DNA of 64,000 nucleotides from the NCBI GenBank assembly GCA_963826715.1, contig CAWGYA010000006.1, forward strand, positions 128,001-192,000, given 5' to 3'. The notes beneath the pieces were generated by a model. That model was not told the DNA's origin, searched no databases, and saw nothing but the letters and a program-made list of their open reading frames with translations. This DNA is from Candidatus Bathyarchaeota archaeon. GTDB lineage: Archaea; Thermoproteota; Bathyarchaeia; Bathyarchaeales; Bathycorpusculaceae. This document shows positions 1-64,000 of this stretch, in pieces; position 1 is the first letter of the stretch, and the number at the start of each line of letters is the position of its first letter. The position numbers and the translations under genes were made by a program.

Positions 1-486
1 ACCTTTTTTTCTATAGCGCTGTGAATGCCCAAAATTTCATTTAAAAGATAGAATGATTACCAATCAAGCGGTTTCGAATTTGTTACATCTTTCCAACATC
101 AAAATCCTCCTTTTAAAATGTAAACGAAAAATCCCCTTGAATCTTCTGAAACTATCTATAGCATGAATTAGAGAAAAAATCACAAAATTATCTAATATAT
201 GTTGACCCCTATGTTTCCTTTAGAAAATCATGTTGTAGGCATGATACAGTCACAACTAAAAGAGTATGGAAAAATAAAAACTCAAATCAGAAGAAGTTCA
301 ATAAACCACCTATTAAGCTAAAGCAAAAAAAAATTTACAAAAAAAGCAAAACAAACCATCTTTCTATATAAATCAAGTTTTCTTTGTGTCCACCTCATTT
401 TTTAAGAGAAAAGTTTAAGGGCGAATGATTGTTTTAGGTTGCAAAGTATTCCTGCATTTGGGGTTTGTGGTTTGAGCATCAACAAA

Positions 487-1026
487 ATGGAAACAATCGA
501 AGAACGCAAAGCGGAAGTCCTAATTAAATTAAGAAAGTACAAACTTGTGGAAAAACAAAAATACGAAGGCGCATATGCCTACATCATCGACATTCCACAG
601 GACAAAGAACGCGCAATCGTCTGGTGCATTCTAGGCGAAGCCACAGTCGGCATCGCAGCCATGAATACCCTCTATAAGGTGATGAAGGAAAAAGAACTTG
701 AACGCGCAATCGTCGTTACCGAAGGACGCTACACACACGCCGTGAAGCTTGGCGCAAAAAAGAAAAACGTCGAATTGCTGCCCAAATCTTTCCCAGTCTT
801 TGACATCTTCGAGCATGCATTGGTGCCCTTCCATGAAATACTCAGTGAAAAAGAAAAGAAGGAACTGCTCAACCAATTTAAAGTGAAGCCGTATCAGATG
901 CCCCAAATCAAATCAGGTGATCCAGCAGTTAAAGCCATTGGCGCACAACCCGGCGATGTGCTCAAGATCACACGGAAAAGCCAAACTGCAGGCGAACACA
1001 TCACCTACAGATATGTAGTTGAATAA
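487..1026 (+). CDS. rpo5: DNA-directed RNA polymerase subunit Rpo5/RpoH with an extra N-terminal domain (Rpb5-N / restriction-endonuclease-like)
   Basis: C-terminal [10 protein letters not shown]...[42 protein letters not shown] is the Rpo5/Rpb5 signature. About 105 extra N-terminal residues include [18 protein letters not shown] at 487 preferred over TTG 439. Confidence 0.93.
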
Positions 1027-1045
1027 ATCGACTTCTTTTCTATCT

Positions 1046-1282
1046 TTAATTTTCTTCCATCAGAGTTTCTTTTTTAGATTCTTCTAACTCATTAAGAATA
1101 ATCAACGCTTCTCCAAAAGGCATCCCTAACCGTTCCGAAAGCTCCTGAGGTGAAATATCAGGTTTTGAGAGTAGAATTGTGTCTCGGGTGTAGGCTTTGT
1201 GAGTAGGATACATTACAGAAGCATGTACGGCTTCGACAAGCAATTGCCATAGGCGTTCTTTTGTATAATCATCTATTTTCAT
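1046..1282 (-). CDS. small hypothetical protein, possible C-terminal HTH (PDISPQELSERLGMPFGEALIIL)
   Basis: ORF track; ATG at 1282; HTH-like pattern. Confidence 0.6.
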   Translation of the reverse strand: MKIDDYTKERLWQLLVEAVHASVMYPTHKAYTRDTILLSKPDISPQELSERLGMPFGEALIILNELEESKKETLMEEN

Positions 1283-1376
1283 TTGAAACAGCTCTTCATT
1301 GTAGTACCGCAGAACTTGCATAAAAACAGTAAACATAAATCCCCCTGCTCATTGGCTATAGATGGATTGACTGATT

Positions 1377-2348
1377 TTGAAAGCCGCAGTTTACCGTGGA
1401 CAGTACAACATAAAAATAGAGCAGGTTCCAGAACCCATAGTTAAAGAACCAAAAGTAATTGTACTTTTCAACGCTGGAAGCATCTGCGGTACCGATATGC
1501 ACTTCTACCGCGGTGACTGGAAATGGATGAAAAAAGGCAGAATCATTGGACATGACGCCTGTGGTATCCGCAAAGACACGGGCGAACGCGTAATAATGGT
1601 CCCAATCGTCAACTGTGGCCACTGTTACTATTGCATTAGAGGCTTACCGACATACTGCATCCGCGGCAAATTCTACGGCTTAACGCGCGACGGTTTTTTT
1701 GCCGAATCAAAATCCATGCTTCCAAGGAGCCTAATTCCGTTACCTGCAAACATCAGCGACGAAGAAGCAGCTGTTGTAGAACCTGTTGCCCTTGCGCTTC
1801 GCGTACTAAATTATCTGCAACCTAACTTGGGCGATTGGGTCACAGTGATTGGACAAGGCGCAATCGGTTTGTTGATGACACAGATAGCGATCATGAAAGG
1901 TTGCCGGGTTATTGCAGTTGATTTAGAAGATTACCGACTTGAACTCGCTGAAAAATACGGTGCTGACGCAACTATAAATTCGAAAAAAGTGGACGTAATC
2001 AAAGAGGTTCATAAACTAACCAAACATGGCTCAGATTATGTAATTGAAGCAGCCGGGACCCAAGCAGCAGTCGAGCAAACGCCGTTTCTGGTTCGTAAAG
2101 CAGGCAAAGTAGCATTGGTTGGCGAGTCGAAAGGTTTTTTGAACTTGGAGGATGCTGATGAAGCATCTTTTTCAACTATGTATATTTCGCCTGTAGAGTA
2201 TCCTACGGCAGTTGAGCTTATAGCAAGGAAACTTGTAGATTTGAAGGGGTTAGTGACACACCGCTTCAGGCTTGATGAGTTCGAAAAAGCGCTGCAAACT
2301 ATTGATGACCCTAAAGAGAAAGCGCTTAAAGTAATAATAAAGGAATAG
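1377..2348 (+). CDS. zinc-dependent alcohol/threonine/sorbitol dehydrogenase (MDR family)
   Basis: ICGTDMH, GHD, structural-zinc CGHCYYC..C, Rossmann GQGAIG. Confidence 0.9.
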   Translation: MKAAVYRGQYNIKIEQVPEPIVKEPKVIVLFNAGSICGTDMHFYRGDWKWMKKGRIIGHDACGIRKDTGERVIMVPIVNCGHCYYCIRGLPTYCIRGKFYGLTRDGFFAESKSMLPRSLIPLPANISDEEAAVVEPVALALRVLNYLQPNLGDWVTVIGQGAIGLLMTQIAIMKGCRVIAVDLEDYRLELAEKYGADATINSKKVDVIKEVHKLTKHGSDYVIEAAGTQAAVEQTPFLVRKAGKVALVGESKGFLNLEDADEASFSTMYISPVEYPTAVELIARKLVDLKGLVTHRFRLDEFEKALQTIDDPKEKALKVIIKE

Positions 2349-2435
2349 AGCGCTAAGCTGAAACTTTTTACCGCAAAGTATATTTCTCGTCAAGAAACTG
2401 TAAATCCAAACTCGCCAGACAAGGAATCATTATCA

Positions 2436-3122
2436 ATGCCGATTAAAGCTGTCCTTTTCGATTTAGACGGAACCTTAGCCAATTTCAACTTAGACTACAA
2501 AACTCTACGTTCTGAAGTCAGACAATACCTTATGAAAAATGGAGTTCCCACATCGTTGCTTAAAGTCAACGAAAGCATTTTTGACATGCTTGCTAAAACT
2601 GAGATATTTTTCAAAAACAACAAAAAATCCACGCAAGACTTCACTACAATCCGGCAGCAATGTCTAACGATCGCAGAAAAATATGAAATGGAAGCGGCAT
2701 CCACTACAAACCTTTTGCCAGGCGCAGTAGAAACCCTAAAAGAACTCACGAAATTGAGATTGAAGCTAGGTTTATGCACAACAAGCAGTAAAAATGCTGT
2801 GACATATATAGTAGATCGCTTCAAAATAGCTGAGTATTTTGAGGTTGTAGTGCCCCGAGAACTGGTCAAACGGGTAAAGCCCGACACAGAGCAGTTTCAT
2901 TTAGCGCTTAAAAAATTAGGGGTCCATACCAACGACGCTATAATTGTCGGTGACAGTGCCGTTGACATGGAATCCGCCAAGGAACTCAAAGCAATAGCAG
3001 TCGGGTTACCCACAGGTTACTCAACACCAGAACAGCTGAAAAGTCATGGAGCAAACTATCTGATAACATCGCTAATTGACTTGCCTGTTTTAATAAAGAA
3101 GGAAAACAATAAGGAAAGTTAA
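2436..3122 (+). CDS. HAD-superfamily hydrolase (phosphoglycolate phosphatase-like)
   Basis: FDLDGTL motif I, KP motif III, VGDSAVD motif IV. Confidence 0.9.
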   Translation: MPIKAVLFDLDGTLANFNLDYKTLRSEVRQYLMKNGVPTSLLKVNESIFDMLAKTEIFFKNNKKSTQDFTTIRQQCLTIAEKYEMEAASTTNLLPGAVETLKELTKLRLKLGLCTTSSKNAVTYIVDRFKIAEYFEVVVPRELVKRVKPDTEQFHLALKKLGVHTNDAIIVGDSAVDMESAKELKAIAVGLPTGYSTPEQLKSHGANYLITSLIDLPVLIKKENNKES

Positions 3123-6100
3123 GCAGCAGTTACTAGACCGTTGTCTTTGCAAACCAATTTACGTTCGCGAACCAGCCGTTGGAACACCTCATTAAAAACT
3201 ACTTTTGCATCTTCCCCTAAATGCTTAATACCAAAAACCTGCGCAGTCTCAGAAATTAGCGAATCATCGCCTATACCTAAGGCGAATTGGGCAATTTGCA
3301 TCATGGCAGCTTCTACTTCTTCAGGTGCAATATATTGAGGTCTTCGTTTAGATCCAGGGATACCGCGTACCGGAACACGAACCGGAGTTTCCTTCATTCC
3401 TATTGGCCAAAGAAAACTACCTTTAAGGATAACCTTCTGTTCGCGTAGAAGGTTGTTTAGAGCTTCTTTTACCGCATGACAGATTTTCGGAGATACTTGC
3501 TTCAGTCCCCAAGTCGCAGCTAACCGCTCCACCGCATAATCGAAATGAACGGGTCCCTCATTTTGAACAAGTTCATCTAGCATTTTGATTTGGTTTTCTC
3601 GGTTTTCAGGAAAGTAAAATTCGTTTTTCTGTTTTGAGTCCACACTGGCGCCCACTGTTGCAACTTTGATATATGGATTATACGCTGCCCGTAGTGGGTG
3701 GATTTTGTAGGGAACACCAATTTTTTCTTTGCCTCCATATTGGTTCTTCTGCACTTCAGTTGCTGGGGCTAAAGGTTTTTGGGTGTCTTTTTCGATTTGC
3801 TGCTTACTGGCTTGTTCGAGTATTTCTTTTAAGCGGCGGATTTCGCTATCGCGTCTTGCAACCCAAACAGGCGCCCAGATACGGTGGATATGCCAGCCAA
3901 GTTGTCGCAGAACGTACTCACGGAGTCTATCTCTGTCTCGTGCACTGTTACTGGAACGGTAGGTTGTGCCATCGCATTCTATACCAAGCAAGAAGCAATC
4001 TTTGTTGACAGGATCAATTACGCCTATGTCGATTTTGTGACCGCTGCACCCGACTTCAGGAATAATTTGATACCCGAGTTTTTTGATCTCGTTGGCAACG
4101 TCCTCGTCGAGGGCTGACTCGAAGCCGACTGCGTTGCATATTTCTTTTAACGAATCAGTACCGTGTTCAGCATAGTCAAGATACTTGCCAAGTGTCTGAA
4201 CCCCTAAAGCTTTGGTTTCAGGATTTATGTCTGAGCCTTTTATGGAAGCGACAATAACCACTTTTTCTTTAGCACGGGTAATAGCAACGTTTAGACGTCG
4301 TTCCCCTCCGGGCTTATTGAGTGGACCAAAGTTCATAGCAATTTGCCCTTCGGCGTCGTAACCATAGCCCACGCTAAAAAAGATAACATCACGTTCGTCG
4401 CCCTGCACGTTCTCAAGGTTTTTCACGAAAAAACCTTCAAGACGATCTTCTTTGAAAAACTGATCAAATTCGGGGTGCTCTTTAAGTCGACGATCAATAG
4501 CTTCTTCAATTGCAGTCATCTGCGCGATGCTAAAAGTTACAACCCCCAAAGTTTTATGCGGGTAGTTTTTAAAGTGCTCGAAGACTAAGGTGGCGACTTT
4601 CTCTGCTTCAACGGGGTTGTCACGTTTACCTCCACGGTCATAGATGCCATCTGGAATATGAATTAGTTTTACCCCCAAACTGTCAGTCTCGGATTTGGCG
4701 GAGGGAAATGTTATCATAGTATCATCGTAGAAACAGTGATTTGAAAATGCGATGAGACTTTCGTCTTTACTACGATAGTGCCACTTTAACGTCTTAACAG
4801 GCAACCCACTTCCTAAGCATTCGTCGAGAATGCTATCGAAGACCTCAATATCTTCATCAGTGAGTTCATCCCAATCCGGGTCGACAAGCAGGTTTTTCTG
4901 GAAAAATGATGTGGGTGGAAGCTGCTTATCATCGCCTGCAACCACAATTGTTTTTCCACGGTAGATAGCCCCGATGGCATCTTCAGGGACAAGCTGCGAA
5001 GCCTCATCGAAGAGCACTAAGTCGAATTTAACGTCAGGAGATAGGAACTGACTTACTGAAATAGGACTCATGAGGAGGCAAGGCTTGAGTTTAACAAGCA
5101 GATGGGGGATTTTCTGAAGCAAAGTACGCATCGGCATAAGGCGACGTTTTTTAGCGGCCTCTTTAGAGAGGATCCCCGCTTCTGTGTCGGCGGCTTGGAT
5201 AAGAATACCCTGAGGTTTTCGACTGTTAACAGCATCAATAACCATACCAGAAGTTAATCGTATGAGTTCTTGATCGAGTTTCCTAAAATCTGCTATGACC
5301 TGTTCATGATTTTCACGGCGGAACCCGCCGAGTTTCTGGTCATCAATATAGAGGTTGTTTATCCATTCTTGATAGACACTTTTACGGAATAATGGGACCA
5401 AATCCGCTGCAGGCAACTTCGCTTCAACTAGGCGATCAAAGAAGGGATTGAGCCCTCGGAGTGTAAAATTGTTTTTGGCATCTTTAAAGTCAATCCACAC
5501 TTGTAACTCGTCAACACAGTTACGTAGTGCCATTACGCGTTCTCTTATTGTTTTGATATCTAGATCTATGAGCACCTGTTTCTTGTAACGCATCTCAGAT
5601 TCAAAACGGGTTTGCAGGTCAGCTAAAATCTTTTGAGAGGAATCCCTTTTTGCCAAAAGCGCCTTGTTGGAGGGCGCCATTGTAGGTCCCTTAGCCGCAA
5701 TTTCCGCAAAAGCTTCAGGTACTGACATAGAACCAAACATGTATTGCACTTTTCTGACCCATTCCAACACCGTTACAAGATCCTGCCAATCTGTTTGAAG
5801 CTCTTTGAAACGGATTCCGAATTTTTCTTGCAACTGTGTTTTTTCGCCGACAATTTGCGCTTCTTTCTTTCTGATGTCCTCAGCGTTTTTAAGGTCATTA
5901 ATAAGCTGAAGGTAGTTTTCAGGTTCCACTTTAGATACAGTGAGAGTATCTTTGGTTAGTTTGTTGAGAGAGGTTAGCTGAATTTCCACTTGAATCAACC
6001 AATCCCCAAGTAGAGGCAGCGATGTTTCCATGATTGACTTATCAGATTTAGGCAATTTCTGTGGAATTAGTTCTTCGAGTTCTTTTGTTTGGTTCGTCCA

Positions 6101-8794
6101 TTTCTCAATTGATTCCTGAAGTTCCTCCCCCAAGTTCTTAATCATAGGAGAGGGACTGGCCGAAGCCGTAAGAAGTTTAATGAGATCCTCAGGAATATGG
6201 GTTGACCATGAGAGTTTCTTGATTTCTTCAGTCAGGGAAAGTGCTTTTTCTGCGCCTATAAAATCTGTTTTGCTCTTGTGAAAATAGTGTCCAAGAAGCT
6301 TGGAAACGGTTTCTGCTGAAGATTCGATTTTGCCTTGGAGCTTTTTCAATTTGCGGGCATCAATTAAGTCCTTAAGAACAGTTTTTGGAACCTTCCCGTT
6401 GTTAGCTAATTTTGCAATGCGTTTTTGATCATTACGATAGCCCCTATTGAAGATTCTCATGCTGCTCTGATAGGGTCCACTATAATTGACAATGAGCTCA
6501 TTGAGATCCTGGAGTTCGAAGAAATCATCACTGTAGGACTCATCCAAACGGTCTTTAAGAAGGTTATATTCAAGATAGAGTTGCCTTACTTTGCTAACGG
6601 TTTCCTGAACTTCAATAAGATAGTTCGCATCAAACCACTGCGGTTCAGGCTTATTCTCAGCAAAACAGAGCTGCGCCATCCGAGATAGCTGACGCAACTG
6701 CGTTATGGTTAAGTTGGCACCGTCTAACCCTAACATCGCAGGAAGCGTTTGGGAGATTTCCTGCCACTTCTGCGTTAGCAACTGAGTATTTCTAATATAT
6801 GTTAAGAATCTTTCTCGTTTCGATAGAAGATCCCCCTTTGAGAGATTAACGTCGCCAATATCTTTTTCAAGGTTGGTTAATGCATGCAATAAATCCTGCG
6901 AGCGGGACAAAACCAAATCGAAAAGTTCAGGTTGATATCTTTCAAGGAGACTATCGCTACTCTGCTTTATCCACTTGCTGATTTCAAGGTAAGCATAAGC
7001 TTCATCGATCAGCTTGTCGAGTCTGATGTTAGTCAGCCAAAATTTTTCAGGCAAAGGGCTTTCAAAAAGGAAGTTACTTACGTCAAGCAACCACTGGATG
7101 TGAGTAAATGTTTCAGGCGGAGTAATTCCAAGTTTTGCAGAAAAGTCTTCACTTTCAGATTCCAGCCCGCAGAGCGTTTCATTTATGTTTTCTAACATTG
7201 TAAGGAGTTCGCTGCGGATTTCCAAAGTATATGTATCAGCCCGATAGCCTAACCATGGAAAATCAGACTCATCTATAACCTTCCAGACCTTGCTCAGATG
7301 CGAAACAAGCTCCTCAAGTTCGCGCATCTTTTGCGGTGTAAGCGTTCCCACATCGCTCAATCCTACAGGCACAAAAGGCGCACGCTCAAGGCTTGATATA
7401 ATGCTTAACACTTCGTAAACACTGCGCTGCAGATAAGGACGTTTTTCATGCAATGCGGTTACATAGCCGTTTAAGGTACTCCGGTACTCAGATAATAGTT
7501 CAAACTCATGGGCAGAAGGCAAATTTCGAGGCACAATATTCTCATCTAGGCTGCGTTTGAGTTCACCAACTACCTGTTGCTTGTTTGCCTTGGCACTATG
7601 AAGCTCAAGACAAAAATGTGCTAAGCCTACTTCGCTAAGTCGCTTATATACCACTTCAAGCGCCGCCATCTTATCACTGACGAAGAGCACACTTTTGCCG
7701 TTGGCTATGCATTCCGCGACTATGTTGGCAATAGTTTGGCTTTTACCTGTGCCAGGTGGTCCCTTCATTACAAAGCTTTGCCCTCGAAGAGCGTATTCGA
7801 TGCTGAGGCGCTGGCTGCTGTCAGCATCAAGCACTTGATAGGTTTTGGCAGGCACCTCTACTGTGTCAACATCTTTCTCTTCAGGCAACCCTGAAACAAT
7901 TAGGTTTTCATCGTGGATTCCTGCAATAGTTTTGATTATGGGGTGCGATGTGATCATTGCCGCATTGGATTCGAGGTCCTTATAGATTACTAGTTTTTGG
8001 AAGGAAAATAAACCTAAATCAACAGTGTCCTCTGTTTTCCAACCCATCCCTGAAATTGCCTGTTCCACCTGACTGTAGTATTGATCAAGTGAATGCGCTT
8101 CCCATTCCTCAGGTAAGTCGGGTAAGTCTATTTTGAAGTCATTATGTAGTTTCGCTTGCAGAGCAGGGTTCAAGACGGCTTCTTCTTCCACCGGCGGCAG
8201 ATTGATGCTATAGGGTTGCCGAATTGTTTCGCGACTGAGTTCAAGTGGAACTAGAATCAGCGGCGACTGTACCTCTTCTTTGGTTTCCCAATCAACCCAG
8301 TTTAGTGTTCCAAAAGCCGCATTGAGAATACGTACACCTCGTTCACGGTAATCTAGAAGTGAACGCCGATCTAGAGCTTTGAGATAACGTTCAAGTTCCT
8401 CACGGTTAAGTTTGGCACATACAAGCTGATTGCCTACTGAGGGCTTGAGCCCTTCTTCGTTTGCGGCTTTAAAATATGCTTTATTGGCACTAACTTTCTG
8501 CACTTCACCATTGCTGTTTCCTTTGCATTGCAGCTTCAGCTCATTTTTTTCTGCATTATGCACCTCAGGAGATAAATAGAATTCTAGACGACTCTTTTTG
8601 TTTACCAGAAGGTCAAAAACCTTTTGGGAATTAGGCGCCGAAATTGTGATATTGTATCGTTTATCTTTGCGGAAGTAGAGAAGATTATTTTTTCGCGATA
8701 AATCGATAAGACGTGATTTCCAATCTTCAACTCGTTTCATAGGTGAGGAAGAATTCGGGGCTTGAGATCGTTCAGTCATCGAAGGCACATCCAC
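3119..8794 (-). CDS. DUF4011 + SF1 (Upf1/Dna2-like) helicase + Vsr-like endonuclease + DUF3320 protein, Hhe-type candidate antiviral protein
   Basis: N-terminal WKSRLIDLSRKNNLLYF (DUF4011); Walker A GPPGTGKSQT; FDEASQ; GDDKQLPPT; LKWHYRS; NVQGDERD; RRLNVAITRAK; GIECDG..YRSSNSARDRDRLR..LGW (Vsr-like). Confidence 0.88.
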   Translation of the reverse strand: MDVPSMTERSQAPNSSSPMKRVEDWKSRLIDLSRKNNLLYFRKDKRYNITISAPNSQKVFDLLVNKKSRLEFYLSPEVHNAEKNELKLQCKGNSNGEVQKVSANKAYFKAANEEGLKPSVGNQLVCAKLNREELERYLKALDRRSLLDYRERGVRILNAAFGTLNWVDWETKEEVQSPLILVPLELSRETIRQPYSINLPPVEEEAVLNPALQAKLHNDFKIDLPDLPEEWEAHSLDQYYSQVEQAISGMGWKTEDTVDLGLFSFQKLVIYKDLESNAAMITSHPIIKTIAGIHDENLIVSGLPEEKDVDTVEVPAKTYQVLDADSSQRLSIEYALRGQSFVMKGPPGTGKSQTIANIVAECIANGKSVLFVSDKMAALEVVYKRLSEVGLAHFCLELHSAKANKQQVVGELKRSLDENIVPRNLPSAHEFELLSEYRSTLNGYVTALHEKRPYLQRSVYEVLSIISSLERAPFVPVGLSDVGTLTPQKMRELEELVSHLSKVWKVIDESDFPWLGYRADTYTLEIRSELLTMLENINETLCGLESESEDFSAKLGITPPETFTHIQWLLDVSNFLFESPLPEKFWLTNIRLDKLIDEAYAYLEISKWIKQSSDSLLERYQPELFDLVLSRSQDLLHALTNLEKDIGDVNLSKGDLLSKRERFLTYIRNTQLLTQKWQEISQTLPAMLGLDGANLTITQLRQLSRMAQLCFAENKPEPQWFDANYLIEVQETVSKVRQLYLEYNLLKDRLDESYSDDFFELQDLNELIVNYSGPYQSSMRIFNRGYRNDQKRIAKLANNGKVPKTVLKDLIDARKLKKLQGKIESSAETVSKLLGHYFHKSKTDFIGAEKALSLTEEIKKLSWSTHIPEDLIKLLTASASPSPMIKNLGEELQESIEKWTNQTKELEELIPQKLPKSDKSIMETSLPLLGDWLIQVEIQLTSLNKLTKDTLTVSKVEPENYLQLINDLKNAEDIRKKEAQIVGEKTQLQEKFGIRFKELQTDWQDLVTVLEWVRKVQYMFGSMSVPEAFAEIAAKGPTMAPSNKALLAKRDSSQKILADLQTRFESEMRYKKQVLIDLDIKTIRERVMALRNCVDELQVWIDFKDAKNNFTLRGLNPFFDRLVEAKLPAADLVPLFRKSVYQEWINNLYIDDQKLGGFRRENHEQVIADFRKLDQELIRLTSGMVIDAVNSRKPQGILIQAADTEAGILSKEAAKKRRLMPMRTLLQKIPHLLVKLKPCLLMSPISVSQFLSPDVKFDLVLFDEASQLVPEDAIGAIYRGKTIVVAGDDKQLPPTSFFQKNLLVDPDWDELTDEDIEVFDSILDECLGSGLPVKTLKWHYRSKDESLIAFSNHCFYDDTMITFPSAKSETDSLGVKLIHIPDGIYDRGGKRDNPVEAEKVATLVFEHFKNYPHKTLGVVTFSIAQMTAIEEAIDRRLKEHPEFDQFFKEDRLEGFFVKNLENVQGDERDVIFFSVGYGYDAEGQIAMNFGPLNKPGGERRLNVAITRAKEKVVIVASIKGSDINPETKALGVQTLGKYLDYAEHGTDSLKEICNAVGFESALDEDVANEIKKLGYQIIPEVGCSGHKIDIGVIDPVNKDCFLLGIECDGTTYRSSNSARDRDRLREYVLRQLGWHIHRIWAPVWVARRDSEIRRLKEILEQASKQQIEKDTQKPLAPATEVQKNQYGGKEKIGVPYKIHPLRAAYNPYIKVATVGASVDSKQKNEFYFPENRENQIKMLDELVQNEGPVHFDYAVERLAATWGLKQVSPKICHAVKEALNNLLREQKVILKGSFLWPIGMKETPVRVPVRGIPGSKRRPQYIAPEEVEAAMMQIAQFALGIGDDSLISETAQVFGIKHLGEDAKVVFNEVFQRLVRERKLVCKDNGLVTAA

Positions 8795-8910
8795 ATCAGG
8801 TACAGTTTAGCTTATTGTCTTGTTGGTTCTTTAATCCTTATGGTAATGTAATATGCCTCCAAAGAATCAAATGGGCCAAGTTTAGATGAAAAAAAGTGTC
8901 AGTTGAAGCT

Positions 8911-9519
8911 TCAACTGCGCGCTATTGCATCCGAGACGACCCGCTGCACGTTTTCAGTGCCGATTTCGCGGGTTTCCAGAACTTCAAGAGATATTCCAGC
9001 TTTTTTAATTGCTTCGGAAAGTTTTTGTTTATCACCACAAGTATCCAAAACCACAATACCACGTATACCTGTAAACATTGAAGCAAACACAATATCATCC
9101 ATACCCTCACGACGCATGTTCTCTTTCATGTCATCGAAGAATTCTATCATACCAGGACCCATAAACATCAGGTTGTGATCTGGGTCAGCATTCTGGGATT
9201 TGCCTCCGCCTCCAAGTTGGCAGTCAATGCAATTAAGTGCGTCTACCTTGACAACTCCAAACGCATCAGCAAGATTCTTCATCTCGCCATCCTGCCCCAG
9301 ACAGAGATCACCATAGACCAAAATGATTTTTCCATTAAACCTCTTTTGGGTGTGCTCCAAAACTTTACGCAGATTATTCTCTAACTGAGCGTAGTCTACA
9401 TGGAAATTTTTACTCACGAAAACTAGTTCAGCGTCGAGTTTGCCTTCTGCTTTGAGTTTTTGAAGTTCACGTTTGAGGACGCTGCAGGAAACAAGGCAAA
9501 CAGGTGATTTCTGTTTCAT
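8911..9519 (-). CDS. DUF1638 domain protein
   Basis: CSVLKRE, LVYGDLC, DALNCIDCQLGG cysteine pattern. Confidence 0.75.
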   Translation of the reverse strand: MKQKSPVCLVSCSVLKRELQKLKAEGKLDAELVFVSKNFHVDYAQLENNLRKVLEHTQKRFNGKIILVYGDLCLGQDGEMKNLADAFGVVKVDALNCIDCQLGGGGKSQNADPDHNLMFMGPGMIEFFDDMKENMRREGMDDIVFASMFTGIRGIVVLDTCGDKQKLSEAIKKAGISLEVLETREIGTENVQRVVSDAIARS

Positions 9520-10129
9520 TATCTCAACTTCAAGGTTTTATTGTTATGATTCCAAATAGCTTTTCTCAGACCAAAGCGAAAAAGGCTCCGATGATTCTCG
9601 AGTCTCTTCCGCTCTCCTAAATATAGAAATCTATTGTCCACACGTTTATAGTGTCTCACTTTAACGCTATCAGTTTTATTTAAAAGAGAAATACCCCTGT
9701 TTTACCATACTTATGCGACGAATAATGTTGCAAAAGTGTTACAAAAGTAATAAACCGAATAAACGGTACATTTTCAATTAAAACTCATGGAAAAAAAGTT
9801 TTAAAACTTTTTGTTTTGCGACAATTTTAAGGTACAGTGAGTTAAGGCTAATTTAGGCTTTATTTGGCAAACAAAGAAAAAATAAAGGTCGGGAACAGCT
9901 TACAACTACTTTAAAATGACTTTACAACCGTATGAATGATGAAAAAAGGGTTAAAATTGAAATAAACCCCAGGTTAAACGATGTTGAGAAAACAAAGATT
10001 GCAATGTGGTTTAATAATTTCAATCCAACCTCAAAAAAGCCATAATATGATAATTATAAATATCCAAGGTATACAATAACTTTAAGCATATGCTGCAAGA
10101 AGAAACTAATTGGACGAGGTAAAGGAGAT

Positions 10130-10372
10130 TTGGAGTTTTTTAGGTGTCCGCTTTGTGGTGGTCCTCTTTCTATGGATTTATGTGAGGATTGCGAGGGAAA
10201 ATTTGTAATTGAATTTTTTTGTGAGGGTGAGGGTGATGATCGTTTTAGCTTTGAAATTAGATCTGGTTTGTCTAATCAAGATATTGCTAATTTTAAGGAA
10301 GGTGATTTGACCAAGAGAGAAATGTTGGTTAAGATCACTGAAAGAATAGAAGAAAACGAAGATGATAATTAA
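10130..10372 (+). CDS. small acidic zinc-ribbon (CPxCG) protein
   Basis: CPLCGG...CEDC...C; GGAGA ribosome-binding site just before TTG. Confidence 0.6.
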   Translation: MEFFRCPLCGGPLSMDLCEDCEGKFVIEFFCEGEGDDRFSFEIRSGLSNQDIANFKEGDLTKREMLVKITERIEENEDDN

Positions 10373-10489
10373 GAATCGCACATAATGAATAGCGGGTGGT
10401 CACTGTGCAGACCTCAAAATAATAATTGTTTTGTTGCAAATATAGGTCAGTCTGTAGCTTTCAACCCTTTACATATAATATCGATAATT

Positions 10490-11334
10490 TGATGGCAGAG
10501 CAACTTTCAGTAGTTGCCATTTCAGCAAGAATATTCCCTACTTTTTCTTACCAAGAAACGAAATATTCGTCACCAACATACTCGACAATACCGTTTCGGT
10601 TATATCGGATGTCACCAACACTGCTGTTGCCACTATACCCGTTGGGTCACAGCCAGAGGCTCTGGTATACGATTCTGGTAAAAACGAAATATTCGTACTT
10701 AATTTTGGCGATAACTCTGTTTCTGTAATTTCAGACATCACCAACACTGTTGTCGCAACTATACCCGTTGGATCAATGCCGAATGATTTGGCATTTGATT
10801 CGGGCAACGGAATGGTATACGTAACCAATTATAATGATGCCACAGTCTCTGCCATATCAGATAGCAACAACACCGTTGTTGCAAACATACCTGTCGGAAA
10901 ACTGCCAACTTATCTAACACATAATTCTGGTCGAGAAGAAATTTGGGTAATAACTGTTTTTTCAAACTCTATTTCAGTTATATCTGACAGCAACAACACC
11001 GTTACTACAACTATACCAATTTGGTCCGCACTTCAATTGAGGAATAGTTTATGATTCAGGCAAAGGCGAAGTCTTTGTTGTTAATGGCGAGATATCAGTC
11101 ATATCTGATGCTCCAGATTTGACTCCTGCCTCAATCTCTGCTGATGCGAATTCCATCAGACAGGGACAAACAGCAAACTTGACTTCAGTGCTAACAACAG
11201 GTACTTCTCCTTATACATACCAATGGTTCGCTGAGAATCCTGAATCCTCCAATTACTCAGTTATAGAAAATACAACTTCCCAAGACTTCAGCTTTGTAAC
11301 CTCAACTTCGACGGATACGGGCAACAGGAGTTAG
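10490..11334 (+). pseudogene. truncated and frameshifted YVTN beta-propeller surface protein with a C-terminal Ig/PKD-like domain
   Basis: Frame from ~10490 has no start but reads NEIFVTNILDNTVSVISDVTNTAVATIPVGSQPEALVYDSGK (4-5 repeats) into ORF 10776-11054. A frameshift/stop near 11020-11040 leads into YDSGKGEVFVVN...TSPYTYQWF (11119-11334). Confidence 0.8.
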
Positions 11335-11535
11335 ATATAGCCAGGGGGCATGGCTTAGATGATCTCCAAAATCTGAATGTTCATCCTGGAAAATTAGCGA
11401 GAGAAATTTTTTCTAAATTATTGCCGGCTTTTTCTTTGGAGATGGCTTAACTCGAATATGGTCATCAGCTCATCGACAAATTGATTCATGATTTTCTAAT
11501 CAATTTTTATGCAGTTAACTTAGCTATTACAACAA

Positions 11536-11852
11536 TTACATAAATCCCACTAAGTTGATATCTGGTCTTCCAACCAGAATATTTGCAGGTTTTTTCTTAT
11601 TGAGATCAATCTTATTTATAGGATTGAAACGGTCATCATGTGTCCTGAGGGCGTTTAAAACAATCCAAACCACTTTAAACCGTGCATTATCATCCAAAGC
11701 TTTCTCTGGTGAAATATTACTTGGAATGACAACAGGAATTGTGATTTACCTAATTTTTCCCTTCAGAAAGCCTCATCACACGACCAACAGATTGCACAAC
11801 ATCAATCTGGGAATTCCGTGCAGAAAAAACATTACAGCATCTAAAGTAGGCG
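11536..11852 (-). pseudogene. fragment of a type ISP (LlaGI/LlaBIII-like) restriction-modification helicase
   Basis: Manual minus-strand translation across two frameshifts: PTLDAVMF / ARNSQIDVVQSVGRVMRLSEGK / ITIPVVIPSNISPEKALDDNARFKVVWIVLNALRTHDDRFNPINKIDLNKKKP (SF2 motif VI QSVGRVMR and following region). Confidence 0.8.
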
Positions 11853-11890
11853 CTCGCTTGAATTGATAAAAAGGGAAAATGAGGGGTTAT

Positions 11891-13018
11891 CTATTTGTTT
11901 CTTTTCTTTACTACCAATACGATTGTTGTTACTGCAATTGCGGCTATTATAATCGCTATTACAGTTGCGGTACCGACGCCTAATGGCAGGTTGTTTGTCT
12001 GGAGAGATGATTGTGAAGGGGATACAGAAGGTAGTTCAGAGCCTGAAATGTCACCATTATCAACTTCATCAACGCCGCCGAATGCTATGTTGCTGTATGA
12101 GATGATTTCGCCAGTATTCGCCCAGATGAACGCTGTAATGCCATGTACACTGCCCGGGTAGGTTTGGTTTAGAGGCATTCTGATGTCCCAGCAGGGTCTA
12201 AGTTCATAGTTCACAGAAGAAGTTGTTAGCTCGGCTAGAATATTGTTTTCAGCTACGTCAAAGTCTTTCACTATAGAGCCATCAGGCAAGTTATATGAGT
12301 AAGAACGCAGGTTTTTCAGGGCTATGTCAATTGCTTGTTCTTTTGAGATGTTTATCGATGTATCACCGATTGTGTAGAGTGCCCGATTATCAATGAAAGA
12401 CGATATTGCTCCGTTCTTTTGAAAGCTAACCTGTAGTGAGGGATAGTCTACTCCGTTGAGGGTGTGTGTCCACTTAAATACGGTCAGGTTCGTTCCAGGC
12501 CAAAAGGAGTTAGAAGATATGGTTAGTTTCGTATTACCTAATACAGTTGTGGAATCTTTTGTTAAGTCAACGTTATCTAGCGTAGCTAATAGGTTGGTTG
12601 AATCGATCTTGGTGTAGGTTTGATATCTTTCAAGAAAACCCTTTATGGAATCAAATGGAATAGTATACTGTTTGTCTGTGATAACTTGCTCGTACATCGG
12701 AAGAATGATGCATTGCAATACTATGCCTTTTTCGACAATAAAACTCACGTCTACTGTGCTACCTTCTGAACTCAACTCATATTGTAGCGTAGTAATCTTT
12801 CTGTTGTCTTTTGCAAGTGGTACGCCGTCAAGTGTTGAATCATGCTTAAGGCTGATTGTGTATTTTGATAGATCCGCTGACAGCACATTCTCTATGATGT
12901 CCATAGCTTTATCTTGAGCGGTAGTTTGTTCTGCATATGCTATGGGAAAAGCGCCAATAGAAGTTGCAATTAATGCAATAAGCATGGGTGCGAAGAAATT
13001 TGTCAATCGTTTTTTCAT
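11891..13018 (-). CDS. secreted, C-terminally membrane-anchored protein with a PepSY-like domain
   Basis: Signal peptide; ISKEQAIDIA...PCWDIRM...AFIWANTGEII; Ser/Pro linker, TM helix, KKRNK tail. Confidence 0.75.
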   Translation of the reverse strand: MKKRLTNFFAPMLIALIATSIGAFPIAYAEQTTAQDKAMDIIENVLSADLSKYTISLKHDSTLDGVPLAKDNRKITTLQYELSSEGSTVDVSFIVEKGIVLQCIILPMYEQVITDKQYTIPFDSIKGFLERYQTYTKIDSTNLLATLDNVDLTKDSTTVLGNTKLTISSNSFWPGTNLTVFKWTHTLNGVDYPSLQVSFQKNGAISSFIDNRALYTIGDTSINISKEQAIDIALKNLRSYSYNLPDGSIVKDFDVAENNILAELTTSSVNYELRPCWDIRMPLNQTYPGSVHGITAFIWANTGEIISYSNIAFGGVDEVDNGDISGSELPSVSPSQSSLQTNNLPLGVGTATVIAIIIAAIAVTTIVLVVKKRNK

Positions 13019-13029
13019 CTATTTTCCTC

Positions 13030-13893
13030 CTAAGGTAGTCCCAAGTTTACATTTCCATATACTACAAGCCACTCTGCTAGGTCAGTGTACACAAAATAAG
13101 TGTTATAGATTATAGCAGATATATAGATTAATGCATCAGCTGTTGAATAGCCGTTGCACAGGTAATACCAGAACGTGCCAGCAATGTTAGCATAGTTATA
13201 AGCAACGTTAATTTCCCATTCGTATTGTGGTGATCCACCATCTAAAGGGTAGGGGTCTGGCGGTACTTGATCGCTCCAGCCCAAGAAAACTTGGTTACCA
13301 GAATCTTGATAACCATAATATCCTAAATCAGGATTATGGGTCCAGCAATAGGGCATTCCATGATAATCACCATTCTCATCCATTACTGCTCCATCGGGGT
13401 ACCACATTGATGTTTGGCAATGCCAAATGAATGTAAAAGTATTTTCAGTTGATGTTAAAGGGTAGAGTTCGTCGGAATATTGGTCAAAAATCCAATTATC
13501 CCATAGCGTGTGGCCATCATTATCTATAAGTCCGATATGAAGCGGGTCGCTCTGTGCGTTTCTGTGTCCCTTTGAAAAGACTATCGATTGGTCAAAGTAG
13601 GTTTGTAATGTCGACAGAATACTCGTGTATTGGCTAACTGTACAATCATCGTCATAACTATAGTAGCAACCATGGGGCGTATTATAGTCAGCTATTGCGG
13701 TCGTTACGTACTGGGCTACACTTAGAGATAGCTGAACTTCATTTTCAGTATCTACGAGTTGTTGGAAGTTATTTGGTAAAAAGTTAGCTGCACCAGTTGT
13801 GGCTGAAGCGAAATTTCCTGAAAGAAATTGCATCGTCGAAAAAAATAGCAGGCTTATTAAGAAAAAACTTGTGAGAACCTTGGTTTTCTTCAT
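13030..13893 (-). CDS. secreted acidic protein with predicted caspase/gingipain (clan CD) His-Cys dyad
   Basis: Signal peptide; IVFSKGH, FIWHCQT, VFLGW, FWYYLCNGYSTADAL, VVYGNVNL in the order expected for C25-like folds. Confidence 0.65.
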   Translation of the reverse strand: MKKTKVLTSFFLISLLFFSTMQFLSGNFASATTGAANFLPNNFQQLVDTENEVQLSLSVAQYVTTAIADYNTPHGCYYSYDDDCTVSQYTSILSTLQTYFDQSIVFSKGHRNAQSDPLHIGLIDNDGHTLWDNWIFDQYSDELYPLTSTENTFTFIWHCQTSMWYPDGAVMDENGDYHGMPYCWTHNPDLGYYGYQDSGNQVFLGWSDQVPPDPYPLDGGSPQYEWEINVAYNYANIAGTFWYYLCNGYSTADALIYISAIIYNTYFVYTDLAEWLVVYGNVNLGLP

Positions 13894-13956
13894 TTGTTTA
13901 TCTCCTCTACTTTTTCTCAGTGCTATTATTGGATTGATAATGATTTAGCACTATGC

Positions 13957-13987
13957 TTTAGGACATTATGTCCTAAATTGTAGGACA
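13957..13987. promoter_or_regulatory. palindromic operator TTTAGGACA-N3-TGTCCTAAA plus a third box TAGGACA
   Basis: Perfect 9-bp inverted repeat 13957-13977; TGTCCTA-N5-TAGGACA 13969-13987; 64-94 nt upstream of the 13893 start. Confidence 0.75.
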
Positions 13988-14466
13988 CCTTTACGTTAAG
14001 CAATGCTTAAAAAAGTAATAAAAATCAGCGTTGCAGTTATACCATGTAATTGAGTAAATTATTCTGCTTGCATTTTAAGTTAGGTCATAAACTGCGTTTA
14101 TGCCATTCGTTTACTGTTTCATAGCAAAAGATTGAAACAAGCATATCGATAAAATGGAATAAAAGTATTCACGAGAAAGCACTAAAGGTCTCAATAATGG
14201 TGATTTGAATCATTAAGAGCCCAATGGCAGACAGGGTGTCGAAGAGCTATCTTGGGACTAGAAAGCGGGCTAATTCGTAGTAATTCTCCAAAATAACCTT
14301 AGTAACAACATAATTTCCTTTCTCAGAAGCTTTGTTCGCACCAACGATCATAAGCTTCCATTAAAAGCTCCTTAACTTGACTTAGTTAAGTTTTTTTTGG
14401 CTATATTCCATTATTTATTTTGAGAAATGTCAAATAGTTCCACTTAATCAAAAGATGAAAGTAGAT

Positions 14467-14610
14467 TTATGCAGGTATTCTCCATGTTTTTCTTAATCTA
14501 ACTAAAAACAATTGATAGTGTGAAGATGAATATGGGTAGAATAATCAACCATGAAAACTCTTCAAGTTCAATAATCCTCGGGTTATCATTTTCTTTCTTG
14601 TCTTTTAACG
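14467..14610 (-). pseudogene. remnant of a surface-protein C-terminal sorting signal (PEF-CTERM-like)
   Basis: Minus strand reads ...IIELEEFSWLIILPIFIFTLSIV(frameshift)LVRLRKT with no start codon. Confidence 0.4.
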
Positions 14611-14647
14611 ATTAAAGTTAGCCAAAAAACATAACCATCTGAGAACT

Positions 14648-15031
14648 TCATTTGATCTGTGTTCCTCCAATAATTATACCCGTTGAAACATCCGTCCAAA
14701 CTTCATAGTAGATTCCATGTCCGATTGGCTGCTCAAACCTAATAATCCAACAGAGTACACGCTGTTGGCTCTCTGGTTTCTCTAATCCGAATCTTTCTTG
14801 CCAAAAAAAATTTGGAGTTTTTTCTTCAAGCTGAGCCAGCAACGCATTCCCTATGGTGTAATTCATGCTTTCAAGAAAATCTCGACTTACTTGAATAGCT
14901 TGCTCTTCAGTGAGATTGGCTTGGTCAGGGTCTTCTGCAGAGCGAGGAGCAATTGTTATCAAAGAAAGAGCTGAAAGAAAGACTACGGCAATCAGTATTG
15001 TTAGAAAAAAAGCGAGAGCTTTTCTTTGCAT
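14648..15031 (-). CDS. N-terminally anchored small PepSY-like protein
   Basis: N-terminal TM/signal; LTEEQAIQVS...CWIIRFE...YEVWTDVSTGIIIGG. Confidence 0.7.
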   Translation of the reverse strand: MQRKALAFFLTILIAVVFLSALSLITIAPRSAEDPDQANLTEEQAIQVSRDFLESMNYTIGNALLAQLEEKTPNFFWQERFGLEKPESQQRVLCWIIRFEQPIGHGIYYEVWTDVSTGIIIGGTQIK

Positions 15032-15081
15032 TTTGTCCCCACGGTAGACTAAAATGAAAAGTCCCTTATTATGCTATGCTA

Positions 15082-15098
15082 TAGAACAGGATGTCCTA
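15082..15098. promoter_or_regulatory. operator copy TAGAACA-N3-TGTCCTA
   Basis: One mismatch to the 13959-13975 palindrome; 51-67 nt upstream of the 15031 start. Confidence 0.6.
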
Positions 15099-15383
15099 AC
15101 AGTTTGTTCTACCGAGTACTACCGTCATTTTTCTTTGTTGGGCAAGTTTATTCATAGTTGGACTCTGAAGTCTAACTAATAATTTAGGATTTCTGGAGTA
15201 GAATACTTTGGCCAGATTGAAAAACTAATGTTGCAAAAAGTTGTTACTTCATCCGCTTGACGCCTATTTAGTCTTCGATTGTATTTTAGATCCGCAAACC
15301 TATAGTCTTAGTTAAATCAACTGAAAAAAATTGTATCAAGAATATTAACATAGACTAAAAAAGGTGAGTATAGGTTTGTCGTA

Positions 15384-16445
15384 CTATCTGTAGATTGGAT
15401 CTCCTGTGTCTTCGTAGGTGAATGGAGCTTCTCCTTGCTGTAAAGATGATTCAGCTGCGTCAGCCGCTTCGTTATGAGCGTGTTCGGAATGATTGTAGTC
15501 ATGGTACCAATCGTCGCCGAAGGTTTCTACGTATTCAAGAGAGTAATCAACGTTAACCGGTGTATCGGTGCCCATAAAAGCGCGCGTATATGAAGTAGAG
15601 CCGCCTGGACTCAAGAATGTGTCATTAAAGCCTAATGCATAACAGAAACTGCCTAGTCCAACTCGTAACGTAGAATAATCATAGGTACCCGTTGTAAAAT
15701 CGTCGTCAAAGTAGCAGTTATTCGAAATAATCACTTGGTATTCTTCCATCCACGCATCGTAGCAAACATAACCCACATCACTCTCAACTTCAACGCCGTG
15801 ACCGTTCCAATAGACATCAACGGTTCTATACGTTGCGCATGCCCAAGTAGTCCAAGCCCAAACATTATACCACGTGCAGTCGTCATTCTCCATGAAATGC
15901 CAATAGTCATACGCGCTTGTTGAACTGATATCGCTGCAAAAAGAATCGAACTCTTCTTCGCATTCATATGGCAAATCAATTGTTGTTCCAGGATAGTCCC
16001 ATACGCCAAAACATAAGACCGCCCTTTGGTCCAATAACCAGTCTAAAGAGTCACCACTTGATTACTTCGCAGCGGTCACATCTTGTATATCTGGCGGTTT
16101 GGACAAATCGAGTTCATAAGGCGAAACACTATCTGTACCAATTAGGTTGACCTCTGCACGGGGAGAATCAGCTGTGATAGTGAGGTAGTAGTCTCCATCT
16201 TCACCAAGTACTGGCATTGTATTGTACGAACGTATAATTTGCACCATCAGTTTTGAAGGAATATTTGACATGCTATCTTTCGTGTAGCCTAAAGTTTCAA
16301 GAACTCCTGATGCGTCAACATGCACGTTGCCTGGTCTTTGAAAGGTCGCATCTGGCTTCTCAGCTGGCATTGCACTAACAAGGACTGTAACGGTGGAAAA
16401 TAGTAACATCGAAGCTATTAACAAACTAAAGATTTTTGTTTTAAT
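15384..16445 (-). pseudogene. secreted clan CD (caspase/gingipain-fold) protein interrupted by one in-frame TAA at 16062-16064
   Basis: ORFs 16062-16424 and 15384-16034 share a frame (DVTAAK*SSGDSLDWLLDQRAV). Signal peptide starts from ATT 16445 after AAGGAGG. Motifs YWNGHG, LGSFCYA, RAFMG, TGDP. Confidence 0.7.
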
Positions 16446-16499
16446 ATTTTTTTCCTCCTTAATGAATGCAAGGTTCCAAACTAGAACTAATTTCTATAT

Positions 16500-16530
16500 T
16501 TTAGGATGCATGTCCTAAACTTTAGGACAT
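16500..16530. promoter_or_regulatory. operator copy TAGGATG-N2-TGTCCTA-N5-TAGGACA
   Basis: Perfect inverted repeat ATGTCCTAAA-C-TTTAGGACAT 16510-16530; same three-box layout as 13957-13987. Confidence 0.75.
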
Positions 16531-16592
16531 TTCAATGTCTGACTCAAAAGTCACATATTGACTTTTAATAATAGCTCTTAAAAGGTGGTGCG

Positions 16593-17012
16593 CTACAATC
16601 TGCCTTTACGCCAGACCTTTACGGTTTCATAGCAATAGATTATGAAAAAAATTGACGTCGCAGACATGAAGAAAAAGTATTCGCGGCTAACCACAAATGG
16701 TCTTAAGAAAGTAAGTTCTATCAGCAAGATCATCATAGAAAATATAGAGTAAAAGAGGTATCTAGGAATTAGAAAGTGACTAATTTTTATGCAGTTTTCT
16801 AACATGACCTTATTGACAACAAAATTGCCGCCTTGCCGTTTCAAAAACATAGTCTGTTCTAGCTTAGTTAGATGATATTGAGCCACCGATGGACTACTCA
16901 GATTTAGTGCCCTTTGAATTTCTCGTATTCCAAGGGGTTTTCTGGCCTTGAGCAAAAAACGATAGACATCAAGAGTAGTTCCTCTCAGAACATCATCAGT
17001 TTCTTCTTCCAT
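16593..17012 (-). CDS. membrane-anchored winged-helix transcription regulator (wHTH + 2 TM)
   Basis: LRGTTLDVYRFLLK..KPLGIREIQRALNLSSPSVAQYHLTKL followed by two hydrophobic helices. Confidence 0.8.
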   Translation of the reverse strand: MEEETDDVLRGTTLDVYRFLLKARKPLGIREIQRALNLSSPSVAQYHLTKLEQTMFLKRQGGNFVVNKVMLENCIKISHFLIPRYLFYSIFSMMILLIELTFLRPFVVSREYFFFMSATSIFFIIYCYETVKVWRKGRL

Positions 17013-17193
17013 TAAGCCTGATTCCCCCCCCAATTGCAATTATAAATGATTGACAAACATTTATAAAATGCTAGTAAATCCACGGATTAAAAACTATTAG
17101 ACATGTGTACAAAAAGTAGTATACTTTCTTAAAACTATGATTAAAATAGCAGATTCTCCTTACAAACTTTAAGAGTAAAGACTTAGAGGACAT

Positions 17194-17475
17194 GTGCAAC
17201 TTATGACTAGACAAAAAACGAAAATGGCAGCAGCGGTTATTCTTGCGATAATGTTATCTTTTATACTCGTTGGAATTAGCAGCAGTCTCTTTCCCGACCA
17301 AAAATCACCAACTAAAGTAATCCCTGACCAAGAACCTCTCTTAAATAAAATGCTTTGGGCATTTCAATATATAAGCGTAATTGCTTTGACATCAATTGTA
17401 GTAGTAGGCGCAGGGATTCTCACAAATCGAATAATAAGCAAGAAAAAGCCTAAACATACACTGAAAAAAGTTTGA
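17194..17475 (+). CDS. small two-TM membrane protein
   Basis: Two hydrophobic segments and a basic tail; divergent from the wHTH gene. Confidence 0.6.
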   Translation: MQLMTRQKTKMAAAVILAIMLSFILVGISSSLFPDQKSPTKVIPDQEPLLNKMLWAFQYISVIALTSIVVVGAGILTNRIISKKKPKHTLKKV

Positions 17476-17941
17476 GTCTCTTCTAACGTTTTCAGTAATT
17501 TACTTCTATATTATGTTTTGGCATCTTCCAGAATTTTTCAATTACGCCAATACACTTGGATCAACCACTTCAAAATGGTGAACAATTCGCTCTTCCTGGA
17601 TATCCTCTAAACCGAATAAAGCAATGTCTTCAAACATCATAAGTAAAGAAAGACTTTGTTTTTTCAGGTCTATCAACTTCAGGCATTTTGCTAAGATTAT
17701 AAAAAACGTTTTGGTGGGCTGCTGCGCCACAAGTATAAATTTCTTTTTCGGCTATATACATGGAACGTATATTTGATGCTTGTTGAATTTGGATTGAAGG
17801 AAAAAATAAGTGGCTTACAACAATTTAGAATGCAGGCAGAAAGTAAAAATAATTTTATTTTTCGTCATTTCTATTTAAAAACTATTCGTTAAATGAACTT
17901 TTTTCTTAAAATAATGTTCATCCGCAAGTTTTATTATTTAA

Positions 17942-18343
17942 TTAGGGTTTGAAGCAATATCTGGGCCAAGCTGGCCATTTCTGAGGCTCGCTGCAGGTGC
18001 CAAAGTCCAGCGTTAAATCCATACCAATTTTAAGCTTCTCTTGAGATATATTCTGAATCATCCCCGGGATTTTCAGCCCATTATCCAATTCCACAATGCC
18101 TACAGCATATGGCGTTAAATTCTGGAACTGCTCTGGCGCCACATAAATAACTGTGTATGTGAGGAGTTTACCTTTGCCTGAAATCTCAAGCCAGCTAAAG
18201 TTTTGAGATAAACAGTTGTCACAAAGGGGACGCGGCGGCAGATGGATTTTGCCGCATTTTAAACATTTACCCGCCATCAGTTTACCTTGTGACAGATACT
18301 TGTAAAATTGGTCAATTGTAAATGGTGCTTCTTGAGTACTCAT
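17942..18343 (-). CDS. DUF35 Zn-ribbon/OB-fold protein (thiolase partner)
   Basis: CLKCGKIHLPPRPLCDNC, GKGKLLTYTVI; overlaps the thiolase stop. Confidence 0.9.
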   Translation of the reverse strand: MSTQEAPFTIDQFYKYLSQGKLMAGKCLKCGKIHLPPRPLCDNCLSQNFSWLEISGKGKLLTYTVIYVAPEQFQNLTPYAVGIVELDNGLKIPGMIQNISQEKLKIGMDLTLDFGTCSEPQKWPAWPRYCFKP

Positions 18344-19518
18344 TGAAAGTCTCTCCTGTAAATATGGACAGCTGCAGTTGCACCGGATCCGCCTATATTT
18401 TGTGTCAATCCAACTTGAGCGTCCCTAACTTGGCGCCTATCAGCTTGGTCAGTTAACTGCAAATACATTTCATATGCTTGGGCGGTGCCTGTTGCACCAA
18501 CAGGATGCCCTTTTGATTTTAAGCCACCACTGGTGTTAACGGGTATGCGCCCCCCAAGGCGCGTCTCGCCGCTTTCTATAAGTTTGCCGCCTTCACCGAC
18601 CTTGCAAAATCCAAGGTCCTCATAATGCATGATTTCAGCGAAGGTGAAGCAGTCATGGACTTCCGCCAAATCCACCTGATTACCTGTGACGTTTGCCATT
18701 TCATAAGCCATCTTAGCCGCTAGTTTGGTCGATTTTAGCGAGGTGAAGCTTTCACGTTCATAGAGTCCGATAGTGTCGCTAGCTTGCCCGCTTCCGATTA
18801 TGTGAACGGGTTGATCCGTGTATTTTTTGGCGAGCTCTGGCTTAGTTAATATGACGCAGCTAGCACCATCGGTTATGAGTGAGCAGTCGTATAGTTTTAG
18901 GGGCCACGCCACATAACGTGATGACATGACAGTTTCAAGGGGGATTTCTTTTTGCATATGCGCCTTAGGGTTGAGGCTACCATGGTAATGATTTTTAACG
19001 GCGACTTTGGCTATTTGCTGCTCAGTTGTGCCGTATTTGTGCATATGTGCCGTCGCCATTAGGGCAAATAATCCAGGGAATGTGATACCGTGCCACTGTT
19101 CAAAGGGGTAATCAGACGCCATAGATAGGTACTCGGTCACTTCGGCTGTGGTTCGATGAGTCATCTTCTCCACGCCACCTACAATAACCACATCGGCTAG
19201 CCCAGAGAGCACTGCGTATATCCCAGAGCGCAAAGCGACGCCTGAACTGCCGCATGCTGCTTCTGTTCGTGTGGCGGGTATCCCAGAAAGCCCTGCCCAA
19301 TCTGCCATTGTGCTACCTGTGTGACCTTGATGTTCATAGGCTTCGCCCATGTGCCCAACGAAAAGAGCTTTTATATCCTGTTTGGGGGCAAGCTTAGGGC
19401 AGCGAGTAAACGCTTCCGAAGCGGCCTGCGCAAAGAGTTCACGTGTAAGTAAACCTTCATGTTTACCGAATTTAGACATACCTGCGCTAATTATGCTGAC
19501 AAGTGGTTTCCCATTCAA
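18340..19518 (-). CDS. archaeal thiolase (acetyl-CoA acetyltransferase)
   Basis: EAACGSS, GVEKMT, EVHDCFT, NTSGGLKSKGHPVGATG; TTG at 19518 is the likely start. Confidence 0.92.
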   Translation of the reverse strand: MNGKPLVSIISAGMSKFGKHEGLLTRELFAQAASEAFTRCPKLAPKQDIKALFVGHMGEAYEHQGHTGSTMADWAGLSGIPATRTEAACGSSGVALRSGIYAVLSGLADVVIVGGVEKMTHRTTAEVTEYLSMASDYPFEQWHGITFPGLFALMATAHMHKYGTTEQQIAKVAVKNHYHGSLNPKAHMQKEIPLETVMSSRYVAWPLKLYDCSLITDGASCVILTKPELAKKYTDQPVHIIGSGQASDTIGLYERESFTSLKSTKLAAKMAYEMANVTGNQVDLAEVHDCFTFAEIMHYEDLGFCKVGEGGKLIESGETRLGGRIPVNTSGGLKSKGHPVGATGTAQAYEMYLQLTDQADRRQVRDAQVGLTQNIGGSGATAAVHIYRRDFQ

Positions 19519-19803
19519 CCCGCTGTACTCCTCTCTATTCCTATAAAGTGATAACGAGCACAAATAAAAACTATTACAACTGACCATATCTGATTTTCTA
19601 AATTATAGAAATCCTACATTTGCAACTTGAGCCTTTGTTTGGTCTAACATAAGGTTAAGGTAGTTCTGGGTAATACCTGATTACGTCGTGACAATATCAA
19701 TAAAGAAGAAAAACTACTGAGAGCACTTAGAATGAGCATTTTTTAGAAGGCAAAATACTATATGTAAGCCTTCTTTTGTTTGCGTTATGAAGGATGGATT
19801 TGA

Positions 19804-20418
19804 TTGTTAATTGAAACTTTTACAGTGGGCTTGTTATCAACCAATTGCTACGTTGCCAGTTGCAATTACACCAAAGAAGCCGTTATAATCGATCCAGGCT
19901 TAGATTATGAATCAGAAGCACAACAAATACTCGAGTATGTTGAGCATGCGAAACTCAAAATCAAATATATTATTAACACACATGGACATAATGACCATAT
20001 AAAAGGCGATGTAGTTTTTCAGAAAAAATTCTGCGTACCCATTTGTATACACAAACTCGATGCATACTTCCTTGAAACTTTGCCCAACTCAAACGCCCTT
20101 CCGCCTGTGATACTTGAGGAAGGTAATCTAATCGGGTTTGGCAACGAAAAACTAAAAGTTTTGCATACCCCAGGTCACACTCATGGATGTATTTGCCTTC
20201 AGACTGAGCGCCTTATATTCACTGGTGACACGCTGTTCGCAGGCAGTATCGGCAGAACAGATTTTCAAGAGGGTTCTATGACAGACATGAATTGTTCTCT
20301 GCAGCGGATAGAAAGATTACCGGATACGTTGCTAGTTTATCCTGGACACGGGGAAATGACGATGATTGGAGAAGAAAAAAGAGTGAACCCCTTCCTAAAC
20401 CATCAGTACCAGACCTAA
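19804..20418 (+). CDS. MBL-fold metallo-hydrolase (glyoxalase II-like)
   Basis: THGHNDH, HTPGHT, FTGDTLF, YPGHG. Confidence 0.9.
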   Translation: MLIETFTVGLLSTNCYVASCNYTKEAVIIDPGLDYESEAQQILEYVEHAKLKIKYIINTHGHNDHIKGDVVFQKKFCVPICIHKLDAYFLETLPNSNALPPVILEEGNLIGFGNEKLKVLHTPGHTHGCICLQTERLIFTGDTLFAGSIGRTDFQEGSMTDMNCSLQRIERLPDTLLVYPGHGEMTMIGEEKRVNPFLNHQYQT

Positions 20419-20428
20419 GTTTCAAGTT

Positions 20429-21428
20429 TTAGGCGGGCATGTTCTCTTTTAGTTCCCGTAGCGCCCTTAACCGCTTGATGAGGTTAGGGTGAGTTGAAAG
20501 AATTTCGCTGAACTTATCGAAAGATGTAGGCTCTTTAGCTAATGTTTCCCGCAAAAGAGCTTCTTTGGTAGTTGCATTGCTTGAGTGATGAAGTTCTGCA
20601 GAATCAACTGCAGCACGTTCGGGGTCAGAAATGAAAAGGGCTTTGAAGGCACTGTTGTTCTTTTTCTGCTGTTGCTGCTCGCGATTGGGTTTCATTATTC
20701 GTTTGCTTTCTTCCACAATAGTAACCAAACCAGTCGAAAGTTTCTCTGCCCCGTTCTCCACGATTGAAGCACTATGCCTGTCCGCGTAGTACTCTCGCAG
20801 ACGACTTAGATACAAAGTGAAAAGTGTGAGTATCCATGAAAACGCCATGAACGCTATTCCAAAAAGCGCGTTGTTGCCGCCGCCTTCACTTCGGCGTCCG
20901 CCGCTGAACATACCCTGAAGCAACATAACATATCCTATATAGTAGAATAACGCTGGAAGGAAAGAAACCACCATCATAACCTGGACGTCACGATGTTTTA
21001 AGTGCCCCAGTTCATGCCCGATTACAGCTTCAACTTCGCCATAATCAAGGTGATTTAGAAGTCCCTGTGTAACCGCTACTCGGCTTCCCGTTAGGGGAGA
21101 ACCATATGCGAAGGCGTTTGGTAATGGAATCTGAGCTAACATAAGTTTGGGTTTTGAGATTTGACTCTTTTTGCTTAAATCATCAACTATTTGGTGAAGC
21201 TTGGGGTTATCACTTTCCTTAAGTTCCTTGGCTTTGTATATTGCACCAACAAGATAGGGTGAGAGTAGCCATTGTACTAAGTTAAGTAACAAGAACGAGG
21301 CCGCCGATGGCATAGAGACTCAAACCGAAGCCCACCCAAGTCAATACAACAACAAAAATCAAGGTTGTTAAGCCGAAAATAGCTGCTAAAGTTGCAATCA
21401 TGGAAAAACGAAGTTTCCAAGCGTTCAT
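20429..21428 (-). CDS. htpX: HtpX/M48 zinc metalloprotease with a frameshift near 21287
   Basis: PNAFAYG, GHELGHLKHRD, SRLREYYAD, STHP. The N-terminal TM part (MNAWKLRFSMIATLAAIFGLTTLIF..., ATG 21428) is in a different frame. Confidence 0.85.
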
Positions 21429-21495
21429 GAAATTCACTCATCTCATCTTCTTGCACATGTTTATAACTTTTATGCGAAAACCAAAAAAAATATGC

Positions 21496-22296
21496 CTAAA
21501 ATTTACAAGCTGATGATATCATAAGGAGCCGTGTAGCGTCGGCACTATAGGGTTGCATCGCGTAACCACCGAAAACACTCTCAACCACAAACTCAGCTTT
21601 AATCAGCAACTTCTCAAGTTGTATCCGGTCATAAAGGCGGACTTGATGCTCAAAAGTTAAAATTCGCCCATCCTCCTTAGTATAAACCACCCATAAATCA
21701 CGAAGTAAACTACTGTCTCGGTGCAATGAACGTTTTTGCAATAGCAAAAAACTCGGGTAGCATCGCCACTTAAAAGCCCAAAAAAGCAGCCGAATACTGT
21801 GGAGCTTTAAGAGTAGAGGCAACCCCGCCAATTTAAGCCGCTTAGAAAATCTCCGATGCAGGTATCTTCTGGTCAGGTGTTCAAGATTGAAGACATCCAA
21901 AAAAAATCTTCCGCCGGAATGCATCACACGCCGAAGTTCCACGAGACTCTGTTGGTCCGCATCATGAGTGGGCAAATAACCAAAACTCGTATCCATACTT
22001 ATTGCTTTCTCAAATATCTCTGCTTTGAAGGGCAAAAACCTCATATCCCCCAAAACTACCGCAACGCCATGATTACGTTGCTTGGCAATTTTCAGTAACC
22101 GCCGGGAAACATCTATTCCAACCACCTCAAATCCTGCTTCTGAGAGAGGTATGGAGTGACGCCCTGTTCCACAGGCAACATCTAAAACAACGCCAACTCC
22201 AATGAGCTGCTTTTTTAGGAACTGTATTTGGTTACTAGTCTGATTTTTGTCGGCGATTTCCGCCCAGAACTGAGACATTTTATCAAAGATATTAAT
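21496..22296 (-). CDS. class I SAM-dependent methyltransferase
   Basis: VLDVACGTGRHS, GDMRFLP; start at ATG 22278 or ATT 22296 (after GGTGGAG). Confidence 0.85.
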   Translation of the reverse strand: MNIFDKMSQFWAEIADKNQTSNQIQFLKKQLIGVGVVLDVACGTGRHSIPLSEAGFEVVGIDVSRRLLKIAKQRNHGVAVVLGDMRFLPFKAEIFEKAISMDTSFGYLPTHDADQQSLVELRRVMHSGGRFFLDVFNLEHLTRRYLHRRFSKRLKLAGLPLLLKLHSIRLLFWAFKWRCYPSFLLLQKRSLHRDSSLLRDLWVVYTKEDGRILTFEHQVRLYDRIQLEKLLIKAEFVVESVFGGYAMQPYSADATRLLMISSACKF

Positions 22297-22448
22297 CGAC
22301 TAAATCTCCACCATATGAGGTTTAGGAGCCCTTTATCTAATTAATTATCCGCGCAATATCTTAAGAACCAACACATATACAATAAGTTATTGAGGAATTT
22401 GATTGAATCCTGTGGGTTGGTGAACTTTGCACTTTGATTGGAGATTAA

Positions 22449-22793
22449 ATGGAAATTACCATTGGATACAGATATACTTTAACTTTGACGGCACCTTCCG
22501 CCTATTTAGCTGGACCCAATGAAGGCTCATGGGTATTATCCGATGACATTATTATTTTGAGGTTTAAGCGTTCCTCCGGATCAGAAAACAACACTATCTA
22601 CTCGGGTGAAGCAACCAGAAACTTCATGTCAGGAGCCATGATGTCAACCAATGGAGAAAGAGGACACTGGTTTGCGATAAAGAAAAGCACCAAAGTTTAC
22701 GCTCTAAATGAGAAAACGACCCTCCCTTATCTGGTAGAAAAAGAGAGCAAACCAAAAATTGATGCGGCAGGCAACAAAATACCAATGCAATAA
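22449..22793 (+). CDS. hypothetical protein
   Basis: ORF with GGAGA ribosome-binding site; no recognised motif. Confidence 0.55.
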   Translation: MEITIGYRYTLTLTAPSAYLAGPNEGSWVLSDDIIILRFKRSSGSENNTIYSGEATRNFMSGAMMSTNGERGHWFAIKKSTKVYALNEKTTLPYLVEKESKPKIDAAGNKIPMQ

Positions 22794-22864
22794 AGGAAAA
22801 CAAAACTGGTTTCGAGCCGCTTAAATATGCAACAGTTCATTTTCTAAATATTGGAGATTCCTGC

Positions 22865-23554
22865 ATGACACAGAAACAGCGGTGGCAGCATCAATATATG
22901 CTCCTAAAACTCGCCGAGATGGGGACTTACAACCGAACCGCCAAAATTTCAACAGATTATTTAGCCAAGAAACTTGGCATTTCTCAGCAGACAGCTTCCA
23001 GATATCTTATTGAGCTAGAACATATAGATTGGATTAGCCGCAATGTTACTCCTGAGGGCAGCCTCATTGAAATCAAAGGGGAAGGTGTAGTTGAGCTTCA
23101 GAGAATCTATTCCAACCTAAAAGTTCTTATGGAGAAAACTTATCCGCCATCAGTTACTCTGGAAGGAACTGTCTTTACGGGACTGGGCGAAGGTGCATAT
23201 TATATCTCCAAGCCTGACTACAAAAAACAGATTATAGAAAAACTCGGCTTCGAACCTTTTCCAGGCACCCTAAACGTAAAGTTAACCTCGGACTATGATA
23301 TAAAAACCCGAATGGAGTTAGAGGCATACCCAGCGTTGGAGGTCATGGGCTTTCAGGGAAAAGACCGCAGTTTTGGATTGGTCAAGTGCTACCCTGCCAT
23401 CATCGGGGGCAAGGCCCAAGGTGCCTTGATAACAGCTCTTCGTAGTCATTACGACGCTTCAGTTCTTGAAATCATTGCGTCTGTCTGCTTGCGCAAACAG
23501 CTGGGACTTAAAGATGGGAACAAAGTTAAAGTCGAAATATATACATCTCTTTAA
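22865..23554 (+). CDS. ribK: wHTH-fused CTP-dependent riboflavin kinase (RbkR-type)
   Basis: N-terminal HTH (LAKKLGISQQTASRYL); GTVFTGLGEGAYY, FEPFPGTLN, LEIIASVCLRKQLGLKDG. Confidence 0.92.
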   Translation: MTQKQRWQHQYMLLKLAEMGTYNRTAKISTDYLAKKLGISQQTASRYLIELEHIDWISRNVTPEGSLIEIKGEGVVELQRIYSNLKVLMEKTYPPSVTLEGTVFTGLGEGAYYISKPDYKKQIIEKLGFEPFPGTLNVKLTSDYDIKTRMELEAYPALEVMGFQGKDRSFGLVKCYPAIIGGKAQGALITALRSHYDASVLEIIASVCLRKQLGLKDGNKVKVEIYTSL

Positions 23555-23557
23555 CTC

Positions 23558-24163
23558 CTAAAATGGTGATGTTCGATACTTGAATTCAGCCGTGTATTGC
23601 TGGTGCGGTTTTCGTCGAGTAGCAATGATGTATCCGAGTACTAAACCGAAAACCAAGCCACCAAGATGCGCAAGTATGTTTACTCCTTCGCCTGTGTTAA
23701 TAAAGAAAAGGAAAAAAGCATACACTAATGCTCCCAGAATAGACTGCCTCACTGAACGACGATCGTATATTATGCATGCACCAAATAGGGAGAAGATGGC
23801 TCCTGAAGCTCCCACCGAGATGAAGTAGGGACCAAACACCAATGATAATAGGTTCCCAGCTAATCCTCCAAGCAAATATATTGCAATGAATTCGGGAAGC
23901 GAAAACATTTCTTCTCCGCGCAACCCGAAAATCAGCAGAAACAGCATGTTACCGACTAAGTGGAAGAGTGATGCATGAATAAACATAGACGTGATTAGCT
24001 GCCAGTAGGCGCCTTGAAAAACAAAGGCATTGACCTGCCCCCATACATAAACAACGTTATTACCCGTTGTTAAAGCGTTTCCGCCTACGATAGCACCTAC
24101 AATGTAGATAACCACGTTTAATATGATAAGTATGTAGGTAGGCTTGTATTTCTCGCTGTTCAT
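23558..24163 (-). CDS. rhomboid intramembrane serine protease
   Basis: WQLITSMFIHASLFHLVGNM, GASGA, AHLGG. Confidence 0.92.
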   Translation of the reverse strand: MNSEKYKPTYILIILNVVIYIVGAIVGGNALTTGNNVVYVWGQVNAFVFQGAYWQLITSMFIHASLFHLVGNMLFLLIFGLRGEEMFSLPEFIAIYLLGGLAGNLLSLVFGPYFISVGASGAIFSLFGACIIYDRRSVRQSILGALVYAFFLFFINTGEGVNILAHLGGLVFGLVLGYIIATRRKPHQQYTAEFKYRTSPF

Positions 24164-24174
24164 GGCGACATCAA

Positions 24175-24639
24175 TTACTTTGAGAGCTTATCAATTATTT
24201 TCTGTTTAATCTTTGAGGAACTAACTAAAGAATTCTCCTCAAACTTTCCCAACCTAATGACAGAAATATCTAGTTTATGTGCCGCCAAATAAGCCTTAAC
24301 TTCATTTTCCATATCTGTTTGGTCATAGCCCAAAGCAATAACATCTGGCTTGATTTTCTCGATGACCTCTCCAATTTCTAAGCCCTCATAACCCAAAATT
24401 GCCTTGTCAACTACACGCAGTGACTCAACAACTGCACGGCGCTCATCCTCATTCATGATTGGCTTTCTACCCTTGGTTTTCTGTGCAGTACTATCTTTGG
24501 CGATAATCACGATTAATTTTGACTTGGTACCGCCCGTTTTTTTGGCGGCCTCAAGAAACCTCACATGCCCTAGATGCAACAGATCAAAGACACCAGAAGC
24601 TAAAACTAACTTTCGTTTTGTACTTGCTTTGTCGGCCAT
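24175..24639 (-). CDS. ribL: archaeal FAD synthetase
   Basis: GVFDLLHLGH, KPDVIALGYDQ, SSSKIK; near ribK. Confidence 0.88.
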   Translation of the reverse strand: MADKASTKRKLVLASGVFDLLHLGHVRFLEAAKKTGGTKSKLIVIIAKDSTAQKTKGRKPIMNEDERRAVVESLRVVDKAILGYEGLEIGEVIEKIKPDVIALGYDQTDMENEVKAYLAAHKLDISVIRLGKFEENSLVSSSKIKQKIIDKLSK

Positions 24640-24890
24640 ACAAACTTCACTGCACCAATTAATCGTAGCGCGTCAAGTAGCCCTTCACAATAAGCTACCG
24701 ACGTTAAACTGGTTTCAAGCTTGCCCTGCGCCTTATAATACTTTGCATCATTAAGGTAATCTCTGGCCCAAGCCAAAACCTCAGTCACATTAGTCCCCCC
24801 CACATCAATAGGAAGCTGCATCAGTTCAAGTTCTGAAAAAACCTTTTCGGCTGAAAAAATGTATTTAGCCGCAAGTGCTTCAAGACTCAT
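24606..24890 (-). CDS. DUF357 protein
   Basis: ARDYLNDAKYY...SVAYCEGLLDALR; located between dph5 and ribL. Confidence 0.8.
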   Translation of the reverse strand: MSLEALAAKYIFSAEKVFSELELMQLPIDVGGTNVTEVLAWARDYLNDAKYYKAQGKLETSLTSVAYCEGLLDALRLIGAVKFVWPTKQVQNES

Positions 24891-25684
24891 TCAGATAACC
24901 TCTTAAATTCTGACGGGGCAGCTGCAAATGTAATTAACGCGTCGATTTCCATAAAGTGCAAACTACCAGGAACGATTAAACTGAAGGGCGGATCGCCAAA
25001 ATCGAATCCCACCAAGTTGCCAATAAAATCAGCCTTCAAGCATGGATTGGCGCTACCTGCGCGAGCTATTCCTAAAGCGGGCGTATTGGGTTTTATTACC
25101 CCAAGTTGCTTTTTTGCTTCAACCTCTAAAAGTTCCCTAATACTTTCGTTGATTGTTAGGTACCTGTTTTCCGTTACCCTCAAGTCTAAAAGGCAAAGCG
25201 TATGCAACCCCAGGTTTTTGTTTTGCCTTATCACGTTATATGGTGTTTCTGAGAAGTTATCAGAGAAAGGCACTGTTACCGTTTTCCCGAACTTGTAGTT
25301 ATGGAGTCCAGATAGGCTCACTATGGCAGATGTAATTGATATGCCATGAACCACGCGCGTTGGGATACCCATTTTTTGGGCGTCAATACGCAATGTAATG
25401 TGAGTTGTTGCAATAAAGGGATCACCGGGAACCAAAAAAACTGCCTTGCTAGCTTGTGCAACTTCAAGAATAATTTTGCCATTTTCTTCTTCAAGGTCCT
25501 GGCGGGTGATCAACTGGATTTTTTTACCGCACATAGCTTCAAAATTCGCCATAGAAAAGTCGGGCATGCGACTTGTGTATGTTTCCATAAACACCACATC
25601 GGCGCTCTTGGTTTCCTCTAAACCGTTCACTGTTATGCCATGCTCATCGTTTAAGCCCAAACCAACGAATACAAGTTCCTTCAA
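24887..25684 (-). CDS. dph5: diphthine synthase
   Basis: FVGLGL, METYTS, PGDPFIATTH, GLHNYKFGKTVT, GLHTLCLLD. Confidence 0.95.
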   Translation of the reverse strand: MKELVFVGLGLNDEHGITVNGLEETKSADVVFMETYTSRMPDFSMANFEAMCGKKIQLITRQDLEEENGKIILEVAQASKAVFLVPGDPFIATTHITLRIDAQKMGIPTRVVHGISITSAIVSLSGLHNYKFGKTVTVPFSDNFSETPYNVIRQNKNLGLHTLCLLDLRVTENRYLTINESIRELLEVEAKKQLGVIKPNTPALGIARAGSANPCLKADFIGNLVGFDFGDPPFSLIVPGSLHFMEIDALITFAAAPSEFKRLSE

Positions 25685-25724
25685 GACTATCCATTACTCT
25701 TTTTGGGGGAGACCCTGATTTAAG

Positions 25725-25913
25725 TTATTTTTCTTTAATTTCGCCCTTCTTAATTAACTCATCATAGAGTGCACGGCAGGAATCTATGGAAAGGCTGTAG
25801 CGTTGACAAAATGTTGTGAGGATTTCCCCAACTGGCTCATCTGGTTTTCTTTCGTCAATCATATCTTTTAGCGCTTGAAGTGAATGTTCTTTGTCGACTA
25901 AATTTTTACTCAT
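25725..25913 (-). CDS. small hypothetical protein
   Basis: ORF upstream of dph5 on the same strand. Confidence 0.55.
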   Translation of the reverse strand: MSKNLVDKEHSLQALKDMIDERKPDEPVGEILTTFCQRYSLSIDSCRALYDELIKKGEIKEK

Positions 25914-26062
25914 AATCTCAGCCCGGAGTTATACAATACACATTGTTGTACCTGTGGAAAAGGGTTTTGCTAAAGATACACTTTGGATGGAACATCCAAC
26001 CAAACCTTTATATGATTACATGAAAAAGGAAGCATAGTTCAGCGGCGTGCAAAGGGAATAAA

Positions 26063-27196
26063 ATGAAGCCTATTGAGAATTTGGTTAGAGATAACGTTAA
26101 AAACTTAAAACCTTGCCCTCACGGCGCAGAAGTTTACGGCGCTGCCGAAGAAAGCGGGTTAAGCGCCTTTGACATTTTAGATTTCAGTTCCAGCGTGAAC
26201 CCTTTTGGTCCATCTAAAAGAGCCCTTGTTGCGGCCAAATCGGCATTTAGCGAAATCTCAGCTTATCCTGACTCGAACTCAAATGCGCTACGTCAAAACA
26301 TTTCAAGCCGCTATAAAGGTTTGAGCAAAGATAACATAATTGTTGGTAATGGCTCAACTGAGCTCATGTATCTCTTCGCTGAAGTCTTCCTCAAAAAAGG
26401 GGACAAAGCCTTGATGGCGGCACCAACATTTGGAGAATACGAGGCGGCAGTGCGCAAAACAGGTGAACAAGTAAAATTCGTTAAACTTGATAAGACCTTT
26501 CAAATTGATGCCGAAACTTTCAAGAGGGAAATGGCAGGGGTCAAAATGGCATTCTTGTGCAACCCCAACAACCCCACCAGCAAACTAATCCCCCAAAACA
26601 CTCTCACTGACATCTTGGAAACCGCGCTATCACAGGATATTCTAATATTTCTTGACGAGGACTTCCTTGAATTTATTGATGATGAAAAAGAACGATCCTT
26701 AATTAGCAAAATCATCAGGTTTCCCAATCTATTTGTGTTGCGTTCATTCACCAAAATCTTCGGCTTAACTGGGCTTCGGGTGGGCTACGGCATAACCAGT
26801 AGAGAAATTGCCGATATGCTACTCTGCGCAAAGATTCCGTGGAATGTGAATTGTTTAGCACAAGCAGCTGCCAATGCTGCACTTGAGGATGAAGAGCATT
26901 TGTCAGTAACTCGGGAGCTTATTAAAAAAGAAAAAGTGTGGCTTGGACACGAACTAAGCAAATTTAACGGCTTTAGCTTTGAAATGCCAGACGCGAACTT
27001 TTTCTTCATAGACATCCGCAACGCTGCTTTAACGGCAAATGCGTTAAAACATAGAATGCTAAAAAAGGGTATTCTAATCCGGGACTGCAGCTCCTTTAAT
27101 GGATTAAATGAATTCTATATCCGAGTAGGTGTTAAAACCCATGAAGAGAACGTGCGGCTAATTGAGGCGTTTGAGAAGGCGTTAAAGTCGGTTTGA
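26063..27196 (+). CDS. cobD: L-threonine-O-3-phosphate decarboxylase (HisC-like PLP enzyme)
   Basis: HG..., DFSSSVNP, YPD, GNGSTE, CNPNNPT, LRSFTKIFGLTGLRVGY; adjacent to cbiB. Confidence 0.8.
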   Translation: MKPIENLVRDNVKNLKPCPHGAEVYGAAEESGLSAFDILDFSSSVNPFGPSKRALVAAKSAFSEISAYPDSNSNALRQNISSRYKGLSKDNIIVGNGSTELMYLFAEVFLKKGDKALMAAPTFGEYEAAVRKTGEQVKFVKLDKTFQIDAETFKREMAGVKMAFLCNPNNPTSKLIPQNTLTDILETALSQDILIFLDEDFLEFIDDEKERSLISKIIRFPNLFVLRSFTKIFGLTGLRVGYGITSREIADMLLCAKIPWNVNCLAQAAANAALEDEEHLSVTRELIKKEKVWLGHELSKFNGFSFEMPDANFFFIDIRNAALTANALKHRMLKKGILIRDCSSFNGLNEFYIRVGVKTHEENVRLIEAFEKALKSV

Positions 27197-27203
27197 TTGA
27201 ATT

Positions 27204-28184
27204 ATGTTGGCACTTAACGTCTCCTTGCTTTTGGATTCAGCTCTTATTTTTTTCTTAGCATTCATTATTGATTTAGTTTTAGGTGAGTATCCCGACCACA
27301 TCCACCCCACAATAGGCATTGGGAAACTGATTCTTTTCTTCAAAAAGAAAGTTAAACACCCAAATCCGAATATTGAGAAAATCAATGGATCCTTGATGGC
27401 TATAGCTATCATTCTGATTACAGCGTTACCAGTTTTTGTATTGCTCTATTGGATAAGAACCCTACCTCAACCATTAGGCGAAGTGCTCTACATAATAATC
27501 GGAGCAATACTATTCAAAGCCACATTCGCTATAAGCGGCATGGGACAGTATACCAAACCTATTGCAGCCGCATTAAAACACGAAGATTTGGATTGCGCCC
27601 GCAAATGGCTTCCTTACATCGTCCGCCGTGATCCTAAAACCTTAAACGAGCGCCAAATCATATCCGCTGCTGTTGAATCCATCGCTGAGAGCACCACAGA
27701 TGGCATTACCTCGCCTTTCTTCTTCTTCGCTCTCTTCGGGGTCCCAGGAGCGTTTGCTTACCGAGTGATTAACACACTGGATTCTATGGTAGGCTACCAG
27801 AATATTGAGTACCAAAACATCGGCTGGTTCAGTGCAAAACTCGACACAATCACTAATTACATTCCCGCTAGAATAACGGCATATTTGATGGTTATTTCCG
27901 CTTTTCTACTTCGTGAGGATTGGCGTGATTCATGGCGAGTTCTGCAACGCGACAAACACAAAACTTCAAGCCCGAACGCGGGATTCACAATTTCAGCAAT
28001 GGCTGGTGCATTAAACATTCAACTCGAGAAGAAGGGCTGCTATCGACTCGGTGATGACAAAGGCAAAATCTCTCATGAGAACATTGGTAAAGCACTAAAG
28101 ATGATGATTTTGACGGCGGCACTGTTTGGGTTGGTATTAGTTGTACCAGTTTTGGCGCTGCGTATTTATTTTTTCGGAGTATAA
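27204..28184 (+). CDS. cbiB: adenosylcobinamide-phosphate synthase
   Basis: LGEYPDHIHP, AVESIAESTTDG, YRVINTLDSMVGY, SPNAG. Confidence 0.93.
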   Translation: MLALNVSLLLDSALIFFLAFIIDLVLGEYPDHIHPTIGIGKLILFFKKKVKHPNPNIEKINGSLMAIAIILITALPVFVLLYWIRTLPQPLGEVLYIIIGAILFKATFAISGMGQYTKPIAAALKHEDLDCARKWLPYIVRRDPKTLNERQIISAAVESIAESTTDGITSPFFFFALFGVPGAFAYRVINTLDSMVGYQNIEYQNIGWFSAKLDTITNYIPARITAYLMVISAFLLREDWRDSWRVLQRDKHKTSSPNAGFTISAMAGALNIQLEKKGCYRLGDDKGKISHENIGKALKMMILTAALFGLVLVVPVLALRIYFFGV

Positions 28185-28329
28185 ACAGCTGGTTTTAAGC
28201 AAGTTTTAGAGTTGATTTTGGGTCCATATTTAGCTACCCCGCTTTTAGGGTTCTAAAGGTTCTAATTGGCTCCAAAGCTGATGAAAACAGGAACCATTAT
28301 AGCAAAACAAAAAAGTATTAATGAGAAGT

Positions 28330-28575
28330 TTAAGCATCAAAACTCTGCTGGAACCCAGTAAGTCTTATGTTGCATCCACATCTGCCGCAAGAGATTACCA
28401 ATGCGGCAAGTTCATCATTGACTACTTTGGTATCCAAGATTTGATAATTTTCTTCTGTTTCGTCATCAGGCGATATAGATATGCCGCATTTTGGACAGCT
28501 AAACGAGCCGTCGCCTTCGACACTGGCTAAGTTTATGGTCTGTTCACATTTCTTGTCCAGCTTTTTCATCATCAT
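28330..28575 (-). CDS. small zinc-ribbon protein
   Basis: CPKCG...CGRCG. Confidence 0.7.
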   Translation of the reverse strand: MMMKKLDKKCEQTINLASVEGDGSFSCPKCGISISPDDETEENYQILDTKVVNDELAALVISCGRCGCNIRLTGFQQSFDA

Positions 28576-28700
28576 TCTTCTTCCTTCACTTCTATAATAT
28601 TTTGGTTAAATAACAATTATGAATCATTAGTCTGTAACCAAGCTCCATTTAAATTTTCACCCAAATTAAGAAAAAAGAAAAGGAGTTTTCTATCTTTTTC

Positions 28701-30596
28701 TTAAGCAGAAGCTTCTTTTTCAAAGCATTCAGGCGAGATATAGTCGCCGTACTTCGCTTGCGCATCTAAAAGTCGTTGACGTTGCATATAGAGTAAGCCG
28801 AAAAGCTCCAACGGTGTTTCAGTAACGTTTGCTTGATAGAACTCCTGAACCCTTTCGATCTTTGCCAAGTTCTCTGGCACACGGGTTGTGAATTGCCTGA
28901 TGTAGTCTTCCTTAGTGTAGTTTTTGTCAAGCACCTGTTTGAAGAGTTTTTTAAGGTCATCATATTTCGGAATGAAACCTGTGGGGGCTTTGAGGGCTCC
29001 GACTTCATTGTGCACACGCAACTCCATCCATTTGATCCAGACATGCTTATCCTGCGGGCTGTTAAGGTATTTTCCGTTGCTTTCCTCTCGCAGGAAATAG
29101 TTTACCCCGAAGACTATGGGTTGCTTTTGGAGTTTACATCCAAAATTAAGATTGTTCTGAACGTTTCGACCAAGCGGTATGGAGATAAAGTCTTGGATAC
29201 TCATCATGTTGATTTCAGGAACACCTTCTTTGCCTATAGTGGCAAAGGTCGTTTCTGTTTCTAATGATGCACCATATGCAATAATACCATGTTCCCAGCT
29301 GAAACTCTGCTGCACAGGCACATAGGCTTTTGTGTCCCGTCCACCATACATTATCCCACCAACTTCAACACCGCTGGGATTATCTAGTTCAGGGTCACAG
29401 TTCTCCAATGCTTTAAGCGTAACTGCATAGCGAGCGTTTTTGTGGGCTGCAGGGATATCCTTTCCTGCTTCGTCCTTTTTACCGTCATACCAAGTTCCTG
29501 AAAAGTTTAAGCCATCTTTAGGTAGCTCTTGCCCCATGCCAAGCCAGTAGGGTTTACCATCCTTAACGAGGATGTTGGAAAAAATAATTTCGCCAGGTGA
29601 ATTGAGCACTTTCCAGATTAAGGCGTCATCTTTTGGATTCACGTCTTGAATGATTCCAAAGATACCGGATTCGACGTTGACAGCTCTCGCCGCGGAATCA
29701 ATTTCGCGAATATATGCAATATCGTCACCGAGAATGGTTTCGCCAGGAAGCATTGCAGTCGATGTTTTGCCGCAAGCACTCGGGAAAGCGCCTGCAAAAT
29801 AGGTTTTACGACCACCAGGTCCAAAGACACCCATAAGCAACATATGTTCAGCAAGCCAACCTTCGCTGCTAGCTTTGCGGATAGCAAGACGAAAAGCAAG
29901 TTTTTTGAAGCCCACACTGTTGCCTGCGTATTGAGTGTTAACGCTGTAAATTGTTTCGTCCATATGGTCGATATAAATGCGTTTTTTGTTGCAGTCAACG
30001 CTGACCATGTCACCGCTCAGTTTACCTGCAGAATGCAAAACCTTGAGGAACTCGGTTTTGTTACCAACTTTAACAAACTGTTCATAGCCCGGTCTGTATA
30101 GCAATGATTCTGAATGAGCAACATACCAAGAGTCTGTACACTGTAACCCAAGTATAGTGAACACTGAATCGGCAGGTCCAAGGGCAATAAAACGCACAAT
30201 CATGGTTTTGCCAACCATTGAATTACGCAATAAACCCAAAACTTCTAGAAGACCTTCTTGGCGGTCTACTTGGTTTAGGGCTTTGCTCAAAGTAACGCCC
30301 TTCGCAACGAGGTATTTGGTTGCTTGGCGATCTCTGCCTTGGTCTTGTTCACCGTCAAAGTGAACGGTGTGACCTTCAAGTTTCAGGATTGCTTTTTCTT
30401 CACCAGTGGATATGGATTGTTTCCTGATATGCTCAAGGTCTTCGGCTGAGTCTGTACAAATAAAAATTTGTTCAGGATGACAGAGATCGCTTTCTTTTGC
30501 TATAAACTCGTGCACATTGGGATTATCGATTGCGCTTAGTTTTTTGAAGTCCATTGGACTTAGTTTTTGTTGAAGTGCTTCTAAATATGGATTCAT
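28701..30596 (-). CDS. pckG: phosphoenolpyruvate carboxykinase (GTP)
   Basis: AFPSACGKT, GDDIAY, GWLAEHM, YGGRD, VNYF. Confidence 0.95.
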   Translation of the reverse strand: MNPYLEALQQKLSPMDFKKLSAIDNPNVHEFIAKESDLCHPEQIFICTDSAEDLEHIRKQSISTGEEKAILKLEGHTVHFDGEQDQGRDRQATKYLVAKGVTLSKALNQVDRQEGLLEVLGLLRNSMVGKTMIVRFIALGPADSVFTILGLQCTDSWYVAHSESLLYRPGYEQFVKVGNKTEFLKVLHSAGKLSGDMVSVDCNKKRIYIDHMDETIYSVNTQYAGNSVGFKKLAFRLAIRKASSEGWLAEHMLLMGVFGPGGRKTYFAGAFPSACGKTSTAMLPGETILGDDIAYIREIDSAARAVNVESGIFGIIQDVNPKDDALIWKVLNSPGEIIFSNILVKDGKPYWLGMGQELPKDGLNFSGTWYDGKKDEAGKDIPAAHKNARYAVTLKALENCDPELDNPSGVEVGGIMYGGRDTKAYVPVQQSFSWEHGIIAYGASLETETTFATIGKEGVPEINMMSIQDFISIPLGRNVQNNLNFGCKLQKQPIVFGVNYFLREESNGKYLNSPQDKHVWIKWMELRVHNEVGALKAPTGFIPKYDDLKKLFKQVLDKNYTKEDYIRQFTTRVPENLAKIERVQEFYQANVTETPLELFGLLYMQRQRLLDAQAKYGDYISPECFEKEASA

Positions 30597-30622
30597 GGAT
30601 TTTTCAGTCCGTTCTTTTTATT

Positions 30623-31591
30623 TTATAATTCGTTTACGTTTCCTGGCACTCGGGGGAAGGGTTGACATTCGGCAATATGCTGCACACCTGCTAGCCACCC
30701 AACTAAACGTTCCATCCCTATACCTCCGCCGGCAGTCGGCTTTAATCTGCCTTCCTCAGCCATTTTAAGCACGAGGACATAGTTTTCTTTCTTAACTTGG
30801 TCTCGTTCAATCTTGGCAAGTATTTTTTTATACTCATATTCGCGTTTCGCACCCGATAGGACCTCACCAAACTGGGGCATAAACAAGTCATAGTTGTCCC
30901 ATTTACCCGTTGTGAAATCTTCAAAGTCATAGAATTCGCGTGGAATGTTTGTTACCCAAACTGGTTCGGTTATGTCTTTTGCGATTCCAGTTTCCCAGCC
31001 ATCAGCACCATATTTAGCCTCTAAGTCAACGCGATCGTATATTTTGAAGGGAAACTTGGGAACAGTAAGGGCGTCACAACGACAAAGCATGGACAATTCG
31101 TGAGTCATATCTTTCTTTAAGTCTTCTACGAGGGTACAAATAGCTTCCTCGACTAACCCAAATACATCTTTGGAGCTAGCATCTCTGGCTTCAAAGTCAA
31201 GTTGTGTAAACTCGTAGATATGCTTACCTGTTTTGGCGCGTTCAGCTTTTTCGATTCGTATGTTGGGTGAAAGTATGAACAGTTTGGGATATGCAGTGGA
31301 TGCGGCAACGAGTTTGTGGATGATCATACTGGCGGTAGTGCGCACCGGTTTGCCGTAAATATCAACTTCAATGCGTTTCTCTATGGATGCACCTGGGTCT
31401 GGCCACAGTGGGTCTGTGCTTTGGCTCAAAGCCACTGGCAGGAGCCATTGGAAGCCCTTGTTGGTGAAGGTGTTTGTAAGGCTCTTAAGCGTGTAAGTCA
31501 TAATTTTGCCTAAACAGGCTTTACGTTCAAGCTCAGTTGTCGTTAGCTGCTCTAGCGACTTAGGAACTTCAATTTGTTCTGATTTAGTCAT
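30623..31591 (-). CDS. asnA: archaeal asparagine synthetase A (AsnRS/AspRS catalytic-domain paralogue)
   Basis: STDPLWPDP, SPNIRIE, HIYEFTQLDFE, GEVLSG, GGGIGMERL; no anticodon-binding domain. Confidence 0.88.
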   Translation of the reverse strand: MTKSEQIEVPKSLEQLTTTELERKACLGKIMTYTLKSLTNTFTNKGFQWLLPVALSQSTDPLWPDPGASIEKRIEVDIYGKPVRTTASMIIHKLVAASTAYPKLFILSPNIRIEKAERAKTGKHIYEFTQLDFEARDASSKDVFGLVEEAICTLVEDLKKDMTHELSMLCRCDALTVPKFPFKIYDRVDLEAKYGADGWETGIAKDITEPVWVTNIPREFYDFEDFTTGKWDNYDLFMPQFGEVLSGAKREYEYKKILAKIERDQVKKENYVLVLKMAEEGRLKPTAGGGIGMERLVGWLAGVQHIAECQPFPRVPGNVNEL

Positions 31592-31712
31592 TTTGATCAC
31601 TTGGATTATTTGTATACAGCTAAGCAAGGCAGGTAATAAATTTTTTATAAAAAAACATAGATAATTTACATTAACTACAACCTTTTATAAGCCAAAACTG
31701 TAATAATTACAT

Positions 31713-32222
31713 ATGAGCTCTAAATTAGATGAAAAAGACATTGCAATCTTAACCCTTATACAAGAAAACAGCAAACTCACCGCCAACCAAATTGCCAAAA
31801 AAATCATTTGCCCAATCACAACTGTGTTCGCCAAAATCAAAAGAATGGAAGAACTCGGCGTTATTAAACAATACCGCGCCATCCTCGACCCAACAAAACT
31901 TAACTTGTCCACCTCCGCTTTCATCTTAGCCGCAGTATCCTACGGAACAAAAAACGATGGAAACCCCCTCTCCCAACGCGACGTCGCCGAAGAAATAGCC
32001 CATTTCCCCGAGGTGCAAGAAGTCCATATTATTACTGGAGATTGGGATTTACTAGTGAAGTTACGGGCAGAAAACGTAGATGCTGTTGGAAGGTTTGTGG
32101 TGGATAAGCTGCGTCGCATCAAAGGATTAGAGAAAACTCTAACATGCATGGTGTTTGAAACGGTTAAGGAAAGCACCAGCCTCCCCCAAGTCGTCAAAAA
32201 AAATCCCCTTCTTATCAAATGA
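31713..32222 (+). CDS. Lrp/AsnC family transcription regulator
   Basis: LDEKDIAIL..., RMEELGVIKQY, EVHIITGDWDLLVK. Confidence 0.92.
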   Translation: MSSKLDEKDIAILTLIQENSKLTANQIAKKIICPITTVFAKIKRMEELGVIKQYRAILDPTKLNLSTSAFILAAVSYGTKNDGNPLSQRDVAEEIAHFPEVQEVHIITGDWDLLVKLRAENVDAVGRFVVDKLRRIKGLEKTLTCMVFETVKESTSLPQVVKKNPLLIK

Positions 32223-32651
32223 CTAAGCAGAGCTGGAATAATAGAGCAAAGGAAGCGCTAATAGGACCGTATTTTTACCCTTCTCTGTCAAAGCGTAGGC
32301 GACACGAAGAGGAGGCCCAGCAGTGACGTTGCGGGTTATATAGCCGTGCGTTTGCAGGATCTTGAGTTTATCTGAGAGGGTACGGGAGTTAACACCCAAT
32401 GTTTTCTTGATTTCACCAAAACCTATGCCGCTCTTTAGCAGCAAGGTGTAGAGAATTTCAAGGCTCCATCTCTGAAAGAGTAAGTTAAAGCTGTCCTGTA
32501 GGCTTTCAACTTCATCTTTGAGTTCAGTGGGGGTTATTTTCTGTGTTTCTATGATTTGGTTGAAAGTCTCCTCAACGCCGCGCAGAACCTGGTTCATGCG
32601 GGCTTCAACGATTCTGCGAAATTCTGCACTCAATGTTAAGGGAGCACTCAT
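32223..32651 (-). CDS. HxlR-family wHTH regulator
   Basis: RWSLEIL, FGEIKKTLGVNSRTLSDKLK, PLRVAYALTEKG. Confidence 0.85.
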   Translation of the reverse strand: MSAPLTLSAEFRRIVEARMNQVLRGVEETFNQIIETQKITPTELKDEVESLQDSFNLLFQRWSLEILYTLLLKSGIGFGEIKKTLGVNSRTLSDKLKILQTHGYITRNVTAGPPLRVAYALTEKGKNTVLLALPLLYYSSSA

Positions 32652-32752
32652 GGCTATACACTCGGTGTGGTTTTGCTCACTTCATAATTTATAAGCGTTT
32701 ACTAATACAACAAGGTATACAAAGTAAAGTTAACAGTGGAGAAAAACAAGCC

Positions 32753-34117
32753 ATGGAAAAATATGACGCCGTAGTTGTTGGCGCAGGAACAGCAGGTTGC
32801 TTAGCAGCAAAAACAATAGCTGAAAAGGGTCTCAAAGTGGCACTCATCGAAAAAAAACCCAAGGAAGAAATCGGAGAAAAAATCTGCGGTGACGCGCTTG
32901 GTGAGCACCACCTTAAATTTTTGGGACTTGAAAAACCTCAAGGCGGTGAATTGGAAGCAAAAATCGACGGTATCAAAATCTTTTCGCCTGACGAAAACAC
33001 AGTTTTTACAATAGCAGATAAAGACTTTATAGGATATCTTCTCAACAGACGCCTCTTTGGGCAATGGCTCCTCAAAAAAGCCACCGACAGCGGTGCAGAA
33101 CTAAAAGATAATATGAATTTCCGAACAGCCTTATTTGAGAAAGGCGCAGTTGTTGGAATAACCACCAAAAATATGAAGACAGACAAGATCACAGAAATAC
33201 GCAGCAAAGTAGTCGTCGATGCGACCGGCTACTTTGGCATGGTACGCAAACAACTACCATTAGAGATGGGAATAGACCGAGACATAGCAAACGAAGACGT
33301 TGAAGCATGTTACCGAGAAATCCGCCAACTAAAACAAGAAACAGAAAATACTCGCTTCTGCGAAATCTACCTTAATCAAAAGGCATCGCCGGGCGGCTAC
33401 GTATGGATTTTTCCGAAGGGGGGCGCAAGAGTCAACGTAGGAATCGGCACATGCATGCGCAAAACTGGATATCCGAATCCCAGAGATCAACTCTACCAAA
33501 CTGCTTTCAAAAAACCAATGTTTGACGGCTCTCTCATGCTAACCGGCGGCTCATGGTTTGACCCAGTCCGAAGACCACTCGACAACATGGTTTCAAACGG
33601 TATCGTATTGGTCGGCGATGCAGCTTCGCTCGTCAACCCAATTCACGGCGGAGGAATAGGACCCTCAATGCTTAGCGGTTACTTCGCAGGACAACAAATC
33701 ATAGAAGCACTTGAAAACGGCGAACCCACCAAAGAAGCACTATGGGGGTACAACAAACGATACATCGACACCTACGGCAAAAAACAGGGCACCCTCGACA
33801 TTTTCAAAATGTTTCTGCTGTCCTGCAGCGATGATGACCTCAACTACGGCATGAACGAGAAACTCATGACTGAAGACGACGTCCTCAAAGCAGGCATGGG
33901 CGACGATTTCCACTTAAACATCACCGAAACCGCCAAACGCGTCTTCCGAGGAATACGCCGCGTCGGATTCTTGAACAAACTACGTTTAACAGTAACGATG
34001 ATGCGTGGACTCAGCGCACACTACAATACATATCCCTCCACTCCGATTGGCTTTGATGAGTGGCGTAAACAAACAATCAAGTTGATTGAAGAAGGTCGAG
34101 AAAAACTCGTAGCCTAA
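32753..34117 (+). CDS. geranylgeranyl reductase family FAD-dependent oxidoreductase
   Basis: VVGAGTAG, KICGD, DATG, GGYVWIFPKG, VGDAA..VNPIHGGGI; ATG 32753. Confidence 0.9.
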   Translation: MEKYDAVVVGAGTAGCLAAKTIAEKGLKVALIEKKPKEEIGEKICGDALGEHHLKFLGLEKPQGGELEAKIDGIKIFSPDENTVFTIADKDFIGYLLNRRLFGQWLLKKATDSGAELKDNMNFRTALFEKGAVVGITTKNMKTDKITEIRSKVVVDATGYFGMVRKQLPLEMGIDRDIANEDVEACYREIRQLKQETENTRFCEIYLNQKASPGGYVWIFPKGGARVNVGIGTCMRKTGYPNPRDQLYQTAFKKPMFDGSLMLTGGSWFDPVRRPLDNMVSNGIVLVGDAASLVNPIHGGGIGPSMLSGYFAGQQIIEALENGEPTKEALWGYNKRYIDTYGKKQGTLDIFKMFLLSCSDDDLNYGMNEKLMTEDDVLKAGMGDDFHLNITETAKRVFRGIRRVGFLNKLRLTVTMMRGLSAHYNTYPSTPIGFDEWRKQTIKLIEEGREKLVA

Positions 34118-34513
34118 ACATCAACCTACCCCTTTTCCACAGATTTTTTTGTAATCTCACAGTTGTTTCACTATTTCTTCAATTGCAATCTACCATTCTA
34201 TTAATAATGATTGAGTATGAACTCTAAAAGCAAACTCAACATTCTTCACTACCACAACCTAACCAAACCATGCATAAAGTGAACAAAAAATCAAGCGCCC
34301 CACAACCAAAACACAATCAAAAAACAAACCAAAACAAAAAACCAACCCAAACCACAACCCAAGAAGTGAAAAAACCAAAAACCCCACAACCATGCAAAAC
34401 AAAAAAACCGATTTACCAATTTTACATGAACTTAAGTAATAGTAAAGTAGAACGCAGCTATGTTGAAAAGCTTAAATTCTGATTGCCACATGCATAATTA
34501 CTGGTGACAAAAA

Positions 34514-34885
34514 ATGGTCTATTGCTCAAAGTGTGGTGCCCAAATCGCTGAAGACGCATATTTCTGCCCTAAATGCGGCACTAAAACTCAAGCAGGCAAA
34601 AACGCCAAAGTAACCTACCCCACAGACGAAATCCAAGATGCATTCTATCGCGTCGGAACCGAACTGGAACGGGCTTTCACGATTGCCGCCCACGAAACCC
34701 ACGCCGCCCTCAAACGCGCAAGCGAAAACATACAGCAGAAAACCAGCTCCTCAGAAACCAACGAAACCAAACAAGAGAAAACAATTATCTGTCCCAACTG
34801 CGGAGCCAAAAACATGCAAGGCACATTTTTTTGTTTTAGCTGCGGCAAAAAAATAGTGGTTGAGGATTCCCCTGCAAACACATAA
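34514..34885 (+). CDS. double zinc-ribbon protein
   Basis: CSKCG..CPKCG and CPNCG..CFSCG flanking a helical core. Confidence 0.8.
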   Translation: MVYCSKCGAQIAEDAYFCPKCGTKTQAGKNAKVTYPTDEIQDAFYRVGTELERAFTIAAHETHAALKRASENIQQKTSSSETNETKQEKTIICPNCGAKNMQGTFFCFSCGKKIVVEDSPANT

Positions 34886-34886
34886 G

Positions 34887-35369
34887 ATAAATCAGAACAA
34901 AACGCTCATCGTCTATGAGAGCAAACAAGGAGCCAGTAAAGAGGCAGCGGGGATAATTGCTGAAGTGCTGTGTAACAAATTTCAGTTGGAAGTTGACCTG
35001 GTAGACCTCAAAGAGCAGGAAAACCCGGATTTGACTCAATACCACAACATAGTCATCGGTACTGGTGTTAGAGGCGGCAGAATCTACGGCAAAGCACTAA
35101 AGATCATAGAAAGAGACCTCGGTGACAAGCGTGTGGCTTTTTTTGTTTGTTGCTCATGGGCAGGAACTCCAGGAAGCTATGACAACGCAAAAACCCGATT
35201 CATCGACAAAAACCTCGCTAAACATCCCAACATAAATTTTGTCGCGTCAGAAGCCTTCGGCGGACGAATCAAATACTTCAGAAGACTGATGCTCGACAAC
35301 ACCGACCCCAAAAAAGTCCAAGCTTGGGCGGAAAAACTGGGCGAATCCTTTTCACAACAAATACTTTAG
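34887..35369 (+). CDS. flavodoxin domain protein (HemG/Flavodoxin_5-like)
   Basis: TLIVYESKQGASKEAA, AFGGRI, KVQAWAE; start uncertain (TTG 34860 overlapping the upstream gene, or ATA 34887). Confidence 0.8.
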   Translation: MNQNKTLIVYESKQGASKEAAGIIAEVLCNKFQLEVDLVDLKEQENPDLTQYHNIVIGTGVRGGRIYGKALKIIERDLGDKRVAFFVCCSWAGTPGSYDNAKTRFIDKNLAKHPNINFVASEAFGGRIKYFRRLMLDNTDPKKVQAWAEKLGESFSQQIL

Positions 35370-35390
35370 CTACGAAATGGGCGAAGAAAG

Positions 35391-35603
35391 TTGAAAAAAA
35401 ATTCACCCAATAAGACCTCATATACAAAGGCTGGAGCGCTGCTTTGCCCAGTATGCTGTATTGAATACATAGAGGTAGAGTTTGATTTTGAATTTGACGG
35501 TGTGGTTCTACATAACGTTAAGGCGCTTCGATGTCCTATCTGCGAGGAAGAGATTTTTTCACCTGAACAACAGGAAACAATAAGAAAAAAAATCGGCGTT
35601 TAA
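35391..35603 (+). CDS. YgiT/MqsA-type zinc-finger protein
   Basis: CPVC...NVKALRCPICEEEIF. Confidence 0.7.
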   Translation: MKKNSPNKTSYTKAGALLCPVCCIEYIEVEFDFEFDGVVLHNVKALRCPICEEEIFSPEQQETIRKKIGV

Positions 35604-35606
35604 ATT

Positions 35607-35975
35607 CTATAGTGTTTTCTTGAATTTTTTTCTTTCTTTTAGCTTGCCAAACCTCAAAGCAGCCCTAATTAACCGTTCGAGCGCTTCAAAATCAGTGTGC
35701 TGAATTGTCCGCTCTTCTTGGACTATATAATTACCTTTTTTGGCCTGGACAACGAAACGTTCGAACTCGTCCTCTAAAATATCCCGTGTCATTATTAGTG
35801 AACCATTGAGTAGTCGACGCTCGCACGTAAGACAGTATTCGAAATCAAACCCGACCTTGCGCCCCTTCGAGTTTCCTTCGCCAAAGTATTTAGTGTCTGA
35901 GAGCTTGATGAAGTTAACGTCGTCGAATTCTATGAAGGAAACGTGGGTTTTTTTGGTTTGGTGCTTATGGCGCAA
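35607..35975 (-). CDS. hypothetical protein
   Basis: ORF track; no recognised motif. Confidence 0.5.
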   Translation of the reverse strand: MRHKHQTKKTHVSFIEFDDVNFIKLSDTKYFGEGNSKGRKVGFDFEYCLTCERRLLNGSLIMTRDILEDEFERFVVQAKKGNYIVQEERTIQHTDFEALERLIRAALRFGKLKERKKFKKTL

Positions 35976-36117
35976 ACTTGCTTCCTCTGCAGCTAATTAC
36001 TTAATGATTATTCATATGTCTTTACACTTAGCCACACAACTAACGAGGCAAACATACGGCTAAGCAAAAATAGCTAATGCCATTTTAAAAACTGACATAA
36101 AAAAACCGAGCCGCAAC

Positions 36118-38523
36118 CTATGATCTCTTTTCCAAAACCAATTTTTCGTTGTCAAACATGTATTCGCCGAATCTTGTTGTGTAATAGACCCGAAGATATT
36201 CTGCTGCGAACTGTGGACTAAAAGGAAGATCTGAAGGTACTAGCTTCTCTTTTTCTCTCAGGCGTTCTGTTATCGCTGCTTCCGCCACCGGATAATTCAT
36301 AAGCAACTCTTTACGCTCTGCATACGCCGCCACCGTTTGCACTGCTTCAGCAATGTAGCTTAAGTAAAGAGGAAGACTCTCCATGATTTGGTTTATACGT
36401 TGCCCTGTTGGGTTACTCATCTGCTGCGTAGCTATCTCCAGCCGCTCCCTAAGTGAACCATTTTTCTGCCACATATAATCTTTAGTGGGCAAAAGGCGCT
36501 CTATGATTTCTTCATCCGAAACCATCTCGTTGTATAACATCAAAAGAACGTCGTTTGCCATCTCAATAAAACCCATTACATCATCATGTAAGGAAACCAG
36601 GTCTAAAACATCAAGGTTGATTTTTTCTGCGCGCATTTGAGCAGTTAATTTCATATTCTCAGCTTTCTTTGCATAACCAAGTACCTTAGTGGTCTCTTCG
36701 CCGAAAACCGCAGGCAAAACCTCGTTTTGGCAACTCAAATCCGCGATAGGTTTTAATGAAGTCTGCAGATACCTCAATGTAGCTTGGATATCCTTGCCAT
36801 ACTGGCGTTTCCAATTGTTAACTGCGTTATAAAGAGCCTCAACTGCGCTCCAAGGCGCTTCCTTCTTCTCCAGTTTCGCGTTAGCAAACTCCACTGCGTA
36901 ACTTTTTGGCGGCAACGATTGATCATAGAGGGGCCGAATAATATTGTATATTGGTTCCACTGTAGTTGAAACTTCTCTAACAAGCACCACTCCCGCATCC
37001 AAAATTTGTTTTGTTTTTTCTAAACGCTGCTCCAAAGGCAAATCTTTCTGAAAATCAATTATAGCTGAGGTTTTGATGTCTAAACCTGCAGCTTTAAGTT
37101 TTCCAACCCAATTGGAAAGTTCTCCCATAGAGTAAATTTGGTATTCAGCAAGTATGACGTTGAGTTCATCTTCAATTGCATCGCGATCTTTTCCAAGCAG
37201 ATCAAGCGCTAAGAACCTGTCATTTATGTCAGCTTGGCTTAACTCGTGCAAAGTTGCTGCCTTCAGAACCTCAGAAACGGAATCTTTAAGCACCAATGCT
37301 TTGCCTTGAGGTGAAGTTATAACCACGGGGCAACTGTTTTTTACAAGTTCAATTTGACTTTCGAGCAACACGATTTTATCGAGCAATGCTTGAGATTTGT
37401 CGATAATCTCCTGGTTTGTAGCCTGTGGTTTAGGTGCTGGATCAATAAAAAGCACAGGCAAAGTCAACAGCAGTGTACTAAATATTCCCAAAATTATCGT
37501 TGTGATCCCCACATCAGCAGTAAATGCTAATGGCTTCTGAAGAGAATATAATAAAACAAAGAAAATAGCTGCTGCAACGGTTGCAGTGAAGCAGGAGAAG
37601 AACTTGTCACTTGATCGCAAAATGCCCTCGCTGACCAACAACCGAGTGAAGAAAATCAAAGCTAACGCAAGTCCAGCAATAATAACAATAAACATGACTA
37701 TACCTGGAATTGAATCAAGATACTGTGAAAATGCATCAGCAAGGGTTCGTCCATTCCAATTAGGAATCCAGGTTAGCTGTCCAGCAATGTCAAAGATGAA
37801 TTTTGAAGTGTCATACAACCTGAATTGCGTAATGGAAAGTGTAAGGTCCTTGGCAATGTCGCTTAATGAGACAAATAATGGAGGAGCCGCCCCCGCCTGA
37901 ACCCACCAGTCATCTCGAACAATATTGATAACAACGTATTGATAGTACTGCACCAACTGAAGAGGAACAGAAATCAAAACATAGTAGACTACAGTTAAGC
38001 CAACGTATTTTTTGAAGAATACCGCTGAAGCAATAATTAGGGGAATAGCCAAAAAATAGATAGGAGCATAAAAAAGCGAAATAACAGCGAGTATCCCGAA
38101 ATCTATAGCGAGAGCGCTTTTGTAACGATTAAAAAATAAAGGTAAACAAATAAACAACGTCATCCAAACAACCAGAAATGCAACACGAACAGTTGTATCC
38201 CCTAAAAACGAAATGAAATATAGCTGTGAAAGATGATAGAACAAACCAAGCCCCAATATGGCACCTCCAATTGGCATGCCAAAGCTAGGTTTTCTGTAGG
38301 TAGCAAAAGCCACCAAAACTGCAATCAAAATTGGCAAGGGCTGAGGAAATAGTGAAAGGTATGACATCCCCAACGCCATTGCAATTACAGTGATTAGGAA
38401 AGTAAGTAATTTTATTCCTTGGGTTTCGGTGCTGCGCAAAAGTGCCTCTTTTTCCTTTGCTTTTTTCTTTCGATTCTGATTCCAAGAATTTATCTCAGAG
38501 AGCTTAAACGAGGGCTTTTTCAA
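36118..38523 (-). CDS. polytopic membrane protein (~9-10 TM) with a ~440-aa soluble helical C-terminal domain
   Basis: Hydrophobic segments in residues ~35-360, then a helical/coiled-coil-like region. Confidence 0.75.
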   Translation of the reverse strand: MKKPSFKLSEINSWNQNRKKKAKEKEALLRSTETQGIKLLTFLITVIAMALGMSYLSLFPQPLPILIAVLVAFATYRKPSFGMPIGGAILGLGLFYHLSQLYFISFLGDTTVRVAFLVVWMTLFICLPLFFNRYKSALAIDFGILAVISLFYAPIYFLAIPLIIASAVFFKKYVGLTVVYYVLISVPLQLVQYYQYVVINIVRDDWWVQAGAAPPLFVSLSDIAKDLTLSITQFRLYDTSKFIFDIAGQLTWIPNWNGRTLADAFSQYLDSIPGIVMFIVIIAGLALALIFFTRLLVSEGILRSSDKFFSCFTATVAAAIFFVLLYSLQKPLAFTADVGITTIILGIFSTLLLTLPVLFIDPAPKPQATNQEIIDKSQALLDKIVLLESQIELVKNSCPVVITSPQGKALVLKDSVSEVLKAATLHELSQADINDRFLALDLLGKDRDAIEDELNVILAEYQIYSMGELSNWVGKLKAAGLDIKTSAIIDFQKDLPLEQRLEKTKQILDAGVVLVREVSTTVEPIYNIIRPLYDQSLPPKSYAVEFANAKLEKKEAPWSAVEALYNAVNNWKRQYGKDIQATLRYLQTSLKPIADLSCQNEVLPAVFGEETTKVLGYAKKAENMKLTAQMRAEKINLDVLDLVSLHDDVMGFIEMANDVLLMLYNEMVSDEEIIERLLPTKDYMWQKNGSLRERLEIATQQMSNPTGQRINQIMESLPLYLSYIAEAVQTVAAYAERKELLMNYPVAEAAITERLREKEKLVPSDLPFSPQFAAEYLRVYYTTRFGEYMFDNEKLVLEKRS

Positions 38524-38567
38524 GCAATTTACCTAAACCTTATTTTAAGTAAACTCACTTAAAGCTT

Positions 38568-39992
38568 ATGCAGGTACCTCGGATGAAAGACGAAAAAGGC
38601 TCCTTTAGTATACTAGCAAGCATCGAAAAGCACATTGAATCGCTAAAACCGCTACAGGCTAAACAAGCAATAATTTGCATCGGAGAATACCCCATAAAAG
38701 TTGTTCTAAAGGAGCCAAACGTAAACCGAAATGGCATTCTGCCTATCTTTATGGAAAAATCTAGCGATGATATTTACAAATGGATACCCAAAGGATATGA
38801 ACCGTATTTGGTGATTGGTTTTGAAGAAGCAAAAATAGACACCCACTTCTGGTACAACGTACTGCCCACCATCGCACAGGATAACTCCATCATTGATAGC
38901 CTAAAGAAAAAATCCGCCGAGAAGCTTCGAGGGGCAATGCTCTTCGCCACCATCTCAGACGGGATTGGGAGCGCCGCTGTGCCAAGTTTAATATCTAAGT
39001 TTAAGGCTCAAAACATCGATACCCTATCAATCGCAGTTATGCCCGCCCAGATTCAACCAGCAGATGCTCACTTTAATGCTTACTCAACGTTGCAAATATG
39101 TTTGGCAACAGAAGGCTCTACATTATTACTTTTAGACAGAGACTATTTGGAGACTTTCGATGGTGTAGACAGAAAAGGTATACAGCTCAAAGGCAACACT
39201 GTTGTCAATTATCTTTTGAACGTCTTTTTGGATAACGAGCTACTGGTGCAGGAGGTGGCTGAGTTGTCAAGAACTTTCAACGTTAAATTATTTGGTGCCT
39301 TAACAGTTACAGCGGCAAGCTACAAGATTTATGGTTCACTCAAGAATATGCTTAACGCTGCGCTACTAAAACCGCTTTCAAAATTTGATTTATCAAGCGC
39401 CTCGCTACTTTATGTGCTCTTGCGTATGCCCTTACAGTTAAGAGAAAAAATTCCAAGAGCTCAGATCGAGCTAGAAATAACAAAGTGGTTTAAAGAAAAA
39501 ACAACTCTCCAATCTATTCACATATCTGAGCCAGTTTACACAGATGATAACAGCGACCGCATTGATGCTGTTCTCTTAATTGGAGGCTTTGACACTAACA
39601 AGATGTTTGCAGAGGTAGAACCTAAGCTTCAGAAACTCAAGCGAATAGCTGTAGAAAAGGGATATATGACTGAGAATTGGAAATCTCTAATCAAAATCGA
39701 AGAGAACCTCAATCCTAAAACCCCACATACAATAGAACATCCTCAAAGCATTGTTGAAATATCAAACATAGAAACCAAATCTGTTCCTATTCACAACGCA
39801 AAAGAGGTTAGAACAAAAACTATTAATAAAAACGCTAAAGAAGAAAAAACCCTCAAACAGAAAAAAATACAGCGAACAAAAAAAACCAAAGTCCAAAAAG
39901 AAACTACAACCGCAAAACAGCTTGAAACCACCGAAACAGGAGTACCATTGAAGCCTCAAAGGCGTAAAAGAACACGAAATTCTAAAGTTTGA
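38568..39992 (+). CDS. degenerate tubulin/FtsZ/CetZ-fold protein with a Lys-rich tail
   Basis: IICIGEYPIK (T1-like), FATISDGIGSAAVP (degenerate GGGTGSG), IAVMPA..FNAYSTL, LLLLDRDYL, AALLKPLSKFDLSSA, DRIDAVLLIGGF. Confidence 0.7.
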   Translation: MQVPRMKDEKGSFSILASIEKHIESLKPLQAKQAIICIGEYPIKVVLKEPNVNRNGILPIFMEKSSDDIYKWIPKGYEPYLVIGFEEAKIDTHFWYNVLPTIAQDNSIIDSLKKKSAEKLRGAMLFATISDGIGSAAVPSLISKFKAQNIDTLSIAVMPAQIQPADAHFNAYSTLQICLATEGSTLLLLDRDYLETFDGVDRKGIQLKGNTVVNYLLNVFLDNELLVQEVAELSRTFNVKLFGALTVTAASYKIYGSLKNMLNAALLKPLSKFDLSSASLLYVLLRMPLQLREKIPRAQIELEITKWFKEKTTLQSIHISEPVYTDDNSDRIDAVLLIGGFDTNKMFAEVEPKLQKLKRIAVEKGYMTENWKSLIKIEENLNPKTPHTIEHPQSIVEISNIETKSVPIHNAKEVRTKTINKNAKEEKTLKQKKIQRTKKTKVQKETTTAKQLETTETGVPLKPQRRKRTRNSKV

Positions 39993-40048
39993 ACCTAAAA
40001 AACTTGATTTAACAAAAAGTTGGGAGCAGATGAACTGCTTCAGATAGA

Positions 40049-42739
40049 TTATTTTTTATTGCTATTGTTAACTACCGGTACATATCCGCTGCTTTGATTG
40101 ATTTCTTTGATGATGTTGGTTGCATGTACGCCATGTTCAAGCAGATAAGAACGAGAAAGATACCTTTCGAAATCATTAGATTTACTGTAGAGTAACTGCA
40201 TTTCGTCGAAGGATTCCATATCTTCAGGTTTTCCGCGTCCACCAACTACAAGTACTCTGGTTATCCAAGGATCTCGAGATTCCACGACACGAACAGTGAT
40301 AGTTCTGGAAACTTCACTTGTAACGTAGCCTGCCAACGCAGTATAAACTTCCTGCGACATATCCTCAGTCCACATTTTTGGTGGAGTGGAAACAGTTACC
40401 CAGATATAGTCGGTTTTGTAAGTTGGCTTGTAACCCAAAATTGTCGGAGTCTTGAATGAGCGAACAACACTTTTTATGTAGTCTTTGAAGTGATCCATGT
40501 CTAAGATATCTTTGTAGATTAAGTCGTGGGTTAAGCCCTCTTCTTGGTCCGTGAGTATCTTGAAAATAATTTTCAGTTGTTCGCGTTCTGTCAAGTCCGC
40601 AGATTTTTCGAAGTACCGTTTAGGTGAAGCTATTTGGGTCATCTTCGCCGTGTATTCGGAGTAGGCATCAACAATTTTGTTTAAACGTTTACGGTATTCA
40701 GAGGTTAATTCAAAACGTCTAGCCAACTTTTCGTAAAGCTTTATGGTACTGTCTACTTTGGCAAGGTTCTCGAGGGCAATAGCTTCCTCTTCGGCTATTC
40801 GTCTAATGTCTAGATCAATATTCATCAATTGCTCGCGTGCATATCGTTTAGAGCCAAAGAATTTGCGCGCTTGCACATCCAACTTATGTTTATCGAATTC
40901 TTTACGTTTCTTAACTTCTGCAACACGCAAAGCTTCATTGTCGAGAACACCTCGTTTCTGCAAGCGCTTAGCTAAAATTTCATTGATGTATGTGAGGTGC
41001 TCATCAATCATCTTGGATTCGTCGCTGGGTGTACGAAGCATAAGCTGTATTACGAGATAAAGCGTTCCAAGTTCTTTTTGAATATCATGTAACTCTTGCA
41101 GTTCCATTTCGGATTCAGGCAGAACCTCGTAGTAGCGGATAAGTGCATCAGTTAAATAGCGAGTTTCATCATAGAATTTAAGTAGATTGAGGGTTTTCTC
41201 GGCGATTTCAGTGATGTTCACCAAGTCATCAAGAACTTTCTTTTGGCGAAGCGTGAATACTTGCGAGCTGGGGATAAGCTGCTTTAAGCGCTCAAGGATT
41301 TCAGCTTTGCGTTCCGAAAAATCCAGATGTGTTTTTGTTAAGTTTGTAAGTAGGGCTTCTAAGTTGTTCACTTTTCGGGAGCCCTCCTTGCGCAGTGAAA
41401 GATTGATTATGGCTTCTTCAATAGGTCCTATTTTACCCATTAGTTTTATGGTTGAGAGGAATTTCATTATATCCTCTATCCAGTTTCTAGCTTGAATCTC
41501 GATACCTTTTACGTGCAGTGCAATGTCCTCTTCAAGTCGCGGATTGCTATTGACAACAGTCTTTAGTTTCTCCTCAAATTGTTCCTCATTGAAGGTTCCG
41601 CTTTTTATGAAATAGTTTTTGAATAGTTCACGCACAACGTCATTGTCAACTTTGACAATGCTATCTATTTCATCGATAATGTTGAGCTTTTCTTTTCTGG
41701 ATTCCTGCAAAAACTGCATGCCTTCAAAGTTAAGTTTGAAAGCGGCAATATAGTCTTCAACTGGATACATCACTTTAACCATGCCAAGAGTATGTGTTGA
41801 ATTGGTTGTTAATCCGACCTCGGTGCCGATACCACCCATCAAGTCTGCTAGGTCAAAGTCCATAAGAACATAGAGTAAATCAACAACCATGGCATCCATT
41901 TCTTTTCGGGCGCTTACGATGTTACCGACTTTTGAGAATGCTGGAAGTAACGGCAAATAAATTAGGGCATTGAGGGGGTTTCGATAGACATCACCAAACA
42001 CTTTGCATACGTATTCATTGTAATCTTTGTTTAACAATAAAGATAGCTCATTCATAGCAACAAAGGCTGAGCACCCTTTTGCTGGAGGGTCATCTCCACC
42101 ACAGGGGGTAATCACAAAGGCAATTATAGGAACACCTGAACCTAAAACCTTACGCAGGTGTCTAGAGAAATCAAAGAATACACCGCTACCTGTGCCGCCG
42201 CCTAAACCGTAAACCAAAGCAACTGTTGGCGTAACTATTGATGAAAGCGCTTGCTCTTTGAAGGCAGTGATGCAGTTTTTAATGATACCGAGTTGGTAAT
42301 AGTTCAAAGCGTAAATAGCTTTAGCAAGTGCACGTCTTCGCCCAGCACCACCCGCCATCGGAGGAACCGCCATTGTTGATTGGAGCCAAGGAATATAAGT
42401 TGCAAGTTTTGCGCCCTCATTGGTGACGTATTCTCCGTATTTTTGGTTGATAAAGTCAAACATTGCTTCTGCTGTTGGGAACTTGACAGATTCGGCAATT
42501 AGCCTCATGCGTTCTTTGGGTACACCTGCTTTTGCGAGGGCTTTAGAGATTTGAGCGTGAGTTTCCTGAAGACTACGGATTTCTGGATCAGCAATGTCGA
42601 TGGCTAACAGAGAAAGACGTGTTAAGTCGTTCTCTATTAATTCCTTGGTTTTTTTGTTGGCTAAGAAGGTTTCAACAATATTTGTGCCTGCTGAACCCAA
42701 ACCAATCAGATGAACACTATTCTGGTAGATTCTCGTTGT
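40049..42739 (-). CDS. tubulin/FtsZ-superfamily GTPase with a long coiled-coil insertion
   Basis: VHLIGLGSAGTNIVE, LLAIDIAD, GGAGRRR, YGLGGGTGSG, VITPCGGD, DFDLADL. The frame is open from 42739; the first TTG (42700) lies inside the T1 motif. Confidence 0.85.
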   Translation of the reverse strand, partial: TTRIYQNSVHLIGLGSAGTNIVETFLANKKTKELIENDLTRLSLLAIDIADPEIRSLQETHAQISKALAKAGVPKERMRLIAESVKFPTAEAMFDFINQKYGEYVTNEGAKLATYIPWLQSTMAVPPMAGGAGRRRALAKAIYALNYYQLGIIKNCITAFKEQALSSIVTPTVALVYGLGGGTGSGVFFDFSRHLRKVLGSGVPIIAFVITPCGGDDPPAKGCSAFVAMNELSLLLNKDYNEYVCKVFGDVYRNPLNALIYLPLLPAFSKVGNIVSARKEMDAMVVDLLYVLMDFDLADLMGGIGTEVGLTTNSTHTLGMVKVMYPVEDYIAAFKLNFEGMQFLQESRKEKLNIIDEIDSIVKVDNDVVRELFKNYFIKSGTFNEEQFEEKLKTVVNSNPRLEEDIALHVKGIEIQARNWIEDIMKFLSTIKLMGKIGPIEEAIINLSLRKEGSRKVNNLEALLTNLTKTHLDFSERKAEILERLKQLIPSSQVFTLRQKKVLDDLVNITEIAEKTLNLLKFYDETRYLTDALIRYYEVLPESEMELQELHDIQKELGTLYLVIQLMLRTPSDESKMIDEHLTYINEILAKRLQKRGVLDNEALRVAEVKKRKEFDKHKLDVQARKFFGSKRYAREQLMNIDLDIRRIAEEEAIALENLAKVDSTIKLYEKLARRFELTSEYRKRLNKIVDAYSEYTAKMTQIASPKRYFEKSADLTEREQLKIIFKILTDQEEGLTHDLIYKDILDMDHFKDYIKSVVRSFKTPTILGYKPTYKTDYIWVTVSTPPKMWTEDMSQEVYTALAGYVTSEVSRTITVRVVESRDPWITRVLVVGGRGKPEDMESFDEMQLLYSKSNDFERYLSRSYLLEHGVHATNIIKEINQSSGYVPVVNNSNKK

Positions 42740-42742
42740 CTA

Positions 42743-43690
42743 TCACATCCCGACTATTCTTTTTAGTCTATCCTTAACAGATTCCAAGTTAGTTGACATT
42801 GCACGGTCAAGTCTTGCCGCACGCATTGTTAGACCCTCTAAGTCCTTAATTTGATCTTCAACAACCAATTGGAAATAACTTATTTTGCCGCGGGCTCTTA
42901 GAAACAAAACTACAAACACTACTGCTATTGCCGCTGTTACACCGACAATTGGCAAAAAGAGCATTTGCAAAGTTGAGCCTGCTGGCACTCCAGTGGTATC
43001 CAAGCTATCTAGCATTATGAGTGCACCGTCAACGTCACCAGTGTTAGCCACTTCTTGGGCTGCATTAAGACCATTACTATAGAGTTCTATAAAATACTGA
43101 TCCACGCCATTATCAATCAATGACTGCAGTTTATCCTCTTTTTGGCTAAGTAGTGTTAAGAAATTATCCATTTTTGCGCTAGTTGCAGTAATTGTGATTT
43201 TATCAAGGGCAACTCCACCCGATGGACCAAATAAGCTAAGAGCAGTCAGGGATTTAGTGTTGTTGCTACTTGTTGGAACTTTTCCGTATAATGTAATAGT
43301 AAATTGCCCAGCAACCCAGTTAAACTCTGTAGAAGCTGTGTTGGGGCTGAATGCTGAACCTAAATCATAATCTGATGTTTCGATTGACCAATATGGACCT
43401 GAAGTTGGTTTCAACAGACCTGAAGTAAGTTTAAGATTACCGGAACCAGAAGCAATGACGTTAACGTCAAAAGTTACTTTTATGCTAGCTCCAGGCAAAA
43501 TTGGTGAGTAACTATCTGTTCTATTTGTGCTTGGGTTATATTGCGCTAGAAGCTGGTTTGTCTGGGCATCATAGATTGAGAAACTTGTTATCCAACTTCC
43601 TTCCCCTACACCTTGAACAAATGTTGTTTGAGTTAAAAATATGACAGTAAGTATTAGGATAATGCTTGAGGCTAAGATCTTTTTTTTCAT
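42743..43690 (-). CDS. secreted beta-rich protein with C-terminal TM anchor and cytoplasmic coiled-coil tail
   Basis: Signal peptide; S/T-rich beta domain; helical stalk; TM LFLPIVGVTAAIAVVFVVLFL; tail EDQIKDLEGLTMRAARLD. Confidence 0.75.
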   Translation of the reverse strand: MKKKILASSIILILTVIFLTQTTFVQGVGEGSWITSFSIYDAQTNQLLAQYNPSTNRTDSYSPILPGASIKVTFDVNVIASGSGNLKLTSGLLKPTSGPYWSIETSDYDLGSAFSPNTASTEFNWVAGQFTITLYGKVPTSSNNTKSLTALSLFGPSGGVALDKITITATSAKMDNFLTLLSQKEDKLQSLIDNGVDQYFIELYSNGLNAAQEVANTGDVDGALIMLDSLDTTGVPAGSTLQMLFLPIVGVTAAIAVVFVVLFLRARGKISYFQLVVEDQIKDLEGLTMRAARLDRAMSTNLESVKDRLKRIVGM

Positions 43691-44124
43691 TTTGACCCCT
43701 TTCAGACTTTCTTAAAGATACATATAACACTTATGCTTTTCCAATCCATGAAGAAAATTATTAATACCCAATGATTTCTCTCAAAATCAAATAAACAAAC
43801 CTTTAATCTTAGCTGTTAATCAGGATTCAAACAGTTACTCAAATTTTTGATAAGCAAGTGTAGTATATTTTCAAAACTCAAAAAGGCTAAACGCTTATCA
43901 AAGTTTCAAAAAGTAGCCTTTAAAGTGTACTTCCATAAAAATATTCAATTTTGCAAAATTATTTCAGCAAAGCATAGAAAAATCGAACATATACACTTTC
44001 TAATAAAACTATTTTTGCGCACCCTTTCGCCACTGTATCCAAAATAAAAAGTTTCAACAAAATTCCAATAGTTTTACTACTGACAATAAAGAATAAAACC
44101 CCGCAACATCACCATTGTGGCACA

Positions 44125-45063
44125 GTGATTACATTGGAAATCGTAAACGTCCGTTTACCCAAAAAAATCATACTAGACATTGACAAACTTGCCAAAAAAC
44201 ATAGTCTAACCCGTTCAGAAGTTCTTCGCCAAGCCCTAACCATTTACCTGCATTTAACCGAAAACGTCGGCACCATGCTGCGACCAATAGTTTTCCAAGT
44301 TAAACCCGCTCAAATCAGCTACACCCGACGCGGTGACGTATCAATATTAAAAATGCCAACAGGTCACGCTATAGTAGCTGGTTCGACATCCAGCGGCGCC
44401 GTTGGTCCTAAAAAGATGGATGAAGTGAAAGTTGATGGTCAGGTGCTGGGCAAGTTTTTGGCACGAGTTGCACTTATGGATGTAACAGCAATGGGTGCTT
44501 TCCCACTACTGTTGTCAGTTACACTAGGCGTGGAAAAAGAGCCAACGGGCAATGAAATAATTGAAGGCATCAGCCGAGTAGCCCGAAGCATAGGCTTAGA
44601 CCCCAACCAAGTGATCATGGAAAACACCGAGGACAACTTTCAAACATTACAGACGGGAGCAGGTTTAACCGTGTTAGGCTTAGCAAACGAGAACGAGTTA
44701 CGGCTTGGCAAAACTTTACCTGGTGATTTAATTGTTGCAGTCGGCAAGCCAAAAGTCGGCGAAGAAGTCATCATGGCAGAAGCACACGGTGAAATAGCAG
44801 AGCTCAAAAATGTAACACAACTTACTCAAAGAAAATACGTTCACGACATTGCACCAGTAGGGGGCTTCGGGATTGCTAGTGAAGCCAAAATGATGGCGTA
44901 CGGTGTGGGACGACAGTTAAGGTTTATGGAGACAACAGAACTAGATTTAGATACGTCAGCTGGTCCAGCCACAGTTGTGCTTGCAACCATCGATAGGGAG
45001 CGGCTTGAGGATTTACGAACGCTTATCCCAAAACCTATCAACGTTATAGGAGAAATACTTTAA
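44125..45063 (+). CDS. ribbon-helix-helix domain fused to an AIR-synthase-fold alpha-ribazole kinase (CblS-like)
   Basis: IVNVRLPKKIILDIDKLAKKHSLTRSEVLRQAL (RHH); GAVGPKKMDEVKV..LGKFLARVALMDV..GA.P, EKEPTGNEIIEGI, TEDNF, GKPKVGEEV, SAGPATVVL. Confidence 0.7.
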   Translation: MITLEIVNVRLPKKIILDIDKLAKKHSLTRSEVLRQALTIYLHLTENVGTMLRPIVFQVKPAQISYTRRGDVSILKMPTGHAIVAGSTSSGAVGPKKMDEVKVDGQVLGKFLARVALMDVTAMGAFPLLLSVTLGVEKEPTGNEIIEGISRVARSIGLDPNQVIMENTEDNFQTLQTGAGLTVLGLANENELRLGKTLPGDLIVAVGKPKVGEEVIMAEAHGEIAELKNVTQLTQRKYVHDIAPVGGFGIASEAKMMAYGVGRQLRFMETTELDLDTSAGPATVVLATIDRERLEDLRTLIPKPINVIGEIL

Positions 45064-45539
45064 CCGAGATGCCTCAACATGTGTCCGTTGCGGTCAATTT
45101 CTCCGCTTATAATACGTGTAGTAGAGATGGGGCATTCATTTTCTGCTTGAACCATTTCCACTGTAACTATATCAAGATGCAACAAACCCACTTTTTGACG
45201 TTTCACGTTAATAATTTGTGCAATCTGGGCTGTTTCTTGGCTTACAATTATAGCTTCCAAACCTTTTGCTGACAGGGTTAAACCGACAGGATCGTTAAGC
45301 GGCACAATTTCAGACCTCCTTAATAACCCAGATGCCGCTAAATACCCGTTGAGTTCTCCAAGGCGTTTTGTATAGGACGAAGTTTTGTGGGGCTTATCCA
45401 ATCGTGAAACAAATCGGTCAGATGTTAAGCCGATAACCACATTTTTTCCAACCTCAAAAGCTTTAGCCAACAACGCTTCGTGCCCTCTGTGGAGCTGGTC
45501 GAAGGTTCCGCCAACAGCTACTTTTTTGAATCTTTTCAT
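45060..45539 (-). CDS. coaD: phosphopantetheine adenylyltransferase (archaeal/eukaryotic type)
   Basis: VAVGGTFDQLHRGH, IIVSQET, ISTTRI. Confidence 0.9.
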   Translation of the reverse strand: MKRFKKVAVGGTFDQLHRGHEALLAKAFEVGKNVVIGLTSDRFVSRLDKPHKTSSYTKRLGELNGYLAASGLLRRSEIVPLNDPVGLTLSAKGLEAIIVSQETAQIAQIINVKRQKVGLLHLDIVTVEMVQAENECPISTTRIISGEIDRNGHMLRHLG

Positions 45540-46462
45540 TTTATCAGCCTAAAGCCTTGAAAATCTATTTCGCTAATGAACACTTGATTTGAGGGCAAGG
45601 TTCGCTTAAAAGCTTCTGCCACCATGTTAGCGTTTTTCTCTTCAACCACTGCATGTACAGCTTCACCAATCATGTTCTGAGCGGCACCTACAGCCCCTGC
45701 TTCCTTAGCTGCATCCACAAGTTTGTATATTCTCTCGGTAGCAAAACCAGCCGCCTGGGAAAAATCCCAGCAGTACTTCAAAAAATTATCGAGACAGGGC
45801 TTTTGAAGTATGGCTTTTAAAGCTTTTCTACCTAATCCTTTGATTTCCTGTTTTTTCTCTTTGGATGATAAAACCGATTTAGGGATACATTCGGAATAGT
45901 AACCAACGACAATTTTGTAATTAGATGGGATAGGGATGCGGTCGATTTGACAGACACCAGGGGCACCTGCTTTTATTACGAGGATGAGTCCGCCGCCAAA
46001 ATTAAGTGAGCTAACGGTTCCCAAGCCTGTATGGCACTGGATTTCTGAGATGTGGGCAGCTTGCCCGATTTGGTTAAAGGTCAAGGCTAAGTTAAGGGCT
46101 TCTTTTAATGCTAATCCAGCGGTTAATGCACCACCTGCGCTCGTCCCAAATCCCATGCCTATTGGAACCTCAATCTGGTGCTCAACAGTGATTGCGTATT
46201 TCTTCTTCGTTTGTTGAAGAAGCATTTCAATTGTGTGACGCGTGGTTTTGGCTTGACTATGCTGGTTGTTAATAGTAATGTTGATATTATTTTTTTCAGC
46301 CGGTATCGCGGTAACGGTTGTGTAAATGCCTTTTGTGAGACCGAAGCCTCCGCCTATAGCACCAATTTGGCGTATATCCACTATGGGTTTACCGCCTTGG
46401 GTGTCATGGATTTCAAAAAAGCTAGAAATTGCACCTGGCGCGAAGGATTTAGCTTTTTTCAA
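45536..46462 (-). CDS. pantoate kinase (GHMP family)
   Basis: FAPGAISSFF, PIGMGFGTSAG, AHISEIQCHTGLGTV, AQNMIGEAVHA; operonic with coaD. Confidence 0.85.
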   Translation of the reverse strand: MKKAKSFAPGAISSFFEIHDTQGGKPIVDIRQIGAIGGGFGLTKGIYTTVTAIPAEKNNINITINNQHSQAKTTRHTIEMLLQQTKKKYAITVEHQIEVPIGMGFGTSAGGALTAGLALKEALNLALTFNQIGQAAHISEIQCHTGLGTVSSLNFGGGLILVIKAGAPGVCQIDRIPIPSNYKIVVGYYSECIPKSVLSSKEKKQEIKGLGRKALKAILQKPCLDNFLKYCWDFSQAAGFATERIYKLVDAAKEAGAVGAAQNMIGEAVHAVVEEKNANMVAEAFKRTLPSNQVFISEIDFQGFRLIK

Positions 46463-46472
46463 GATTTATCCC

Positions 46473-47207
46473 TTAGTTTAACGTTCGTCTTAAGCTTGGG
46501 AATGCTCTATAACATGCTTTTATAACTGGTGGTCCGACAAGCAAAATAAAAGGGACCTCTGTGGCAAAAGTCCAGACGAACAGTGGTAGAACTAGAGACG
46601 CTGCAAAGGGAACCCCGAAGTAAGAAAGGAAAAATGGGCTCGCTAACCACACAGTAACAGATAGCAAGATAGCTCCCACGATTTGCCCAGCGACAGCACC
46701 AATGGCATAGCTTCTCCATTCGACCCAGCGGATAGAGACAACTGCGATTGTAACTAAACTTCCAACAATTGTTAAAACGAACGTTAAAATGATAACCTGA
46801 GAGGCCAAACCTGTAAGAGCTTCAAAATCCGGAAGAAACACCAGAGTAGGGACTAACAAACCCACAGCAGCCAAAGTCACACCTGTAAGTGCTTGTTTCA
46901 GGCTTATGTTTCTAAAAGATATGTATCCAATTAAGAAAAACAGCAGAAAGTTCGCCGGCACACCTGCCACAAGGCTTAAGGCCGCGTTACCGTGAACAAA
47001 CATATCTCTTATGAAGATACCAATAGCGCCGCTTAATCCCCCAACCCAAGGACCATACAATGCAGCGAAGATCGCAGGAATGACAACAGCAGGCAAAAAA
47101 CCGATTCCAAAGAAACTAAAATTTGCAGTTAAAATTCCAAATACCGCGTAGAGTGCTGAACAAATTCCAATTACAGCTATGTCTTGAGTTTTAAAGTGAG
47201 TATTCAA
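46473..47207 (-). CDS. ECF transporter S component
   Basis: DIAVIGICSALYA, FLPAVVIPAIFAALYGPWVGGLSGAIG; multiple TM. Confidence 0.8.
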   Translation of the reverse strand: MNTHFKTQDIAVIGICSALYAVFGILTANFSFFGIGFLPAVVIPAIFAALYGPWVGGLSGAIGIFIRDMFVHGNAALSLVAGVPANFLLFFLIGYISFRNISLKQALTGVTLAAVGLLVPTLVFLPDFEALTGLASQVIILTFVLTIVGSLVTIAVVSIRWVEWRSYAIGAVAGQIVGAILLSVTVWLASPFFLSYFGVPFAASLVLPLFVWTFATEVPFILLVGPPVIKACYRAFPSLRRTLN

Positions 47208-47313
47208 GTAATATCCCTTAAACTGAGCTTACTCTTCAGATATTATGACGCAAATAAGTATTCCGTATATATGGTTTAGACACGATTAGATTAATGATAA
47301 GATGATGATACAA

Positions 47314-47631
47314 CTAAGTTATTTTTGTTTGCCTTTTTAGAAGTTCCTCGTGATCACGTAAATATTCTTTCTTCGAGTAAATGTATCGTTGGTTGCTTTC
47401 GGGTAGGGGTGATTGGTGTTTGTAGCCACGTTTCTGCATTTCCAAGACTTGTTCGCCATGCCTATAGTATAGTTGTTCTATTCTGTTTTGGAACCGTAGG
47501 GTCTGTGGGTGATGTTGGTATGATTTGTATTTTCTCTGCAGTGCGCCTACTATGCAGTGAAGTTCTGCGTGTTCGCCAAGCAGATGCTGGCGGTCGAGTT
47601 CGCTTACAGGAACACACCAGATTCTAACCAT
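47314..47631 (-). CDS. pyrimidine-dimer DNA glycosylase / T4 endonuclease V family
   Basis: MVRIWCVPVSELDRQHLLGEHAELH...HP...RH..EMQKRGY resembles DenV N-terminus (MTRINL..VSELADQHLMAEYRELP). Confidence 0.8.
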   Translation of the reverse strand: MVRIWCVPVSELDRQHLLGEHAELHCIVGALQRKYKSYQHHPQTLRFQNRIEQLYYRHGEQVLEMQKRGYKHQSPLPESNQRYIYSKKEYLRDHEELLKRQTKIT

Positions 47632-47684
47632 ACCTAATTAACCGTTTTAAAACCTATAATGAACGCTAAATCAAACAAGCGAAG

Positions 47685-48020
47685 CTATTTTTTATGTCTT
47701 TTAATTCTGTCTTGCCGTTGTTCTTTCTTGCGCCAATCCCTCTTCCGTTGCGTCTGCATCGAGAAACGTTCTTGTCGTGGAGCATCCGTCTTCCGGAAAC
47801 GTGAAACATTCATGTAGAAGGTTTCTGGATCTATTTTGTTCTCGGACAATTCTTGAATATTTCTGTTAAGTTCAGTTTTTGCATATTCGTCACGCGCCTT
47901 ATCGAAGGCTTCTTCATAAACAAGGTATGCAGCGTGGAACTGAAAATTCTCAGGGTCATCAACTAAAAGTTTTTCAATTTGGGTTTGGGGGTTGTTTTGC
48001 TCGTTTGGTTGTTCGCTCAT
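47685..48020 (-). CDS. hypothetical protein with basic C-terminus
   Basis: ORF; ATG 48020. Confidence 0.6.
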   Translation of the reverse strand: MSEQPNEQNNPQTQIEKLLVDDPENFQFHAAYLVYEEAFDKARDEYAKTELNRNIQELSENKIDPETFYMNVSRFRKTDAPRQERFSMQTQRKRDWRKKEQRQDRIKRHKK

Positions 48021-48179
48021 GTTTAATCCGCTTTGATGTAGGCAATGATTGTTTTTCACCCTTTTATAGGTGGTGCCTCAAAGACTCTGGGTTTGAGGAA
48101 TTTTGCTGTAAATTTACCTCTCAAACGGTATAACAATTTTAATAAGGACGATACTTAACGATTTGTTGGAGAAATCATC

Positions 48180-49901
48180 TTGCCAGAAAAAATTCTAGTA
48201 ACATCCGCTTGGCCTTACATCAACGCCACTCCACATATAGGTAACCTCGTCGGGTCCGTCCTATCCGCCGACGTGACCGCCCGCTATTACCGCATGAAGG
48301 GGGCAGACACTTTAATGGTCAGCGGCTCCGACACTCACGGCACCCCTATGGAGGTAGCCGCCTTAAAAGAGGGTATAAGCCCCAAAGCTCTAACTGAGCG
48401 CAATCATACCCGCGTTGTCGAACTATTCGACCGCTGGGGGGCAGCTTTTGATAACTACACAAGCACAGAGAGCCCTGTGCACAAAGAATTCGTTCAAAAA
48501 ACGCTGCTCGAAATCGAGAAGAACGGCTACATTTTCAACCAGGAAACCCAGATGCTCTACTGCGAACACGATCAGCGCTTCCTCCCCGACCGCTACGTTG
48601 AAGGCAAATGCCCCTACTGCAATTGTGAAAAAGCCCGTGGCGACCAATGCGACAGATGCGGCAAACTTTTAGAACCCACATGCCTCATTGAACCCTATTG
48701 CACGATTTGCAAAAATACTCCAGTGATCAAAACCACAAGGCACTGGTATATTGACCTTTCAAAACTCGAGCAGCCACTTATTGAGTATATAGAAAAAAAC
48801 CCTCAACTCCCATCAAATGTTAAATGTTTCAGCCTAAACTGGATAAAAGAAGGCCTCAAACCTCGTGCAGTTACTCGCGATGTAGAATGGGGCATACCTG
48901 CACCATTTAAGGGGGCAGAAGGCAAAACAATCTATGTCTGGATAGAAGCGGTCTTGGGCTACATATCCGCTACCATAGAACAGTGTCGCAACATGAATCA
49001 ACCAGACAAATGGCGCGAATACTGGCTAAACAAAGATTCTAAAACATTGTACTTTGTGGGCAAAGACAATATCCCATTCCACACAATTATTTTGCCAGCA
49101 TTGCTGTTGGCATCGGGGCAAGGTTATAACCTGCCCTATAATGTTTCTGCCACCGAGTTCCTCCAGTTTCGAGGGCAGAAAGCCTCTAAAAGCCAAAAAG
49201 TTGGCATCTGGATAGATGAAGCCTTAGAAATGTACTCTGTTGACTACTGGCGTTTCTTCCTAATCGCAACTCGCCCCGAGAGCAAAGACACAAACTTTAC
49301 ATGGGAAATGTTCCGCGAGAAAATCAACGCCGACCTAAATGATACATTCGGGAACTTCATCCATCGCACACTAACCTTCATTAACAGCAAGTTTGAGGGG
49401 CAAATTCCAGCACCTACCAAAATGGACGCAGACGACCTAGCAATCCTGGACTGCATCAAAACCAAAGTTGAAGAAATGGCTAAAGAAATCGAAGATGGAT
49501 GGCTCCAATCTGCTGCCAACACATTAATAGCGATCAGCCGAGTGGGCAACCAATATCTCAACACTAAAGAGCCATGGAACTTGATAAAAGCAGACAAGGA
49601 GAAGGCAGGCACCATTTTCTACGTTGCTGCGCAAGTCGTTAAAACCATCACTACAGTTGTCGCACCATTTATGCCACAGATTGCACAACAACTTCGGGAA
49701 ACATTGAATGTTGTAGGACCTATGGGTTATTATCCAAATCAGAATTATCAATGCCAAATATATCACTGGTCAGATGCAGTAATACCGCTTAAGCCAGAAC
49801 ACAAAATCAATAAACCACAACCGCTGTTCAAGAAAATAGATTTGGACGACGACAAACTCGACGAGCAACTCGCTAAGGTTAGAGAGAAATTGGGCAAGTG
49901 A
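48180..49901 (+). CDS. metG: methionine--tRNA ligase
   Basis: TSAWPYINATPHIGN (HIGH), zinc knuckles, YVWIEA, GKDNIPFH, KASKS (KMSKS). Confidence 0.96.
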   Translation: MPEKILVTSAWPYINATPHIGNLVGSVLSADVTARYYRMKGADTLMVSGSDTHGTPMEVAALKEGISPKALTERNHTRVVELFDRWGAAFDNYTSTESPVHKEFVQKTLLEIEKNGYIFNQETQMLYCEHDQRFLPDRYVEGKCPYCNCEKARGDQCDRCGKLLEPTCLIEPYCTICKNTPVIKTTRHWYIDLSKLEQPLIEYIEKNPQLPSNVKCFSLNWIKEGLKPRAVTRDVEWGIPAPFKGAEGKTIYVWIEAVLGYISATIEQCRNMNQPDKWREYWLNKDSKTLYFVGKDNIPFHTIILPALLLASGQGYNLPYNVSATEFLQFRGQKASKSQKVGIWIDEALEMYSVDYWRFFLIATRPESKDTNFTWEMFREKINADLNDTFGNFIHRTLTFINSKFEGQIPAPTKMDADDLAILDCIKTKVEEMAKEIEDGWLQSAANTLIAISRVGNQYLNTKEPWNLIKADKEKAGTIFYVAAQVVKTITTVVAPFMPQIAQQLRETLNVVGPMGYYPNQNYQCQIYHWSDAVIPLKPEHKINKPQPLFKKIDLDDDKLDEQLAKVREKLGK

Positions 49902-49910
49902 GGAAGCGGT

Positions 49911-50561
49911 TTGCTGATTAATGCTGACCTCCACGTGCATACCACCTACTCCAGCGACAGCCTAATCACCCCTAAAGACATAATTTTTTACGCCAAACGC
50001 CGAGGCTTAAACGCAATCGCAGTCACAGACCACAACTACTTAGAGGGCGCCTATAAAATCGCCAAAGAAACCGACTTTTTAATTATCCCCGGCATGGAGG
50101 TCTCCAGCGCCGACGGTCACATCGTCGCCCTAAACGTATCTGAACTAATCCCAAGGGGTTTAAGCGCCGCTGAAACAGTGGACCGCATTCACAAAGCAGG
50201 CGGAGTCGCCATCGCATGCCACCCCTACGTTTACTTCAAAGGCTGTCTGCGCGAAAAAGTCAGCGCTTACTTCGACGCCATAGAAGTCATCAATGCCCGA
50301 GCATTCCCATTTGCGCGCAGCGTGCGGTTGGCGGAGTCCGAAGCACAAAAATATGGATTACCACGAGTAGCGGGAACTGACGCCCATTATGGACCCCAAA
50401 TTGGATACGGCTACACCAAAATCGAAGCAGAAGCCGCCACGGTTGAAGCTGTGGTTAAAGCCATCGCTGAGGGTCGATGCAGCTCTCATGGACAAGCTGT
50501 GCCTGCCCTGCTTAATTTTCAGTTAACTGTCGCCCGGCTGCGTAGATCAATAAAAATTTAG
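49911..50561 (+). CDS. PHP-domain metal-dependent phosphoesterase
   Basis: DLHVHT, TDHN, PGMEVS..GH, CHPY, GTDAH. Confidence 0.9.
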   Translation: MLINADLHVHTTYSSDSLITPKDIIFYAKRRGLNAIAVTDHNYLEGAYKIAKETDFLIIPGMEVSSADGHIVALNVSELIPRGLSAAETVDRIHKAGGVAIACHPYVYFKGCLREKVSAYFDAIEVINARAFPFARSVRLAESEAQKYGLPRVAGTDAHYGPQIGYGYTKIEAEAATVEAVVKAIAEGRCSSHGQAVPALLNFQLTVARLRRSIKI

Positions 50562-50796
50562 GTAAACCGGTATTTGGCTACCCTTCGCACAACCAATATA
50601 TTTTGCAATTCAATTAGCGTTGCTTAACGTGCTTTAAGATGAAGACAAAACTTGTGGTTGGCGCAATCGTAATCATCGCCACGCTCATAGGTGTAATTAG
50701 CTGGTAATCGTGCTCATGGTACTCGGCGTAACAATCCTGGTTTTTAGTAGACACTCAAGAGGAAGCGGACGATCAGGCGGCAAATGGTAAAAAAAG

Positions 50797-51519
50797 CTAT
50801 GGGTTGAGGCGGAAAGAAAGCATATCTAACCCGATTTTTTTGCCATCCCGCAGCGGATTAACCTTCGAGCCGCCCCTTCTTCGCTCTCGCCAACTAACGG
50901 GCACTTCGGTGACAGGGTAGCCGAGTTTTTTGCATCGCACAATCATTTCGGTGTCAAAGAAGTAGCCGTCGGTTTTCGACTGGCTAAGCACAGCTTGGGC
51001 GAGATTGAGGTTCATGGTTTTAAAGCCGCATTGGTGATCATGGACTCCATCAAAGAAAAGCAGCCGGACAAAAACGTTGAAGGTTAAGCTGAAGAGCGTT
51101 CGCGTGGCACAACGCTCTACCGATGATCCTGCTATGTGCCGCGAACCGATCGCCATGCCACCCGTTTGTTTAACGACTGCGTAGAGTTTGGGTAGGCAGG
51201 CGAGGTCGGTCGCTAAGTCCACATCCATGAAGGCAACGATTTTGCCGCTAGATGCATTGACGGCTTTTTTGATGGCTTTCCCCTTGCCCAACCGATTAGG
51301 TGAATGCAGCAGCAACAATGAGGGATTATGTGCGGCCATCTTTGAGACGATTTCATCTGTGCCATCAGTGCTACCATCTTCGGAGACGATGATCTCGTAG
51401 GAAACACAGAATTTTTTTAGCGCCCCCTCCACTTTTTGGATGCACTGCTCAATCTGGGCTGCCTCGTTGTAGGCAGGCAAGAGAATTGAGAACTCCTTTT
51501 GGGGAAGCTTGTTATTCAT
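50797..51519 (-). CDS. GT2 glycosyltransferase (polyprenol-phosphate sugar synthase-like)
   Basis: LPAYNEA, EDGSTDGT, GKGKA, MDVDL, DHQCGFK, FFDTE. Confidence 0.9.
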   Translation of the reverse strand: MNNKLPQKEFSILLPAYNEAAQIEQCIQKVEGALKKFCVSYEIIVSEDGSTDGTDEIVSKMAAHNPSLLLLHSPNRLGKGKAIKKAVNASSGKIVAFMDVDLATDLACLPKLYAVVKQTGGMAIGSRHIAGSSVERCATRTLFSLTFNVFVRLLFFDGVHDHQCGFKTMNLNLAQAVLSQSKTDGYFFDTEMIVRCKKLGYPVTEVPVSWRERRRGGSKVNPLRDGKKIGLDMLSFRLNP

Positions 51520-51667
51520 GTGGAGTGCACCTGCGGGCTTTGAAAACAAAGGTAACTTAACCATAAATCACTTGCGTATATCAACCCAAAAACCGCATAG
51601 GTGCATCTATCGCAAACTCTTTTTAGAACCAGACACCTATTCTCAACCTAAAAAGGGGTCGCAAACC

Positions 51668-53308
51668 ATCGCCCACCCATCGCACAAAAGCCCACAGTCT
51701 AAAAACCGAAGCATACGCTTCGTCGCCAAGCACAATTACCGATTAGGGCTGCTGGTTTTCCTAATTGTTTTCATTGTTACTGCAAGCTACGGTTTAGGCT
51801 ACATGTCGGTACAATGGGATGAAATGCCGCATCTCTTCGGCGGCACCCTGCTTAGCCGTGGGCAAACGTGGGATTACATGACTACCTACGGATACTATCC
51901 ACCCATCTTCGACTTAGTTACAACAGGGTACTTCCATCTGCTCGGAATAAGTGAGGTTTCAGGGCGACTTGTCGCAGTCACGTTTGCAGCGCTCTCAATT
52001 GGACTTCTCTACGAATTCACCAAACGCACCTACAACGAAAAACACGCCCTGTTGGCAAGCATATTACTCGGCACGATGCCGGGGTTCGTTTGGCTATCCC
52101 GCGTTACCTTGCTAGAAACAATGCTCATTTTCTTCTTCACACTGGCCATGTTCGCGTTTTACACTTGGCTAAGCAGAGATAGTAACTACCCCGCATTGAT
52201 TTTTAGCGGCTTAGCGCTAGGCATTGGTATCTTAGCTAAGTACCAAATCATTGTTGGCGCCATAGCTATGCTGTTGAGCATCCTGTTTCTAGCTCGAAAA
52301 CGCCTCAAACTCAACTTAGCCAAATTCATAGTCATTGTGATCATCGCGGTTTTGGTTGTGGCACCATGGTTTTTGATGATTTATCACTACAACGGCACGA
52401 CCAAATTTGAAACCCTCCAGTACGTCATGAGCGAAGGTGGACAGGACCGACCCGCATATAGCAATCGTTTCCAGCCTCTGCCCGTCTACTACCTCGTCGA
52501 GATGACCTGGCCCTTCAACGACATCCCAGTCCACCCCATTGCGCTGCCCATATTCATTTTGGGACTCTGTGGACTTGGTTTATTTGCGTATCGCCGCAGT
52601 AGACAAGACATTTTCTTTTTGACATGGTTTTTGGTGGTTTACGCCTTTTTCACGTTGATTCCTAATAGGCAGTGGCGGTATGTAACCCCACTTTTTCCAA
52701 TTCTTGCCATTGCAGCGACATGTTTTGTGATATTTCTCTATGGCAAAATCAAATACTGGCGACCTCAAATGCCTAATTATAAGGAGGCGCGGATCAAAAA
52801 GTTTACAGCAGCAATCTTCATCGCTATAATCGCCTGCGCCGTTGCCTACAGCAGCTACGAAGCCTACCAGATGACGGAACGCGACCAAATTCACATTCCC
52901 GTGAAAGAAGCCACCAATTATCTTGCAGACAACTTAGGACCCAATGAGTCAGCGGTGCTTGTTTGCTCGTTTAACCTTCTCAGTCAGGATATGTTCCGCT
53001 TCTATTTGCCAGCGAACATAAGTAGCCAGCAGATTTGGCAGTATCCCGCCTTGGCAGTGGATGCGTTCACTCCAGACTTTAATATAGACGAGTTTGTGCA
53101 GCTATGTATGGACCGCCACGTAAAATACATCATCCTCTTCGACTACGGTGTGCACACAAAATTCTTCAACACCACCTTGGACTATACACAGGTGGAAACC
53201 ATGATTTATAACACGGGCAGATTCGGCGACCCCAACGACCAGCCGTTCTGGGGCGACTTCTACGGCAACATGGGATACCGCATCTTTCTAGTACGTTTTC
53301 TGGGATAA
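51668..53308 (+). CDS. GT39/ArnT-like (GT-C) membrane glycosyltransferase
   Basis: WDEMPH, YYPP, SGRLV, LLETML, LAKYQ, WRYVTP; divergent from the GT2 gene; start uncertain (ATC 51668 after AGGGGT). Confidence 0.85.
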   Translation: MAHPSHKSPQSKNRSIRFVAKHNYRLGLLVFLIVFIVTASYGLGYMSVQWDEMPHLFGGTLLSRGQTWDYMTTYGYYPPIFDLVTTGYFHLLGISEVSGRLVAVTFAALSIGLLYEFTKRTYNEKHALLASILLGTMPGFVWLSRVTLLETMLIFFFTLAMFAFYTWLSRDSNYPALIFSGLALGIGILAKYQIIVGAIAMLLSILFLARKRLKLNLAKFIVIVIIAVLVVAPWFLMIYHYNGTTKFETLQYVMSEGGQDRPAYSNRFQPLPVYYLVEMTWPFNDIPVHPIALPIFILGLCGLGLFAYRRSRQDIFFLTWFLVVYAFFTLIPNRQWRYVTPLFPILAIAATCFVIFLYGKIKYWRPQMPNYKEARIKKFTAAIFIAIIACAVAYSSYEAYQMTERDQIHIPVKEATNYLADNLGPNESAVLVCSFNLLSQDMFRFYLPANISSQQIWQYPALAVDAFTPDFNIDEFVQLCMDRHVKYIILFDYGVHTKFFNTTLDYTQVETMIYNTGRFGDPNDQPFWGDFYGNMGYRIFLVRFLG

Positions 53309-53309
53309 A

Positions 53310-53753
53310 TTAGCATTCAAGTAGCACAAAGCCAGTTTCTTTATTCTTCTGCCGCAAAGCTGAGCCGCCCTGTAACTCTAAAATGACGACCTCACCTATT
53401 TGCCACACATCCACACCCATCCGGACACATCCTGTAACTGTGGAGTTATTTCTACCGAAACTCGCATGCATATGCAACTTAGGCACGTTCGATTCATCAG
53501 TAAATATAGTGCCTACTCCGACACCTTCATGAACTCCCTTCATAAGCGTCATCATCGGCTGCGGAGGCAGCTCTTTCCCGTCTCTAGGACCCACTACCAC
53601 TTTACTTTGGTCCTCAGCTCCACCTAAAAAAAAGCACAATGCACTTCTAACTTGTTTTTCCGCTGCGAATTTTTCGATGACTTCGTCGAGCCGTTCGTTT
53701 TGGTGGAGCCTCAGAATAAAAGCCCTCCCAAGGATTGCTTCGGTATAATCCAT
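53310..53753 (-). CDS. PPC/DUF296 domain protein
   Basis: FILRLHQNE, GVGTI, LHMHASFG, GEVVILEL. Confidence 0.85.
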   Translation of the reverse strand: MDYTEAILGRAFILRLHQNERLDEVIEKFAAEKQVRSALCFFLGGAEDQSKVVVGPRDGKELPPQPMMTLMKGVHEGVGVGTIFTDESNVPKLHMHASFGRNNSTVTGCVRMGVDVWQIGEVVILELQGGSALRQKNKETGFVLLEC

Positions 53754-54117
53754 GATAATCGTCTATAGTTAGAAGGATAAGGGAACTATAAAAGAATTCA
53801 AGTGGAAAGCAACTGATAATTAACGTGATGATTGCGTAATGACCGCTACTGGACCTAAACAATAGATTTCTAAAAAGAGAATCCGCTAAGAAAAAAAGAA
53901 GAGACTAATGGCATCTTGTTCTCAGACCCCCAAAAGTCTAAGGGTATTTAGAACTCAGTTTGAGCTGTAACTTAATATGAAAAAATTGATCAAATGAAGA
54001 GCAACAGGGTATATGTTTACCAAATAATCATTGATCAGTATTAAAACGTCAAAGAAAGCTAAAAAGTATTTGCAAACTTAAACCTCGATGGTCAAACACT
54101 AACTAAAATAAACATTC

Positions 54118-54711
54118 TCAGTGTCTAAAACGATCGTTTTTCCACACATCAGCACTATGGCTGTAACCTCGGCGCTCCCAAAATCCAAGTTCCATAGCCC
54201 GCATAAATCGTAGTCGCTCCACCCACAGCGCACTCTTGTAAGCGTACTTGGCGGGTACAATGAGACGAACGGGAAAGCCGTAACCAACTTCGAGAGATTC
54301 ACCATTAAGTTTATGGGCTAAGAGCACATCATCGCCGCTAAGCTCTTCGCGAAAAAGCGAGGTGGTATAGCTGTCAGCGCACTCAAAGCTTACAGCTTGA
54401 GTAATGTAACGAGGCTTGACGAGGGTTTCAATATCTCGGATAAGCACACCCTCCCATCGGCAATCCATAACGCTCCAGCCCTCGACACAATGAAAATCGC
54501 TGACTGACACATTTTGAGGTAGCGCAAGGAATTCTTTCCAGCCAAGTTTCACCGGATTGTCTACCTCACCGTCAACGATCAAAGTGTAGGTTTCCAGTCT
54601 CAATTTTGGGTTGACGCTGGTAATGCCAGGATGATCAATTCCCCAACGTAGGATACGATCAATTGCAGATTGGTCAGGCGGCAACCTACGCTTCGGTTTT
54701 GACAAAATCAT
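54118..54711 (-). CDS. molybdopterin-dependent oxidoreductase (sulfite oxidase family)
   Basis: DFHCVEGWS, WEGV, YGFPVRLIVPAKYAYKSALWV, GFWERRGY. Confidence 0.9.
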   Translation of the reverse strand: MILSKPKRRLPPDQSAIDRILRWGIDHPGITSVNPKLRLETYTLIVDGEVDNPVKLGWKEFLALPQNVSVSDFHCVEGWSVMDCRWEGVLIRDIETLVKPRYITQAVSFECADSYTTSLFREELSGDDVLLAHKLNGESLEVGYGFPVRLIVPAKYAYKSALWVERLRFMRAMELGFWERRGYSHSADVWKNDRFRH

Positions 54712-55053
54712 CCCTAAACTACTGTGTGGACGGAAAAAGAAAAACTTTTTGAAAACTACAACATGTTTTTTGAAAAACTTTTAACCATCAGCTGTTTCTG
54801 GTACCAATTATTCCATTCATTAACTATTTTGTCAAAATGAGTCTATCTCTTCGTTATAGATCCTGTTTGTATGCAAGTTCCATCCGATGTGCATTAAGGA
54901 AGCCTCAGGAAAATATTTGGCAAAAAACAATATTTAGCTAACAACCAGTATATCCTTAGAAAAAATGCGCTTCAATTTTGTTTACAGTCTTATTTCAAGG
55001 CTAAACCTTGAACACTTTACGTTTTAAGATTTTCACATTAACACATAGCAGAC

Positions 55054-56157
55054 TTACTCAGAACTGAAAAAGCTCATCAGCGACTTCTGATTGGGCTCTT
55101 CACGGCTAAAACCCGAAACCTTCACACCCACACGACGGATTTCACTCGGGGATTCCGCCAAAAACTTTTCTATGAGTGCCTTCACGTTGCGGAGTATGGC
55201 TTCTTTGTCTTTGGTAGGTTGCTCAAGAGTGACGCTACGAGTTTTGCTGGATAAATCAACGTTCACCACGTAAATGGTTACTGTTTTGTAGCTATACCCT
55301 TTAGTCGAGACTTCCATGAAAACATGCTCGATTAATTCGACAGCCTTCTGCAAAATAAAATCAAAGTCATGGCTATCATGCTTCAGAGTGCCGATTTTGC
55401 TGATTGACTCCGCCGCGCCCTGTTCCACGACGGGTGCATTGTCGATCGCGTTGGCGGCATTGAAGAAATAAATGCCCGACACCTTGCCAAAGACCTCAAT
55501 GAGCCGCTGACAGTCGTATTTAGCGAGATCCCCGATAGTTTTAATCCCCATCTGCTCCATGCGCACTCTGGTCTTCTTGCCTACCCCCATCAGACAGTCA
55601 ACGGCAAGCGGTCTTAGAAATGGCTTTGCGTCCTCTGGTAAAACGATAGTTAAACCGTCTGGTTTCTGGTTATCGCAGGCGATTTTCGCTACCAGCTTGT
55701 TGGGTCCGATACCAATCGTGAAGGAGATTCCTACTTGCTCCTTAACATCAGCCTTAATTTTCTGGGCGTAGCTGCGTGATTTTTCAAAACTGCCATCTAC
55801 CTGCTCAGTCACATCCAGATAAGCCTCGTCGATACTGACTTGCTCGATAGAGGTGGCGTAGCTACGGAAAATCGCCATGATACGACTACTAATTTGCTCA
55901 TAATACTGATGGTCCACGTGATAGAAAACGGCGTCAGTGCCCTCAAGTTTACGTTTTGCCATAAACAGAGGTAACCCGGATTTGACACCATACTCGCGGG
56001 CGATGTAGTTGCTTGTGGAGACTGCACCACTGTCTTCAGTGCGCCCCGAGTATACCCCCACCACGATTGGTTTGTCCTTTATTTCGGGGTGACGCAGTTC
56101 CTCGCATTGCGCAAAAAAGTAATCAAAATCAGCTAGCATAATCACCCGATTCTGCAT
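55054..56157 (-). CDS. dinB: Y-family DNA polymerase IV (DinB/Dpo4)
   Basis: ADFDYFFAQCE, STSNYIAREYGVKSG, VSIDEAYLD, NKLVAKIA, KPDG, RRVGV. Confidence 0.95.
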   Translation of the reverse strand: MQNRVIMLADFDYFFAQCEELRHPEIKDKPIVVGVYSGRTEDSGAVSTSNYIAREYGVKSGLPLFMAKRKLEGTDAVFYHVDHQYYEQISSRIMAIFRSYATSIEQVSIDEAYLDVTEQVDGSFEKSRSYAQKIKADVKEQVGISFTIGIGPNKLVAKIACDNQKPDGLTIVLPEDAKPFLRPLAVDCLMGVGKKTRVRMEQMGIKTIGDLAKYDCQRLIEVFGKVSGIYFFNAANAIDNAPVVEQGAAESISKIGTLKHDSHDFDFILQKAVELIEHVFMEVSTKGYSYKTVTIYVVNVDLSSKTRSVTLEQPTKDKEAILRNVKALIEKFLAESPSEIRRVGVKVSGFSREEPNQKSLMSFFSSE

Positions 56158-57035
56158 TGCTTACCCTCCTTTTCATTGGGCATAAGCCACGAACCGTCAC
56201 ATGGCGCCGTGTTAAGCTGCTTTAATCCCTCTCTGCAGACACCAAATTTCATGCCATTAGCGTCAACCAAATCCCTTACTTTCTTTAGGAGCTCAAAACG
56301 ATAGTTCTTTGGTAACAGCACGCTGCCACCAACTCGTTCGCCTTGCCCAAAATACAACGGCTTAAGAATCATCGACTGATGAGGGAAGATTTGGACAATG
56401 CGTGCCCAGTTGTCAGGTTTTGCCTTATAAGTTGAAGCAGTTATGTGTTTAACGCCGATGCTTGCAAGTTTTGCAATGAGTTTTTGTGGTTGGTCATTGA
56501 TGTTTGGAATTATTGGGTCTATGCGAACTAATACAGGTACTCCTTTGGTGATTAGATCCCGAGCTGCCCTTATGCGTTGGTTAGGCGATGGTGCGAAGGG
56601 TTCAAGTTTTCGGGCGAGCTCATCTTCGTCTGTGGTTATAGTAAACGCGACAGTTGCGGGTACCCTACTGAGTAAATCGTCATCTCGGCTTACAAGGTTG
56701 CTCTTCGTAATAATTTGAATTTTACAATTACTCTCAACCAAAATCTCCAAACAGCGCCTTGTTAATCCCAGTGATGCTTCAATACGCGGATAAGGGTCCG
56801 AGGAATTGCAAAGCGAAATTGTCTCGCCATTAAGTTTAGCGGCCTCATGCTTTAGTGTGTGGAGAACCTCTTTTTTGGGGTGAATATCCTTGAAGTTTGG
56901 AATATAACTTGACGCATAACAGTATAGACACTGATGGTCGCAGCCCGTGTAAGGATTAAAAGTCAGCTTAGGAAGGCAAGTGCAAAGGCCAGCACGCCAC
57001 GGGTCAAAGGTTGAAATCAGAGGCACCGGATTCAC
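56142..57035 (-). CDS. radical SAM protein, SplB/Rv2578c-like
   Basis: NPYTGCDHQCLYCYA, SDPYP, ITKS, RIDPIIP; overlaps the dinB start. Confidence 0.85.
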   Translation of the reverse strand: MNPVPLISTFDPWRAGLCTCLPKLTFNPYTGCDHQCLYCYASSYIPNFKDIHPKKEVLHTLKHEAAKLNGETISLCNSSDPYPRIEASLGLTRRCLEILVESNCKIQIITKSNLVSRDDDLLSRVPATVAFTITTDEDELARKLEPFAPSPNQRIRAARDLITKGVPVLVRIDPIIPNINDQPQKLIAKLASIGVKHITASTYKAKPDNWARIVQIFPHQSMILKPLYFGQGERVGGSVLLPKNYRFELLKKVRDLVDANGMKFGVCREGLKQLNTAPCDGSWLMPNEKEGKQCRIG

Positions 57036-57087
57036 AGCTGAATATATTCAGATAGAAGGAAAAAAGGATTCGCTTGAGCTTTTTACT

Positions 57088-57166
57088 TTAGTCAAGAAAT
57101 CTTGTGAAGAAAGCTAAAAGTTAGTCAAGAAACCTGGACTAAGCTTAGTCAACAAACCTTGACAAA
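57088..57166. promoter_or_regulatory. three tandem copies of a 22-bp palindrome, consensus TTAGTCAAG-AAAC-CTTGACTAA
   Basis: Copies at 57088-57109, 57121-57142 and 57145-57166. Confidence 0.75.
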
Positions 57167-57210
57167 AATGCTTTTACTGCATAAAATGGAAGCAGATTAA
57201 TGTGAGAAAT

Positions 57211-57381
57211 ATGGCCACAAACCACTATGTGATCAACCATAGACTTATCTTGCGGATACAAAAGAAGGGGCGCATTCTCTGCTTGATTTGCCATAAACCC
57301 ATCCTTGAGGGACAAAGGGTTGCATGCCGAAAAGCTACAGCGGTTAGACATGAAGAATGCTATCAACGGTCATTCGTTTAG
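57211..57381 (+). CDS. 56-aa zinc-finger protein (CxxC...HxxC), below the ORF-track cutoff
   Basis: MATNHYVINHRLILRIQKKGRILCLICHKPILEGQRVACRKATAVRHEECYQRSFV; GTGAG upstream of ATG. Confidence 0.65.
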   Translation: MATNHYVINHRLILRIQKKGRILCLICHKPILEGQRVACRKATAVRHEECYQRSFV

Positions 57382-57419
57382 AGAAAACCACACCTTTTTC
57401 TTTAATCCGACAGAATATG

Positions 57420-59384
57420 CTATTTGATCCGTTCCAGTCGAAGCGTATTTAGAAGTAATAACAGAGTTACACCATCATCCCCTGATGCCACTGTGAACCA
57501 AAGCGGAGTCAAACCCAAGAGACCTAGCGTGCCCAAAATTAGCTTAACCACAAGAGAGGCAGCAATATTTTGTTTAGCAATCACCATAGTTTTTTTGCTG
57601 AGTTTTAACAGATATGGAATCTGAACCAACTGATCTTTAACCAGCACCACATCTGCCGATTCCAACGCAACATCAGCTCCCCTTGCACCCAACGCTATGC
57701 CCACATCCGACGCGGCTAACGCTGGTGCATCATTAACACCATCGCCCACCATAGCCACCAAACCATTTTTACCCTTCATTTCATCAATACACTGAAGCTT
57801 ATCCTCAGGGAACAGCCCCGCATGTACATCATCTATCCCAAGGAATTTTGCAGTGTCTTCGGCTATGGCTTGATTGTCGCCTGTTAAAATAGAAGTTTTG
57901 ATTTGCTGATCTTTGAGTTGATGAATCGCCGACAAGGCGTCTTCGCGCACCTCATCAACCACACAAACCGCCGCCAAACCTACCTTGCCAACTGAGACGC
58001 AAACAGCGGTATGGATATCACCCGATGTGATTTCAAAGGCTTGAGTGCAGTTACAACCTAGTTCCCGCATGAATTCAAGGTTACCGATAGCGACATGCTT
58101 GTCGTTTACTAAACCTGCGATACCTTTACCGGGGACCTCAACGACATCTGTAACAGTTAACTTGCTTAAGTCGATTCCCCGCTGAGTTGCCCGACGCACA
58201 ATCGCCTGCGCAATCGGATGATTAGAAAACTGGTCTAGAGCTGCAGCATACATTATTGGCTCATCCTCAGCTCGTGAAATATCAACCCTCCGCACCTCAT
58301 GCACCACTTGCCTCCCAAGGGTAAGCGTTCCAGTTTTATCGAAAACCACATGCTTGACTTGGGCGAGTTTCTCTATGAAAACTCCACCTTTAACGATTAT
58401 GCCTCGCTTTGCTGCGATGGTTATAGCAATGAATACAGTGGCGGGAACCGAAATGATAAACGCGCTTGGGCAAGAAACCACCAACAGAATCAGCGATCGA
58501 TAAAACCACGTCTGGAAAGTGCCTCCAACCAAAAATGGCATTGCCCCAGCTGTGAAGATCGCGAGCAAAACCACGATGGGTACATAGACTCTAGCAAAAC
58601 GGTCCACCAGCCTCTCTATACTGGCTTTGCGTTTCTGCGACTCCACGACGAGCTGCACGATGCGGGAAACCAATGTTTCAGAAGATTTTTTTGTGACTTC
58701 AATTTTGAGTAGACCTCCTGTGTTCAAGGTGCCAGCGTAAACGCAATCGTTGATTTTTTTAGGCACAGGCACTGACTCCCCCGTCACCAAAGCCTGATCC
58801 ACGTGAGAGAAGCCTTCAACAACGTTACCATCGAGCGGGACGCGTTCACCGGGTTTCACAAGTACCGTTACGCCTACTTCGACTTCGCCAACGTTAACGC
58901 TATACTCTTTGGCATCGCTCCCGATTACCCGAGCTTTTTCGGGGATAATTTTGCTGATTTTTTCTACAGTACGTTTGGCGCGGTTTTGGATATAGCCTTC
59001 AAAGTATTCGGCTAAGCTGTAAAGGAACAGTACCGTAGCTGCTTCAAAGCGGTAATCCAGCGCCAACGCACCTAAGCCTGCAACTGCCATAAGAAACTCG
59101 ACGCTAAATTGGCGTTTAACAATGAGTTCTTTTAGGCCAATCACGCCAATATAGGTGGATGCAGTTACAATAGCACTATAATAGAGAATCATAGAAACTG
59201 AAACGGAGATATTAAGAAAGGGTACCATGAAGCCAAGACTGATTCCATCTGCGAAGAGATCCAGCGCGCCTGCAACTGCTATGGTTATACCTAGCCAAAC
59301 GGTAAATGCAACTAACACACGTTTACTTTCTTCTTCGCCCATTACGGTTGTTTCTGTTTCGGGTTTTTCTTCACATGTGCCCAT
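57420..59384 (-). CDS. heavy-metal P1B-type ATPase (Zn/Cd-type, CPS motif, no N-terminal HMA domain)
   Basis: TGES, VSCPSA, DKTGT, HP, TGDN, GDGVNDAP. Confidence 0.92.
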   Translation of the reverse strand: MGTCEEKPETETTVMGEEESKRVLVAFTVWLGITIAVAGALDLFADGISLGFMVPFLNISVSVSMILYYSAIVTASTYIGVIGLKELIVKRQFSVEFLMAVAGLGALALDYRFEAATVLFLYSLAEYFEGYIQNRAKRTVEKISKIIPEKARVIGSDAKEYSVNVGEVEVGVTVLVKPGERVPLDGNVVEGFSHVDQALVTGESVPVPKKINDCVYAGTLNTGGLLKIEVTKKSSETLVSRIVQLVVESQKRKASIERLVDRFARVYVPIVVLLAIFTAGAMPFLVGGTFQTWFYRSLILLVVSCPSAFIISVPATVFIAITIAAKRGIIVKGGVFIEKLAQVKHVVFDKTGTLTLGRQVVHEVRRVDISRAEDEPIMYAAALDQFSNHPIAQAIVRRATQRGIDLSKLTVTDVVEVPGKGIAGLVNDKHVAIGNLEFMRELGCNCTQAFEITSGDIHTAVCVSVGKVGLAAVCVVDEVREDALSAIHQLKDQQIKTSILTGDNQAIAEDTAKFLGIDDVHAGLFPEDKLQCIDEMKGKNGLVAMVGDGVNDAPALAASDVGIALGARGADVALESADVVLVKDQLVQIPYLLKLSKKTMVIAKQNIAASLVVKLILGTLGLLGLTPLWFTVASGDDGVTLLLLLNTLRLERIK

Positions 59385-59770
59385 GGGTATTCCCAGAAGT
59401 GTCAAAAATAATTGTCAATAAAGAGTAAGGCTTGAAATAAAAGTATGTAGGTACAAGCCCCGGAAAAGTGGTTGTTTAAAGCATGTAATAGTGGCACAAT
59501 GCTGGGTGACTTAAAAATGGTTTTTTCTGTCGACAAATTTACATAACAAGCATGTTTCCTACGAAAAAAATAACACAGAAGCAAACTGAAAATATTGACG
59601 AGGTAGGTTTCTTTATTGCGAACGTCACTTTTTAAACATTGTTTCTGCATTTGAGGAGGGTTGTCAAGCATTTTCTTAGAAAAAAGTTACCGAAAGTGAC
59701 AGTCCGGTTTGATTCGCTACAAAAAGTTGTGCATTATTTTTTGTGTTTTTTATGGTGTAAGTCCAATTGA

Positions 59771-59816
59771 TCTCTTCTTTTGAGTTGGTACTTCTAACTC
59801 AGAAAGAGGATTTTTT
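59771..59816 (+). terminator. stem-loop followed by a T-run
   Basis: TCTTCTTTTGAGTTGG-TACTT-CTAACTCAGAAAGAGGA then TTTTTT. Confidence 0.35.
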
Positions 59817-60096
59817 AGTTGTTTCGGTCCAAGATAGGTGGTGATGACATGATTGGGTTTAAAACATTCTTGTTGAGTTTTTAGTTTATCATGCGTCTTG
59901 AGCACTAATTACAATACGCGATGGTTTTCCAGGTCCAATAAATGTAGGAAAATAATCAACTGCACAGCAAGCCTATATAGATCAAAATATGGAAGCAATT
60001 CTATGTTTATCTACCCGTTTACTATTTTTAGGTCAATGGATGCAGGGAGCCAAAAACGCTGAAACTTTAATAAAGCCAAAACCTCGAATATAGACC

Positions 60097-60600
60097 ATGC
60101 CTAAGCCCTCCAAAATCCGTCCTAAATCCAAAGTGAAGCCTAAGCCCAAGCAAAAGGGAAAAGCTACGCCTGAGACGCCGGGCATAACGATGCAAAAGTC
60201 ATATTGGGTAGTGCTTGAAGGACTCATGGTAGTTTTCGTTTCGATTTTGGGCACAGTTTCGGGTTTGACTATAGCTACTGTGGCAGCTTTGAATGTTGCC
60301 ATCGCTGTGACAGTTGCGTTGGTGGGTTATATCCGCGTGACGCCTTCCAAGCTGTCAATTAGCAAACGTGCCACGTTCATCTTTGCAGGGGTTTCCATAA
60401 TCGGCTTTAGCATTTGGGCGATCATTACCCTTTACGCTAACGCCAATGGAATCCTGTTGCAGATAGCGCAAGCGGTAGGGGGCCAGGTCTTTATAGTGAC
60501 AAGTCTTGTTACCTGCCTCTCAGCGGGGGCTTTTGCTGGCGAGTTAATTGGGCAGAATCGAAGAGTACAAGAGCGACTTTTTCCACCAAAAATGGATTAA
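60097..60600 (+). CDS. 4-TM membrane protein with a Lys/Pro-rich N-terminus
   Basis: Four hydrophobic segments. Confidence 0.7.
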   Translation: MPKPSKIRPKSKVKPKPKQKGKATPETPGITMQKSYWVVLEGLMVVFVSILGTVSGLTIATVAALNVAIAVTVALVGYIRVTPSKLSISKRATFIFAGVSIIGFSIWAIITLYANANGILLQIAQAVGGQVFIVTSLVTCLSAGAFAGELIGQNRRVQERLFPPKMD

Positions 60601-60683
60601 ATAGATAACTGTGTTTGGCAGATGCGCGCGGAAGCTTTAAGAGTACAAGCTTTAGCATTTTCTAACTGCAAGGACAGACCCCA

Positions 60684-61562
60684 ATGAAATTCGGCATCAT
60701 GACACGCAACCCAGAAGCATGGAGCAGCTCACAAGTCCGTGAGGCTCTGACCAAACGCGGCATAGAATATGAATGCTTCACTTTTCCCCGTTTAGTTGCA
60801 CGCATAGCCTATAAACCCTACTTTAAAATTAATAACATAAGTATCTTGGACGACTTAGATGCCCTCATCATTCGCCCAATCGGACGCGGTAGCCTTGAGG
60901 AACTCGTGTTCCGAATGGACATGCTCTACAAGCTGGAACGTCAAGGTTTCTATATGGTCAACCCTCCTGCCGCGATTGAACATTGCGTAGACAAATACGA
61001 CATACTCTCGTTGCTCGAAGATGTCGGGGTCCCCGTGCCGCGAACCCTTGCGACCGAGAGCGTAAACGAAGCCATAAAAGCTTTCGCCGAACTCGGCGGC
61101 GATGTAATCGTAAAACCTATTTTCGGTTCACGCGGTCAAGGCGCAACTCGGGTAAACGATATTGATATCGCCGACACCATCTTCAAAGCCATCACCTTTC
61201 ATCACGGCGTAATCTACATCCAGGAATTCGTGCCACATGGAACCAGCGACATTAGAGCCTTTGTCATAGGTGACCAAGTAGTATCCTCGATGCGCCGAGT
61301 AGCAGAAGGTTGGAAAACCAACTACAGTCGTGGAGCCAAACCCGCTCCAGCAAGAATTAATAGGGAATTTGAAGAAATAGCTATCAAATCTGCAAAGGCA
61401 GTTGGATGCAAAATTGCAGGAGTAGACATCTTGGAGGGCCCTGATGGTCCTCGGATTGTGGATGTTAATAGCCAGCCGGGTTGGAAGGGTCTGCAGGTTG
61501 TAGCAGACGTGAATATAGGCGATGAAATCGTCAAGTTTGTCCTTCAAGAACTCAAGAAATAG
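60684..61562 (+). CDS. RimK-family ATP-grasp alpha-L-glutamate ligase
   Basis: DKY, VPRT, VKPIFGSRGQG, IQEFV, DIRAFV, WKTNYSRGA, GVDIL, DVNSQPG. Confidence 0.9.
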   Translation: MKFGIMTRNPEAWSSSQVREALTKRGIEYECFTFPRLVARIAYKPYFKINNISILDDLDALIIRPIGRGSLEELVFRMDMLYKLERQGFYMVNPPAAIEHCVDKYDILSLLEDVGVPVPRTLATESVNEAIKAFAELGGDVIVKPIFGSRGQGATRVNDIDIADTIFKAITFHHGVIYIQEFVPHGTSDIRAFVIGDQVVSSMRRVAEGWKTNYSRGAKPAPARINREFEEIAIKSAKAVGCKIAGVDILEGPDGPRIVDVNSQPGWKGLQVVADVNIGDEIVKFVLQELKK

Positions 61563-62550
61563 ACATCATCATAGTGTAGGGATCGACAGCGGTTATTGGA
61601 AAAGCCTGTGGCTTACCGTTTTTAGTTAGACACCGCTTTTTTGTTTTTGTGAATTCTCCTATGAAATACCCCGTAAGTCCTAACTTTTCTAAAGCTTCTT
61701 TGACTTCTTGTTGCGACTCTGGTTTAACAGCCGCCAAAATTGTACCAGTAGAAGACATCGCCAACAACTGTTCAGCACTGAGACCAAAATGGACTTGCAG
61801 CATCAAAGCCTCTTCTGGAAAAGGAATCATGCCCCAGTCCACTCGAAAACCTAGCTTTGATGCTACCGCCAGTTCGTTTAGCGCAGTGACAAAGCCACCC
61901 TCCGTCGCATCGTGCATCGCATGGATACCGCCGATTTTTGCAAGCACCAACGCCTCTTTTACACAACTCTGCATGGTAACAAGGTTTGCATATTGTTTCT
62001 GTTTAGCCGCACCGAAGAGTTTCTTTGCTGGTTCTAAATTTGCAAGGGCAAAATTTGTGATCGTCTCTATGCCTAAAGGTTTAGTGCATAAAATTAGGTC
62101 GCCTTCCTTTGCCCCACCGGATGTTATAAAACGCTTGGGTTCAATGGACCCGTAGATAGTACAAACACCCAGAAGGTCTTTTAAACTATCATACATACCA
62201 GTGTGACCACGAACGATAGCTATACCCAATTCGTCTGCAGCGCGACAAGTTTGCACCATGACCCTTTGGAAACGTTGGGGGTCAATTGACCGCGGGCCAA
62301 GCAGCGTGATTGTACAGAACTCTGGCTTAGCACCAGATAGAGCCACATCCGATGCAGCATAGTTAATGAGGAACCAACCGAACCATTCCTCTGGCACTCC
62401 AGTGCAGGGGTCTGTAGCAACCGCCACAACTTTGTCGCCTAAAAGATGCACACCTGAATCGAAACCGATTTGAGGCGGCACAATAACGCGATTATCCACT
62501 TTTATGCAATCGAGCATTTTTTGAAGCTCTTTGCTACATAGTTTGCCCAT
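61552..62550 (-). CDS. AIR synthase/ThiL/HypE-fold ATP-binding protein
   Basis: MGKL, GFDSG, ATDP, NYAASDVALSGA, GHTG, AMHDATEGG, STGT. Confidence 0.85.
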   Translation of the reverse strand: MGKLCSKELQKMLDCIKVDNRVIVPPQIGFDSGVHLLGDKVVAVATDPCTGVPEEWFGWFLINYAASDVALSGAKPEFCTITLLGPRSIDPQRFQRVMVQTCRAADELGIAIVRGHTGMYDSLKDLLGVCTIYGSIEPKRFITSGGAKEGDLILCTKPLGIETITNFALANLEPAKKLFGAAKQKQYANLVTMQSCVKEALVLAKIGGIHAMHDATEGGFVTALNELAVASKLGFRVDWGMIPFPEEALMLQVHFGLSAEQLLAMSSTGTILAAVKPESQQEVKEALEKLGLTGYFIGEFTKTKKRCLTKNGKPQAFPITAVDPYTMMMSIS

Positions 62551-62551
62551 T

Positions 62552-63100
62552 TTATAAATACGCCTTCAACGCTTTACTTGCCTGCAGCAGTAAAACTGCG
62601 AACACCGTAATGCCCAGTTCAGGCAAAATATAGCTGGCGTTGTACACCGCAGAGTATAGTAAGGGGTCAACATTTGGTGCATAAATTGGCGCCCAATAGG
62701 CTACTCCTGAAATGAAACTCATCACAAAGCGCAAAGATACACCTACCGCTGCACCAGCAACTGGATACCTTGAGAAAAACCCAGCTATCCCCAAAACACC
62801 AAACGCCAACGGGTAATCAAGTAACACTTGGAAAGGATCAATTGCATAAGGCATGATTGCAAACTGGATAAAACCATAGAGTACAGCGGCAATTACACCA
62901 ACTTTTGGTCCTCTTCGCAACGCCAACCAAATAATAGGCACCATCGACGCCAGCGTTATAGAGCCCCCCTGCGGCATAACATAAACCACGATAGTGCTTA
63001 ACGCCGTCGCCAATGCTGTGAAAATTGCAGCTTCAGCTAAAACTTTTGGATTTCTAAAAGAATTTGGTTTTTGATATTCACTTTTATATGAAGTACTCAT
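62552..63100 (-). CDS. thiT: energy-coupled thiamine transporter ThiT (S component)
   Basis: MPQGGSITLASMVPI, QVLLDYPLAF, FISGV.YW, YSAVYNASY; TPP riboswitch upstream. Confidence 0.92.
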   Translation of the reverse strand: MSTSYKSEYQKPNSFRNPKVLAEAAIFTALATALSTIVVYVMPQGGSITLASMVPIIWLALRRGPKVGVIAAVLYGFIQFAIMPYAIDPFQVLLDYPLAFGVLGIAGFFSRYPVAGAAVGVSLRFVMSFISGVAYWAPIYAPNVDPLLYSAVYNASYILPELGITVFAVLLLQASKALKAYL

Positions 63101-63103
63101 CTT

Positions 63104-63195
63104 TTTCCCTCCGCCAGTATTACCTGGTTCAGGTTCACAGGGTCGACAGAAGAAACTATCCTCTCAGCCGGGTCATTTCCCAGCTCCCCAAGAAC
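63104..63195 (-). ncRNA. TPP (THI-box) riboswitch
   Basis: Minus strand UUCUUGGGGAGCUGGG..CCCGGCUGAGAGG..GACCCUGUGAACCUGAACCAGGUAAUACUGGCGGAGGGAA matches the TPP aptamer consensus. Confidence 0.93.
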
Positions 63196-63294
63196 TAAAA
63201 AAGAGATAGCGGACACGAATAATATTAGTTTTGTGTCCAAAAAGGAGGTTTAGTATGGAAGAGATTTTAAAGCAGAAACATAAAATCCGAAGTC

Positions 63295-63586
63295 ACTAAG
63301 AAAACCTTCGTCTCCACGCCCCAATCCGAGTAAACCGCACCGGCTACAACGGGGAAAGAGCGAGTTTCCGAAGTGTTTTTAGCCGCATAGAAAAAGGCCG
63401 AGTTGTCGCTGGGTTGAAGACTGTAGCTGAAACATAGGAAGCGATTCCGTGCTTGTAGGTTTGCGAGATTCCAACGAGCTATGCGAGTTGGGTGTAACCT
63501 GTGTTTTGGTTTTCTAGCCCTTGGAGGAAAGAGGAAAACCCAACACCATCGCAACGGCAACGTGTCCCCTAGACACCCCTTAAGGA
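63295..63586 (+). ncRNA. putative structured non-coding RNA of unknown family
   Basis: Many stems (CGGCTACA/TGTAGCTG, GGAA-GCGA-TTCC, AGGTT/AACCT enclosing CCAAC/GTTGG, GTGTTTTGGTTTTC/GAAAACCCAACAC, GTGTC/GACAC); BRE-TATA-like GAAGAGATTTTAAAG at ~63258-63272. Confidence 0.4.
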
Positions 63587-63749
63587 AGATTACTAAAGCA
63601 GATGCTGTGATTTGAGCTACTTTTGCTAGATTCAAAACAAGAAAGATATTTTGGTGCCGCAGTCAAAACCTTAAAGATACAAAAAAATTGATGGGACAAT
63701 TCGTCTTTAAATAGCATGACATCAAAAATAGGTGTTTCACCTGTTTATT

Positions 63750-64000
63750 TTAAGGATTTTTGCAGATATCACTTTTTTCCGCCGAGTCTTCTTGGTTTTT
63801 TACTCGGGTAACACGACCTGCAAGAAAAGGAATTATGAGCGACATAATTAGTGTTCCAAGTATTACCAATGAAAAACCGGCTTCATCAATGAATCCTTCG
63901 CCGAAAGCAACCGTTGCAATAACGATTCCAATAGCGCCTCTACCACCCAAGATACCAGCTAGCCGCTTAGGAGATACATCCACCTCGGGCTTCAACGCTT
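63750..64000 (-). CDS. C-terminus of a cation:proton antiporter (runs off the window)
   Basis: GGRGAIGIVIATVAF..GFID..GFSLVILGTLIMSLIIP. Confidence 0.7.
   Translation of the reverse strand, partial: ALKPEVDVSPKRLAGILGGRGAIGIVIATVAFGEGFIDEAGFSLVILGTLIMSLIIPFLAGRVTRVKNQEDSAEKSDICKNP

Follow-up and report, generated by a model that had tools for sequence, protein, structure and literature searches.

Few members of the tubulin/FtsZ superfamily are as divergent as the FtsZl1 proteins. FtsZ itself is attached to the membrane in bacteria by the tethers ZipA, FtsA and EzrA. In 2010, FtsZl1 was predicted to be the core of membrane-remodelling operons; in the available text of that work, its neighbourhoods are defined by vWA, OmpA-like, P-loop GTPase and protein kinase partners, and T6-H7 is given as not identifiable in the family (Makarova and Koonin, PMC2875224). 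Section 3 of the same paper argues against a division role for FtsZl1 in general. The accessible portions of PMC2875224, PMC9871819 and PMC9723716 still describe FtsZl1 proteins as uncharacterised. A preprint on Borg elements, in the part available, describes similar proteins in which a coiled coil is flanked on either side by parts that match tubulin (10.1101/2024.11.05.622173).

Organisation of the locus

The locus compared here with these systems lies in the DNA of a Candidatus Bathyarchaeota archaeon (GCA_963826715.1, contig CAWGYA010000006.1, positions 128,001-192,000 of the forward strand), a stretch of 64,000 nucleotides referred to as the window. Gene A (36118..38523, minus strand) encodes a polytopic membrane protein of 801 aa. 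Gene B (38583..39992, plus strand; first-listed ATG at 38568, 474 aa) encodes a protein with a tubulin/FtsZ fold and degenerate T1 and T4 motifs. Gene C (40049..42736, minus strand) encodes an FtsZl1-type GTPase of ~895 aa, counted from a proposed ACG (883 aa from the listed TTG start at 42700), and gene D (42743..43690, minus strand) a bitopic membrane protein of 315 aa. A and B are divergent, with a gap of 44 bp to the first-listed ATG of B, while C and B are convergent, with a gap of 56 bp. The short region between A and B (38524..38582), A/T-rich as read from the sequence, presumably contains putative promoters for both genes. The coordinates, order and strands of the four ORFs, as well as the 44-bp gap, agree with the original prediction. 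That A, B, C and D are genes rather than chance ORFs follows from the conservation of each of them in 30 of 30 other fetched loci.

In Pfam scans, the 12 ORFs flanking the cluster proved to be metabolic or regulatory, with no division genes among them, as had been claimed from the outset. A canonical FtsZ is encoded elsewhere in the genome, on another contig (G000:C2:148696-149190, 127 bits), and the module is thus separate from FtsZ division, again in line with the earlier view. A full-text literature search found no published description of this module.

The FtsZl1-type GTPase

Against PF13809, which has a cut-off of 27 bits, C scores 43 bits as the listed ORF and 54.7 bits as the longer stop-to-stop frame. 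The protein is composed of an N-terminal tubulin-like GTPase domain, a middle part of ~400 aa and a conserved C-terminal domain, an architecture that matches the FtsZl1 description in the available text of PMC2875224. By Pfam cut-off and architecture, C is a member of the FtsZl1 family. The novelty originally claimed for the locus therefore holds in part: the cluster of a tubulin pair with membrane proteins is real, but C belongs to a family, FtsZl1/PF13809, that had already been predicted in 2010 (PMC2875224). The middle part (residues ~350-750) is poor in proline and glycine and abundant in helix-favouring residues, a description based on composition only, without coiled-coil prediction. The C-terminal 240 aa are conserved, and searches with them gave no profile link to the B family, no PDB sequence match and no Atlas match.

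The catalytic acidic residues of T7 have the consensus NxDxxD/E. All 37 aligned C proteins keep T1 as GLG[SG]AGTN, T4 as GGG[TS]GS[GS] (with the core GGG[TS]G in 37 of 37) and the motif [ND]FD[LP]xDL. T4 reads GLGGGTGSG invariantly across 30 Bathyarchaeia sequences and GGGSGSG, or a near variant (GGGSGGG, GGGSGSS), in Chloroflexota. The [ND]FD..D of C is NxDxxD-like and lies at the distance at which T7 would be expected; it is called T7-like here from its motif and spacing only. Keeping such a motif sets C apart from FtsZl1 as described in 2010. C is apparently an active GTPase of the tubulin superfamily, as predicted from its sequence.

The C frame reaches an ACG at 42734-42736, since the listed TTG start would cut a conserved first strand. 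In the 31 loci read, the start of C lies 0-3 codons past the stop of D or overlaps it, and, judged by the sequence, C is translationally coupled to D. In the window, the two genes share a frame with TGA TAG between them, so the ~890-aa tubulin-like GTPase expected directly after D in the same frame is present, and it matches PF13809. A read-through fusion of D and C was considered and excluded: two consecutive stops occur in 8 loci, including the window, and the frames of D and C differ in 4. No longer protein containing a fused D was found either, which is weak evidence. In three genomes (G023, G002, G015), in-frame stops split C into fragments.

A comparable arrangement exists in Methanosarcina acetivorans, in which, according to the supplements, a membrane-protein gene likewise lies directly upstream of, and is coupled to, an FtsZl1 gene (MA2710/MA2711; PMC2875224 supplements) and an ~800-aa protein is also encoded nearby (MA2710-MA2713; supplements 5 and 6). 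Like the FtsZl1 systems, the present module is predicted to be membrane-associated and occurs alongside a normal FtsZ. Unlike them, it has the second tubulin-fold protein B, the membrane proteins A and D, which have no Pfam family, and a further gene, X, instead of the published partners; A, D and B could be homologous to the published families A1 and A2. No vWA, OmpA-like, P-loop GTPase or Ser/Thr kinase domain was found in A, B and D (Pfam, NCBIfam) or in the 12 flanking ORFs (Pfam). In turn, 18 Halobacteriota FtsZl1 loci have no neighbour recognisable by profile as A, D or X, except for one marginal A match (E 5e-5).

The second tubulin-fold protein

B most likely starts at its second ATG (38583), because a stop follows the first ATG in five orthologues from the genus (L034, L035, L036, L041, L042). 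None of the 30 fetched loci has an interrupted B frame. B scores 19.3 bits against PF00091, under the cut-off of 33, which C does not reach either. Distant full-length relatives of B exceed this cut-off (P0168, 49 bits; P0210, 53 bits), as does the Chloroflexota counterpart L106 (33.6 bits). The top PDB sequence match of B is CetZ (3zid, E 8.7e-4). With the structural model of B (pLDDT 86.5), the top 50 Foldseek matches were all CetZ, TubZ, FtsZ or tubulin, the best being CetZ with an E-value of 1.8e-15. VIA gave Z scores of 27-29 at an rmsd of 3.2-3.6 Å with ~325 residues aligned (OdinTubulin, Z 28.8; CetZ, Z 27.1). As modelled, B is a complete two-domain tubulin/FtsZ fold, and the tubulin fold proposed for 38568-39992 was recovered in the structure searches.

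T1 of B reads GEYP and T4 reads SDGIGSA. Both motifs are degenerate in 27 of 27 aligned B proteins from Bathyarchaeia and canonical in 10 of 10 from Chloroflexota. An acidic T7 pair was found in neither archaeal nor bacterial B within the aligned segment, whose position was taken from the alignment and the secondary structure of the model. Archaeal B has neither the GGGTGSG signature nor an acidic T7; it is thus probably not a GTPase and probably cannot bind GTP. The proposed combination of one active and one dead tubulin-fold protein thus apparently applies: C keeps T1 and T4, and both are degenerate in B.

B is the least conserved of the four genes, with 26-66% identity. Its C-terminal tail (residues 386-474) is basic and of low complexity, with 23 K/R versus 9 D/E. 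C and B can be aligned over only ~70 columns, around T4-T5. A complex prediction with residues 1-345 of C and 6-380 of B returned a score of 0.00, which, without controls, says nothing either way on binding. Other Bathyarchaeia encode tubulin paralogues of ~455 aa without A, C or D as a neighbour.

B resembles CetZ in its two-domain fold and similar size as well as in its best sequence and Foldseek matches (3zid, 4b45, 4b46), and neither is a division protein. It differs from CetZ in lacking the GGGTGSG signature and the acidic T7 and in being encoded beside an FtsZl1 gene. In having two tubulin genes together, one of them with a compromised nucleotide site, the locus is similar to alpha/beta-tubulin, BtubA/B and the Asgard AtubA/B, and the B model matches heterodimeric tubulin structures at Z 27-28. 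Unlike the heterodimeric tubulins, however, C and B are very unequal, with 895 aa including a long helical insert in the former and ~380 aa in the latter.

The membrane proteins and a fifth gene

D has a signal peptide or anchor at residues 5-23, an acidic ectodomain of ~220 aa, a transmembrane helix at residues 244-262 and a conserved cytoplasmic tail of 53 aa. A has a basic N-terminus, ~8-10 transmembrane helices within residues 35-358 and then a 440-aa bundle of long helices; its model has a pLDDT of 84. By sequence, ~8 hydrophobic segments of A lie in residues 39-360, ahead of the helical domain. These features agree with the earlier descriptions of D as secreted and anchored by a transmembrane segment and of A as a polytopic membrane protein with a large helical domain. 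Both D and A are conserved in all 30 Bathyarchaeia loci; in Chloroflexota, D was detected in 9 of 10 loci and A in 10 of 10.

No recurrent Pfam family was detected among 30 members of D, and an Atlas search with D returned nothing beyond its own unnamed family. A has no Pfam family, and an NCBIfam scan of A, B and D found none. Foldseek gave no PDB match for A at E<=1e-3. With VIA, A matched generic helical bundles only, and the best score (Z 12.7, a designed three-helix bundle) is under the meaningful level for helical proteins. The module is similar to FtsZ with its tethers in that the gene of a soluble tubulin-like GTPase accompanies those of membrane proteins whose cytoplasmic helical parts could serve as filament tethers. 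However, no relation in sequence or fold to the FtsZ tethers (SepF in archaea and the bacterial tethers) was found for A or D, and the function of the module is probably not division.

A fifth gene, X, is present in most lineages; in the genome of the window it is unlinked. The four-gene make-up first proposed is correct as to strict co-occurrence but incomplete. PH/GRAM-like matches for X were obtained with one of nine scanned proteins and were sub-threshold (E 0.03-0.08). N-terminal extensions of some B proteins are of low complexity and do not correspond to X.

Conservation and distribution

The order and orientation D-C-(B inverted)-A is kept in all 30 fetched Bathyarchaeia loci, 10 of 10 from the genus and 20 of 20 from other genera or families. 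The flanking genes of the window are retained in none of these latter 20. B adjoins C in three Bathyarchaeia families, and of the 49 genomes with a strong B match, 47 also carry C. The expectation that the genes would occur together elsewhere was thus confirmed. A colinear D-C-A-B' form exists in genus g62. Ten loci in Chloroflexota MAGs have a colinear D-C-A-X-B operon, with all five genes in nine and D undetected in the tenth; B in this group has intact GTP motifs (T1, T4) and a zinc ribbon. The genes are inherited as a unit, together with X in most lineages.

The module was found in 54 of 301 sampled Bathyarchaeia and in 24 of 61 genomes; for the bacterial class, the count was 14 of 301. 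Among 36 congeners, it went undetected in 13, including several genomes of 96-98% completeness, and it is dispensable. Within the genus, it behaves as an insertion or deletion at a fixed site, where G014 has a GH5 cellulase gene. In a quick tree of C, the Bathyarchaeia and Chloroflexota clades are cleanly apart and the Bathyarchaeia subtree follows taxonomy, a topology that fits old vertical descent with losses.

A predicted membrane-associated cytoskeleton and its alternatives

The cluster can, with reasonable likelihood, be regarded as a lineage-specific system centred on FtsZl1, that is, a predicted membrane-associated cytoskeleton of the tubulin superfamily that is distinct from FtsZ cell division. 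The four proteins probably form a membrane-attached filament system, although both their physical assembly and their function are inferred. The single membrane-spanning machine first proposed, with a role for each protein, is likewise hypothetical. C would polymerise head-to-tail in a GTP-dependent manner. Its helical middle and C-terminal domain may provide the link to the membrane via the cytoplasmic tail of D and the cytoplasmic helical domain of A. B, probably unable to bind GTP, could act as a non-catalytic co-subunit, a cap or a regulator, and the ectodomain of D may connect this assembly with the cell envelope. The whole would probably serve to remodel the membrane or envelope locally, or to control cell shape, and not for essential division.

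A more elaborate version, which seems rather unlikely, combines C and B in a heteromeric tubulin-type polymer, in which C would bind and hydrolyse GTP and B would be a nucleotide-free structural subunit. D and A would clamp this polymer to the membrane, and X would be a possible lipid-binding adaptor. Such a membrane-spanning cytoskeleton with two tubulins would have evolved independently and been exchanged a single time between Chloroflexota and Bathyarchaeia, with archaeal B becoming a pseudo-GTPase after the transfer.

Some observations count against the reading as one system. B is on the opposite strand, with a separate upstream region. In addition, the module is dispensable, the published FtsZl1 partner families are absent, and the 18 Halobacteriota FtsZl1 loci have no recognisable A, D or X.

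The module might also be accessory in nature and stem from mobile elements or genetic conflict. An integrated element could use it as a tubulin-based device for segregation or positioning, or it could act against viruses; in either case it would be no housekeeping cytoskeleton. Its patchy occurrence in the three genome samples, its insertion or deletion within the genus, the decay of some copies and its presence in two domains are all compatible with such an origin. It is nevertheless quite unlikely, given that PADLOC matched none of six proteins scanned, that no integrase, transposase or phage gene occurs among the 12 flanking ORFs, that A, B, C, D and X include no DNA-binding partner of the TubR kind, and that the quick tree of C is compatible with long-standing vertical inheritance and losses. 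Since two tubulin-superfamily proteins with membrane anchors resemble FtsZ with its tethers, the module could also be a cell-division apparatus, auxiliary or alternative, derived from FtsZ paralogues. The canonical FtsZ elsewhere in the genome, the nearly complete congeners in which the module was not found and the lack of adjacent division genes make this very unlikely, and Makarova and Koonin argue likewise for FtsZl1 generally in the available text (PMC2875224). Finally, B could be a decaying CetZ-like gene that merely lies between C and A and is outside the system, as its opposite strand, degenerate GTP motifs and lowest conservation of the four might suggest. That seems extremely unlikely for a gene that has an open frame in every fetched locus, a confidently modelled fold and a place beside C in three Bathyarchaeia families; moreover, the colinear operons of Chloroflexota and genus g62 both end with its homologue, and C is present in nearly all genomes with B (47 of 49).

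Implications

The module provides a small, strictly co-inherited set of five proteins with archaeal and bacterial versions. It brings a T7-like motif to one FtsZl1 subfamily. It also offers an example of a predicted cytoskeletal operon shared between the two domains, and a proposed non-canonical (ACG) start that is conserved at the coupled D-C junction. The second tubulin is apparently GTP-competent in the bacterial version and degenerate in the archaeal one. The two would constitute a natural pair of states, in which the part played by the second subunit can be tested directly.

Organisation of the locus

The four open reading frames of the original prediction are all present: A, a polytopic membrane protein (36118-38523, minus strand); B, a degenerate tubulin-fold protein (38568-39992, plus strand); C, an FtsZl1-type GTPase (40049-42700, minus strand, listed with a TTG start); and D, a membrane protein with a single transmembrane (TM) helix (42743-43690, minus strand). 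D and C lie in one frame with TGA TAG between them, C and B are convergent, and 44 bp lie between the divergent A and B. The window spans C6:128001-192000 of genome G000 (2.64 Mb, 96% complete), assigned to Bathyarchaeia by the sources of its close homologues; this genome encodes a canonical FtsZ elsewhere, apart from the module. That no division genes flank the module is borne out by a scan of 12 flanking ORFs, none of which belongs to cell division or to a mobile element. They encode regulators and geranylgeranyl-reductase-like, flavodoxin, GHMP-kinase-like, cytidylyltransferase-like and ECF-S-like proteins.

The GTPase C

Protein C matches PF13809 with 43 bits (cut-off 27), and adding the open sequence ahead of the listed TTG raises this to 54.7 bits. 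Makarova and Koonin described this family as FtsZl1 and, on the basis of gene context, predict a membrane-remodelling role for it (PMC2875224). Aligned across 30 Bathyarchaeia, the N-terminal regions of C show a mean column identity of 73%. When Bathyarchaeia were aligned with ten Chloroflexota sequences (37 sequences scored), the T1 motif GLG[SG]AGTN was found in all 37, as was the core GGG[TS]G of the T4 motif GGG[TS]GS[GS]. A third motif, [ND]FD[LP]xDL, follows about 110 residues past T4, again in 37/37. The T7 consensus of FtsZ is NxDxxD, and by its likeness to this sequence the third motif is a candidate T7. Residues ~350-750 have a helix-favouring composition with few Pro and Gly, and the last 240 residues are conserved, with no relatives detectable in sequence and profile searches.

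The start of C was surveyed in the window (42700-42745, minus strand) and in loci L033-L042 and L073-L092. The window and 12 other loci of the Bathyarchaeia family f1 have no ATG, GTG or TTG ahead of the conserved first strand. An ACG (window 42734-42736, minus strand) is kept in 15/15 f1 loci. In other families, this position is taken by an ATG or TTG that immediately follows or overlaps the stop codon of D. In two of the 15, a GTG or TTG also lies a few codons further upstream. The pattern suggests that translation of C (re)initiates at this near-cognate ACG, coupled to that of D.

The tubulin-fold protein B

For protein B, the sequence alone gives weak evidence: it scores 19 bits against PF00091, and its best sequence match in the PDB is CetZ 3zid (E 8.7e-4). 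The family is small: a full HMMER scan against 1.84 billion representatives gave 109 matches at E<=1e-3. Its distant full-length relatives match PF00091 above the cut-off and carry an N-terminal zinc-ribbon-like C..H..C..C pattern. An AlphaFold model from a 25-row alignment reaches a pLDDT of 86.5 and a pTM of 0.84. The top 50 Foldseek matches are all CetZ, TubZ, FtsZ or tubulins (best E 1.8e-15), and VIA returns ties between OdinTubulin (Z 28.8), BtubA (Z 28.2) and CetZ (Z 27.1), with ~325 residues superposed at 3.2-3.6 A. Because of this model quality and these matches, B is assigned a complete two-domain tubulin/FtsZ fold, as had been proposed.

T1 and T4 are degenerate in 27/27 Bathyarchaeia B sequences (3 of 30 archaeal orthologue rows, not properly aligned, were left out) and canonical in 10/10 from Chloroflexota, 7 of which match the zinc-ribbon pattern under a strict regular expression. 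An acidic T7 was found in neither of the two aligned groups. The degenerate T1 and T4, together with this missing T7, make a well-founded case that archaeal B is a "dead" tubulin-fold protein. Its tail is basic and of low complexity (23 K/R vs 9 D/E over 89 residues); some orthologues have a similar stretch at the N-terminus instead. B probably starts at its second ATG, at 38583 (within 38568-38585), since five genus orthologues (L034, L035, L036, L041, L042) have a stop right behind the first ATG. The database version of the protein has 469 aa.

The membrane proteins D and A

D begins with a signal or anchor and has an acidic ectodomain of ~220 aa; a single TM helix joins this to a cytoplasmic tail of 53 aa, the best-conserved part of D. 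In A, a basic N-terminus precedes ~8-10 TM helices, and residues 370-783 form long helices; the model of A (pLDDT 84, pTM 0.48) has no specific match among known structures. Pfam and NCBIfam scans assign neither A nor D to a family. Judging by the charge distribution, the D tail and the helical domain of A would both face the cytoplasm.

Conservation and loss in Bathyarchaeia

C was detected in 24 of the 61 genomes searched within the genus and order: in 23/36 other genus genomes and in 0/24 genomes of 11 other families of the order. All four genes keep their order and orientation in 10/10 fetched genus loci, and D-C-(B inverted)-A recurs in 20/20 loci of other genera and families (f1, f7, f24), chosen via B matches; the genes that flank the module in the window are absent from all 20. 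The expected co-occurrence and synteny hold in 30 fetched loci. Identity to the window is 50-83% for C, 27-64% for A, 26-66% for B and 28-58% for D.

Among 301 sampled Bathyarchaeia genomes, 49 have a strong B match (E<=2e-67, counted from the match table), 54 have C (E<=1e-30) and 47 have both. B occurs without C in two genomes (G167, G232), 75-76% complete. C occurs without a strong B in seven, two of which (G189, G297) are fragmented assemblies with C frames cut down to 539 and 762 aa. Two more belong to family f17 and show no recognisable partner, with a locus scan covering one of the two (G071, locus L192). Three others belong to genus g62, whose loci L190, L191 and L193 display a third layout, a colinear D-C-A-B' on one strand, with neither inverted B nor the fifth gene X described below. 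This B' is a very divergent protein of 346 aa whose match to the B profile is only weak (E 1e-5 to 1e-7). Overall, co-inheritance of the module genes is strict and D and C are coupled. Other Bathyarchaeia encode tubulin-superfamily proteins of ~455 aa with an intact GGGTGSG (L093-L104), which form a family of their own and next to which no A, C or D was seen.

In the complete genome of the congener G014, where the module is absent, the same flanking genes bracket ~2.2 kb in which an ORF of 574 aa encodes a GH5 cellulase domain (L141:4926-6650); the chromosomal site is therefore variable. The 122-aa ORF of the window (35607-35975) is conserved in G014 and hence lies outside the module. In some congeners, C is split into several frames, some with in-frame stops (G023:C5:207821-210408, G002:C7:242053-244667, G015:C15:48246-48843); these resemble decaying copies but may be assembly errors.

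A related operon in Chloroflexota

The B relatives with a zinc ribbon come, judging by the records of L105 and L106, from Chloroflexota/Dehalococcoidia MAGs and were detected in 14/301 genomes of that class. Ten fetched loci have a colinear operon D-C-A-X-B, with D missed in one (L129). X (~330 aa) belongs to no Pfam family and does not resemble tubulin; one bacterial X gives sub-threshold PH/GRAM/Vps36-GLUE-like matches. An iterated X profile finds the gene directly after A in 18/20 non-genus Bathyarchaeia loci, before D in one more (L078), and in none of the 10 genus loci. G000 has an unlinked X-like gene at C8:814658-815566 (L134:659-1564, outside the window), and further X-related stretches at C8:812444-812707 (shorter) and C5:28862-29443. 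Across the 36 other genus genomes searched for both genes, 16 have C and X, 7 only C, 4 only X and 9 neither, so X tracks C only loosely, in counts drawn from related genomes.

A quick maximum-likelihood tree of C (37 rows, no outgroup; L077, L081, L087 and L092 dropped for split or cut matches) separates 10 Chloroflexota from 27 Bathyarchaeia sequences with an SH-aLRT of 100, and its archaeal part agrees with taxonomy. Such a tree is consistent with a single old transfer between the domains, in either direction, and subsequent vertical descent and loss.

Relation to known FtsZl1 systems and possible function

In Methanosarcina acetivorans, the published operon runs from A2 (MA2710, 164 aa, membrane-associated) through FtsZl1 (MA2711, 1039 aa) and a membrane-associated P-loop GTPase (MA2712, 559 aa) to A1 (MA2713, 821 aa), as given in PMC2875224. 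D resembles A2 in position, and A resembles A1 in size. PF13809 occurs in 54/301 sampled Halobacteriota genomes. Around FtsZl1 in 18 fetched Halobacteriota loci, profile searches turned up neither D nor X and a single marginal match to A (E 5e-5), and D-C-A-X-B is therefore considered a distinct subtype, so far seen in Bathyarchaeia and one Chloroflexota class only. Two of the 18 loci have a ~300 aa PF00091 gene ~1.7 kb from FtsZl1 on the same strand (L173:12133-13029, L180:12222-13160), so other FtsZl1 subtypes may also have a second, tubulin-like partner.

No description of a D-C-A-X-B-type module was found in the literature searched. FtsZl1/Tubulin_2 proteins are treated as divergent and uncharacterised in passages of PMC9871819, PMC9723716 and PMC5898192, the second of which also refers to Bathyarchaeia with non-canonical FtsZ-like sequences of undetermined role. 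The single bona fide tubulin of Bathyarchaeia mentioned in an excerpt of PMC13394414 is unrelated to the module.

The original prediction envisaged a membrane-spanning machine of four proteins, distinct from FtsZ division. As an observation it is confirmed, and as an interpretation partly supported. The protein identities, folds, motifs and predicted topologies, the coupling of D to C and the strict co-inheritance stand; the machine itself and the roles of its parts we infer. C would polymerise in a GTP-dependent manner and be tethered via the D tail and the helical domain of A, while B would act as a non-catalytic regulatory or structural partner. The output of such a system would be remodelling of the membrane or envelope, or cell shape.
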